Translations under genes and position numbers: made by a program
Notes under the pieces: model-generated
The model's input: the letters and a program-made list of their open reading frames with translations, nothing else
What the model was told of the DNA's origin: nothing
Databases searched by the model: none
Shown here: in pieces, positions 1 to 42,467 of the stretch
Layout of the letters: each line of letters starts with the position of its first letter
Position numbering within the stretch: the first letter of the stretch is position 1
Origin: a virus
Taxonomy: Duplodnaviria > Caudoviricetes
Direction: 5' to 3' (one strand)
Length of the DNA: 42,467 nt
Virus record (IMG/VR): IMGVR_UViG_3300024251_000017
Span: 1-42,467 of that record

Positions 1-2
1 GC

Positions 3-209
3 GGCAATCTCAAGCCGGTCGCAGTCGGCGATATTCACGAAACAAAAGGACCGCTAAATCTGTGCAAACCAGGAACGCTGCACGCAACCTTTCATCCGAA
101 CAAATGGAAAGGCGAGCGCTGGTGGATTGTCGCAATGCACGGAGAAATTGCGATATCAGATGACAAAATCGGCGCACTCAAGCGCGAGATTCTGGCGGAA
201 CTGACATGA
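3..209 (+). CDS. Partial (5'-truncated) hypothetical phage protein
   Basis: Open frame 3 from the window start (GNLKPVAVGDIHETKGPLNLCKPGTLHATFHPNKWKGERWWIVAMHGE...KIGALKREILAELT*). Not in the ORF track; its stop overlaps ATGA at 206. Confidence 0.7.
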   Translation, partial: GNLKPVAVGDIHETKGPLNLCKPGTLHATFHPNKWKGERWWIVAMHGEIAISDDKIGALKREILAELT

Positions 210-343
210 GCCACCCGTATTGCCTACACCTTTGGCGCTGGCAGGGCGGCGCCTTTCCAACCCCGGACGCTCTGCTGGTGGCGGCCCCAGGGCGGCATCA
301 AGGAAAACATTGCAATGCTTCGCCAGTTGGAAGCGGAAAACAA
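206..343 (+). pseudogene. Possible C-terminal remnant of a DUF7694-like phage protein, in frame with the next gene
   Basis: HPYCLHLWR...FPTPDALLV resembles the C-terminal motif of a common phage family, with the N-terminal part absent (recall-based). Confidence 0.3.
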
Positions 344-493
344 ATGACCCCGCCGCGCAGCATCTTGGACAGGCGGTTCGTGTACCGCTCGGCAGCGCAG
401 ACGGATTTGCGCGCCACATTCAGGCGCATCCGCCGCGAGCAGAAAGCCCTCGCCGAGACGCAAGCCGCAGAGGAGCAAGCGGATGACCTATAG
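344..493 (+). CDS. Small basic hypothetical protein (paralog A)
   Basis: MTPPRSILDRRFVYRSAAQTDLRATFRRIRREQKALAE; paralogous to 870..1022. Confidence 0.7.
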   Translation: MTPPRSILDRRFVYRSAAQTDLRATFRRIRREQKALAETQAAEEQADDL

Positions 494-701
494 GCAAACA
501 TTCGTTATTGAGTATGAGAAGAGCGCCGACGCACCGGGATTTGGCGAGGAAGGACTGCTGGGCGGGAAACTGTACGCGGTTCAATTTGCCGACGCACTGC
601 ATGAAATCGACCTTCTGCGCGAGCGGGCGACAGAGAAAGCACTAGAGGAAGTGGATGCGATCTTGTACGCCGAATGGAAGGAGCAAGCGAATGGCAAATA
701 G
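483..701 (+). CDS. Hypothetical protein
   Basis: 72-aa ORF with a GAGGAG RBS, overlapping both neighbours. Confidence 0.7.
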   Translation: MTYRQTFVIEYEKSADAPGFGEEGLLGGKLYAVQFADALHEIDLLRERATEKALEEVDAILYAEWKEQANGK

Positions 702-873
702 CTACAACGACCGCCAAGCCCTGCACCATATTCGCGCGCCGCACGACTACCGCCGCGACCTCGAGCACGCGCGCAAACTGCGTCAACGCGCGGAGTTCCT
801 GGACAGGCTAGCACGCGCGACGCTGATCTTGGCCGCGCTCGTCTTGGCGGCGATTTGGCTGGTAGGCAAATGA
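691..873 (+). CDS. Small protein with a C-terminal membrane anchor
   Basis: AAGGAG RBS; hydrophobic tail LILAALVLAAIWLVGK; ATGA overlap with the next gene. Confidence 0.7.
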   Translation: MANSYNDRQALHHIRAPHDYRRDLEHARKLRQRAEFLDRLARATLILAALVLAAIWLVGK

Positions 874-1022
874 CCCCGCCGCGCAGCGTCCTGGATAGGC
901 GGTTTCGGTGGACGAGTAGCGCCGCGACGGACATTCGGCGCACATTCGCGCGGTACCGCAAGCAGCAGAAAGCCCTCGCCGAGCAGAAGCGCGAGCAGGC
1001 CCCCCTAACGTTGCACAACTAA
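870..1022 (+). CDS. Small basic hypothetical protein (paralog B)
   Basis: MTPPRSVLDRRFRWTSSAATDIRRTFARYRKQQKALAEQ...; 50 aa, below the ORF-track cutoff. Confidence 0.7.
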   Translation: MTPPRSVLDRRFRWTSSAATDIRRTFARYRKQQKALAEQKREQAPLTLHN

Positions 1023-1032
1023 GGAAACCAAT

Positions 1033-1821
1033 ATGAAAATATTCGTACTGCTGTTCATACTGCTGCTTGCTGGTTGTCACCCGGTCACTACTGAGCCGGG
1101 TAGCGAAAGTGTTATTGTCGATAACCCGTGGTTCTTCGGCCACGGCGGAGTGCGCGACGAAACACAGAAGCCTGGACTGTCTTGGTATTGGTTGTCAACC
1201 GACGCCGAGCAGATTGCTCTGACTCCCGTCAAGTATGACGAGCCGTTAGATCATCTCGCAACCAATGACAACAACTTTATCAACTACGCGAGTTATATCG
1301 TTCTGCAATGGAAAGACCCGGCTGAGATGGTCAAGAAATTCGGCTACAAAGATTGGTACACGCACAATCTGAAAGAGCAGTACCGCACCATCGTCCGCGA
1401 TGTGACGAAGAAATATCAGATGACTCCGATCATGACCGATCCGCCAACACTTGCGAAGATCGAGCAGGAAATCGGCGAGCAGTTCAAAAAGCATATCGAA
1501 TCCACCGGCCTGCACGTTACGCTTATCAACGTGAATATGGGAAAGGTACTCCCTGACCTTCCGGTGATCGAGGAAATGAACAACACGGCAGCGCAACAAC
1601 AGCGCGTCAAGACTGAGCGACAGCGCAAACTAGCCGAGGACTCGCGACTACAGGCCGAGCAGAGCCGGGCGAATGCAGACAATGCCTATCGGGAACAGAT
1701 GAAACTCGATGCAGCCCAGTTCGTGCAACTTGAATCGATCAAGCGGTATTCATCTGCATGTGAACGGTCGAGCTCCTGCGTGATCGTGCAGGGCAATACT
1801 CCGGTCATGATCAGCAAATGA
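1033..1821 (+). CDS. SPFH/Band-7 (prohibitin/HflC-like) lipoprotein
   Basis: Lipobox LAGC, then an SPFH-like core (V..PG.E.V.VD.PWFFG.GGV) and a coiled-coil C-terminus; AAGGA RBS. Confidence 0.85.
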   Translation: MKIFVLLFILLLAGCHPVTTEPGSESVIVDNPWFFGHGGVRDETQKPGLSWYWLSTDAEQIALTPVKYDEPLDHLATNDNNFINYASYIVLQWKDPAEMVKKFGYKDWYTHNLKEQYRTIVRDVTKKYQMTPIMTDPPTLAKIEQEIGEQFKKHIESTGLHVTLINVNMGKVLPDLPVIEEMNNTAAQQQRVKTERQRKLAEDSRLQAEQSRANADNAYREQMKLDAAQFVQLESIKRYSSACERSSSCVIVQGNTPVMISK

Positions 1822-1870
1822 ACGCGGCTCAGACTGACGGCAAGGTCGTCGCGATTAAGGAGCGGGGGAA

Positions 1871-2053
1871 ATGAAAGATAGAAAGAAACAAATTTGGTTG
1901 CGGCAAGATCAGATTGACTTGATCGTCGCGTGCCTGCAATTTTGCCGTGCGGCTGCCTACTCAGGCAGCAGTGCGTCCACGACACTTGCGCGTCGAGAAC
2001 TGATGTCGCGCATAGATGCGGTGCGGCCGTTATTCGGCGCGAAGAAGGCTTGA
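1871..2053 (+). CDS. Hypothetical protein
   Basis: 60-aa ORF with an AAGGAG RBS. Confidence 0.55.
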   Translation: MKDRKKQIWLRQDQIDLIVACLQFCRAAAYSGSSASTTLARRELMSRIDAVRPLFGAKKA

Positions 2054-2078
2054 CAGCGGTGCGCGTAGATACTATTCT
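2050..2078 (+). promoter_or_regulatory. Sigma70-type promoter
   Basis: TTGACA-N17-TATTCT at the start of a ~320-bp intergenic region. Confidence 0.75.
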
Positions 2079-2083
2079 GGCGT

Positions 2084-2312
2084 TGCGCGGAGATAGCGCA
2101 CTCGGTTTGAGAGCCGAGCATCAGACAGTGGCCTCGGGGTCATGCGCCCCGCGCCTTGGTGTCCTGCAAGTATCCCACTGTCTGCGTGCCAGGAATCTCA
2201 CGCCAGGGTGCGGGGCCTATGGCCCTTTCTATCGAGCGGGTTTGTTTGTTGGTGCTGACAATTTGGCCAAGCGCCTAGCCAGCGACGTATCGGGAAACCG
2301 ATATACGCTAGG
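2084..2312 (+). ncRNA. Candidate structured RNA or leader upstream of the recombination genes
   Basis: Hairpins at 2084-2100 and 2101-2118; 10-bp stem CAGACAGTGG/CCACTGTCTG (2122-2131 with 2175-2184) enclosing hairpin 2135-2151; GAAA-tetraloop hairpin 2287-2304 inside CCTAGC/GCTAGG. Confidence 0.5.
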
Positions 2313-2371
2313 GCCGAAGCCTCGCTGCCGGGCACATACACCTTACAGGCTTACATCGACGGGTTGCGCTG

Positions 2372-3214
2372 ATGAAACCAGGAATACACAAAATCGGCAT
2401 GCAAGAATATTTGTCGCTCAAAGCGCTTTCCAGCGGAATGTGCAGCGAGATATTGAACAGTTCTCCGTTGCATGCGAAGTTTCGCCAAGACAATAGAATT
2501 GACGAGCCAACATCTGCCAGCGAACTCGGTACGGCATTCCACGACGCTTTCTTGGAAGGCATAGATCGCATAGTGGCCTTGGATTTCCCTGACTGGAGGA
2601 CAAAGGCGGCGAAAGAAGCCCGCGTCGAAGCAAGGGCGACCGGTCGCATTCCAATGCTCTCGCATAAAGTGTCACACGTAGCCACGATGGTGGCTGCATG
2701 CAAAGAGTACGTTGCGAATAGCGAAATAGCCGGGGCATTTGATGACGGCGATCCAGAACTGACCATTGTCTGGCTTGATAGCGATTTGCTTTGCAAAATT
2801 CGGCCGGATTTTCTAACGCGCGATCATCGCTTGATGATCCATCTCAAGAGCACGCAGGGAAGCGCGGAACCGACTTCATGGATTCGTAATCAATTGGTGC
2901 CAATGGGATACGACTGCGCGGCCGAATTTTATCGGCGTGGCCATGCCGCAGTCTCGCGCGATTCGCCGCTCCAAGTGTTCTTGGTGGCGGAGCAGAATCC
3001 TCCACACGGATGTTCTCTCGTCAGCCTCGACCCGGCGATGCTAGAAATCGCCAATCAGAAAGTTGAGCGCGCCGTCGGCATCTGGCGCGAGTGCCTGCGT
3101 ACAAACAGGTATCCGTGTTATCCGACACGCATCTGTTATGCCGAGCCGAAGCCGTGGGAAGTCGCCGAGGCAGAGCGCGAACAGTTCGACCCGATGTTAG
3201 GAGAACAAGCATGA
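2372..3214 (+). CDS. RecE/exonuclease VIII-like PD-(D/E)XK nuclease (DUF3799-like)
   Basis: LSSG..ILN.SP.HA, GTAFH, E, K.RPD, xLKST and GY..AAEFY motifs. Confidence 0.85.
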   Translation: MKPGIHKIGMQEYLSLKALSSGMCSEILNSSPLHAKFRQDNRIDEPTSASELGTAFHDAFLEGIDRIVALDFPDWRTKAAKEARVEARATGRIPMLSHKVSHVATMVAACKEYVANSEIAGAFDDGDPELTIVWLDSDLLCKIRPDFLTRDHRLMIHLKSTQGSAEPTSWIRNQLVPMGYDCAAEFYRRGHAAVSRDSPLQVFLVAEQNPPHGCSLVSLDPAMLEIANQKVERAVGIWRECLRTNRYPCYPTRICYAEPKPWEVAEAEREQFDPMLGEQA

Positions 3215-4185
3215 GTTTTTCCTTTCGTCCAGCGAAGCGCGAGAATGTATCGCTATTGATCGGACTGGCCGGCGCGAGCGGCAGCGGCAAGACTTACACG
3301 GCGATGCGTTTGGCATCTGGAATTTCTGGCGACAAGCCGTTCGCGGTGATAGATACCGAGGCCGGCCGCGCAAAGCACTATGCCGACCAGTTCCGATTCG
3401 ATCACGGGGATATGTCGCCGCCGTTCTCGCCGAGCGCCTACGCGGATGCGATCAAGGCTGCGGATGACGCGCACTATCCTGTTATCGTTGTCGATAGTTT
3501 CAGCCATGAGCATGCCGGCGTCGGCGGAATACTTGACATGCAGGAGGCGGAATTCGCTCGTATGGGCAGCAAGGAAGCGGTCAAGATGGCGTCATGGATC
3601 AAGCCGAAAGGAGAACATAGGAAGATGGTTGCTCGCCTGCTGCAAATTCGCGCGCATCTAATCCTGTGTTTCCGCGCGGAAGAAAAGATCGAGATGATCC
3701 GCGTTGATGGCAAGATGGAAGTGCGCAAAAAACAATCGGCGATCGGGCTGGATGGCTGGCAACCGATATGCGAGAAAAATCTGCCCTATGAACTGACGGC
3801 AAGTTTCCTGCTGATGGCCGCGCATCCTGGCGTCCCGTTGCCAATCAAGCTACAGGAGCAGCACCGCGCGCTGTTCCCGTTGGACAAGCCCATCACCGAA
3901 GAATCCGGTCGCAAGCTCGCGCAGTGGGCAAGCGGCGCAACGAGTTCGGCAACGCAGGCTGGACAGACTAAGCACGGGGCTTCGCCTTCGCAAGAGGGCC
4001 GATCTGTTGGGTCTGCGTCTGCCGAACCCACGCTGCTCGAAGAAATCGAGGGCTGGGTCAAGCGCAAGAAGTTCGACATGGCGCGGGACTTGGCTCGGTC
4101 GATTGGCGACGACGCCGAGCGCCTTGGCGTGCTTGAGCGTATCCAGAAAGCCGAGAAATACGTCAACAAGCGGGCGGCAGCATGA
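3211..4185 (+). CDS. AAA_24/Sak4-like recombination ATPase
   Basis: Walker A GASGSGKT, VIDTE, Walker B VIVVDS; ATGA-coupled to the exonuclease. Confidence 0.85.
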   Translation: MSFSFRPAKRENVSLLIGLAGASGSGKTYTAMRLASGISGDKPFAVIDTEAGRAKHYADQFRFDHGDMSPPFSPSAYADAIKAADDAHYPVIVVDSFSHEHAGVGGILDMQEAEFARMGSKEAVKMASWIKPKGEHRKMVARLLQIRAHLILCFRAEEKIEMIRVDGKMEVRKKQSAIGLDGWQPICEKNLPYELTASFLLMAAHPGVPLPIKLQEQHRALFPLDKPITEESGRKLAQWASGATSSATQAGQTKHGASPSQEGRSVGSASAEPTLLEEIEGWVKRKKFDMARDLARSIGDDAERLGVLERIQKAEKYVNKRAAA

Positions 4186-4260
4186 AGCCCAAAGATCAAT
4201 GAGCGGCGCCGCAGGACGTGGCGCAGAGCTCGTCTATACTTCCACGGGACAAACCGGAGG

Positions 4261-4689
4261 TTAGTATGCGCGCACTTTTATGGCGGCTTCTTGAGGAAAG
4301 AATTCAAGCTGCGATAACCGAGCGCATCGCGAGGTTCCACGATGCGCTCGTCGAGCGCGATCAGATCGAGCCGTTGCCACCTGAACATTGCACGGCGGCC
4401 GTGTGCTCTGGATCAGGTCGAGTTCTTCAGCTTTTCGCTGCAACTCGCCGCCCCGATTGACGCGAGCATGAACATGCGTCGCCCCGAGCTTGCGAGCGTC
4501 CGGCCATGTCTCGTGATCGGCGAACCGATCTTTGAAGCTTCCGGTTTGTCCAACATACAGCGATTTCCATCTGTCGCCAACAATGCTGGCGAAGATGTAA
4601 TTCCCTGGGACATCGTGCCAAGTCGTCGGAATCTGATACACCGTGTATGTGTACTTTATGCCACTCTTACCAGTCCAGATTGCGTTCAT
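4261..4689 (-). CDS. Stand-alone GIY-YIG nuclease
   Basis: GNY...LYVGQT...R...H...E..LI...PPCN; AAAGGA RBS before ATG 4689; opposite strand to its neighbours. Confidence 0.8.
   Translation of the reverse strand: MNAIWTGKSGIKYTYTVYQIPTTWHDVPGNYIFASIVGDRWKSLYVGQTGSFKDRFADHETWPDARKLGATHVHARVNRGGELQRKAEELDLIQSTRPPCNVQVATARSDRARRAHRGTSRCARLSQLEFFPQEAAIKVRAY
4266..4460 (+). CDS. Hypothetical protein, antisense-overlapping the GIY-YIG gene
   Basis: Strong GGAGGT RBS before ATG 4266. Confidence 0.45.
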   Translation: MRALLWRLLEERIQAAITERIARFHDALVERDQIEPLPPEHCTAAVCSGSGRVLQLFAATRRPD

Positions 4690-4779
4690 CTTGTTCCTTT
4701 GTGCGGTACCGCATTGACAGTCTCGTCGGGAGGGGTTGACAATGCGTAAACTACAACGCGAGTTGTAGGTTGCGAAAAG

Positions 4780-4847
4780 TGGAGCGCCGGGGAATCGAAC
4801 CCCGAGGCCGTGATCTAGGAGGTCTGGACTGTAGCCATACGCGCCCC
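4780..4847 (-). ncRNA. Minimal tRNA-Ala/tmRNA-like element (68 nt)
   Basis: Acceptor stem GGGGCGC/GCGCTCC with G3.U70 and discriminator A; T arm CGGGG-TTCGATT-CCCCG; D and anticodon arms not canonical; no encoded CCA. Confidence 0.6.
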
Positions 4848-4963
4848 ACGGTAGTAGAACCACCAAGCGCCCGATCGGTTGCCCCGCCAAGGATTGACCG
4901 ATTCGGGCGTTTCCAATTTGGCCTTCCGCGCCGGTGGGTGTTGTGGGCTAACGGAGGGAAGTA

Positions 4964-5182
4964 ATGGTTCATGAGGCACGCTGCGGTATGGTCGGACAAT
5001 TCGGCAATGCAGGTGTGCGCTGCAAGATGATCAAAGAGAAAAAGGAGGGCGAATTGGTCTGCTACTTCAACATTCGACAATTGTGGTGCGCTGTCATTTG
5101 GGACGGAGATAACTCTCCTGTCTGCATCAAAGCGAGCGCAATACTCGTTAAACCAGACGGAAGATGGGTGAAACTGCCGTGA
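4964..5182 (+). CDS. Hypothetical protein
   Basis: GGAGGG RBS; overlaps the start of the next gene. Confidence 0.5.
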   Translation: MVHEARCGMVGQFGNAGVRCKMIKEKKEGELVCYFNIRQLWCAVIWDGDNSPVCIKASAILVKPDGRWVKLP

Positions 5183-5535
5183 TGCCCCTATCCGCTGAGC
5201 AACTGTCTAAGTTGGACGCGCTGTATCGGAAGTCGACGCCGGGGCCGTGGTTGCACGACCCTGATACGCGCATCGATGGCGCAAGCCAAGTGCTACAGGC
5301 GCGCGATACGAACCTCGCCGTGTGCTTCATGGCTACCGGGCAGGACAAGGATGAACACGAAGCTACCGCCGAACTCATCGCCTTCCAGCGCAACCACGCC
5401 GAGGCTGTGCTGGCGCTGGTGCGGGCGTGCGAACGCATGATAGCCAATCCGACATGGGGGGCATTGTGCGACGAAGATATAGATGTCGAGAGAGCACTAA
5501 CCGCGCTCGACGCAGCGCAGAAGGAGCGGGGATGA
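5182..5535 (+). CDS. Ead/Ea22-like phage early protein
   Basis: STPGPW and ATAELIA..RN...L motifs typical of this family. Confidence 0.65.
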   Translation: MPLSAEQLSKLDALYRKSTPGPWLHDPDTRIDGASQVLQARDTNLAVCFMATGQDKDEHEATAELIAFQRNHAEAVLALVRACERMIANPTWGALCDEDIDVERALTALDAAQKERG

Positions 5536-6263
5536 GCGCGCCGCGCCATGTGGTGGCACTATCAGGCGGCAAGGACTCGACCTGCATGGCTTTGGCTTTG
5601 CGCGAACGCGAGCCGCGCGACTACGAATATATCGGCAACTGGACTGGCAACGAATTGCCGGAATTGTTTGATCACCTGAACACATTGGAGCATCTGCTCG
5701 GCAGGCCGATCAAGAGAGTTGCATCGGAGATGAGCCTATTCCAGTTGATTGACCATCACAAAATGATCCCGAACTTTCGGGCGCGGTTCTGCACGATCGA
5801 ACTCAAGATTGAGCCGACGATTGCTTATTTCAAAACGCTTCCGCCAGGCTCTGTTTTGTACGTTGGCATCCGCGCCGACGAGGAATCTCGCGTCGGCATC
5901 TATGGTGACGACATTCAAAGCGATTTTCCATTCCGGCGCTGGGGCTGGGGCATTGATGCCGTGCTCGGCTATCTGGATCGCGCAGCGATAACCATACCAG
6001 CCCGCACGGATTGCGCCCAATGTTTCTATCAGCGTCTGGGTGAATGGTGGAACCTCTGGAAGTTTCATAACGCGGAGTTCATGGCAGGCGCGGCCGTCGA
6101 GCAGAAGTACGGACATACGTTTCGTTCCCCGCAGAGAGATTCTTGGCCGGCGTCTCTAGCAGAACTTGCGAAAGAGTTTGAGGCCGGCCGCGTGCCCCGT
6201 GGTGCCGACATACAGATCAATCTATTTGGAGGCGCGGAAAAATGCCGCGTGTGTTCGCTATGA
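5532..6263 (+). CDS. PAPS-reductase-like (PP-loop, DndC/CysH superfamily) protein
   Basis: PP-loop SGGKDS, RFCT..LK..P, GIRADE, C-terminal CxxC motifs. Confidence 0.85.
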   Translation: MSAPRHVVALSGGKDSTCMALALREREPRDYEYIGNWTGNELPELFDHLNTLEHLLGRPIKRVASEMSLFQLIDHHKMIPNFRARFCTIELKIEPTIAYFKTLPPGSVLYVGIRADEESRVGIYGDDIQSDFPFRRWGWGIDAVLGYLDRAAITIPARTDCAQCFYQRLGEWWNLWKFHNAEFMAGAAVEQKYGHTFRSPQRDSWPASLAELAKEFEAGRVPRGADIQINLFGGAEKCRVCSL

Positions 6264-7252
6264 ACGAACATCGAAGAGGCTGCGCAGTATTCGCGGACAA
6301 GCCGTGCAACTGTAATCCGGATGACGCCATGACCGACGACCAAGCGGGCGGGCTGCCGGATGATCCGACTAGGATGTCCGTGTGCGGCATTCTCGAAGAT
6401 GCGCCTGACGGCCAATGGGTCGCATGGGAAGATTACGCTAAGTTGCGGGCGAATTATTACGCTTGTTTCAATGCTGCGTTTGATGCATTGCAGCGATTGA
6501 ATGCAACGCGATTTCTATGGAACGGGCCGATTCACCAAGCTGCCGCGTTGCTGCGCGGAGTCACAGAGCCGCAAGGTGAAGCCCTTGCGCCCGCCGCCGC
6601 GAAGGATGAGCAGCGCGAGTTTGGCCCTGAGGATAGGTGTCCACAGTGCGGCACGGTATGGACTCGCTTTATGCAACACTACGACGGGCCGCATTGCGCA
6701 GCCGCGCCCGCCTCACCCGCAGGCGAGACGCCGGAGACGGATGCATTGCGCAGGCAGCATATCGACACAATGGGGCAAACCGACGAGTACGAAGATATGG
6801 CGATTCTGGCAGAGTCGCTCGAACGCCGCCTCGCCGCCGTGAGCGCAGAGCTTGCGCACATCAAGGAAGTTGAGTTCCCGCGCCGTTTCGAGAAGGTCAA
6901 CAATATGTGGCGACAACGCGCCGAAACCGCCGAGAGCGCCCTATCCGCCGCGCAGACAGAACTCGCTTACGCAGCCTTCAAAGGGGTATTCGATACTCCC
7001 ACACATCGTATGTACCAAACCAACAAGTATGTGGTTGATGCCAGAGATAGATTGCGAGCGTTTAATGAGGTACTCACCCGCGCCGCCAGCGCGGAAGGGG
7101 AGAGCGCACCGTCAATCCGTGACGCCGCTGTGAAATCCGGATTCGACTCGCGCATATTCGATGATGCTGACGCTTACGACGGCGGCAAGGAGCGCGCACG
7201 GCTTGCCGAGTTCGCGCGGCTGGTATCGCGGCAGAGCGCGGGGCAGGAGTAA
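6260..7252 (+). CDS. Mosaic hypothetical early protein
   Basis: 330-aa ORF with an ATGA overlap, a CPQCG motif, TPETDA and coiled-coil segments. Confidence 0.7.
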   Translation: MNEHRRGCAVFADKPCNCNPDDAMTDDQAGGLPDDPTRMSVCGILEDAPDGQWVAWEDYAKLRANYYACFNAAFDALQRLNATRFLWNGPIHQAAALLRGVTEPQGEALAPAAAKDEQREFGPEDRCPQCGTVWTRFMQHYDGPHCAAAPASPAGETPETDALRRQHIDTMGQTDEYEDMAILAESLERRLAAVSAELAHIKEVEFPRRFEKVNNMWRQRAETAESALSAAQTELAYAAFKGVFDTPTHRMYQTNKYVVDARDRLRAFNEVLTRAASAEGESAPSIRDAAVKSGFDSRIFDDADAYDGGKERARLAEFARLVSRQSAGQE

Positions 7253-7798
7253 GTGATGCTTACCAAGTCATTTTGGTGCCATTGTGCCCTGCTGTTCCTG
7301 CTGGCTCAAGGATGCGCGCTCGCGGACGGCCCCTATGCCCTGCCGTGGGCGAAGGTGAAGGAACTGTGGATCACCCCGAGCCAAGCCAGGATGTACGGCC
7401 CTGGAGCAGTCCAGTCATTGATCGGTACGGATTCTCCGGCAGGCTGTCAGGAACCGGGGACATGGTGCCGTGCCGACCTAAAGCCCTTCGGAGTGCCGGA
7501 TGACGCCAAGTTTGCCTTTCTCACTGGACTCTTGATCATCACGCATGGCACCGGAGAGCAGTTAGCCGCCATCTCGCTCACGTTTCGGCAAGTTGGGGAT
7601 ACCTCTGCGGACTGCGACAAAATGATAGCCGAAGCTGTCGAGACTCGTATTGGCAGCGGGCAGAGAAGCGGTGTAGCAACTTGGGTACCGGTCACGAACG
7701 GAACCGTGGAGTATTGCTTTAACGTAGTCGGGCAATCCGGCTGGCCGGACTGGAGCGCGTTCGGACTTAATCTGTCAGTGCAGGCGTGGGGGAAGTAA
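7253..7798 (+). CDS. Secreted or periplasmic beta-rich hypothetical protein
   Basis: Signal peptide ending ALA-D; four Cys in the mature part; beta-strand pattern. Confidence 0.7.
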   Translation: MMLTKSFWCHCALLFLLAQGCALADGPYALPWAKVKELWITPSQARMYGPGAVQSLIGTDSPAGCQEPGTWCRADLKPFGVPDDAKFAFLTGLLIITHGTGEQLAAISLTFRQVGDTSADCDKMIAEAVETRIGSGQRSGVATWVPVTNGTVEYCFNVVGQSGWPDWSAFGLNLSVQAWGK

Positions 7799-7801
7799 AC
7801 A

Positions 7802-8002
7802 ATGCGCTGTAGCCGCTGCAAGGCAGACAAGCCGCTCACCGACTTCGGCGACATCAACGGCCGCAAGCGCAAACGCTGCCTCCCGTGCCAGGACAAGGAT
7901 CGAGGCTATCGTGTCGCGCAGGGAATTCCGGTAGAGCGACCGATAGAGAAGGCCGAGAACGTCGCAGGCCCGACTTACTACGCGCAATATCGCTGGGACT
8001 AG
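7802..8002 (+). CDS. Small CxxC/CxxC Zn-binding protein
   Basis: CSRC...CLPC, ending AGPTYYAQYRW; similar to 37473..37694. Confidence 0.65.
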   Translation: MRCSRCKADKPLTDFGDINGRKRKRCLPCQDKDRGYRVAQGIPVERPIEKAENVAGPTYYAQYRWD

Positions 8003-8027
8003 CGCCAACTACCGTTTGCTCGCGGCT

Positions 8028-8059
8028 CGGCGCGACCGCAAGGCCGCGCCGTTCTTATT
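8028..8059 (+). terminator. Intrinsic terminator where the two arms converge
   Basis: CGGCGCGACC-GCAA-GGCCGCGCCG followed by TTCTTATT. Confidence 0.75.
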
Positions 8060-8122
8060 ATCGCCATTCCCGGCGTCACTCGCAATACCCTTCTTTGCCT
8101 TCTTGGAAAGTGATGAGAGGGT

Positions 8123-8410
8123 CTACTTACGTTGCTCGGGCACAGTCTCGGGCAATTCCCGAGCCGTCTTGAGGTTCATTATCCTGCTGCCGATTTCGTG
8201 GCCGCAGACCACGCCACCGTAGGTCAACCACAGCCATTCGCTGCTGCCGCCGTGAACTACAGACCATACAAAGCCGAACGTCATCGCAGCCTTGCCGAGA
8301 TTTGACCATAGGGCGGACTCCCGCCCCTTGCCGGTGACGTGATCGCAGAAAAAGTCTTGAAAGCGCCAGGTGCGCGAGCGCCGTTCGCCGTGTTCAGTCT
8401 TTATCTGCAT
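8123..8410 (-). CDS. Small membrane protein, holin-like (DUF2644-like)
   Basis: G..S..LWSNLG.A.MT..F and W..YGG.V motifs; two hydrophobic segments. Confidence 0.6.
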   Translation of the reverse strand: MQIKTEHGERRSRTWRFQDFFCDHVTGKGRESALWSNLGKAAMTFGFVWSVVHGGSSEWLWLTYGGVVCGHEIGSRIMNLKTARELPETVPEQRK

Positions 8411-8627
8411 CGCGCATGAAGCTCTCGAATAGCACCGTCTTGCTCGGATCAACAGCGACCATTGCTAGTTTGAGCTTATCGACATCTGCGCGCAGTTTGT
8501 CGTACTTATCGAACAGAAGATCAATTACTCGAAACGCGCGCTTGACCAGCCATGCCAGCAAGCCGCCGAGGAGAAAAAACGCTGTCGTACCCCACTTGAA
8601 TAGGGTGATCCAATCAACGTCCATCAA
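8394..8627 (-). CDS. Single-TM membrane protein with a coiled coil
   Basis: TAFFLLGGLLAWLV hydrophobic stretch. Confidence 0.7.
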   Translation of the reverse strand: MMDVDWITLFKWGTTAFFLLGGLLAWLVKRAFRVIDLLFDKYDKLRADVDKLKLAMVAVDPSKTVLFESFMRDADKD

Positions 8628-8808
8628 GCCCGCGTCTATAGAGTTCGTCCACGCGGTCGCGCACGCGCCTGATCTCTTCGTTTATCATCGCGTGCTTCTC
8701 GTTATCGGATTCCTTATGATCCGACAGAGCCACCTTGAATAGCCACATAACGACGCCGACCAGAATATCTATGATCCAGAAAAGCGCGTCGGTCATATGG
8801 CCGTTCAC
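8614..8808 (-). CDS. Single-TM small membrane protein
   Basis: ALFWIIDILVGVVMWLF; GTGA overlap with the upstream gene. Confidence 0.7.
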   Translation of the reverse strand: MNGHMTDALFWIIDILVGVVMWLFKVALSDHKESDNEKHAMINEEIRRVRDRVDELYRRGLDGR

Positions 8809-9095
8809 AGCCAGCCCATGTACTTCGCAAACAGGGTTGCGACCAGACTAAGCGACGCGATGATGGCGCCAGATAGCCATTTGATGACGCGCAATCCTCC
8901 AAGGATTTGCGCCTGACGCAGAGCGCATTCCTGAACGTGCTTCTCAAGTTCCCGGTTCACCGTATCCAGTTTCGTTTTGATCGGCTCCAAATGGAAACGG
9001 TTGACCAGCCGCAGAACGTGATTGAACTCGGCATGCTGCACCGGGCCGTTACCAGTCAGTTCTAGCGGGCATTCAACCGTGTCCGGGTTATGCAC
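8805..9095 (-). CDS. C-terminal-TM membrane protein (XhlA-like topology)
   Basis: AGGAG RBS; coiled coil, then WLSGAIIASLSLVATLF. Confidence 0.7.
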   Translation of the reverse strand: MHNPDTVECPLELTGNGPVQHAEFNHVLRLVNRFHLEPIKTKLDTVNRELEKHVQECALRQAQILGGLRVIKWLSGAIIASLSLVATLFAKYMGWL

Positions 9096-9128
9096 GTTTT
9101 TCTTCTCCCTGGATATACTACTTTTGGG

Positions 9129-10700
9129 TTATTGTTGGTTTAAGTAATCGCGCAACTGTGGAGCGAGAGTCGCGCCAGCGATTCCTGTGTATGGCGCGGT
9201 AGAACGCAAAGCCGCCGCGCCTGCCGCCTGCCCTGGGATTAGATCACCAAGCAGAAAGCGCGAACTAGGGCGTGAATATAACGGAGCTGCGATTCCTACG
9301 CCGAGCAAGCTTTGCAGAGTGGCGAGCTCCGTTGGCCTAAGGAATGCTCCGGCCAGAAGTCCGCGATCTGCTGTGTAACTGTTGGGCACCGTATTGCCAA
9401 GGACTGATTGCGCATTCTGTGCGAGCGTTCGCAGATCGGGTGAATTTCTGGCCGCTGTAAGAGCTTGGTACGGCGTAAAAACTCCTCCTTGCGCGGCTGC
9501 TCGGCCAGTTGCCTTTTCCAGAGCGACTTTGGCGGCATATGCTTTATCCAAAGCACCTACATTCTGCGCCCCGGTCGCGCTGTTTAACCATTGTTGTACC
9601 GATGACCTGGCGGCCATCAAAGCGTCGCCAACGGCTTTTTCCGACGCCGCGGAACTCCCTTGCAATTGGCGTGCGGCTTTGCCGATGTCTCCGATAATCT
9701 CGGCCTTGACGTTTTCAGCCGGAAGCGTTCCACCCGCTGGAATTCTGTCCCAGAGCGATTTGCGCAGTACTGCATCGAAGGTCTTCTTGCCCTCCGAGTT
9801 CAGTGGCAAGACAGGGACATTCTTGGATTGCTGGAGCGTGGAAAAAAGCGCTTGAGGTACTTGCACGTCTTTGCCAGCGTACAGCCGGTCGTAAGCCGAA
9901 CCGAGAGCGGACTTCACTTCCTGCAAACCGGCATTGCCTGCCTGAGACACCTCGCCAGCGCCCGGAGGCATCGCAATATTGAGCGCAGCCTTGTTGAATT
10001 CCAGTTTTGGACGCGATCTAGCAGAATTGATGATATCGCCAATAATCGGCAAGCTTGATAGTTTTTGTTCAATTCTGTTTATCGTGCCGCCAACTGCTTG
10101 TCCCGGCGTCGGAACTACGCCCCTGTCCAAGAGTGCCTGCACTTCAGGAGAAGGCGTAATAGGGTGAAGCATCTTTGCGGCCACCTTTGGAATCGCATAC
10201 CCGACGCCGCTTGCCAATGCGCCTCTACCTACGTTCGGCAGAGTTGTTTCGTTGCCGATGGTCGGCTCAGCCGCACCTAGTGCGCCGCCAGCAGCAACGC
10301 TCCCCAGAAAACTCGCGGGGGCCACCGGAGCGGTAACAACCGCCGCACCACCAGCAGCGCCAGCTGCTGCAGCAGGAGACACCCCCCGAAGTTGTCTGCC
10401 GGCTTGGATATCAGCGACATCCTGCGGAGCGAGCGATCCCGTTATCAGTTGCTTCGCCCGCATCGCATAGTCGTTGAGCTTAGTGCCGAAGCCAGCAATC
10501 GCAGACTGCCCAGGCCCCATTTCCTGCGCCTGCTGGGAAAGCGACTGCTCCATACTTTGCGGTCCAGCCATCGTTGGGGCTTTCACGCCGCCGCCGAACA
10601 TATTCTCAGCTTGCGTCAGAACATCCTGCGGACTGGTGCCATCCGGCACGTCAAAGCGTGCAACGCGTCCATCTGGAAGCTGAATCTTAGCGACCGGCAT
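9129..10700 (-). CDS. Ejection/internal virion protein
   Basis: Ala/Gly-rich, N-terminal IQLPDGR..RFDVPDG motif; last of three large genes after the tail hub. Confidence 0.75.
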   Translation of the reverse strand: MPVAKIQLPDGRVARFDVPDGTSPQDVLTQAENMFGGGVKAPTMAGPQSMEQSLSQQAQEMGPGQSAIAGFGTKLNDYAMRAKQLITGSLAPQDVADIQAGRQLRGVSPAAAAGAAGGAAVVTAPVAPASFLGSVAAGGALGAAEPTIGNETTLPNVGRGALASGVGYAIPKVAAKMLHPITPSPEVQALLDRGVVPTPGQAVGGTINRIEQKLSSLPIIGDIINSARSRPKLEFNKAALNIAMPPGAGEVSQAGNAGLQEVKSALGSAYDRLYAGKDVQVPQALFSTLQQSKNVPVLPLNSEGKKTFDAVLRKSLWDRIPAGGTLPAENVKAEIIGDIGKAARQLQGSSAASEKAVGDALMAARSSVQQWLNSATGAQNVGALDKAYAAKVALEKATGRAAAQGGVFTPYQALTAARNSPDLRTLAQNAQSVLGNTVPNSYTADRGLLAGAFLRPTELATLQSLLGVGIAAPLYSRPSSRFLLGDLIPGQAAGAAALRSTAPYTGIAGATLAPQLRDYLNQQ

Positions 10701-12237
10701 TTGCTGGTTCCTCAAAGCCTAGAAACTTGATGCCGCTTGCTCCCGGTGACATCGACTGCGCTCCGCGAATCTGGCCGCCGGTTGTATTGCCAAGGTGAAC
10801 CTGATTGATGGCTGTACTCGCTGGGAAATTCATTGCGTACCAGCCCTCAAAGCGCATCGGATCACCGCCGCTTGAAAGGTATCGCCCCAAGTCGTTTGCC
10901 TGCTTGATCTGGTATTGAGATTGAGCGATATCCGTCCCGATAAGGTACTTGATCGCCGCTTTGGTCATATCCACATTCGGGGCGCCGCGCGTGAGCATCA
11001 GCATAACCTCGGATTGCGTGATGCGAGAACCAAATTGCTGTTTAGCTTTCTGCGTAGCGGCGTTTACCAAATCCTTTTGCAGTGCAATCGTCGCGCTCGG
11101 CGTGTTCTCGAAGTCGGATTCCTTCACTCCGGGAACGAATTTGCTAATCCAGTTTTTTACATCGGCGGTACGCGCTGCGAGCGGGCCAGTATCGGCCTGA
11201 TCGACGAGACTCAGTGCCTGCTGGTTTAGCGCGAGCCTGTTATTGGCGGCATCTGCTTGTGCGCCGTACTTCTCGGAAAGCTTCTGCGATGATGTCGCGT
11301 TTTCTTCCGACATGCGCTTGTCGAAAGTTGACTGTCCCATGCCGGCAGCGGCAACTGGGCGCTTGGGGATAGTAGCCCACGGATCTGCGCTAGCCGCCTT
11401 CGCTCCTGGAAGTGGCCCAAGATTCTGGTTAACCGCGTCCTGCTCGCTCTTGAGGATGGCATCTCGTTGCGCCATACGCTCAGGAGCTAGCGAGCCGTTA
11501 TTCGGTGCTGGAATTGCCGTCGCCGCCACTCCTGGACTTGTGGCACCCACTCCGAACTGCTTGGCCGCGAGATTCGCAAGCGGTCCGCCGGGGAGAGTCC
11601 ATGCTTTCGGAACGGTAATTTCGCCGCCCCCGGGCGCTTGAACATTGGTCGTTTCGTATGGCACCTTGGCGCCGGTCTGGGATCCTGTCACCGCGCTTGC
11701 CAAGGTCGCTGCGGCCGGGACTTGACCCGGGACTTGTTCGACTCGAAACCCGGACGGGTTGCTAGGATCGCGTATCACGGCTCCAGCTCCAGGCGCTACG
11801 GCAGGCACCGCCGGAGCGATCTCGGCTCCAGTGAACGGATTGACCACGGGTGCGCCGGGACGCTGTGCGATGCCTTTGCCGGCCTCGAATTGCGCCTGTC
11901 CGACCTTCTCCAGCCCAGGCATTCCAATCAATCCGCCTAGCAACATAAGATCAGTGCCTGGAAGGGCGTTGGGAGACGTTCCAGAGGCCGTAGGGGTGTT
12001 CGCGCCGCTTGCCAGCGCCGGAGTCCCGCCGCCCAAGCCCAAGCGCGACAGAAGCCCCGGAAGCACGGAGTTGACGATTTCCTGCTGCCTGCGCTGGATC
12101 GCCTGACTTTGCAACGCGCCAACCAACTGCGCCGCCCCGCTCGCCTGCTGCAACTGCCCCAGACCCTGCTGCTGGTTAATCTGCGACTGCTGGAGGTAGC
12201 CGGCCAGCCCGGGGATATTGTCGAGTGCGGCCATCAC
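10687..12237 (-). CDS. Ejection/internal virion protein
   Basis: Q/A/G-rich, 516 aa, position equivalent to P22 gp20/gp16. Confidence 0.75.
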   Translation of the reverse strand: MMAALDNIPGLAGYLQQSQINQQQGLGQLQQASGAAQLVGALQSQAIQRRQQEIVNSVLPGLLSRLGLGGGTPALASGANTPTASGTSPNALPGTDLMLLGGLIGMPGLEKVGQAQFEAGKGIAQRPGAPVVNPFTGAEIAPAVPAVAPGAGAVIRDPSNPSGFRVEQVPGQVPAAATLASAVTGSQTGAKVPYETTNVQAPGGGEITVPKAWTLPGGPLANLAAKQFGVGATSPGVAATAIPAPNNGSLAPERMAQRDAILKSEQDAVNQNLGPLPGAKAASADPWATIPKRPVAAAGMGQSTFDKRMSEENATSSQKLSEKYGAQADAANNRLALNQQALSLVDQADTGPLAARTADVKNWISKFVPGVKESDFENTPSATIALQKDLVNAATQKAKQQFGSRITQSEVMLMLTRGAPNVDMTKAAIKYLIGTDIAQSQYQIKQANDLGRYLSSGGDPMRFEGWYAMNFPASTAINQVHLGNTTGGQIRGAQSMSPGASGIKFLGFEEPANAGR

Positions 12238-13373
12238 GTTCCCCCAAATAGCTTGTTCTGGTTCTGGTTGCCGAGCCCTAGTTGCTGCAACGTATCGGCC
12301 AAACTCGGCGTCGGATTGGTGAGTTGCGCAAGCCCGCTACCGAGAGCGTTGAGCCCTTGCCCAGAAGTGCCGAGAACGGACGGTGTAAGACTCGCTACGG
12401 TATTGCCAGCGCCGATCGCCGTGTTTCCGGTGGAACGCAGGTAATCGTTATAGCCGCCCAAGTTGTAAGATGCGAGCTTGGCAATATCTCCGGGGCTTCC
12501 AGCGGGGTTGCCGTTGATCGAGAGCGCCCGAGCAGCGGCATCCGATGCGCCCATAGCGGGCGCTGACTGATACCAGCTATTCGGGTTGTTGAGTGCGTTG
12601 AGATACGCCCCGCTTGCGCCTTGCAACGTCGGCTTGAGTAGGTCTAGTTGCTGATTGAGCGATGAACGCTGGTTATCCGCGCCGGCAAGCCCGAGCAGAG
12701 TCGAACCGAGCGCGCCGCCGGCTTTGAGCAAATCTGGGTTCAATCCGAGAAGACGAGAGAGGAACGTGCTGCCCGCGCCCTGCGCGCCTTGCGCGAGCCA
12801 ACTTGGGAGCGAAAAGGCTGCCGTACCGCCAGCGCCACCTAGCGCTGCTTGGGTAAGCGGATCAAGTCCTCCTCCAGTAAACGCCGCATCCTGCGCAGCC
12901 AGCATCCCAAGTTGAGTTTCCGGCAAAGATGTAAGGCCAGCGCCACCCGCCGACTGAATGGTCAATGGGTCCAGACCACTGCCACCGGTAAACGCAGCGT
13001 CTTGCGCTGCAAGCATGTCAGCTTGCGTCAATCCACCCCCGCCAGCTCCGCCGCCAGCACCAGACCCACCGCCCCCGAGCGCGTTGGACATACCAGAGAA
13101 CGGATTGCTGACGCCATACGCGCTCATCAGATCAGGCAGCGCCAAGCCTCCAAGAGCAGCGCCGATTCCAAGCTTGACGCCGCCGCCCTCGGACAGGAAA
13201 TCGCCGCCTTTGCTTTCCTGCAAGTCAGCTGGCAAGTTCTCATAGACCGCCGCGCCGTCCCCGCCGATGGTCGCGCGGAAATTGCCGCGCCCCGGAATGG
13301 AGACGGTGTAACTGCCGTCGCCGTTATCACGGTACGGGTTCCCGCCGAATGCGATGTCTGCCTGAGTTGTCAT
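12234..13373 (-). CDS. Ejection/DNA-pilot protein (P22 gp7-like position)
   Basis: Gly/Ala-rich with a duplicated MLAAQDAAFTGG(S)GLDPLT motif. Confidence 0.7.
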   Translation of the reverse strand: MTTQADIAFGGNPYRDNGDGSYTVSIPGRGNFRATIGGDGAAVYENLPADLQESKGGDFLSEGGGVKLGIGAALGGLALPDLMSAYGVSNPFSGMSNALGGGGSGAGGGAGGGGLTQADMLAAQDAAFTGGSGLDPLTIQSAGGAGLTSLPETQLGMLAAQDAAFTGGGLDPLTQAALGGAGGTAAFSLPSWLAQGAQGAGSTFLSRLLGLNPDLLKAGGALGSTLLGLAGADNQRSSLNQQLDLLKPTLQGASGAYLNALNNPNSWYQSAPAMGASDAAARALSINGNPAGSPGDIAKLASYNLGGYNDYLRSTGNTAIGAGNTVASLTPSVLGTSGQGLNALGSGLAQLTNPTPSLADTLQQLGLGNQNQNKLFGGT

Positions 13374-13376
13374 GTC

Positions 13377-13775
13377 CTATACCTCGAACCAGCCTGCAAT
13401 CAGAAACGTGTTGCCGCTCGCAACCTGCGTCGGCAGGTAGCAGCGGCTATCGGTCACATCGACCGCGCATGATCCAACCGCGATATGCGTGGTGTCGTTC
13501 ACCATATCTGCCTGTCCTGCCAGTCCCATCGCAGACCTTGGAAGCGCAAAGTACGTCGTCCCCGCAGTAGACGCGATCGAAGTAGCAGCCGATACCTTGA
13601 CCTCGAAGAAGCATTGCCGCCCGACGACGCGAAAGCGCGATGCCGTCGTGAGCGCTCCGACAGTCGTAAGGCTGCTAAATGCCGCCGTCCATGTCGTGTC
13701 CCATCGGTCGATGCCCAGCAGATCGTTGAGCGCGAACGAGGCTGGATCAGCGTCTTCGAGGTCGCGGACATTCAT
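13377..13775 (-). CDS. Tail-associated hypothetical protein
   Basis: Beta-rich, 132 aa (WT..F...T...RFRVVGR..FF...LP); ATGA-coupled to the tail hub. Confidence 0.7.
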   Translation of the reverse strand: MNVRDLEDADPASFALNDLLGIDRWDTTWTAAFSSLTTVGALTTASRFRVVGRQCFFEVKVSAATSIASTAGTTYFALPRSAMGLAGQADMVNDTTHIAVGSCAVDVTDSRCYLPTQVASGNTFLIAGWFEV

Positions 13776-15262
13776 GCTCCCGTGCCTATATTCATGACCG
13801 ACGTATCATAGCGAAGGCGCATTGGCGTTGCGTCCGAATTAGTCAGCTTCCACGCGCGCTCCGGGCTGCTGCCAATTCTGACTCTTCTCTGCGGGCGGTT
13901 GGACATATCCCATGTCGTCACTGTAGAGAATGTCTGATAATCGTCGTCCGATGCAGAAAGCGTGAGCGTGGAAGACGTGCTCTGCCTGTCATAATCGACA
14001 TATACATCCACGAAAAACATATCGTGTCCGCCAGCGCTCATCTTGTCCGTCTGCACGCTAGCCGTGAACGGCTGACCATCGTCGGTAAAGACGAAGTTCG
14101 CAGGGTTGATGAGGTAGACTTTCCCGGATGTCGAGGTCTTGCTTATGGCATACGTGAGCACGTTGCTGCCACTGGAAAGTCCTGCGAACTTGTACCAGAG
14201 ATTCGCAGAGCCACTCCATTCGTGCCAGCGCTTTTCCTCCAAGCAGTATGTAAATGTGCTGCTGCTCGCCGTGACCAATACAAATGATCTGCCGTAGAAG
14301 CGCGCAGTGGCAATGCTGATGTTGTTAGGACCGGCCAGCATCAACTGGTTGTTAATCTCAGGATTGCTGATAGGCGTAATCCCACCATCATATTGCAGGA
14401 CCTGTAACCCGCCCTTTTCCGTGGATCCCACGAAGAACAGAAAATCCGATATGTCTGCAATGCAATCCGCCGAGATCGCGCCGACCTTCTGCGTCATGCT
14501 CTGCACTCTGGAAAGCGGAGAACCAACGGCGTTCCCGGCTACTTTCCAGAACTCCACGGAATTCGTGCCGAATGCCGCGATATAGGCACGCCAGCGCGCA
14601 AGCCCAACGCCATTGTCTGGCTGGTCGTTGGTGCTATCGAAACTGGTCGAAGTCCACGACGATCCGCTGTTCAGATCGGAAGAGTAAATCTTCCCGGATT
14701 GGGTAAGAACGCTCACGTAGCCGTTCAACGCCTTGCCGACTCCAACTACCGTTTCGCCGGCGTTGCCTGGATAGTCTCCGTCACTTACCTTCACCAAGCC
14801 ATTTGTTGTATCGTAAAGCCAAGCGGTGTTGTCACTACTGGTGATAAATAGAGTTGGCGTGCCCACGACATCGAGCTGCTCGATGCCGGTCGCCTTTCCG
14901 GTAATTGTGCCGAGAGAACTCGTGCCATCGTAGATCGTGCTATTGGTCGAGCCGAACGCGCTGATGACCTTTGTTCCTGAACCTTGTCCAGCCCAGACCA
15001 TGATCGCGTTGCCAACTGAACCAGATGCCGGAGTGCTATTCACGCCCAAGCCTGGACGCTTGACTATATAGCGCTTGCCGCCTTCGACGACAATCATGCA
15101 ATTCACCAGCCTCGCGTCTTTCACGGAAGAAGGATTCGAGGCTCCCCAGATAAAAGTCCCCCATACCCCGATCCCCCAGACTCCGGAGGAGCCGGAAAGA
15201 GCGTTGGCCGTTTCGATTCGCGTGTTATAAGCCGGGTCAGGAAGGAACGGGACAGGTTTCAC
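13772..15262 (-). CDS. Tail hub/nozzle (P22 gp10-like DNA-stabilisation protein)
   Basis: RLVNC...KRPGL, IAAFG.NSVEFW, TY......WHEW and SDD.Y.TFS patterns; 496 aa. Confidence 0.85.
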   Translation of the reverse strand: MKPVPFLPDPAYNTRIETANALSGSSGVWGIGVWGTFIWGASNPSSVKDARLVNCMIVVEGGKRYIVKRPGLGVNSTPASGSVGNAIMVWAGQGSGTKVISAFGSTNSTIYDGTSSLGTITGKATGIEQLDVVGTPTLFITSSDNTAWLYDTTNGLVKVSDGDYPGNAGETVVGVGKALNGYVSVLTQSGKIYSSDLNSGSSWTSTSFDSTNDQPDNGVGLARWRAYIAAFGTNSVEFWKVAGNAVGSPLSRVQSMTQKVGAISADCIADISDFLFFVGSTEKGGLQVLQYDGGITPISNPEINNQLMLAGPNNISIATARFYGRSFVLVTASSSTFTYCLEEKRWHEWSGSANLWYKFAGLSSGSNVLTYAISKTSTSGKVYLINPANFVFTDDGQPFTASVQTDKMSAGGHDMFFVDVYVDYDRQSTSSTLTLSASDDDYQTFSTVTTWDMSNRPQRRVRIGSSPERAWKLTNSDATPMRLRYDTSVMNIGTGA

Positions 15263-16200
15263 GCAGGTAATCTTCCGTAGATTCCAGACTGGACTGAAGC
15301 AGTGCCATCATCTCCGTACCATGTCGTAGTCCCGCTCGCCGCAGATTGTTCGAGCCACACGAGCTTGTGACGCCCAGCGGTTACCGCTGCCTCATACGTA
15401 GCATATTGGGTGTTCCTGGTGGTAGAGGCGATTACGCCTGGGCCTAGCAACTGCGCCGAGTTAACTGTGGTTGAATCCAAACCAACGCCTATGTTGCCAG
15501 TGATTGAACTCGCGCCACTGTTGACCGCTTGCGACTGCGCCGTTGCCCATACGCTATCTTCGGATACCCCGATGATGAAATCGAGTTGATTCGCGGTATT
15601 CGCATTTGCCTGTCTCAATGTCGCAGTGGTGTAGTTCCAGCTATCAGTGGTATCAACTGCGCGCATCTGACGAAGAACGCGATTGTAGTAATTCCAGACA
15701 TAGCGCTTGGCTAGAGAATCCTCGGTGGTGTTCGCTCCGCTTGAGTAGATCGTACCGACGTACCGGCGCGTTGTCGCCCCTGTCTTGACAAGCACGCCGT
15801 TCTGTGTCGTAAGCGCTGTCGCACGAGTGGTATCATTTGTCCATACCAGAGACTCAAGCGCCGCGATGCCGGAGTTGTTATAGCAAAAAACGTCATATGG
15901 CTTGCCGCTCGTGAGCGTAAGGGCTAGCGATAACTCAGTGAAAGTCAAAATCTGCCACCGAGCGCTGCCGTCGTAAAGCGCTATACGACTACCTTTGTAC
16001 GGAGTGAAATAGAGCGTCCCGGCCGCTGTAACATCGCTCGTCGTTACCGGAACGCCAGTAGTGAGCGTCAGCCTGCCATCGCAAATTGAATTATCCGGTA
16101 CACCGCTCGGATGGGCTTTGTAATAGAAGTCATTGATGTCCTGCGCCCAGCCCGCGCCGTCTGATTGCGTTACATCGTTTACAAATGTCGTATCTGTCAT
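15259..16200 (-). CDS. Tail fibre/spike-like virion protein
   Basis: Thr-rich; GRLTLTTGVPVTTSDV...YFTPYKG...VWNYYNRV domain; between adaptor and hub. Confidence 0.65.
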   Translation of the reverse strand: MTDTTFVNDVTQSDGAGWAQDINDFYYKAHPSGVPDNSICDGRLTLTTGVPVTTSDVTAAGTLYFTPYKGSRIALYDGSARWQILTFTELSLALTLTSGKPYDVFCYNNSGIAALESLVWTNDTTRATALTTQNGVLVKTGATTRRYVGTIYSSGANTTEDSLAKRYVWNYYNRVLRQMRAVDTTDSWNYTTATLRQANANTANQLDFIIGVSEDSVWATAQSQAVNSGASSITGNIGVGLDSTTVNSAQLLGPGVIASTTRNTQYATYEAAVTAGRHKLVWLEQSAASGTTTWYGDDGTASVQSGIYGRLPA

Positions 16201-16203
16201 GTG

Positions 16204-16833
16204 TTATCCGGCCGTCACTCGTAACGGGCCTCCGCTGAAGGATTCGATGTTATCTTCGCCGTTCACGTCTGCGAGTATTTCATCTCGCTTACTCTTCCAA
16301 AGAGGCATCCTTGGATCGCGCTTGATAAACGGCTCGGCCTCTACCAACGATGAGTACAGATAGAGGTCAGGCCAGTTCTGGAAGACCGCGTTAGTGTTAC
16401 CCGTGGACGTATCGTTCACCGCAGCCAAACGCATGTAGTACTCGGTCTGCACGGTATATGCCGAGTCCGGGTAAGGACCGAAGATGAAGTAGCCGGCCTC
16501 GCGCGCGATGAATTTCGGCTTGCTCCCGTTCACTCGATCCGGGTAGTTGTCGTAAATCCAGTTGTTCGTCTTGCGGTCAAGAGATTGTGTCGGAGCGGTG
16601 GTGATCACTGCGTTTTCCAGAGCAACGTAACTCGTCGGCAGCGCAAGGATTCCGCTTGTGCTGATTGTGCCGCTCACTACCGTGATCATGTCGCGCGTGC
16701 GGCATTTCCTGAAAATCCACTTCTCTCCGATGGTGATGATGTCCGGTACGCGGCTCGCCATATCGGAGGTGGAAACGTCCAGCCAATCTGTGACCGCTGT
16801 TTGCAGGTCTGCGTATGTCGCGAGTCCGCTCAT
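16204..16833 (-). CDS. Head-tail adaptor protein
   Basis: TYADLQTAVTDWL, LP.SY, GP.PD.AY and PDLYLY.SL.EA motifs. Confidence 0.85.
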   Translation of the reverse strand: MSGLATYADLQTAVTDWLDVSTSDMASRVPDIITIGEKWIFRKCRTRDMITVVSGTISTSGILALPTSYVALENAVITTAPTQSLDRKTNNWIYDNYPDRVNGSKPKFIAREAGYFIFGPYPDSAYTVQTEYYMRLAAVNDTSTGNTNAVFQNWPDLYLYSSLVEAEPFIKRDPRMPLWKSKRDEILADVNGEDNIESFSGGPLRVTAG

Positions 16834-17840
16834 GCCGTTTTCCTCAGTGACCAGACTTCCGCAGCCTCATGCTTGCCGATCAGATCACAAATTCGCTCGA
16901 TCTCTTCGTCGCCAATATGCGGCCCGGTCGGAAGGCACAACCCGCGCTCCCAGATAGACTCAGAAACCTTGAATTTCTGCGACGTGCCAAATGCTCTCGT
17001 CAGATGCAGGGGCATGAAGACGGGTCGAGTCTCAATACCGGACATTTGCAGGTAGGCCGCAAGGGAAACCGGGTTGCGACTCTCGGCAACGAATAGCCAC
17101 TGCCCGCGCCCATCAATCCGCTCGGCGTAGTGCGCCGCATTCTTTGCCCTGGTCGCGACGAGTTCGTCAATCCTTTCAAGCTGCGCGCAGCCAATCGCTG
17201 CTTGCAGGTTGGTCATGCGGTAGTTAAGACCGGCGACAAGGGCATCGTATTTCTCATCAAAGCCGCCGTCGCGAAAATAAGTCGCAGCGCCTAACTTCCC
17301 GCAGAGCATTCCGCCTTCTCCGGTCGTCATTGGCTTGTTGCCGTAGAACGAATATGCCGTCAGCCAGCCTGCGGGGTTTACCAGCCCGAGAGCTTCACAG
17401 GCGTCCTCGATGATGGGAATTCCGCAGAACGATTCGCCTGGCACATGGCAGTTCTGTCCGTACAGGTGGACTGCAATAATTGCCTTGGTGCGCCGGGTGA
17501 TGAGTTTCGCAGCCTGATCCCAATTGATGCCGAAATCCTCGGTGACATCGCAAAGTCTGACGTTCGCGCCGAGCTGCTTGACCACGGAAGCGCACGCGGT
17601 AAAGGTAAGCGCCGGTACGATGACTTCATCGCCCGGCCCGATACCGAAAGTCATTAGGGCAATATGCAATGCACCCGTGCCACTGGAGCAGGCAATCGAG
17701 GAACGCCCTATCCATTGAGAGAACTCGTGTTCGAATCTATGCTCCCACACACCGCAGTGCGTGAGATAGCCCGAGTCCATTGCCTCTAGGAGATACTTGC
17801 GTTCGTTGCCGTCAAGCGACGGCTTCGCCAACGGTATCAT
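16830..17840 (-). CDS. DegT/DnrJ/EryC1/StrS PLP-dependent sugar aminotransferase (perosamine-synthase-like)
   Basis: SSGTGALH, GDEVIVP..TF.A, EDACEALG, PLP-lysine motif SFYGNK..TTGEGG, GLNYRMTNLQAAIG. Confidence 0.95.
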   Translation of the reverse strand: MIPLAKPSLDGNERKYLLEAMDSGYLTHCGVWEHRFEHEFSQWIGRSSIACSSGTGALHIALMTFGIGPGDEVIVPALTFTACASVVKQLGANVRLCDVTEDFGINWDQAAKLITRRTKAIIAVHLYGQNCHVPGESFCGIPIIEDACEALGLVNPAGWLTAYSFYGNKPMTTGEGGMLCGKLGAATYFRDGGFDEKYDALVAGLNYRMTNLQAAIGCAQLERIDELVATRAKNAAHYAERIDGRGQWLFVAESRNPVSLAAYLQMSGIETRPVFMPLHLTRAFGTSQKFKVSESIWERGLCLPTGPHIGDEEIERICDLIGKHEAAEVWSLRKTA

Positions 17841-18690
17841 GCTGCTCCCTAAGTAAGTGCGCCCACATCTCGCCGCTTATCATTTCCTCTGGTGTCCATT
17901 GCGCGTAAGCGAGGTCTGCCAACCACTGCTCTCGAGCTGGCGTTTTCACGTCGAAAAGGTCATCCCACGATCGGTTGGCAACAGGCAGTGCCATCGAACC
18001 TTCATCGAACGCAAATACGGGCACGCCTGCAATCGCCGCCTCCACTGCCAGGTTGGAGTTGAACGTCACCGCGACATCGCCATAGCGCCCACGGTCAGAC
18101 ATTGCTTCAAACGACTGATAGCAGCCTCTCGGCTCCGGCATTCTGGCAAGTGGATGCGGACGGAACCATACATTCGCATTCACCCTCAGATGGATTTCCT
18201 CGACCGCGCGATCAAGCCATTCGGCCAGGTTGATATGATCCACAGACGCATCCCACGGAACTTGTCCAGCCAGTACGACATCTCCGATTCGATTTGGCCT
18301 GACCCATGGCCTGAGAATAGCCGCTCGCCCTATGCGGTCGCACAATTTAGAAATGCGATCATCAGGCATTCCCTTATTGCGAAAATCCGCCCTGCCGTTA
18401 AGACCGTTAAGTCCAGCAGCGTAGTGGTGCCACGGCACATCACCGCGATTGAGGTATCCAGTTTCCAGCACCAGAGTATCGAAGCCGCGAGTCTTCTGGG
18501 CGCGCATTACTGCTCCGCGCGCATAACTCACCGGCACACGAGACTTGTAGACGCCGAATATCACGGCAAGCTTGGTCGGAGTGTATTTAGAAAGCGGCAG
18601 CAGTTCCTTTTCGCCAGGACATCCTGCAAACGCAGCCGCCAATACGAAATCATGCACGGGATTGCCGGAAAGGTAGAAGTTTGTTGTCAT
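17812..18690 (-). CDS. KpsC/KpsS-like (Capsule_synth) GT-B glycosyltransferase
   Basis: E.GY, QVPWDAS, FRPHP and VTFNSN.AVEA.IAGVP motifs. Confidence 0.7.
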   Translation of the reverse strand: MTTNFYLSGNPVHDFVLAAAFAGCPGEKELLPLSKYTPTKLAVIFGVYKSRVPVSYARGAVMRAQKTRGFDTLVLETGYLNRGDVPWHHYAAGLNGLNGRADFRNKGMPDDRISKLCDRIGRAAILRPWVRPNRIGDVVLAGQVPWDASVDHINLAEWLDRAVEEIHLRVNANVWFRPHPLARMPEPRGCYQSFEAMSDRGRYGDVAVTFNSNLAVEAAIAGVPVFAFDEGSMALPVANRSWDDLFDVKTPAREQWLADLAYAQWTPEEMISGEMWAHLLREQHDTVGEAVA

Positions 18691-19190
18691 AGATCGTTCC
18701 AGCACACCAGCACGCCGTCAGACTTCGCTTCCCTTGGCAATACTTCTCCTTCGGACTGTACGAAAATAAAGACATGCTTTTTGCCAAGCGACATCATCTT
18801 GTCGAAGGCTTGCTTTTGCGTGCCGCGCCAGTTGACCTGCGAACTCCATACCAGATCGTAGTATCCTTCGTGGTTCAGCACGTCCTCGCACCTGAAGTCT
18901 GCTTCAGGCGCCAAAGTCTTTGCCGCTTCGATCGCAGGCTTGTAAATGTCGATCCCGACGTACCCGCGCGGCTTCTTAAAGTGATAGAGGAATCCACCGT
19001 AACATCCCACGTCGAGGACTGATTCAAACTTGGAGAAGTCTGTTTCTCGCATGTGCTCCACGACGCGCAGCGTCAGCGGGTCGTCCTTTGGATTCGCAAT
19101 CTGTACGCGCGTGCGCTGAAGCATCAAATCCATACCTTCATCGCCATGCGGAAGCAGTTTGCACCGAGAAAGGATCGCAGGGGAAATCAC
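18687..19190 (-). CDS. Class I SAM-dependent methyltransferase
   Basis: VLDVGCYGG, YVGIDI, YDLV motifs. Confidence 0.85.
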   Translation of the reverse strand: MISPAILSRCKLLPHGDEGMDLMLQRTRVQIANPKDDPLTLRVVEHMRETDFSKFESVLDVGCYGGFLYHFKKPRGYVGIDIYKPAIEAAKTLAPEADFRCEDVLNHEGYYDLVWSSQVNWRGTQKQAFDKMMSLGKKHVFIFVQSEGEVLPREAKSDGVLVCWNDL

Positions 19191-19876
19191 GCGGCCTTCT
19201 CCGATTGGCTTGCGATGTAGGCTTCCAAGTCTTCCGGCGTCCCGAGAGGATGCATAGCAGAAGCCGGAATCTCGTAACTGGATATCGCGCCGTCAAAGTA
19301 ATTGAAGCTGGGTGCGACATAGAACTCGCCGTTCGTGCGGTCTTTCGCGGCGATCATAGCGTCTGCCGACTTCACGAAATCGCTCCCGCGCCGCCAGAAG
19401 TAAATCCCTGCCGTCGCCAGATCTGAGATTTCACGCTTCTCTGCGACTTCGACTACCAGCCCCTTGTTGGTGAGCACATACGACCATTTCGGCCCGCTGG
19501 CCCGGAAGGTGACGATGCCAGCATCAGCAGACTCGCCGATGAAATCTGCAATGGACATATCCACCAGTTGATCGCCATTGGCGATGATCATAGGATCGTC
19601 GTTGTCGATTATGTCGCGAGCGAGAAGAACCGTGCATGCCGCGCCTTCAGTCGCGCCATTGGCGGCAATGACCGTACACCCCTCCGCGCAAGCAAGGGCG
19701 TCGTTCGCGTGTTCCGAGCGCGCGATCAGATAAAGCCTACTAACGCCCTTGGGAACAATGTTCTCGATCACGCGCGCGACCATCGGCCGCCCCAGCACGT
19801 CAATGAACGGCTTGGGTTTCCGGTACGACGAGAACCGAGTGCCGCGCCCCGCGATCGGTATGACGAAGTTCAGCAA
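19187..19876 (-). CDS. Sugar/polyol-phosphate nucleotidyltransferase (NTP_transferase fold)
   Basis: VIPIAGRGTRF..KPKP, TEGAACTVL, NGDQ, EK..IS, NGEFYVAP, LGTPEDL; TTG start with a GGGAG RBS. Confidence 0.9.
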   Translation of the reverse strand: MLNFVIPIAGRGTRFSSYRKPKPFIDVLGRPMVARVIENIVPKGVSRLYLIARSEHANDALACAEGCTVIAANGATEGAACTVLLARDIIDNDDPMIIANGDQLVDMSIADFIGESADAGIVTFRASGPKWSYVLTNKGLVVEVAEKREISDLATAGIYFWRRGSDFVKSADAMIAAKDRTNGEFYVAPSFNYFDGAISSYEIPASAMHPLGTPEDLEAYIASQSEKAA

Positions 19877-20447
19877 GTTTTCTCCCTATGGCTTCAAACG
19901 AAACATCGTTGTATCCATCCACCTTCAGCACATGCGCACCGCTCGCTATAGCGGCACGCTCTCCAATATTTGAATCCTCTACAATCAGCGTCTCGCACGG
20001 AAGCGCCCTGAATTGCTTCATTGCCTTGAGATACATTTCCGGGCTTGGCTTGGGCTGGGCATCCTCGTTGCTGAAGACCGCATCCACGAATGCCGTAAGC
20101 CCAAGTTGGCTCAATGCCATGTCTACGGTTTCACGCACGGCGTTGGAGCACACGCCTATCGAATAGGATCTGTGAAGGAGCAGCAGCATTAGCACCTTGC
20201 TGAAATCCGGCCGCATCTCTGCGAGCAGCCTCATGGTTTCGGCCTGCTTGGTCACGGCGACATCCTCGGATGCGCCCAGCATCCTGAGCTTGATCCTGGT
20301 CGGCAATCCGTTGAACCTGCGCTCATGATCCGCGCGTGAAATCGGTGCGTAGTCGTGCGTCAGGAGCGCTCGGTTAAGCGCCTCGAAATGCAGCTCCGTC
20401 GCATCTAACAACACGCCGTCCAGATCAAACAGAATGCAGGTAATCAT
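19800..20447 (-). CDS. HAD-family phosphatase
   Basis: FDLDGVL, CSNA, KP.PE.Y and EDS..G..AA motifs. Confidence 0.9.
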   Translation of the reverse strand: MITCILFDLDGVLLDATELHFEALNRALLTHDYAPISRADHERRFNGLPTRIKLRMLGASEDVAVTKQAETMRLLAEMRPDFSKVLMLLLLHRSYSIGVCSNAVRETVDMALSQLGLTAFVDAVFSNEDAQPKPSPEMYLKAMKQFRALPCETLIVEDSNIGERAAIASGAHVLKVDGYNDVSFEAIGRKLAELRHTDRGARHSVLVVPETQAVH

Positions 20448-20964
20448 CCAGTTCTTCCGGGTAATCGGTGCAGATTCCAGCAACCCCGTCTTTTTTCCAG
20501 ACGCTCCACCAGTATTTCCTGCCGAGCAGGATATGAAGCTCCGGCGACACGCAATAGTGCCCAGGAGCGCTGCGGCGCATCGGCCTGTCCTGCCACACAG
20601 CACATCCGTTCATCGCCTCGCGCGGCATTCTCAGCTCATGCGGTATCGCCGCCGGATCAACACCGATCAGTTCCATGTCGAAAATCAGGCATTGCCCGCG
20701 CTTCTTCGCGAAGTCTATGAGTTCTTCTGTGTCCGAAGCTTCCTTGATATTGAGAAGGAGCAACCCTATGGTATCTTGCAGATCCCACAGACTTTCGCCG
20801 TCTCCTGGCTCATGGGTAAGTTTTCCCCCGCGCACGTCTATCTCGCAGCCCCATCCCCTGCCAAGGCACTCTCGGATGGCATGCACACGATTCTCCCGAT
20901 CGCTGTCGCGGCCGTTGAGATATCCCCTGTGCGATACGACTAATGTATTGATGGTCCCTCCCAC
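20425..20964 (-). CDS. GDPD/PLC-like phosphodiesterase-fold protein
   Basis: SHRG..N...EN, EIDV, VSPELH, ICTDYP. Confidence 0.75.
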   Translation of the reverse strand: MGGTINTLVVSHRGYLNGRDSDRENRVHAIRECLGRGWGCEIDVRGGKLTHEPGDGESLWDLQDTIGLLLLNIKEASDTEELIDFAKKRGQCLIFDMELIGVDPAAIPHELRMPREAMNGCAVWQDRPMRRSAPGHYCVSPELHILLGRKYWWSVWKKDGVAGICTDYPEELDDYLHSV

Positions 20965-21836
20965 TTAAGCTCATAGCGCGCCGAGACGTATGGACTCGGC
21001 TGCTGTGGCAGGAACTCGCAATCGACGTTGCCGAAAACACCCAAGCACGGATTTCGGAACGCGCCATCCAGGGAAGCGTTAATCACGGAAGTCTTAGTGC
21101 GCCCGGCGTACATGGCGAGCACCATCCCAAACCCGCTATGGGCGACGTAGACGCGCTCGGCGTGCTGAGCTGCGTGAATTTTCTGCCAGATCGTCCAGTT
21201 CTTCCCGTTAATACCACCGTCGATCTGATCGGAGATGAGAATAATGGGCTTGCCTTGTTCTGACAACCCATCGATAAATCCCTGCGCCCAGGCATCGAAC
21301 TGCGTCCCGCTCACGGCGTTCCTAGGCTTCTTCTTGCCGATGTCTTCACGCCTTAGCTGTACGACGATATAAGGCTCACCAGGCAGTTCCGGCGGTGCCA
21401 GTACGTCTGCGGATGCGATGAAGCCATTAACGGCGAGCTGCGCGCAAGCCCTGTCACTGTGCATGCGGATGATCTTCGGGCGCGTCGTGTAGGTCGCTGG
21501 AGGCAGGTATCCGCCGAACTGCGGATCGGGTAGCCACTGCGGCACTTCGATCTTGGCGCCTTTGAACGGGTGCATGAAATGCGTAGCGAGCACGGCATCG
21601 AAATCATCCGTCACCGGGGGCGCGTCCAACCATTCGCTCACGAATGCTGGTTTCGCAATGTAATCGCGATGCCTGAATCCGGCCTCGCAATGTCCAGTAC
21701 CAGCCGAGCCACCGTCGTAGACGGAAAACTCCATGTCGGGATACTTCGCCTTCAGTACCTGCGCACAGAAAAGCGCCGGGAAGCCGTCGCCCCATCCTTC
21801 CTGTCCGTTGACGGTAGTGGAGGCGTAGACTTTCAT
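20940..21836 (-). CDS. Putative GT-B glycosyltransferase, fucosyltransferase-like
   Basis: GWGD, VQLRRED, LISD and HSGFG resemble the GxGN/HxRRxD/xTD/SxF motifs of GT11/GT23-type enzymes. Confidence 0.5.
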   Translation of the reverse strand: MKVYASTTVNGQEGWGDGFPALFCAQVLKAKYPDMEFSVYDGGSAGTGHCEAGFRHRDYIAKPAFVSEWLDAPPVTDDFDAVLATHFMHPFKGAKIEVPQWLPDPQFGGYLPPATYTTRPKIIRMHSDRACAQLAVNGFIASADVLAPPELPGEPYIVVQLRREDIGKKKPRNAVSGTQFDAWAQGFIDGLSEQGKPIILISDQIDGGINGKNWTIWQKIHAAQHAERVYVAHSGFGMVLAMYAGRTKTSVINASLDGAFRNPCLGVFGNVDCEFLPQQPSPYVSARYELKWEGPSIH

Positions 21837-22438
21837 GTGCAGGCGTATACCAGATAGGCACCAGCGTCGCCCGGAATCACTTCCGGGTTCTTCTTCGATT
21901 GCTGGCAATGACGTTCAATCGTGTTCCAGCCCGTAGAGCGAAGCAATCCCTCGAATTCATCGGGCGTGTAGTGCCGCTGATGCGGATATTGATCACCGGC
22001 GAAATCTTCTGCCCTGAATGGCAGCACGAGTTCGTTCGGGACCGAGCAGATGAGACGCGGAGAACACTGACGGAACGATTTGAGCGCTGGCGTCGGATCA
22101 GGCAGATGCTCGATTGTCTCGAAGGAAACCACCCAATCAAAGCGGAGGGCGAGATTCAATTCGCACACGTCACCGCAAACGTACTGCGGCCCGGTGTAGT
22201 ATTCGCTCGCGGTCTTGATCGTATCCTTATCGATGTCTATCCCTAGCATTTGGCACCCTAGGCTTTGCAACAGGCACGATCCGTAACCAACACCGCATGC
22301 AGCATCGAGAACTACCCCGCGACAATACAACGCCGCGAACATATAACGGGCGAGATGATTGCGGCTCACCATCTGCACGCTGGTCGCTTGCTGACGCTCT
22401 CTTGAACGAACTCCGGCTACGGCTCCGGTTATGCTCAT
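21833..22438 (-). CDS. Class I SAM-dependent methyltransferase (glycan-locus type)
   Basis: H.ARY.FA, VLDAACGVGYGS, FD.VVSFETIEHL, S.PN, H.RHY. Confidence 0.9.
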   Translation of the reverse strand: MSITGAVAGVRSRERQQATSVQMVSRNHLARYMFAALYCRGVVLDAACGVGYGSCLLQSLGCQMLGIDIDKDTIKTASEYYTGPQYVCGDVCELNLALRFDWVVSFETIEHLPDPTPALKSFRQCSPRLICSVPNELVLPFRAEDFAGDQYPHQRHYTPDEFEGLLRSTGWNTIERHCQQSKKNPEVIPGDAGAYLVYACT

Positions 22439-23238
22439 TGCGCCACCATGATTCTGCGCGGTTCAACGATGTCGCCGGGACGCAGTTCTAAGTCGTCCTT
22501 GCGATTACCTTTGAAGTGCGTCATATATCGACCCAGAATCGTGTTGACTTGCGGGTGCATCGTTCCACGTGGAACATCTGATGCGATGTCAACGAACTCA
22601 GGGCCGTTGCCGAACACCTGCCGTATCGCATCGAAGCCGCCGCAGTCGTGCCAGTACTGCTGCGAGAAAATCGCCCCGCTCAGAAACACGTTGAGGTAGT
22701 TCTTCGCAAACCTGCTGGCATGCGGATGGTTGCCGTTAAAGCCTATGAATCCGGTTTCAGTGAAGTACCAGCCGTCACGCCCGAGGTAGCAGCAAAGCGC
22801 ATCATCCGGCAGCAACTGATCAAGCAACCATTCCGGCACCGGCGTATGCGTCACGGTATCGGCATCGATCCAGAAAACCTTGCCGCCGTACTTTCGCATC
22901 GCGTGCATTTCTATGAACGCCTTGCGTGCGTGGCGCGCGTCGTAGTTGATGTCGTACTGAGTTCCGATGACTCCGCGCATGATGGGAAAGCGCAGATTGT
23001 CCATGAACTCGGTAAGGTGCGGGACTTCCTCGATCGGATGCCATGAAATACCGTGCGTGAATTCAAAGCCCTCGCCCTCGTAGAACACGGTGAGGCGCAC
23101 ACCCGCCGGCCAGAAGCGCAGGAACGATTCGATAAAGCGCTGTCCATAGCGCTTGTATCCCTCCTCGTTGAAGGAGGTCACTACGTTTGGCAGCAGCTTG
23201 TCAGGCCGCTTGACGCTCGTTCCGGCTTCCAGAATCAC
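22435..23238 (-). CDS. GT-A glycosyltransferase
   Basis: VVTSF, WIDAD (DxD), ETGF, WHD, THFKG; likely GTG start at 23238. Confidence 0.75.
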   Translation of the reverse strand: MILEAGTSVKRPDKLLPNVVTSFNEEGYKRYGQRFIESFLRFWPAGVRLTVFYEGEGFEFTHGISWHPIEEVPHLTEFMDNLRFPIMRGVIGTQYDINYDARHARKAFIEMHAMRKYGGKVFWIDADTVTHTPVPEWLLDQLLPDDALCCYLGRDGWYFTETGFIGFNGNHPHASRFAKNYLNVFLSGAIFSQQYWHDCGGFDAIRQVFGNGPEFVDIASDVPRGTMHPQVNTILGRYMTHFKGNRKDDLELRPGDIVEPRRIMVAQ

Positions 23239-24586
23239 TGAACTTTTCCTCCAGTCGTTGACGTACTTCGGCGATCGGCCAGTCAGACCCTTGCTGCCTG
23301 AAAAGCTCGACCGATTTGGCCCAATGGAAATGCCTCCCCGATCTTCCGTACATCCAGATCGGACGGGAAGGAACGAGGCACCAGCATTCCTTCCCCAAGG
23401 CCCCAGCAGCATGCACCGCCGTCTGAGTAACCGTGATCACCATATCCAGCTCGGCAATCAAGGCGAGCGTGATGTCGTAGTCGTAGCACTGAACTGCCCA
23501 CGGCCAATGCATGATATTCAGGTTGTGCTTGGCATTGAACGCATCCAAATCCTTAGGCGGCTTGTACTCAAGGCTCACCCAGTGGGCATCGAACTCTAGG
23601 ATAGGAAGCAGGGTTTCCAGAGCGATCGAGCGCACCGCTTTTCCGGTAGGCGCGATTCCTCCGTTCCAGGTAATGCCGATGCGCGGCTTTTTCGGCAAAG
23701 AGTCAAAGCGCGCCTTGAACATAAGGCGTAGCTCTGGATCAGGGATCAGATATGCGCCACTCGGAAAGTCAGAGTTTGTGCGCCGGTAGAACTGCGGGAG
23801 TTGTCCGAAAGAGACGTGCGCATCGAAGTTCCGCCCGTTGACCCAAGTTATTTCGCTGTCGTAGCGCGTGCCGCGGACTTCCTGATCTGGAAATGTCCTG
23901 CGAAACACTGTCTCCAGCCGCTTATCGCACTCGATCACGACAGAAGCGCTATCGCGGATAAGATCGGCGATGCAGGAACCAAAGTTGATCTCGTCTCCAA
24001 TGCCCTGCTCTCCGAATACGACGAGGTTCTTCCCCTTGCTGCCATCCCAGCGCGGCTCACCGGAGTAGCAGCGCTCTTTGCGATCCTTGTTGTTGCCGAA
24101 GTTGCAGTTATAGCCTCTCCAGCCCTCTTCCCAGCGCTCCATGCCCAGATACGCCATGCCGCGGTTGACCATCGAGTCCATAAGCCCTGGCTTTTCTGCA
24201 ATGGCGCGACTGCAATAGCCGATTGCATCTTCAAAATTCGCCCTGTTGAGACTCACCAGTCCAACCCCGTCCAGAGAATTGACGAAGCGTTGATCTAAAG
24301 CGAGCGCCCTGCGGAACGCGCAATCCGCCTCATCGAAGCGCTGCATTTCGTAGCAGGTCTTGCCCAGGTTGTGCCACGCCGCGGCCATTTGCGGCACCAG
24401 TTCAACAGCGCGAGTCATCACCTGGTAGGCCAATCCCGGTTTTTCCAGTTTCAGGAATACGTAGCCCATGATATAGAGCGCGCGCGGGTCGTTCGGCTCG
24501 CTATCGAGGTACGGGCCGAGGACTTGCGTCGCGCCCTCGTAGTCACCGCTTTCCGCCTTGGCCGCGATGTCTGCGAAGTTGATCAT
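23201..24586 (-). CDS. TPR-repeat protein fused to a GT9-like glycosyltransferase
   Basis: About five TPRs (AWHNLG, NRG.AYL), then WDG...EQGIGD, RIG.TW.GG, D.VITV.....H.AGALG. Confidence 0.85.
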   Translation of the reverse strand: MINFADIAAKAESGDYEGATQVLGPYLDSEPNDPRALYIMGYVFLKLEKPGLAYQVMTRAVELVPQMAAAWHNLGKTCYEMQRFDEADCAFRRALALDQRFVNSLDGVGLVSLNRANFEDAIGYCSRAIAEKPGLMDSMVNRGMAYLGMERWEEGWRGYNCNFGNNKDRKERCYSGEPRWDGSKGKNLVVFGEQGIGDEINFGSCIADLIRDSASVVIECDKRLETVFRRTFPDQEVRGTRYDSEITWVNGRNFDAHVSFGQLPQFYRRTNSDFPSGAYLIPDPELRLMFKARFDSLPKKPRIGITWNGGIAPTGKAVRSIALETLLPILEFDAHWVSLEYKPPKDLDAFNAKHNLNIMHWPWAVQCYDYDITLALIAELDMVITVTQTAVHAAGALGKECWCLVPSRPIWMYGRSGRHFHWAKSVELFRQQGSDWPIAEVRQRLEEKFSDSGSRNERQAA

Positions 24587-24765
24587 TTAAGCGTGCTTTC
24601 GATATATGCTCGCAACGCGCTGAACTCGGCAGCGATTTCCTCCATGGTCCCTTCCACCTTCACCCAGTAACGGGTCTGGGGCTCGCGGTGCGTCAGGCCA
24701 AATTCGCAGTGCGGCTGGAATAACTTACGGCGCACGTCGGCCATAGTCGTCATCTGGTCATTCAC
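24583..24765 (-). CDS. Small hypothetical protein
   Basis: 60 aa; overlaps both neighbours by 4 nt. Confidence 0.55.
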   Translation of the reverse strand: MNDQMTTMADVRRKLFQPHCEFGLTHREPQTRYWVKVEGTMEEIAAEFSALRAYIESTLK

Positions 24766-25412
24766 GCCGTCTCCTTCATCCGCTTCAGCACAGGCGCCGC
24801 ATGCACCGAATTGCCCATGATCTCAGCCCAACTGACGCTAGAGGTCATAGAACGCACTTCGGCCTGGTATTCCTGGCCGAATTCGCAGTCTTTAGTCTCC
24901 GGGAAGATCGGAATGCCCTGGGTGAAATGGACGAGCTTCGCATCCTTATCCGGGTCGTCGTAGCCGACCAGGTGATTCCATTCGGAAGGAAGCGCTCCCA
25001 CTTCACCCCACTCGAACGAGAACGGATCGCCGTTTTCGACATACTCCGGAGTGAGTTTGTGGCACGCCTCGCAGTTAAACAGCATGAGGCTCGGCCATTC
25101 GTAACGCAGTTTGTTCTGCACGACTTGAACCGCGTATTTCGCGTCGTACATGTCAATGAGTTCGGCGATGTCTGAGCGCGCCATCATGTCGGCGTCCAGA
25201 AAAAGCGCCCGCCCGTAGTAGCCGCAAAGCCACGGCACCATGAACCTTGAATAGGTGAACTCCGTAAGCCCAGTCCTCTTGATCGGCAGCGAAGAGAGAA
25301 TGAGAGGAGTAATCGTGAGCGGCCTACTGCTGCGGCCAACAATCGAGCAGGCGAGCGCAAAAAACGCAATCGGTTGCCTTGGGTCCACGCCGATAAAGAT
25401 GCGGTCGATCAT
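24762..25412 (-). CDS. GT-A glycosyltransferase (GT8/CDI-like)
   Basis: IFIG.DPRQ, TEFTYSRF.VP.L, ALFLDADM, W.S.MLFN, LP.EWNHLVG, VHFT.G.P. Confidence 0.85.
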   Translation of the reverse strand: MIDRIFIGVDPRQPIAFFALACSIVGRSSRPLTITPLILSSLPIKRTGLTEFTYSRFMVPWLCGYYGRALFLDADMMARSDIAELIDMYDAKYAVQVVQNKLRYEWPSLMLFNCEACHKLTPEYVENGDPFSFEWGEVGALPSEWNHLVGYDDPDKDAKLVHFTQGIPIFPETKDCEFGQEYQAEVRSMTSSVSWAEIMGNSVHAAPVLKRMKETA

Positions 25413-25801
25413 CGCTGTGTTTCCTGCCATCCGCAGATTGTGATTTTCTGGATTACGGAGGCTGCCGGCGTCCCGAACTCGGCGACTACGGGGTTGCCTG
25501 TATTACACGGCATGTCCCAATAAAAACTCTGCGCGTTGGAACCACCGGCTGCCACGATGAAATCTAGGGATGCAAGCACCGTCCCGGCAATGGAAGCATC
25601 CCGGATGCTGCACGTCGAAGTCACCGCTGCCGCCGCCTGATTGCGAAGCGAGATATTGAGATTCGTCAGGTTCATAATCGCAGTGGGGACTTCTGGCGTC
25701 GGGGACGTTGCCACGCAAGTTGTATTCGCCGCTGGAGCGGCGGTTGCCGTCCACCGCTTCCCGAGCGTGTTCATCAACAGGCTGTCTGCATGTTTTGCCA
25801 T
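25409..25801 (-). CDS. Putative head decoration/virion protein
   Basis: Ala/Thr-rich beta-sandwich-like protein, 130 aa, downstream of the capsid gene. Confidence 0.6.
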   Translation of the reverse strand: MAKHADSLLMNTLGKRWTATAAPAANTTCVATSPTPEVPTAIMNLTNLNISLRNQAAAAVTSTCSIRDASIAGTVLASLDFIVAAGGSNAQSFYWDMPCNTGNPVVAEFGTPAASVIQKITICGWQETQR

Positions 25802-25802
25802 T

Positions 25803-26147
25803 TCAGTTCCTCACCTCGTGACGTTTAGCGGTAGTCTTGAGCCAGCGATAATCAGGCGAATTGATCTTTCGCACGACGGCAGGCCAGTGATCGCGCTTAT
25901 ATGCGTCGATCCCGTCCTCTACCATCCACTTCTCTATGAGGATGTTGGGAATCGTCGCGTAGTGCCACATGCCCGCTTTCATGCCGCCCTTGCTGTACTC
26001 CGGCATGTTGGCAAGCGTCTTGTTGACTTCCAGGATTGACTCGACATCTGCCTCGCGTCCGACATAGGTAATGTCGGTTTGCGGATCGTAGTCGAACCAC
26101 GTTGTCATCCCGGTCAGGGGATCGAAATCAATAATGCGTTTGCTCAT
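25803..26147 (-). CDS. Conserved phage protein downstream of the capsid gene
   Basis: DVE.ILE.NK...HYA.IP....EKW...N.PDY..LKT pattern. Confidence 0.75.
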   Translation of the reverse strand: MSKRIIDFDPLTGMTTWFDYDPQTDITYVGREADVESILEVNKTLANMPEYSKGGMKAGMWHYATIPNILIEKWMVEDGIDAYKRDHWPAVVRKINSPDYRWLKTTAKRHEVRN

Positions 26148-26154
26148 GGAAAAG

Positions 26155-26216
26155 CTCTCCCACGCTCCGCCGCATCCACAAGGAGGAGAGTCGAATAGGG
26201 TTTCTGCGTGGGAGAG
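26155..26216 (-). terminator. Stem-loop after the capsid gene (attenuator/terminator)
   Basis: Perfect 11-bp inverted repeat CTCTCCCACGC/GCGTGGGAGAG, followed by CTTTT on the minus strand. Confidence 0.55.
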
Positions 26217-26226
26217 GGCCTCACGG

Positions 26227-27198
26227 CTAACTCGTCGTCAAATCAGCGACCTTGCCGCTTGCCGCCTGATTGCGCGAGACAAGCGTGTACTCGGCCAGCA
26301 TCTGACGCTGATCCGAATCGCCAACCTTCGCCAGCGGGAACTGCTGGAACGGCCGCAGATACGCAACGTCCCAATAGTCCATGTCGAGGACACAAACCGT
26401 GCGGTCGCGATTAAAGCGATTCGGGACGACCTGGTGGTCGCCGTAGTCGCTCACATACGCATCCGCCGCCGCGATGATCGTGGCCTGGCCTCCCGCCTTC
26501 TGGAAGATATTGTTGGTCAGGATGCCCGAGAAGCCGCTGATCTTGGTCTTGTTGAACGGGCCTGCCATGATCGTTCGCGGATTTCCCCCGGCCGTCCAGC
26601 ACGCGCGGATGATCGCCTTGACGCCGGCTTCGGTGATGGTACCCTGAAGCGAATTGTCGGTAGGCGCTTGCACGATGCCGGAAAGAAAGCCGGTCGATGT
26701 GGGCGTGCCACCAGAACCGAGGCTCGTCCAGTTAGACGAGAGCCACGATTCGAGGGAACCAGACTGCCGAGCCGTTGCAGCGCCCCCAGCAGTGGACGCC
26801 TTGTTCTGCGTCATCTGCGCTTCCATGTCGCGCTTCAGGCGCTTGCCGTAGAGCACCAGCTGGTAGGCCATCTCGTCCTTGCGGCCTGCCGTGGTGATCG
26901 CCGACTGCGTGCCGGAAATCTGGAACGCATAGGTAGCGATCTGCGCGTAATTACCCAGGCGCACTGTCGGCACGACGCTGGTATTACCCGGCGTATCGCC
27001 TTCGATTGCGGCATTGGTCGCGATCGCCGACTGGATGGTGTCGGTCTGCCATTCGTGGAACACCGCTTTTGCCGTCTTGCGTCCGATACCGGACATGAAC
27101 GGCGTATCAACCGGCGCGATGTTATAGATGAAGTCTTCCAGATCCTCCCGATTGCCGATCGACTGGAAGGTCTGGAACGTTGCGGTAGGTACAGTCAT
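26227..27198 (-). CDS. Major capsid protein (DUF5309/SU10-type)
   Basis: GNREDL.D.IYNI.P.DTPF, HEWQTD, N.A.EG, N..QI, LKRDME, Y.SD.G...V.PNRF, EYTL..RN..A.G. Confidence 0.95.
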   Translation of the reverse strand: MTVPTATFQTFQSIGNREDLEDFIYNIAPVDTPFMSGIGRKTAKAVFHEWQTDTIQSAIATNAAIEGDTPGNTSVVPTVRLGNYAQIATYAFQISGTQSAITTAGRKDEMAYQLVLYGKRLKRDMEAQMTQNKASTAGGAATARQSGSLESWLSSNWTSLGSGGTPTSTGFLSGIVQAPTDNSLQGTITEAGVKAIIRACWTAGGNPRTIMAGPFNKTKISGFSGILTNNIFQKAGGQATIIAAADAYVSDYGDHQVVPNRFNRDRTVCVLDMDYWDVAYLRPFQQFPLAKVGDSDQRQMLAEYTLVSRNQAASGKVADLTTS

Positions 27199-27223
27199 TG
27201 CTGCATGCCCCTGTCAAGGGCGC

Positions 27224-28246
27224 TCAGTCGAAGAAGTGTCGCGCTACTGCGCGGGCGTCCTCATCACTGTGCGAGCGCCTTAGTTTCGCCATCGCCTTGG
27301 CTTTCGCCTCGACGTTCGGGTCCGACTTCTCAGCAGCTGTTCCGGGCTTGACGACCTTGGGAACGAGAGTCACCCGCTTTTCGACGCTGGGCTTTGCAGC
27401 TTGCAGGTCACGCCACTGTCTCGCATCGTTCATCACCTTGATGAGACGGTGATCGACAATGGCATTCACTTCATTGCTGGAGAATCCATAGGACTCTCCA
27501 GTCTTCAGAATCTTACTGTACAGATCATCATTCCAGCCCGCAATGCCTTTTTCCGGATCGCGCAGCGTCTCGACGGATTCAGCGGCCTGCTTCGCCATCA
27601 GCGCTTTTGTTTCCTGTTCTCGCTGCTGTGCAAGCGTCGCGTGCTCTTGTTGTGCCGCTTGGAAGAACGCCGAGAGTTGTTGCTGCTTGGCCTGCAACGC
27701 AGCCCAGCGTGCCGGGTCGGTCTGGGCGAGCTCGACGAGGTTGACCCCGTTTAGTTCAGGCGCAACTATCTTGGCGACGGCACTAGTGAAGATTTCAAGC
27801 TTCTTGCCATATTCGGTCGTATGCTTTGCGATCTCAGCCTTTAATGTCTCCGGCATGGAATCGCGAATCTTGGCCGCTTCCTGCATGCGGGCGTATGACG
27901 CCTGCGCCAGTTGGTAGCCCTTGCGAAGTTCCGCTATGGGCACCTTTTTCGGCTGGCCATCAACGGTGATCTCCATCTCGATCGCGTCCAACTGATCGAG
28001 CGGGATTTCGGCAACCGCTTTCTGGGCGGGAACCTCTTGCGAAGGCGCTGGCTCCTCGGTGGCAGGCTCCGTTGCCGGCTCCTCGGTTGCGGGTTCTTCG
28101 ACGGGCGCCGGTTCTGGTGTCTTTGCCGGCTCCGTCTCCGGTTCGCCAGACTCGAACTTCAGCGTGTCGTCCATGATGCGCAGCGCCGCCTGGTGCGCGA
28201 GCATGTCTTCGGTCACGCCCGGAGGCGCTTGTGTCTCTTCGGCCAT
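27224..28246 (-). CDS. Capsid scaffolding protein
   Basis: Acidic Pro-rich N-terminus, VDG...V...EL.KGY, helical Q/A-rich core; directly upstream of the capsid gene. Confidence 0.85.
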   Translation of the reverse strand: MAEETQAPPGVTEDMLAHQAALRIMDDTLKFESGEPETEPAKTPEPAPVEEPATEEPATEPATEEPAPSQEVPAQKAVAEIPLDQLDAIEMEITVDGQPKKVPIAELRKGYQLAQASYARMQEAAKIRDSMPETLKAEIAKHTTEYGKKLEIFTSAVAKIVAPELNGVNLVELAQTDPARWAALQAKQQQLSAFFQAAQQEHATLAQQREQETKALMAKQAAESVETLRDPEKGIAGWNDDLYSKILKTGESYGFSSNEVNAIVDHRLIKVMNDARQWRDLQAAKPSVEKRVTLVPKVVKPGTAAEKSDPNVEAKAKAMAKLRRSHSDEDARAVARHFFD

Positions 28247-28425
28247 TATTTCTTCCTCATTTTCCCGAGCGTCACCGCGAGGCGAGCGCGCTGGCCCAAC
28301 TTGCCGCCGGCTTTGGCGGCTTTAGCGAGTTTCGCCGCAGGAATTTTCTGTCCCTGCGGGACATGCAGTTCTGAATGCAGCGCCCCCGGATGCTTGATTG
28401 CGCCGGCTATGAAGTTTTTCGCCAC
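28246..28425 (-). CDS. Small Lys/Ala-rich basic phage protein (59 aa)
   Basis: GTG start with an AGGGG RBS; MAKNFIAGAIKHPGALHSELHVPQGQKIPAAKLAKAAKAGGKLGQRARLAVTLGKMRKK; TAATG-coupled to the scaffold; below the ORF-track cutoff. Confidence 0.8.
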   Translation of the reverse strand: MAKNFIAGAIKHPGALHSELHVPQGQKIPAAKLAKAAKAGGKLGQRARLAVTLGKMRKK

Positions 28426-28715
28426 GGCAAATCCCCTATGAAATGCGCAACGGTATCGACGACACCTGAGGGCCTCGCCTTTTCCATTTCAGCGAGGACT
28501 CCAGTTTCCATCGTCGATTGCAGGCAACCGAGCAAGTCATGCAGCAGCGCATAGCGTGCGCAGAGCTTTTCCCGGAGCTTTTCGTCAGCGAACGCAGAGC
28601 GTCGGATTCCAGCGAGCAGCGCATCCTCGACCTTTTCGACCGCTTCCCGGAAGACCTCATCGTTAATGATCTGGCGCGCGCGTTCGGCATTTCTGATCTC
28701 CTTTTCAGGCGTCAT
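28407..28715 (-). CDS. Conserved small protein between portal and scaffold
   Basis: AERARQII.DEVF.EA...RE pattern. Confidence 0.75.
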   Translation of the reverse strand: MTPEKEIRNAERARQIINDEVFREAVEKVEDALLAGIRRSAFADEKLREKLCARYALLHDLLGCLQSTMETGVLAEMEKARPSGVVDTVAHFIGDLPWRKTS

Positions 28716-29128
28716 ATCAGAGCTATAACTTCCATGTCGTCCTGCTCGATGACCGCCTCATCCATTGATTCTATGAATCTGTCCAGTGCCGCAATCTCGT
28801 TTTCGAGTTTTTCCAAGCCGCTTTCTATCTGAACGCGCTTGAACTCGATTTCAGGGAGCTTCGAGAGCGCGCCTTCCCGATAACGCGGGTCCGCTACTTT
28901 CTTCTCAACCGCCTTCTGCGCCCTGGCAAGATCGGCTAATTTCGCTTCCTCGCGTTTTCTCTTGCGCTCAAGCAAGAGCCTGTTTCGGTCGGCGTTGAGC
29001 TTGTCTTTCCATGTAAGCTCACCACCAGCCCCTATAATGATGGTCTGTACCGGCGTCGGCGGGACGGGAGCAGCACCGATACTCGCGCCGGTGATGACCC
29101 CGAATGCGATGATATGGGCTAGGTTCAT
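28712..29128 (-). CDS. Hypothetical coiled-coil protein
   Basis: ATGA overlaps on both sides; ends DDMEVIALI. Confidence 0.7.
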   Translation of the reverse strand: MNLAHIIAFGVITGASIGAAPVPPTPVQTIIIGAGGELTWKDKLNADRNRLLLERKRKREEAKLADLARAQKAVEKKVADPRYREGALSKLPEIEFKRVQIESGLEKLENEIAALDRFIESMDEAVIEQDDMEVIALI

Positions 29129-29892
29129 GCGCCCTTGTACCCGGAAGCCGAGACGCTAATTCGGGCGACGGCTACTGACGCCTGACATGAAACTGTTGCA
29201 TTTGCGCTGAACCGCAGCGGCGTCGGGAGTGCGAACGCAGCTCCGGCAGTTACAGGTGCTGGAATAATATAGACCGTGGTTGCGCCATCCAGGAGAGAAA
29301 CTTCCGAGAAGGTGGATGAGCTGTTGCTGATCATGACCTCGGTGAGATAACTCCGAACCCCAGCCCCGGCCGGCGCAAAAAGCACAGCGCTTGCCGCAGT
29401 AACGCCGGCGACGGCGGTCATCTGGAAGTTTTCCGGATTCGCATAGGGGAGCACGATCTGTTTGCCGACCGCGTCCACGTTGATATAGGAGCGAGTGGAG
29501 TGCGCGACTGCTACCGGCTCACTGGTGACGGCTCGGGCCGCGGAGAGAAGCGGGTTCGTCGTTACCGTGACGCCTGTGGCCTGATCTCCCACGGCGGAAA
29601 CGTTCCCCTGGACCGTGACGCCCCAAACACCGGACTGCGCGACACTGGGAGTGCCGTTGACCGAAACCGACCAAGCCCCGGACTGAGCAACTGACGGCGT
29701 GCCGTTCACGGAGACTGCCCAGGAACCGTCTTGCGCTACAGGAAGACCGGCGCCTGCCGCAACGCGATTTACAGTTCCAGAGGCTCCCCAGGCTAGCTTG
29801 CTGTACGGGATGATGCCGCCTGCTGCATCGGTATCGGCAACGAAAGTCGCCCCACCTGATCCAGCATTCGTATTGAGTAAGGTATCAGCCAC
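29125..29892 (-). CDS. Putative head fibre/decoration protein
   Basis: Ala/Val/Ser/Thr-rich; three tandem 16-aa repeats; C-terminal beta-sandwich-like domain. Confidence 0.65.
   Translation of the reverse strand: MADTLLNTNAGSGGATFVADTDAAGGIIPYSKLAWGASGTVNRVAAGAGLPVAQDGSWAVSVNGTPSVAQSGAWSVSVNGTPSVAQSGVWGVTVQGNVSAVGDQATGVTVTTNPLLSAARAVTSEPVAVAHSTRSYINVDAVGKQIVLPYANPENFQMTAVAGVTAASAVLFAPAGAGVRSYLTEVMISNSSSTFSEVSLLDGATTVYIIPAPVTAGAAFALPTPLRFSANATVSCQASVAVARISVSASGYKGA
29612..29739 (-). repeat. Three 48-nt-period coding repeats (VAQSG.W.VSVNGTPS)
   Basis: VAQDGSWAVSVNGTPS-VAQSGAWSVSVNGTPS-VAQSGVWGVTVQG. Confidence 0.8.
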
Positions 29893-31030
29893 CGATGAAC
29901 CTCCCGCCGGAACCGGCAGCGCTTAACCCGTCATCCCAACTGCTGATCCCCGGAATGATGAGGGGGTAACGCGTATTGGTTCCCGTGAATGTCGGAGTCG
30001 TGTCCGCCGTCACGTACTGCACATCCGTTCCGAACGGCAGGCACTGACGGTGCGCTGCGTTCGCGAGCGTCATGTCGTAGAAAGTCAGATTGTTCGCGGT
30101 GGTTGGCTTCACCATCAGCCGATAGGTCGTGCCCGCCGTGAGCGTGTAGGACTGCGAGAGGACTTCTGGCATCCAGCGCACCGTAGCCGAAGCAGAAATG
30201 GTATTCAGATCAACCGTGGTGCCCCCGGCAATCCCAGCTACTTTCTCGGTCAACGTCGTGCCCGTGTAGAAGTTAATATCCGCTTCCGAGTTAGCCGCCA
30301 TCTGAAGAAGCGGCGTGAATACGTCGATCCCCATCGCTACGCTGGGCGTAATCTCCATGCCAACCTGCTTGGCGGCAGAACCAGTATTGATGACCGTGGT
30401 CGTCAAGCTCGATGCGGGTATCGCGCCGCGCAGCGTGCCATAGGTGCCATCCGAGAATCCAAGCACGATAACGGCGATGCGGCTTGCATCCAGCGTCCAC
30501 GACGCAGTTAGGACAGAAGTGCCAGCGCCTTGCAGAAACGGCGAGACGTTGAGCGGTACTGTGACGCCTGAAAACTGAATGGAGTCAGCGCCGCCAAAGG
30601 TCGCATACTCAGCGACTACCGCAACCAGTTGGCCGTGGGCAATACTGCTCGAATCCTCCGTGAAGTTGCCCGTAGTCCACCAAGTCGATACCGCCGGAAT
30701 GCTGGCATTGGCTTCGGTTTCCTTGCAGTTGTTCGTCGCCCCGCTTACCGTACCGTCAGGCTGATACGGAGGTCCTCCCGCCGCGTTCACGCCCTGGATC
30801 GAAAACTGCACAGTGCTGCCGCCGGCCTTGGTAATCGTAGCGCCGGTTCGCACCTCTACAAACCTGATCTGCTTCGCAGCGCGATCCTTGTTGCACATGC
30901 GCCCGACCCAGGCCGTCTTGTGGCCTGCCGCAGTCATTGCAGCAGTGTTGCCAAAAGCCGGCGCTCCGTTCGATGCGATCGGGAAGAGGACCTCCGGTGA
31001 CTGCGCGCCGGTGACGAGGACTTGTGCCAT
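29885..31030 (-). CDS. Putative virion surface protein (beta-rich)
   Basis: 381 aa, Thr/Ala-rich; start at MAQVLVTG via a TGATG overlap. Confidence 0.7.
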   Translation of the reverse strand: MAQVLVTGAQSPEVLFPIASNGAPAFGNTAAMTAAGHKTAWVGRMCNKDRAAKQIRFVEVRTGATITKAGGSTVQFSIQGVNAAGGPPYQPDGTVSGATNNCKETEANASIPAVSTWWTTGNFTEDSSSIAHGQLVAVVAEYATFGGADSIQFSGVTVPLNVSPFLQGAGTSVLTASWTLDASRIAVIVLGFSDGTYGTLRGAIPASSLTTTVINTGSAAKQVGMEITPSVAMGIDVFTPLLQMAANSEADINFYTGTTLTEKVAGIAGGTTVDLNTISASATVRWMPEVLSQSYTLTAGTTYRLMVKPTTANNLTFYDMTLANAAHRQCLPFGTDVQYVTADTTPTFTGTNTRYPLIIPGISSWDDGLSAAGSGGRFIGG

Positions 31031-31299
31031 CAGGAAATCGCCGTCGCCGTGTTGATAGTAAAAGTCTTGCCGATGACGAGCGCGGGATTCGAGAATGCCG
31101 GATCGTTCTGCTGCCAGAGCTTCATTGCGCCGCCCAACATCGGCGGCAGCAAATCCATTGGCTGATTGACAAAAGTCACGAAATCGGCCGGCGCATTCCA
31201 TTCGATTGAGAATGCGTTGCCGGTGAACGTGCCGAGAATCGCGACGCTCCCGTTCGCTCTGCGCTGGGCATCGGTAATCGTAAGTGTAATGATCGCCAT
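31030..31299 (-). CDS. Hypothetical protein
   Basis: 89 aa directly after the portal stop. Confidence 0.65.
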   Translation of the reverse strand: MAIITLTITDAQRRANGSVAILGTFTGNAFSIEWNAPADFVTFVNQPMDLLPPMLGGAMKLWQQNDPAFSNPALVIGKTFTINTATAIS

Positions 31300-33579
31300 C
31301 TAGGTAAGCACAGGCCGAACGCCTGTCGCCCTCTTGGTTTTCGGATCGCGGATAATTTCCTTCGGAGCCGCAGCAATCTTGTGCATCTCGGTGATGCGTT
31401 TTTCCTGCTCCGCAAGCTTGGTGATCACCATGTCGTGAGTCGCGCGCTGGTTCTCCAGCGCCTTGTCTATCAGGCCCTGCATCAGCAGTTGCGTCTGTTG
31501 CATGGACTGCTCTTGCGACCTCGCGCGCATTTCCGCCGCCAGTTCGGTCAATTTGTCCTGCGATTTTTGCTCGCGGTCGCTTAGATGCATCGCCGCGTCC
31601 ATCTGGTGTTGTCTTTCCTGCAATGCGGCGTCAATTTGAGCCGCCATCGCCGATTGCTGCGCCTGGAATTGGCGATCTCTCTCTTCAAGTTGCGCCTGAA
31701 CAGAGAGCTGCAATTTTCTGAACTCGTCCGCCATTTGCGCTTTTTGCACGCCGGCCTGAATCTTGATCATTTCAGGATTGGGCTGCGGTTGCGGCGGCGG
31801 CAACGATGCCGGGTCGGTGAACATCTGGTCCGCATCCTTCGGGAACACCGACTTTGCCAGTTTGTGAGCTGCAGCATAAGCATTGCCTTCGCTCACGATG
31901 CGCCCCATTCCTTCTTTAACCAAGCCAACTTGCGTATTCAATATCTGCTGCGCGCCCTGGAGGACTGCGCCCTGGCTTCCGGTGCCTATTCCGACGGTCA
32001 CGGTCATCTCGAACTTGTCCGCCCACTCGCGCGGGTTGACTTCCACCCACTTGCCGCGGAGTTTCACGATTTCTGCCTGGTTCTGGTGCTTTGAAACAAG
32101 CTCAAGGATCTTGAGGAAGAGTGGCTTTACGGCAAGCTCACCCAGAATCCGCGCCATCAGGTGAACTCGCTCCTGGGAAGCGTTATGGATCAGCTCCGCG
32201 ACATGCGCCTTCTGGTTGATCGCATCCGGGTTCACCCCTTGAGGAAAATCCGTGATTCCGACCCTGTTCTGCTTTACCTTGTCGAGATATTCGAGCAGTT
32301 GATAAGCAGGCGCCCCCAGGACGGGCGTATCGAGGCGCTTTACCGCTCCGAGCGCCTTGACTCTGACGATCCCGCCGGGGCGGGAATTCATCAGGTCTTC
32401 CATGTTGACCATCTGGTCTAGCGCTTCCCAGCGGCCGTTATTCGCGTTGTAGGTGTTGTCGAAGATATTTCTGAGAAGCATCGACTTCTGGAGCTGCACT
32501 TCTCCGATCAGGTCGTAGATCGAGAGTCCGTAGTGCTTGTGCGGCATCAGAATCGCCGTTCCTGAAATCACCGGCAGCGAGTCGAATTCCTCGTTATCGA
32601 GAACCTTTCTTCCGACTTTGATGATGCGGCGAAACTCAGCGATCCCATCCCCGTCATAGTCAACATGCAGATAGCATTCCGCGAGCCAGACCCGGCGGGT
32701 GGAGGGATCGGCATTGCCAGGGTCGGGGCTATACGCATAGGCATCGTCGAACTTGTCTCTTTCCATGCGCTCCATGTTGAAATCCGCATTGGGAGCGTAG
32801 TCCGCAATCTCGTCTGGAACGTCGAATCCCATTTCGCGGATTTCGGACAGAGACTTTCTTGTCCTGTGTTCGACAAAACGAGACTTCGAGAGGTCGTTTC
32901 TGGTATCCCTGGAGATCAGAATCTCCTCCGGAGGGCACGGCTCTACGCAGACTTTTCCGTGTTTCCTGTTTCTGCGGAAAACGGCGTCGTGATACTTTAT
33001 CGGGACACTTTGCGGCGGCATTCCGGGATTTCCGGGAAGCGATACCGTCTGCATGTTCTCCGTATGCTCGATCAACTCGACTTCTGGGTCCGCCGCGATC
33101 TGCAAAAACTCCGCGTCTGTCAGATTTTCATACGTTTCGCGCTGGGATTCCTCGTATTCATCCCACCATGCCTTCACAAAGCCGTTTTTCTGGAGCAGCG
33201 CGTCCTTGAAAAGCGCATAGAGCACCAGAAATCCGGGATTTCGCTCCCAGAAGACGTAATTCAGGTAATCGGTTGCCTGTTGCGCCGCCTGCTCGTCCTG
33301 CGGCTTCTTCGCTTCGCAGCGAACGATCTCGTCGGACGCCGAGAATATATCCATCAGCATCGGTAGGATGCCCTCAACGGCGTCTTTTACCTCAGTGGTG
33401 ATGACCTGGGAGCGTCCTTCGACCTCGTTGCCGTAGGGTTCTCCGTAGTAATACTGCATGGCTGCGCGCCGGGACTCGGCGAGTTTTCCCGTTATGGAAG
33501 ACAGGCAATTTGCCTCCTCCTGCTCGATCAGCGCGAGCAATTCGGCGTCCGTCATCGTCCTTTTGCCGCCGTCAGGCAT
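31300..33579 (-). CDS. Portal protein (SU10/P22-like, long C-terminal barrel)
   Basis: YYYGEP.GNEVEGRSQV, KDALLQKNG, DYDGDGIAE, RPGGIVR; Q-rich helical tail. Confidence 0.95.
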   Translation of the reverse strand: MPDGGKRTMTDAELLALIEQEEANCLSSITGKLAESRRAAMQYYYGEPYGNEVEGRSQVITTEVKDAVEGILPMLMDIFSASDEIVRCEAKKPQDEQAAQQATDYLNYVFWERNPGFLVLYALFKDALLQKNGFVKAWWDEYEESQRETYENLTDAEFLQIAADPEVELIEHTENMQTVSLPGNPGMPPQSVPIKYHDAVFRRNRKHGKVCVEPCPPEEILISRDTRNDLSKSRFVEHRTRKSLSEIREMGFDVPDEIADYAPNADFNMERMERDKFDDAYAYSPDPGNADPSTRRVWLAECYLHVDYDGDGIAEFRRIIKVGRKVLDNEEFDSLPVISGTAILMPHKHYGLSIYDLIGEVQLQKSMLLRNIFDNTYNANNGRWEALDQMVNMEDLMNSRPGGIVRVKALGAVKRLDTPVLGAPAYQLLEYLDKVKQNRVGITDFPQGVNPDAINQKAHVAELIHNASQERVHLMARILGELAVKPLFLKILELVSKHQNQAEIVKLRGKWVEVNPREWADKFEMTVTVGIGTGSQGAVLQGAQQILNTQVGLVKEGMGRIVSEGNAYAAAHKLAKSVFPKDADQMFTDPASLPPPQPQPNPEMIKIQAGVQKAQMADEFRKLQLSVQAQLEERDRQFQAQQSAMAAQIDAALQERQHQMDAAMHLSDREQKSQDKLTELAAEMRARSQEQSMQQTQLLMQGLIDKALENQRATHDMVITKLAEQEKRITEMHKIAAAPKEIIRDPKTKRATGVRPVLT

Positions 33580-33781
33580 ACGATTCCCAATCTCGCATGG
33601 CCGCGTGCATCTCCTGCATTGCCTGCGGCGAGTCGTCGCCCGTCACAACGCGAAGGCACGCAGCGCTCAACTTCGCTTCGAGGGCTACGGCGTCGGGCTT
33701 CAGAACCTGCGCCCAATAGCCGTTTCTGCGTTCGACGACGCAGTGCCGGCTGTCCGGTTCTGGCTTACTGGCGGCGCGCAT
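33572..33781 (-). CDS. Hypothetical protein
   Basis: AAGGA RBS; overlaps the portal start. Confidence 0.5.
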   Translation of the reverse strand: MRAASKPEPDSRHCVVERRNGYWAQVLKPDAVALEAKLSAACLRVVTGDDSPQAMQEMHAAMRDWESYA

Positions 33782-33911
33782 TATTATCCTTCGCCGGCAG
33801 CGAGAGCGGTTTCGCAACTGGAATTTCCAGCTGCGCCACGCGCTTTTCCAGTTCCTCGAGCTTTTCCTTCAGTTCCTGCATCTGGGCATACTCGCCCCGG
33901 CTCATCGTCAT
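33765..33911 (-). CDS. Small coiled-coil protein
   Basis: ATGA overlap with the TerL stop; LKEKLEELEKRVAQLE. Confidence 0.55.
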   Translation of the reverse strand: MTMSRGEYAQMQELKEKLEELEKRVAQLEIPVAKPLSLPAKDNNARRQ

Positions 33912-35320
33912 ACGATCCCCGATTTCCTTGGATAGGCAAGAGGCTTGCTCCACTCTTCCGAGTTATTCATCGTCGTAGAGTAAAGCGCAGCGTACTGCAA
34001 TGCGTCGTGCAGATGCGAGTAATCATTCTTGTCCGGCACGTCCTTGTACCGATCTTCGCCCACGACCTGAAGCCGGCGATACTGATAGCGCCCGTTGAAG
34101 CCGCGGCGGATCATCTCGCACTTCGGATCGACGATAAGGCACGGTTTCCCGTCAGTCAGGCGCGTCAAGTACTTTGCCACCGCTTCGCGTCTTGCCATGA
34201 ATTTGTTCGAAGCCGCCGGCACGCAGGCAATGCCTTCCTCGGCCAGTTCCTGAAAGCAGGTTTTCTCCTCCGTGTCCTTGCCCGCCATTCCTGCGGGATC
34301 CCCAACTGCCTGAAATCTCTTTCCGGGATAGTTCAGACTCAGGAACGGGCGCACCACGTCTCTTGCGAACTGGCGGATGCCCATGTCCTTTGCGAACAAT
34401 TCGTCCAGCACGAGCAACTGGCCTCTAGGCGACACCTGGCAGACGACGCACGCGGGCGTCAGTCCGTAGTCGAACCCGAGCAGCAGCGGCAGCGTTGCAA
34501 TCACGCTCGCTGCGCGGCAGTGAATCTCATCGGAATACTCGGGATAGACCGGCCTTCCGTCTGCAATCGTGCCGTACTGGCCTAGAATGAAAACCTTGAT
34601 CCATTCCCTGGTCTTGCCCGCCGCCTGCCGGAAATAATACTGATACCCGCCCGGCAAATTGTCGATATTCTCGGCGCCTGGATTTTCAACCAAGGCGCCC
34701 TTCTCCCATTTCAGCGCCCCAGGCTGGGAAAAGAAGTCCCACGCCGGCGGTTTTTCCTTCTCCGCAATCGAGTACCACCAGTGATCGTCATCCGGCGGGT
34801 TGGTATCCATGATGACACCCGTCCAGCTCGGACCTCCCTTTCTCTTGGGCGGATAGCGTCCGACCCGCTGAGTCAGCATGTCGAATACCGCCTTGGGCGT
34901 CTCGCCGGCTTCGTTGATCCAGCCGCCGGTCAGCTCCAGGGACTTCAATTTCCCGATCTCCTGCGGCCTGTCAACCGGGAAGAACAGGGTTTCCATGTCA
35001 ACCGTGGTCCCGTCCGGCAACGGCGCCTTTACCCAGCAGGTAATGGGCGCGTCCCATGTCATCTTCCCGAACGGAAACCACTCGCACCACGTCTTGATCG
35101 TGGTGGAAATCAACTCCGGATAGGTATTGCGGATTACCGCCCAGCGCGAGGAGCGAACCCCGTTGTAGGGCTCCTGCCTGCAAGCGCGGTCGAATACCTC
35201 GACGCAGCAAGCTGAAGACTTGCTCGATCCTACCGGCCCTCGCAGCCCCCGGACAAAAGCGTCCGAGAGGTGAAAGCGCTCTATCGTCGGTCCGGCAGGC
35301 TTATATTCGAGAACTTCCAA
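33908..35320 (-). CDS. terL: Terminase large subunit
   Basis: Walker A GPVGSSKS, Walker B GGWINE, DTNPP coupling motif, nuclease GFDYGLTPA...SHLHDALQY. Confidence 0.95.
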   Translation of the reverse strand: MEVLEYKPAGPTIERFHLSDAFVRGLRGPVGSSKSSACCVEVFDRACRQEPYNGVRSSRWAVIRNTYPELISTTIKTWCEWFPFGKMTWDAPITCWVKAPLPDGTTVDMETLFFPVDRPQEIGKLKSLELTGGWINEAGETPKAVFDMLTQRVGRYPPKRKGGPSWTGVIMDTNPPDDDHWWYSIAEKEKPPAWDFFSQPGALKWEKGALVENPGAENIDNLPGGYQYYFRQAAGKTREWIKVFILGQYGTIADGRPVYPEYSDEIHCRAASVIATLPLLLGFDYGLTPACVVCQVSPRGQLLVLDELFAKDMGIRQFARDVVRPFLSLNYPGKRFQAVGDPAGMAGKDTEEKTCFQELAEEGIACVPAASNKFMARREAVAKYLTRLTDGKPCLIVDPKCEMIRRGFNGRYQYRRLQVVGEDRYKDVPDKNDYSHLHDALQYAALYSTTMNNSEEWSKPLAYPRKSGIV

Positions 35321-35400
35321 TCACGGGTTCCATCTCCTTTAGTTCATCTATGGTTATTTTTGTATATGAAGCAAGGTCGTCACGCCAGAATCTTCCCGTC

Positions 35401-35628
35401 TCACTTCCCCTCCACCGCCGCATTCTCCGCGCTCGCATCAGGCACAGGCAAAATGTCCGCGATCGCCGCAGCCAATTCCGCAGAAATAGGCTCCGGGGCG
35501 CTCGCGCTCACGCTCGCAAACTGCACCCCAGCCTCAAACCCTGCCTGCCAGTCCCGCCCCGCCGCGTCCTTCTCCCGCTCCGGACGCTTCTTCGCCTGCG
35601 TAGCCCAATAATCCGCAAACTCATTCAT
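35401..35628 (-). CDS. Hypothetical protein
   Basis: GGAGG RBS; ATGA overlap with the cupin gene. Confidence 0.6.
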   Translation of the reverse strand: MNEFADYWATQAKKRPEREKDAAGRDWQAGFEAGVQFASVSASAPEPISAELAAAIADILPVPDASAENAAVEGK

Positions 35629-35993
35629 GCCGCCTCCAATGTGCACCCACCCATATCAAGCCTCTCGATATCATCCTCGCGCACCGAAGCCCCTTGCCTC
35701 GGCGTGTAAATCTCAATCACCGTCCCAGGCTGCAAGCACTCAAACTTATGCACCACCCCGGCCGCAATCTTCACCTGATCCCCTGGGTTCAACCTGTGCC
35801 ACGGCCCAACCCCGCCATCAACACGCGTGTATACGTCGATCACCGCACTCACACACACAAACCCATTGTCCCGGTCGCGGTGCAAATGCCACGACGAATA
35901 CCCGCCCGCCTTCACATCCAATATGCTCACCCCCAACTTCTCCGACGCAAACACATGCCGCGCCAGCCCCCATACCTTCACCTCTTCGCGCAT
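35625..35993 (-). CDS. Cupin-fold protein (mannose-6-phosphate isomerase type II-like)
   Basis: KVWG, SSWHLH..RDNGF, L.PGD...I.AGVVHKF, IEI.T...DDIER. Confidence 0.75.
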   Translation of the reverse strand: MREEVKVWGLARHVFASEKLGVSILDVKAGGYSSWHLHRDRDNGFVCVSAVIDVYTRVDGGVGPWHRLNPGDQVKIAAGVVHKFECLQPGTVIEIYTPRQGASVREDDIERLDMGGCTLEAA

Positions 35994-36202
35994 TTCCTCC
36001 CCGCATTCACCCTCGGATTCAACTTCGGCTCCAGCCGCCTCCAGCACCCGCACGACTTCGTCCTCCCCCGCCTCACATTGTCCATCCTTACCGTCTTCTC
36101 TACCCCGCACCGACACCTGACCCGCGCCAGTGCCCCCTCTCGCGATAGCACCGTGAGAAAGTCGTAAGTCTCGCCCGCCCCGGAACATCGCACCTCACTC
36201 AT
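35978..36202 (-). pseudogene. N-terminal fragment of an HNH/AP2-type homing endonuclease
   Basis: GE.Y..LTV...CRCG..K.V....VR.G.TKSCGC domain with no nuclease part. Confidence 0.55.
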
Positions 36203-36425
36203 TCCGGATTTATTGTCAGCCTGCCATCGGGCATGGGCAGAGTGAGGAGTGGACTGTTGTCGTGGACATCCCCCCCCCTGGGCGCCGCTTTCTCTCCCGC
36301 GCCGGCCTCTGAAAGAGATTCCTTGCTAGGAAGATCGCTGGCAAGCATGCTTTCCGCGCGCGCATCGTTGTTCGTATAATGCATATTGTGTAAAGTCCGA
36401 TTGCTGCGCGTGTTGTTGTGTGCGT

Positions 36426-36911
36426 TCAATCGCTTGCGTCTATTTGTAACAGATTATCACTGCACTGCACAGTAACGTTGGCCTTGGAATCGAGCGATTG
36501 CTGCGGTGCTTTGCGGTTGATTCCGATCACGATCTGCACACCGGCTCCGCCCGAAGACTGCTGGCGCTGCCCCCATCGATCAGGAAACTCACGCTCAGCG
36601 AACCATTGGTTAGCGCGCAGTTCTGCCTCGATCACCCGCGCGAGATTACCCTGCGCTTTCGAGAGTCCAATCGGCTCTCCGCTTTGCTGATCGAAGCCTT
36701 TTGCGGCGACACTGGCGAGTTTGTTGGTAGAGCGCAGCAGGCGCAGTTCTGTGCCGAGTTCGCGTGCTGCCTGGTATTCTGGGTCAGTTGCCAAATGCTT
36801 GCTAATATTTGGTGCGGCGACGCCGAGGCTATCGGCGATTTTGTCGAGTGTTTCGCCGGCGGAGATGCGCTGGATTACTTCTTTGCGGTGCTGGAGGGCG
36901 ATGGCTGTCAT
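36426..36911 (-). CDS. terS: Terminase small subunit
   Basis: N-terminal HTH (RISAGETL..IA..LGV), W.AER..P.RWG, VQIVIGI; upstream of TerL. Confidence 0.75.
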   Translation of the reverse strand: MTAIALQHRKEVIQRISAGETLDKIADSLGVAAPNISKHLATDPEYQAARELGTELRLLRSTNKLASVAAKGFDQQSGEPIGLSKAQGNLARVIEAELRANQWFAEREFPDRWGQRQQSSGGAGVQIVIGINRKAPQQSLDSKANVTVQCSDNLLQIDASD

Positions 36912-37137
36912 GGTGATGGGAAAAGTCCGAATCTCACCGTGAGGGTGCTGGAGTGAAGCCCGCACATGGTATTGGGGCGTGCGATCATTTTGCTGATCGT
37001 GGCCTTGCGCTTGCGAGATGAGCTAGCTAGGTCTCTACTCGTTTTGCGCACACGGCTTCCAACCGTGGCCATCTCCCTTTAGCTCGCATCGGCTTGCGGC
37101 GCGCCTTTGCGACGGTCGGCTATTCCGCCTGGTTCGG

Positions 37138-37167
37138 TTTATACGCGCTGGTTAGTGCCGGTGTCAA
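37138..37167 (-). promoter_or_regulatory. Putative late-operon promoter
   Basis: TTGACA-N18-TATAAA on the minus strand, ~230 nt upstream of terS. Confidence 0.5.
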
Positions 37168-37472
37168 GCGATGGGCCGCAAATTGCGTACAAAAGTGACG
37201 TTTTGCGGCACGTTTGATAGTGCTTACTTGCGTGGGGAGTGGCGATCTGCGCCTAGCCTGCCTCTGGCTCCTCTACCGCGCCGCCGACTGGTTAGAGGTA
37301 CGGGGCGCGGATAGGCTTGCGGCTTGCGTGGATGCGATTTACGCGCGTTTGAGCGCTCGCCCGTGGGTTGATACCAAAAAACGCTAGCGCGCGATTCTAG
37401 GCCCGTCCGGTTCGAGCTTGACCGTCCGGGCGCTCGCCAGCATGCGTAGGTGAAAAGACTGTTGAGCCGGGT

Positions 37473-37694
37473 TCATGCGCCAGCGCCCCAGCGATACCCG
37501 CGTGCGTAGGGCGAAGGCGCGACAACGCCGGATCCAGGCACGGCGCGCTGGCGCTTGGGCACGGGCGGTGCATTCCTGCGTTCTCGCTCGCAGGCGATAC
37601 ACTGGTTCATGCGGCCATCGGACACCGACGAATTGCGGTAGAACATTTCGACGGATTTAGTCTGCTTGCAATGCGTGCAGCGCTTTTCGGTCAT
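37473..37694 (-). CDS. Small CxxC/CxxC Zn-binding protein
   Basis: CTHC..K....FY......DG....CIAC, ending APSPYARGYRW. Confidence 0.65.
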   Translation of the reverse strand: MTEKRCTHCKQTKSVEMFYRNSSVSDGRMNQCIACERERRNAPPVPKRQRAVPGSGVVAPSPYARGYRWGAGA

Positions 37695-37707
37695 CCGTAT
37701 ATATGGC

Positions 37708-38148
37708 CTATTCGTCGTCTGAGCCAGGTTCTCGGGATCGCTCCGCGATCCGCCGCGCCACCCAATCGGGCATCGGCTGAGGATCGAGGCCGCGTTCCTT
37801 GCGGTGTTCGAGCTGCTTTCGGTGCCACTCAAGCGTGCCCACGGATTGAGTCTCCTCGGGAAGTGAATTGCCGCTGACGCCATCGTTGTTGCCGAGAAAA
37901 AGCAGGTAGCCGTGCTCGCGGCAGTACCAAGGCCCGGAACCTGTGGTGCTACCGGAAAGCACGCCCGGCCGATCGCAGGTGACGCCGTGATTGTTGTAGG
38001 CGCATCGACCATCGGCTGGCTTCTGGTGATTTTTCGTCTCGATGATCTGTTGCTGTTGCTCACGTCCAAGGTCTTTGAACTGGACGCCGCAATTGTCGCA
38101 TTCGACCAAACTGGCGCTGAGAACCTTGCACTTCGGACACCGCTTCAT
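37708..38148 (-). CDS. Zn-ribbon protein following the replication initiator
   Basis: CPKC..CDNCG and C...C...WYCREH; ends REPGSDDE. Confidence 0.7.
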   Translation of the reverse strand: MKRCPKCKVLSASLVECDNCGVQFKDLGREQQQQIIETKNHQKPADGRCAYNNHGVTCDRPGVLSGSTTGSGPWYCREHGYLLFLGNNDGVSGNSLPEETQSVGTLEWHRKQLEHRKERGLDPQPMPDWVARRIAERSREPGSDDE

Positions 38149-38807
38149 ATTTGCACGCTCCTAACCTTTGCCCAATCGTCGCGGATGGCGTTCTGGAAAG
38201 CCTGCTCCCAGTCGGCATAAACAGCGCCCTTGGCCTTGGCCCAGCCGACGAAATGGATCAGATGGGCTTTTACTTGGGTTTCCTCGCGCCTCTCAAGCCA
38301 TGTCTGCATAGAGGGCGACCATGATTCCCCGAAACCATCCGGCAAAGACACAGGCGCGGAGCGCTTGGCGCGACGCGAGGTGTGTTTCTTTGGTGGTGGT
38401 ATTGGTGGTTCTGATTCTGATGGTGATTCTGGTTCGTTCAGCGCTCGTTGAGCGGTCGTTGAACGCTCGTTGCCTGCTCGTTTAGCTGCCGATGCGCGAC
38501 CGGCGTCTACTCGTTGCTGATAGAGTGCTTTTGCCCTGTCAAGCTCGGCATCCACGCGCTTTTGCCGATAAGCTACCCCATTCTTTTGCCAAAACTCCAT
38601 GAGGGTCGATCTGGATCCGGCCCACTGCTCAGGGGACAGTTTGCCAATCTTCCGCAATCGCTCGTCATCCAAAGGCAGCGCCCCCTGGTGTTGCCAGGCA
38701 TGCGCCAGCATCATCATGTACGCGCCGTGCTCATGCGCTTCAAGGTGCGCCGTGTCTCGGAGGTAATCACCAATGAACCAAGGCATGTAAGAGCTTATTT
38801 CGCTCAC
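38145..38807 (-). CDS. Replication initiator, DUF1376/YdaU family
   Basis: YMPWFIGDYL.DT.HL...EHGAY..L...W...LP.D...L; QKR...EL. Confidence 0.85.
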   Translation of the reverse strand: MSEISSYMPWFIGDYLRDTAHLEAHEHGAYMMMLAHAWQHQGALPLDDERLRKIGKLSPEQWAGSRSTLMEFWQKNGVAYRQKRVDAELDRAKALYQQRVDAGRASAAKRAGNERSTTAQRALNEPESPSESEPPIPPPKKHTSRRAKRSAPVSLPDGFGESWSPSMQTWLERREETQVKAHLIHFVGWAKAKGAVYADWEQAFQNAIRDDWAKVRSVQI

Positions 38808-38812
38808 GATTC

Positions 38813-38970
38813 TTAGCGACCGATTTTTACCAAGTGATCGAAATTCGGGTTTTCCAAAACGTCAGCCGGCGAAATGCGAAAAAACTCGCGGTGAATTGCG
38901 CGCTTTGCATTACCTCAAGACGCCTGCGCTGCCATCGCGGATCGCGCAGCTTCTCAGCGTAACTCGCCAC
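38813..38970 (-). pseudogene. Collapsed endonuclease remnant (HNH N-terminus plus T5orf172-like tail)
   Basis: GTG 38970: MASYAEKLRDPRWQRRRLEVMQSAQFT, then an abrupt loss of CxxC/HNH; a shifted frame reads HREFFRIS... Confidence 0.5.
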
Positions 38971-38976
38971 TATGGA

Positions 38977-39162
38977 CTACTCCCCGAGTTGTTTTTCTGC
39001 TCTTGGCCTGCCGTTAGTGGTTTTCCCGCGCTCAATCCGCAGGTGCTCCAGTACCCATATTGGCCCGATGCGACGCGCTGCCATGCGGCCAGCCTGGATC
39101 AACTGGCGCACGCGCTGCTCGCTCAATCCCAGTGCTATAGCGGCTTGCGGTACGGTATGCAT
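38977..39162 (-). CDS. Excisionase-like HTH (HTH_17) DNA-binding protein
   Basis: TVPQAA..LGLS.QRVRQLI.AGR..A.RIG..W...GRP. Confidence 0.8.
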   Translation of the reverse strand: MHTVPQAAIALGLSEQRVRQLIQAGRMAARRIGPIWVLEHLRIERGKTTNGRPRAEKQLGE

Positions 39163-39168
39163 GATGGC

Positions 39169-39267
39169 AGTATATCGATGTGCTAGCGATGCCGCAAGAA
39201 GGCTAATTGTAACAATTTGTAAAAGTCTGAGAAAGGGCTTGCGTTGGCGAAATAGATACCCCATACT
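39169..39267. promoter_or_regulatory. Divergent sigma70 promoter pair
   Basis: Leftward TTGCGG-N17-TATACT, 6 nt before ATG 39162 (leaderless); rightward TTGCGT-N17-CATACT at 39239-39267. Confidence 0.65.
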
Positions 39268-39287
39268 CCCGAAACCGGAGAACGAAT

Positions 39288-39479
39288 ATGAACTCGATCC
39301 GCATCAGCATCAAATCAGTTTACGGCGAAGACAAGATTTACCCGGCATGCGAGAAAGCGCAAGCGTTCGCCGACATCGCCGGCACCAAGACCCTGACAGA
39401 ACAAACTCTGCGCGGTATCCGCAAGCTCGGCTACGAAATCGTCATACAGTCACCCGCAGGCCTTCGCATCGCCGCCTAA
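39288..39479 (+). CDS. Small hypothetical protein
   Basis: GGAG RBS; K.VYG...IYP.CE.A..FA.IAGTKTLT......I..LGY. Confidence 0.75.
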   Translation: MNSIRISIKSVYGEDKIYPACEKAQAFADIAGTKTLTEQTLRGIRKLGYEIVIQSPAGLRIAA

Positions 39480-39514
39480 CCGCCGCACCAGACAACGCAG
39501 CATCGGGAGAAATC

Positions 39515-40156
39515 ATGCTCTACGAAATCAAATCGAACTTTGACGGCCGCGTTCTCTTCTCGCTCGAATGCGGATCGCTGAAACTTTGCCTTGAGGCCGC
39601 GGTTAAAGCGGGTGCCAATCTCACGGATGCCTATCTCGCTCTCGCGGATGCCAATCTCGCGGGTGCCTATCTCGCGGATGCCAATCTCGCGGGTGCCTAT
39701 CTCGCGGGTGCCAATCTCACGGATGCCTATCTCGCGGATGCCAATCTCGCGGGTGCCTATCTCGCGGGTGCCAATCTCACGGATGCCTATCTCGCGGATG
39801 CCAATCTCACGGGTGCCAATCTCGCGGATGCCAATCTCACGGGTGCCAATCTCGCGGGTGCCAATCTCACGGATGCCTATCTCGCGGATGCCTATCTCGC
39901 GGGTGCCTATCTCGCGGGTGCCAATCTCGCGGATGCCAATCTCACGGGTGCCAAAGCGGTAATAGATGCTGGCACGCCGAACGGATGGCGTTGCGTCGCG
40001 TGGTTCAACGGAGCAATCCAGCTGCGCGTCGGCTGTCGTAATAAGACGCTAGCGGAGGGGCGCGAATATTGGGCCGGCAAGGAAGATCGGCGCGAAGTGA
40101 TAGCAGCGCTAGATTACATTGAGTCCGTCGCCAAAATTCGAGGATGGATTGACTAA
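39515..40156 (+). CDS. Pentapeptide-repeat protein
   Basis: GGGAG RBS; about 22 A(N/Y)L(A/T)(G/D) repeats; C-terminal LRVGC domain. Confidence 0.9.
   Translation: MLYEIKSNFDGRVLFSLECGSLKLCLEAAVKAGANLTDAYLALADANLAGAYLADANLAGAYLAGANLTDAYLADANLAGAYLAGANLTDAYLADANLTGANLADANLTGANLAGANLTDAYLADAYLAGAYLAGANLADANLTGAKAVIDAGTPNGWRCVAWFNGAIQLRVGCRNKTLAEGREYWAGKEDRREVIAALDYIESVAKIRGWID
39610..39952 (+). repeat. 15-bp tandem repeat array encoding the pentapeptides
   Basis: GG(G/A)TGCC(A/T)ATCTC(G/A)C units, with one 6-nt in-frame insertion near 39635-39646. Confidence 0.9.
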
Positions 40157-40181
40157 CCGCAGCAGCTACCCGGAGATGAGC

Positions 40182-40475
40182 ATGACCGCACGCACACAGA
40201 GAATTACGGAACTGAAGCGTATCCTGCAGGAATATAGCGCTGAACTTGCCAAGCTCGAAACCGAGGAAGCAAACGATCGCGCGCAGTTCAAGCCAGGAAC
40301 AATCATCGAGTGGGGACAGCGCCAGATTCGCCGAGGACGCGTTGAGCGAGCCATTATGCGATGGGGCGGAGTAGATGTAGACTACATGGTTACTCGCATT
40401 CTCAAAGATGGCAAAGAGAAGACACAGCAATGCATCTACGCATGGGAGAATCCGAGGCCCGCTACGAAGCCCTAG
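40182..40475 (+). CDS. Hypothetical protein
   Basis: GGAG RBS; converges on VRR-NUC with a 4-nt stop overlap. Confidence 0.7.
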   Translation: MTARTQRITELKRILQEYSAELAKLETEEANDRAQFKPGTIIEWGQRQIRRGRVERAIMRWGGVDVDYMVTRILKDGKEKTQQCIYAWENPRPATKP

Positions 40476-40993
40476 GACTCGACGTACCCGCGAATCGCTC
40501 TGATAGCCTCGTCAGCGCCTTTGCAGATCACAACGTTGTAGCCCTGTCTGCGCAGTAGGTCGGCCATTTCCAGTTGCTCAGGGGCCGTTTTTGAGCCTTT
40601 GGTGCGCTTCATTTCGAGGAAGAGGCCGTGGAATGCAATGTCGATATAGTGAATCGGTACCGGTGGCGTCTCTTTGCGCAGTTTCGGTAAGCGCGAGCCT
40701 TTGACGGTTTTTGGCATTGCCAGCATCAAATCCGGCGTCCCTGGTTGCATGCCCTCGTTGATGGCATGCTGGTAAGCCGCCGCGGGATTGCGCGCCGATC
40801 TGATATGCTTCTGCGCGTTCGGAATAGCTATAAGCAGGCGCACGTCCAAGCCGCGCGTGCGCGCATAGGACTGCCACCATTGCACCACTGCGGCCTGCTC
40901 CTGATGCTCTGTGGGAATCGGTCTAGCGACCCTACGCATGCTCCGATGATGACCGGATTTGGCATCATAGCGGCAGCACCAACTGCGGGTCAT
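40472..40993 (-). CDS. VRR-NUC domain nuclease (resolvase-like)
   Basis: EH.EQ, AIPN, EG...G.PDL, LFLEMK, EQ.....L...GY. Confidence 0.85.
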   Translation of the reverse strand: MTRSWCCRYDAKSGHHRSMRRVARPIPTEHQEQAAVVQWWQSYARTRGLDVRLLIAIPNAQKHIRSARNPAAAYQHAINEGMQPGTPDLMLAMPKTVKGSRLPKLRKETPPVPIHYIDIAFHGLFLEMKRTKGSKTAPEQLEMADLLRRQGYNVVICKGADEAIRAIRGYVES

Positions 40994-41070
40994 TCTCGAT
41001 CCCAATAGTAACCGATCGCAAACGCGATGCAGAGTATGCAAACAAATCCCAGCACACCGATTAGGCTCAC
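40990..41070 (-). CDS. 26-aa single-TM peptide
   Basis: MSLIGVLGFVCILCIAFAIGYYWDRE; GTGA and ATGA overlaps at the two ends. Confidence 0.5.
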   Translation of the reverse strand: MSLIGVLGFVCILCIAFAIGYYWDRE

Positions 41071-41282
41071 TTCGCGCCCCGCCCGTTGCGCGCCGGACTT
41101 TGATCGAATGCTGGTGTGCGCATATGCGTATTGGTAAATTGCCGCCAGTGCTGCACCGAAGGCATGCCCCCCTTGCGCCGATAGATTACATAGCCGTCTA
41201 TCGTGCCCATGACTCTGACGGCGCCAACGCTATCGTGCCAAGCAGCACCTTTAAAGAATCCATCGAGGTCAGGAAATTTCAC
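41067..41282 (-). CDS. Hypothetical protein
   Basis: GTG start with a GGAG RBS; VRVMG..DGYV.YRRKG.MP...W. Confidence 0.6.
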   Translation of the reverse strand: MKFPDLDGFFKGAAWHDSVGAVRVMGTIDGYVIYRRKGGMPSVQHWRQFTNTHMRTPAFDQSPARNGRGAK

Positions 41283-41316
41283 CGCTTCGCTCCGTTGCGC
41301 GCCCAGATATTCGCCC

Positions 41317-41487
41317 TCATTTGCCAAGCGCCTTTTCCAATTTCTCCGCAGTGTCTATGCGCGGATGCTTAGTTCCGCCACTGGCAATGCTGCGAATCGT
41401 GGAGAACGGAACGCCAGTCATGCGCGCCAACTTTTGCATGCTGTGCCCGCAGGATTTGATGCGCTTTGCTAAAGTTCCGTTTTTCAT
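41317..41487 (-). CDS. Cro-like XRE helix-turn-helix regulator (56 aa)
   Basis: MKNGTLAKRIKSCGHSMQKLARMTGVPFSTIRSIASGGTKHPRIDTAEKLEKALGK; first gene of the leftward arm; below the ORF-track cutoff. Confidence 0.8.
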   Translation of the reverse strand: MKNGTLAKRIKSCGHSMQKLARMTGVPFSTIRSIASGGTKHPRIDTAEKLEKALGK

Positions 41488-41494
41488 GGCCGCT

Positions 41495-41582
41495 ATTAAG
41501 TGCAGAAAAACAACGCGGCGTCAAGCGAAATATGGATTGAGCGAAATATCGCTTGACAGCCGCACGGAACAGGGCGCACGAT
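41495..41582. promoter_or_regulatory. Main divergent early promoter/operator region
   Basis: Back-to-back -35 boxes (TTGACG leftward, TTGACA rightward) within inverted repeat GTCAAGCGA/TCGCTTGAC; direct repeat AGCGAAATAT twice; -10 boxes weak. Confidence 0.6.
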
Positions 41583-41622
41583 CCGCAAATCGACGAACCC
41601 CGCGCTAGCGCGGCAAGAGGAC

Positions 41623-41826
41623 GTGATGAGCAAGGGAGCGGCATCGACGGTACCGTACATCGAAGTTGATCGTAGCACTAAGCGATTCGTCGCCGCAGCT
41701 ACCATGCTAGCCGTTCAGTGCCAAGCCCTTCTCACATTGAACGCAGTGAGCCAAAATGTCGCGCCGATGCTCAAAGAGCGATTAAACGAATTCAACGAAG
41801 CCCTCAACGGAAAGGCCGAGTCATGA
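41623..41826 (+). CDS. Hypothetical protein
   Basis: GAGG RBS; first gene of the rightward arm. Confidence 0.6.
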   Translation: MMSKGAASTVPYIEVDRSTKRFVAAATMLAVQCQALLTLNAVSQNVAPMLKERLNEFNEALNGKAES

Positions 41827-42206
41827 CAGCCCCGATGCGAGACACCAGCGCGAGCCTGCTCGAATCTATCGCCGAGTCATTCTGCGATAGTGACACCGAG
41901 TATCTTGCCAAGGTCGCCGCGAACGTCGCAGCACTGCCGCCGTTCGAGCATGACGCGACGCTCGATGCTCCGATGGCGATCGAATTGGGAAGCGCCCCAT
42001 CGCAAAAGCGTGTCCCTGGAAGCGCCGCGCCTAGCGATGGGAGCGCGACCCGCCCAGACGCCGCCGAACTCTATTACCAGCTCGTGCGAGCGCAGGCGAC
42101 ATTGGGCGTAGCGCAGACGTGGATGCGCGGGGACAAGGAGTTTGCCGAACGTGCTCGGCGCGAATTCGATGACGCGAAACGCGCTTATGAGGATGCGTGC
42201 AGATGA
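41823..42206 (+). CDS. Hypothetical protein
   Basis: ATGA overlaps on both sides. Confidence 0.6.
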   Translation: MTAPMRDTSASLLESIAESFCDSDTEYLAKVAANVAALPPFEHDATLDAPMAIELGSAPSQKRVPGSAAPSDGSATRPDAAELYYQLVRAQATLGVAQTWMRGDKEFAERARREFDDAKRAYEDACR

Positions 42207-42244
42207 GCCAAGAGAGGCTGTCGAATAGCATTTTAGGAGAAGTA

Positions 42245-42467
42245 ATGAAAAAAGTCCCGATGGTCGTCACTACCGAGCGCGGCGTATTCTTCGGATACGG
42301 AGAGCCTAGCATTGAGGCGCAACACGTCAGAATCGAGCGTGCGCGCATGGTGGTGTACTGGTCCGCTGATTGCCGCTCGGTCGTCGGCCTCGCAGCTACG
42401 GGGCCATCCAATGGCTGCAAGATTGGGCCGCAAGCGCCGGCAATCATCGTGCGCAATGTGACCGCCA
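42245..42467 (+). CDS. Partial (3'-truncated) DUF6948-like phage protein
   Basis: AGGAG RBS; VVTTERGVFFG...ARMVVYWS....GLA..GP; runs off the window end. Confidence 0.7.
   Translation, partial: MKKVPMVVTTERGVFFGYGEPSIEAQHVRIERARMVVYWSADCRSVVGLAATGPSNGCKIGPQAPAIIVRNVTA

What the first reader, a model, noticed from the sequence alone, without database searches (positions are those of the whole stretch)
4780..4847. 68-nt tRNA-Ala/tmRNA mimic with G3.U70 but no anticodon arm or tag reading frame
Seen on the minus strand: GGGGCGC...CGGGG-TTCGATT-CCCCG-GCGCTCC-A. This gives a 7-bp acceptor stem with G3.U70, discriminator A and a perfect T arm, joined by only 36 nt that fold poorly as D and anticodon arms. 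Known: G3.U70 with A73 is the AlaRS identity element shared by tRNA-Ala and the tmRNA tRNA-like domain, and acceptor plus T arm suffices for RNase P and CCA addition. Inference: an alanylatable mini-RNA acting as a decoy (SmpB, AlaRS, anti-tRNA defences) or as a processing signal.
Basis: partly seen in the sequence, partly recalled or inferred. Interest (0 to 1): 0.7.

Follow-up and report, generated by a model that had tools for sequence, protein, structure and literature searches.

The report
Alanine-type tRNA toxin with antisense guard
This soil phage carries a compact, oddly folded tRNA-shaped gene with alanine-loading marks but an arginine-type anticodon; it belongs to a family missing from the RNA-family database, in which about half the copies sit beside a small gene complementary to their anticodon arm, so it is likely a mistranslating RNA toxin kept in check by antisense RNA.

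Summary
The element is real but is not a tmRNA mimic lacking an anticodon arm. It belongs to a family of 67-71-nt RNAs (71 distinct copies; Patescibacteria, IS1595 transposons, a few phages): G3:U70 acceptor, no nucleotides 8-9, 3-bp D stem, 9/7/10-nt anticodon arm with U33, no variable loop. All 8 arm pairs covary. A model built without this copy scores it 66 bits, against 28-49 for tRNAs and tmRNA-domain minis. Anticodons vary, mostly non-Ala; this one is CCU (Arg AGG). In 34 of 71 copies a neighbouring promoter-antisense-terminator unit complements the anticodon arm, as in 10 of 11 new copies. This copy has no such partner. Like 20 of 37 partnerless copies it has an opposite-strand terminator just upstream, which suggests cis-antisense control. 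Best reading (0.5): an alanine-inserting missense tRNA acting as RNA toxin, with an antisense antitoxin. Expression, charging and toxicity are untested. Eight literature searches found no description; this scan saw the module before on other DNA (e1-3622085).

The parts
4780..4847 (-). 68-nt tRNA-shaped RNA gene, member of the new family (acceptor 4847-4841 with 4787-4781, discriminator A 4780, no encoded CCA)
   Evidence: model built without it scores it 66.1 bits
4831..4840 (-). D arm directly abutting the acceptor stem: 3-bp stem and 4-nt loop with the GG
   Evidence: 3 of 3 pairs show two-sided changes in 36 homologues; the search pattern partly constrained this arm
4805..4830 (-). Extended anticodon arm (5 bp, 1x2 loop, 3 bp, 7-nt loop 4821-4815; anticodon CCU at 4819-4817, U33, A37); joins the T stem with no variable loop
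   Evidence: 8 of 8 pairs covary, 84.7% of cells paired, not constrained by the search patterns; this copy keeps 6 of 8
4788..4804 (-). T arm, 5 of 5 pairs, canonical loop
4868..4918 (+). Opposite-strand intrinsic-terminator-like hairpin (-23.6 kcal/mol) with T-rich tail, 21 nt upstream of the RNA gene; would end an antisense transcript just past the gene
   Evidence: same feature in 20 of 37 partnerless copies against 6 of 37 downstream and 2 of 34 partnered
4714..4743 (+). Convergent sigma70-like site (10 of 12, spacer 18); candidate promoter of a cis-antisense RNA of about 170 nt (about 4750-4918); also one arm of an inverted repeat
   Evidence: weak: 1 found against 0.8 expected in 1.6 kb
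4261..4689 (-). ORF just downstream on the same strand, 142 aa, first 104 aa GIY-YIG-like; probably part of the same minus-strand insert, not a conserved partner
   Evidence: 16 homologues at 47-61% identity; Atlas lead to GIY-YIG clusters; no Pfam hit; 0 of 3 loci with its relatives carry the RNA

Best explanation
The gene encodes a compact tRNA-shaped RNA with alanine identity marks and a CCU anticodon, which is likely processed and alanylated and would insert alanine at AGG arginine codons, making it a predicted RNA toxin whose likely antitoxin is an antisense RNA that pairs with the anticodon arm. Shown: the fold and its covariation, the non-Ala anticodons, and, in 34 of 71 family copies, a cognate promoter-antisense-terminator unit. 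Inferred: RNase P and CCA processing, charging by AlaRS, ribosome use, toxicity. For this copy specifically it is also inferred that the antisense RNA is cis-encoded, made on the + strand from about 4750 to the terminator at 4868-4918. The 3-bp D stem plus the 9-layer arm would keep the usual anticodon-to-elbow distance (12-layer rule, recalled). The module would act as an addiction or defence cassette carried by transposons and phages.
For: Family: 18 of 18 metagenome pattern hits pair both stems and have a 35-38-nt middle although 24-48 was allowed. Covariation score 0.689 against 0.181 shuffled and at most 0.166 slid. Loop of the 36 unambiguous arms: U33 35, Y32 31, A38 31, non-Ala anticodon 33 (Ser 14, Arg 8, stop 3, Cys 3, Thr 2, others 3). 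The Arg AGA/AGG, Leu and stop anticodons of mobile copies parallel those of 9/3 allo-tRNAs, and two Ser-identity allo-tRNAs with Leu anticodons mistranslated in and killed E. coli (PMC5389517). G3:U70 is the main AlaRS determinant (PMC9976931). E. coli can use a D-arm-less tRNA (PMC11551756). Partner units: -10 box in 32 of 34 (reverse orientation 3), terminator in 26 of 34 (reverse 0), mismatches G-U 19 against A-C 3 (p = 0.0009), own partner ranks first in 29 of 34, three different layouts. Out of sample: 10 of 11 new copies have a partner, 9 at z <= -3. TA-like spread: 5 of 101 class-mates carry it, at 2-4 copies each. IS1595 transposase beside 15 of 37 partnerless and 0 of 34 partnered copies. 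The closest copy rides in an IS1595 with a SocA/Panacea antitoxin gene. Anti-anticodon oligonucleotides switch tRNAs off in lysates (PMC6158751 abstract).
Against: Nothing shows expression, charging or toxicity. This copy has no trans partner anywhere in the 42 kb (best 9.7 against 9.8-14.8 in shuffles). It has no minus-strand sigma70 site in 4000-5600, no encoded CCA, 2 of 8 arm pairs broken, and its lone-sequence fold differs from the family fold. Its + promoter is at chance frequency. Only 6 of 37 partnerless copies have a convergent site scoring at least 9 (background 2.8%), and 17 of 37 lack the antisense terminator. Position 37 is C in 20 of 36 arms, unlike decoding tRNAs. 3 of 36 have Ala anticodons yet still have partners, so missense alone cannot explain them. 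G1-G4, GG, the T loop and U70-C71-C72-A73 were fixed by my patterns. Without that constraint, 5 of 6 paired family-type hits were G3:U70 (3 from the seed genome) and one partnered copy had C3-G70/U73. Several allo-tRNAs near TA systems were not active in translation. The phage itself uses AGG (41 of 6967 codons). Counts are not corrected for relatedness.
Confidence: 0.5

Rival explanations
1. Non-decoding regulatory RNA: the tRNA shape serves only for RNase P processing and stability (as in P1 C4 or P4 CI RNA, recalled), and the U-turn loop is just a pairing site, for the partner RNA or for mRNA. This copy's loop region contains the anti-Shine-Dalgarno heptamer ACCUCCU and could bind ribosome-binding sites.
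For: C37 in 20 of 36 and Ala anticodons in 3 of 36. Loop diversity could reflect insulation between paralogues. U-turns are also typical of antisense loops (recalled).
Against: The arm is held at 9/7/10 nt (36 of 71 exactly 26 nt, all 25-29), which a mere pairing site does not need. G3:U70 is kept in 11 of 11 model-found copies (the model favours it). No specific target in this phage. No Rfam C4 match.
Confidence: 0.2
2. Anti-defence decoy or spare substrate for host anticodon nucleases acting on tRNA-Arg(CCU), or a sink for AlaRS or EF-Tu, with antisense RNA only tuning its level.
For: Canonical-looking loop C32 U33 CCU A37 in this copy. Family copies often lie near nucleases, TA and restriction-modification genes.
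Against: Only 4 distinct family sequences came from IMG/VR (L265, L482, L487, L489); most copies are chromosomal or in IS elements. A harmless decoy needs no strongly promoted cognate antisense gene.
Confidence: 0.12
3. The family is functional but this copy is a decaying orphan picked up with a GIY-YIG-like gene and no longer active.
For: No partner, no promoter seen, 2 of 8 arm pairs broken. None in 64 loci of related phages (many of these loci are short).
Against: Acceptor, D and T stems are perfect and the leave-out score (66 bits) is above most new copies (53-67). The upstream antisense terminator is intact.
Confidence: 0.1
4. tmRNA tRNA-like-domain mimic that titrates SmpB, like the DS6A RNA.
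For: G3:U70 and A73, GG at positions 12-13, no tag frame. Best tRNA-clan Rfam match is tmRNA at 14.3 bits. Such minis exist and inhibit tmRNA (PMC4131195, PMC11915505).
Against: It lacks the TTCGAC D-loop motif and the GAC connector. Positions 8-17 form a covarying hairpin instead of an open D loop. It has a conserved U33 loop and cognate antisense partners. True minis score 32-49 bits against 53-74 for family copies, except one linker variant at 48.
Confidence: 0.06
5. attP remnant or chance resemblance.
For: The 3' 27 nt match a phage tRNA-Ala end (L002).
Against: Both acceptor strands are present, the family covaries throughout, and no integrase was found in the ORFs scanned.
Confidence: 0.02

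Closest known systems
Allo-tRNAs and irregular polycistronic tRNAs (Mukai et al. 2017, PMC5389517)
   Same: Non-canonical bacterial tRNAs with diverse non-cognate anticodons (including AGA/AGG Arg, Leu, UAA), some with G3:U70, found near toxin-antitoxin systems and transposons; some mistranslate and kill E. coli.
   Different: Allo-tRNAs have 8/4 or 9/3 acceptor branches, long D stems and long variable arms. This family is 7/5 with a 3-bp D stem, a 9-layer anticodon arm and no variable loop. No antisense partner was described. Six family motifs gave 0 hits in their supplement.
tmRNA-domain-only RNA of mycobacteriophage DS6A and other tag-less tmRNAs (PMC4131195, PMC11915505)
   Same: About 65-75 nt, G3:U70, A73, T arm, no tag frame, found in phages.
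   Different: Those keep the open D loop with TTCGAC and the GAC connector and have no anticodon loop. This has a D hairpin, a U33 loop and antisense partners.
RNA-toxin/RNA-antitoxin modules (CreTA, PMC8501985 search listing; SdsR/RyeA, recalled) and type I antisense logic
   Same: Toxin and antitoxin both RNA; strongly promoted small cognate antitoxin; patchy, multicopy, mobile.
   Different: CreT sequesters a rare tRNA and CreA acts through Cascade on DNA. Here the predicted toxin is itself a chargeable tRNA and the antitoxin pairs directly with its anticodon arm.
P1/P7 C4 and P4 CI antisense RNAs (recalled; Rfam C4 not matched)
   Same: tRNA-like, RNase P-processed phage RNAs with a pairing loop.
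   Different: They target mRNA leaders and lack Ala identity. Here the complementary sequence is a stand-alone small RNA gene with its own promoter and terminator.
mascRNA/menRNA (RF01684)
   Same: D hairpin abuts the acceptor stem; best Rfam score (27 bits).
   Different: Vertebrate lncRNA product with a shortened anticodon arm; below the gathering score; resemblance only.

Membership tests
Canonical tRNA-Ala (RF00005) | 7-bp acceptor with G3:U70 and A73, canonical T arm | tested here: met
Canonical tRNA-Ala (RF00005) | U8, connector 8-9, 4-bp D stem, 5-bp anticodon stem, 4-5-nt variable loop | tested here: not met
   ARAGORN in the window and 2 of 71 family copies
Canonical tRNA-Ala (RF00005) | NGC anticodon | tested here: not met
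   CCU here; 33 of 36 non-Ala
tmRNA or tmRNA-domain-only RNA (RF00023, DS6A type) | Open D loop with GG-N-TTCGAC and GAC connector (SmpB site, recalled) | tested here: not met
   contrast
tmRNA or tmRNA-domain-only RNA (RF00023, DS6A type) | Tag reading frame and pseudoknots | tested here: not met
tmRNA or tmRNA-domain-only RNA (RF00023, DS6A type) | SmpB binding | not testable with these tools
   needs a binding assay
Allo-tRNA | 8/4 or 9/3 acceptor branch and long variable arm | tested here: not met
   7/5, no variable arm
Allo-tRNA | Anticodon unrelated to acceptor identity; TA or transposon neighbourhood | tested here: met
RNA-RNA toxin-antitoxin module | Cognate antisense small RNA gene with own promoter and terminator (family level) | tested here: met
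   34 of 71 and 10 of 11
RNA-RNA toxin-antitoxin module | Antisense RNA for this copy | tested here: inconclusive
   no trans partner; cis terminator present, promoter at chance level
RNA-RNA toxin-antitoxin module | Toxicity, and rescue by the antitoxin | not testable with these tools
   needs expression tests
New family defined here (models R1, R2) | Score against a model built without this copy and its closest relative | tested here: met
   66.1 bits against 28-49 for tRNA and tmRNA-domain controls
att-site remnant | Only the 3' end of a host gene, next to an integrase | tested here: not met

The most novel reading that the evidence does not exclude
A widespread, unannotated class of all-RNA addiction modules: a re-folded four-way-junction tRNA that borrows AlaRS's anticodon-blind recognition to poison the proteome with alanine at a codon of its choice, neutralised by a private 55-75-nt anti-anticodon RNA (or, in mobile copies such as this phage's, by cis-antisense transcription). 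New anticodon and antitoxin pairs arise freely, giving orthogonal modules.
Probability: 0.42. Interest if true: 0.92.

Novelty: categorically new. Interest (0 to 1): 0.8.

Why it matters
It would add a natural bacterial tRNA architecture that standard finders miss (ARAGORN called 2 of 71 copies; Rfam has no family). It would also add a toxin-antitoxin logic in which the toxin is a mistranslating tRNA and the antitoxin a natural anti-anticodon RNA. The system is small, programmable and directly testable in E. coli. It offers natural switchable missense or stop suppressors (UCA, UUA, CUA anticodons occur) and a handle on hidden RNA genes in Patescibacteria, IS1595 cargo and phages. Even if the toxin reading fails, the covarying RNA pair is an undescribed regulatory module.

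Tried and rejected
1) Start-codon-targeting antisense idea (note): dropped, because the complementary segment starts at a predicted transcription start, ends at a terminator within about 50-85 nt and often has no start codon. 2) C4/c4-a1b1 identity of the upstream hairpin: no Rfam match. 3) Trans partner or mRNA target in this phage: none above shuffles. 4) Conservation in related phages: 0 of 64 loci found through the AAA gene carry the RNA; many are short contigs. 5) Fixed link to the GIY-YIG-like gene: 0 of 3 loci; the PDB sequence search gave only chance hits. 6) Expression: no RNA holder listed; the one DNA run, possibly the source, matches without variants; no evidence either way. 7) A strict IMG/VR pattern gave 0 hits; BLAST of cultured phages gave only T-arm-sized matches, to tRNA-Ala genes, sites beside integrases and one Elezi element. 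8) ARAGORN at lowered thresholds is noise (201 calls). 9) Rows dropped: of 113 distinct pattern hits, 40 failed the filter (acceptor at least 6/7, T at least 4/5, D at least 2/3, middle 35-39), and 2 more (L396, L417) were set aside by eye as tRNA-Ala-like; L381 is this window's own record. 10) Automatic anticodon registers are unreliable for arms other than 26 nt, so only the 36 arms of 26 nt were counted.

Full report
SETTING. The window is a whole 42,467-nt virus record. It is podovirus-like: portal, major head, scaffolding, terminase and head-closure families on the minus strand, exonuclease VIII and an AAA ATPase on the plus strand. No integrase was found among the 58 and 67 ORFs scanned. 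The element lies on the minus strand inside the plus-strand early region, 91 nt upstream of a minus-strand ORF whose first 104 aa resemble GIY-YIG nucleases (16 homologues; Atlas lead, 13-33% of members of two clusters carry the Pfam family).

OBSERVATION. Acceptor, G3:U70, A73 and T arm are as described, and no CCA is encoded. The fold beats 200 of 200 shuffles. ARAGORN finds nothing. Rfam gives only sub-threshold tmRNA (14.3 bits) and mascRNA (27.2 bits) matches.

TWO LOOK-ALIKE CLASSES. A loose IMG/VR scan (120 stretches shown of about 3600 estimated) returned tRNA-Ala genes and many tmRNA-domain-only RNAs. A strict pattern for the latter gave 60 loci, 45 distinct, all pairing 7/7 and 5/5. 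This class is known from phage DS6A (PMC4131195, passages; PMC11915505, parts 2-3 of 5; Mao 2009 not read). Our element lacks its D-loop and connector motifs.

THE FAMILY. A pattern using our D segment found 18 metagenome loci, all with paired stems and a 35-38-nt middle (one is the window itself, one duplicates L265). A looser pattern gave 95 GTDB and 11 IMG/VR loci. Of 113 distinct hits, 73 passed a filter that ignored the anticodon arm, and 71 were kept. In 60 of the 73 the outer five arm positions pair at least 4 of 5 (shuffled mean 5.8, maximum 14). The 36 copies of 68 nt align without gaps. RNAalifold returns the structure I had named: 17 of 23 pairs with two-sided changes, including 3 of 3 D pairs and 8 of 8 arm pairs, covariation 0.689 against 0.181 shuffled and at most 0.166 slid. 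Relatedness is not corrected, and bases fixed by my patterns carry no information. A model built without this copy and its closest relative scores it 66.1 bits, against 32-49 for tmRNA-domain minis and 28-44 for tRNAs. Record titles of the hosts include many Patescibacteria, Acidobacteria, Alpha-, Beta- and Gammaproteobacteria and Actinobacteria. Prevalence is low and multicopy: 5 of 101 class-mates of a Peregrinibacteria genome (seed included), 2-4 copies each. In 401 phylum genomes a pattern without acceptor bases hit 18 genomes (20 places): six tRNA-Met genes, six family-type copies (five G3:U70, one C3-G70/U73) and eight unpaired or other matches.

THE LOOP. In the 36 unambiguous arms U33 occurs 35 times, Y32 31 and A38 31; position 37 is C 20, A 13, G 3. 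Anticodons: Ser 14, Arg 8, stop 3, Cys 3, Ala 3, Thr 2, Gln, Leu, Gly 1 each. This copy reads C32 U33 CCU A37 G38, decoding AGG. Three D pairs plus nine arm layers equal the twelve layers of a normal D/anticodon domain (rule recalled, not tested).

THE PARTNER. In 33 of 71 copies at z <= -3, plus L422 added by eye (z -2.1), a segment within about 170 nt is complementary over 10-19 nt to the loop and the 5' arm strand. It sits behind a -10 box in 32 of 34 (3 in reverse orientation) and before a terminator in 26 of 34 (0 in reverse). Its mismatches are G-U 19 times and A-C 3 times. Each arm's own partner ranks first in 29 of 34. Layouts are 14 convergent, 10 tandem and 10 divergent. Among 11 copies found afterwards by the model, 10 show a partner, 9 at z <= -3. 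I reached this before the look-up that returned note e1-3622085, which reports the same module in an Anaerolineales prophage; that is an unchecked AI note and not independent support.

THIS COPY. It has no trans partner in the whole genome. It falls in the partnerless group, where 15 of 37 copies lie beside an IS1595 transposase (0 of 34 partnered). In that group 20 of 37 have an opposite-strand terminator within 100 nt upstream. Controls: 6 of 37 downstream, 6 of 34 far upstream, 4-10 of 37 shuffled, 6 of 45 tRNA-Ala, 5 of 45 tmRNA-domain minis, 2 of 34 partnered copies; p = 0.001 for upstream against downstream, uncorrected for kinship. Here that terminator is 4868-4918 (+), and a convergent sigma70-like site lies at 4714-4743, though at chance frequency. 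A cis-antisense RNA of about 170 nt is therefore plausible but unproven; the terminator could also simply insulate. The closest relative (L471/L527, a Burkholderiales MAG, same CCU anticodon) is IS1595 cargo next to a SocA/Panacea antitoxin gene.

MECHANISM. AlaRS reads G3:U70 (PMC9976931, passages). Natural allo-tRNAs with mismatched anticodons mistranslate and can kill E. coli, while others near TA systems are inactive (PMC5389517, parts 2-3 of 5 and supplement part 24 of 26). Anticodon-swapped tRNAs are often lethal in yeast (PMC6125640, abstract). Antisense oligonucleotides inactivate tRNAs (PMC6158751, abstract). E. coli tolerates a D-arm-less tRNA (PMC11551756, passages). Together with the strongly promoted, copy-specific partner and the patchy, mobile distribution, this favours a mistranslating RNA toxin with an antisense antitoxin (0.5). 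Against it: C37 in most Patescibacteria copies, three Ala-anticodon copies that still have partners, one non-Ala acceptor, and for this copy no visible promoter, no CCA, two broken arm pairs and no expression data.

NOVELTY. No Rfam family reaches its gathering score at the element here or in 15 homologous loci (best 45 bits to tmRNA, cut-off 47). Eight full-text searches listed no paper describing this fold or a natural anti-anticodon partner; most listed papers were seen only as title and abstract start. PMC7609411 was seen as outline and abstract only, and PMC11662646 as passages, not relevant. The Mukai supplement holds none of six family motifs. The library lacks most subscription journals, and preprint supplements were not seen, so prior description is not excluded. 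The parts have precedents (allo-tRNA, RNA-RNA TA modules, antisense antitoxins); the architecture and the pairing do not, as far as searched.

Noticed in passing
L191-L250 and L010, L026, L027, L030, L032, L040, L042, L055, L067, L071, L082 (IMG/VR): tmRNA-domain-only RNAs are common in uncultured phages: 60 loci (45 distinct) from one strict pattern limited to 78 nt, all fully paired, against 9 'standard, no CDS' entries in the 2025 tmRNA database. Candidate SmpB-titrating inhibitors of trans-translation.
   Followed up: partly
L251-L366 (IMG/VR): Large family of phage tRNA-Ala(UGC) genes lacking U8, with a 4-bp/4-nt D arm abutting the acceptor and a 7-bp anticodon stem; many are missed by ARAGORN. 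Possibly an intermediate between canonical tRNA and the new family.
   Followed up: no
L188:1450-1526 (Arthrobacter phage Elezi); L001:1454-1523; L074; L030: Unannotated G3:U70 tRNA-like elements of yet other middle folds, two of them just downstream of HNH-type genes.
   Followed up: no
L512-L517 (Patescibacteria): tRNA-Met(CAU) genes with a very short D arm carrying the same GYRNGGYYRC segment as the new family; a possible origin of that arm.
   Followed up: no
L440:3001-3271 and L417 (Chitinophagaceae MAG): Three tandem copies at 102-nt spacing, and a fourth on another contig, of a 67-nt G3:U70 element with a GCAU-capped arm.
   Followed up: no
L404, L425, L444, L445, L451, L477: 72-73-nt G3:U70 elements with a GGCCGG D segment and odd 8-nt anticodon loops, one called tRNA-Stop by ARAGORN; a separate irregular class.
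   Followed up: no
window 16830-25430 (-): Sugar-modification cluster inside the structural region: DegT aminotransferase, two methyltransferases, NTP transferase, HAD hydrolase, TPR/glycosyltransferase-like and GT8 genes; probably glycosylates the virion.
   Followed up: no
window 5427-6263 (+): PAPS-reductase-like gene (phrog_424), as in phage DNA-modification clusters, followed by unannotated 336- and 181-aa ORFs.
   Followed up: no
window about 4707-4768: Imperfect inverted repeat holding two TTGACA hexamers on the + strand (4714, 4736) and a perfect 7-bp hairpin at 4751-4768, between the RNA gene and the GIY-YIG-like ORF. The closest relative L527 also has TTGACA/TGTCAA repeats just downstream.
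   Followed up: partly
L388, L409, L412, L435, L436, L465, L466 and others: In many Patescibacteria copies the 5' leader is complementary to the 3' trailer, extending the acceptor stem in the precursor.
   Followed up: no
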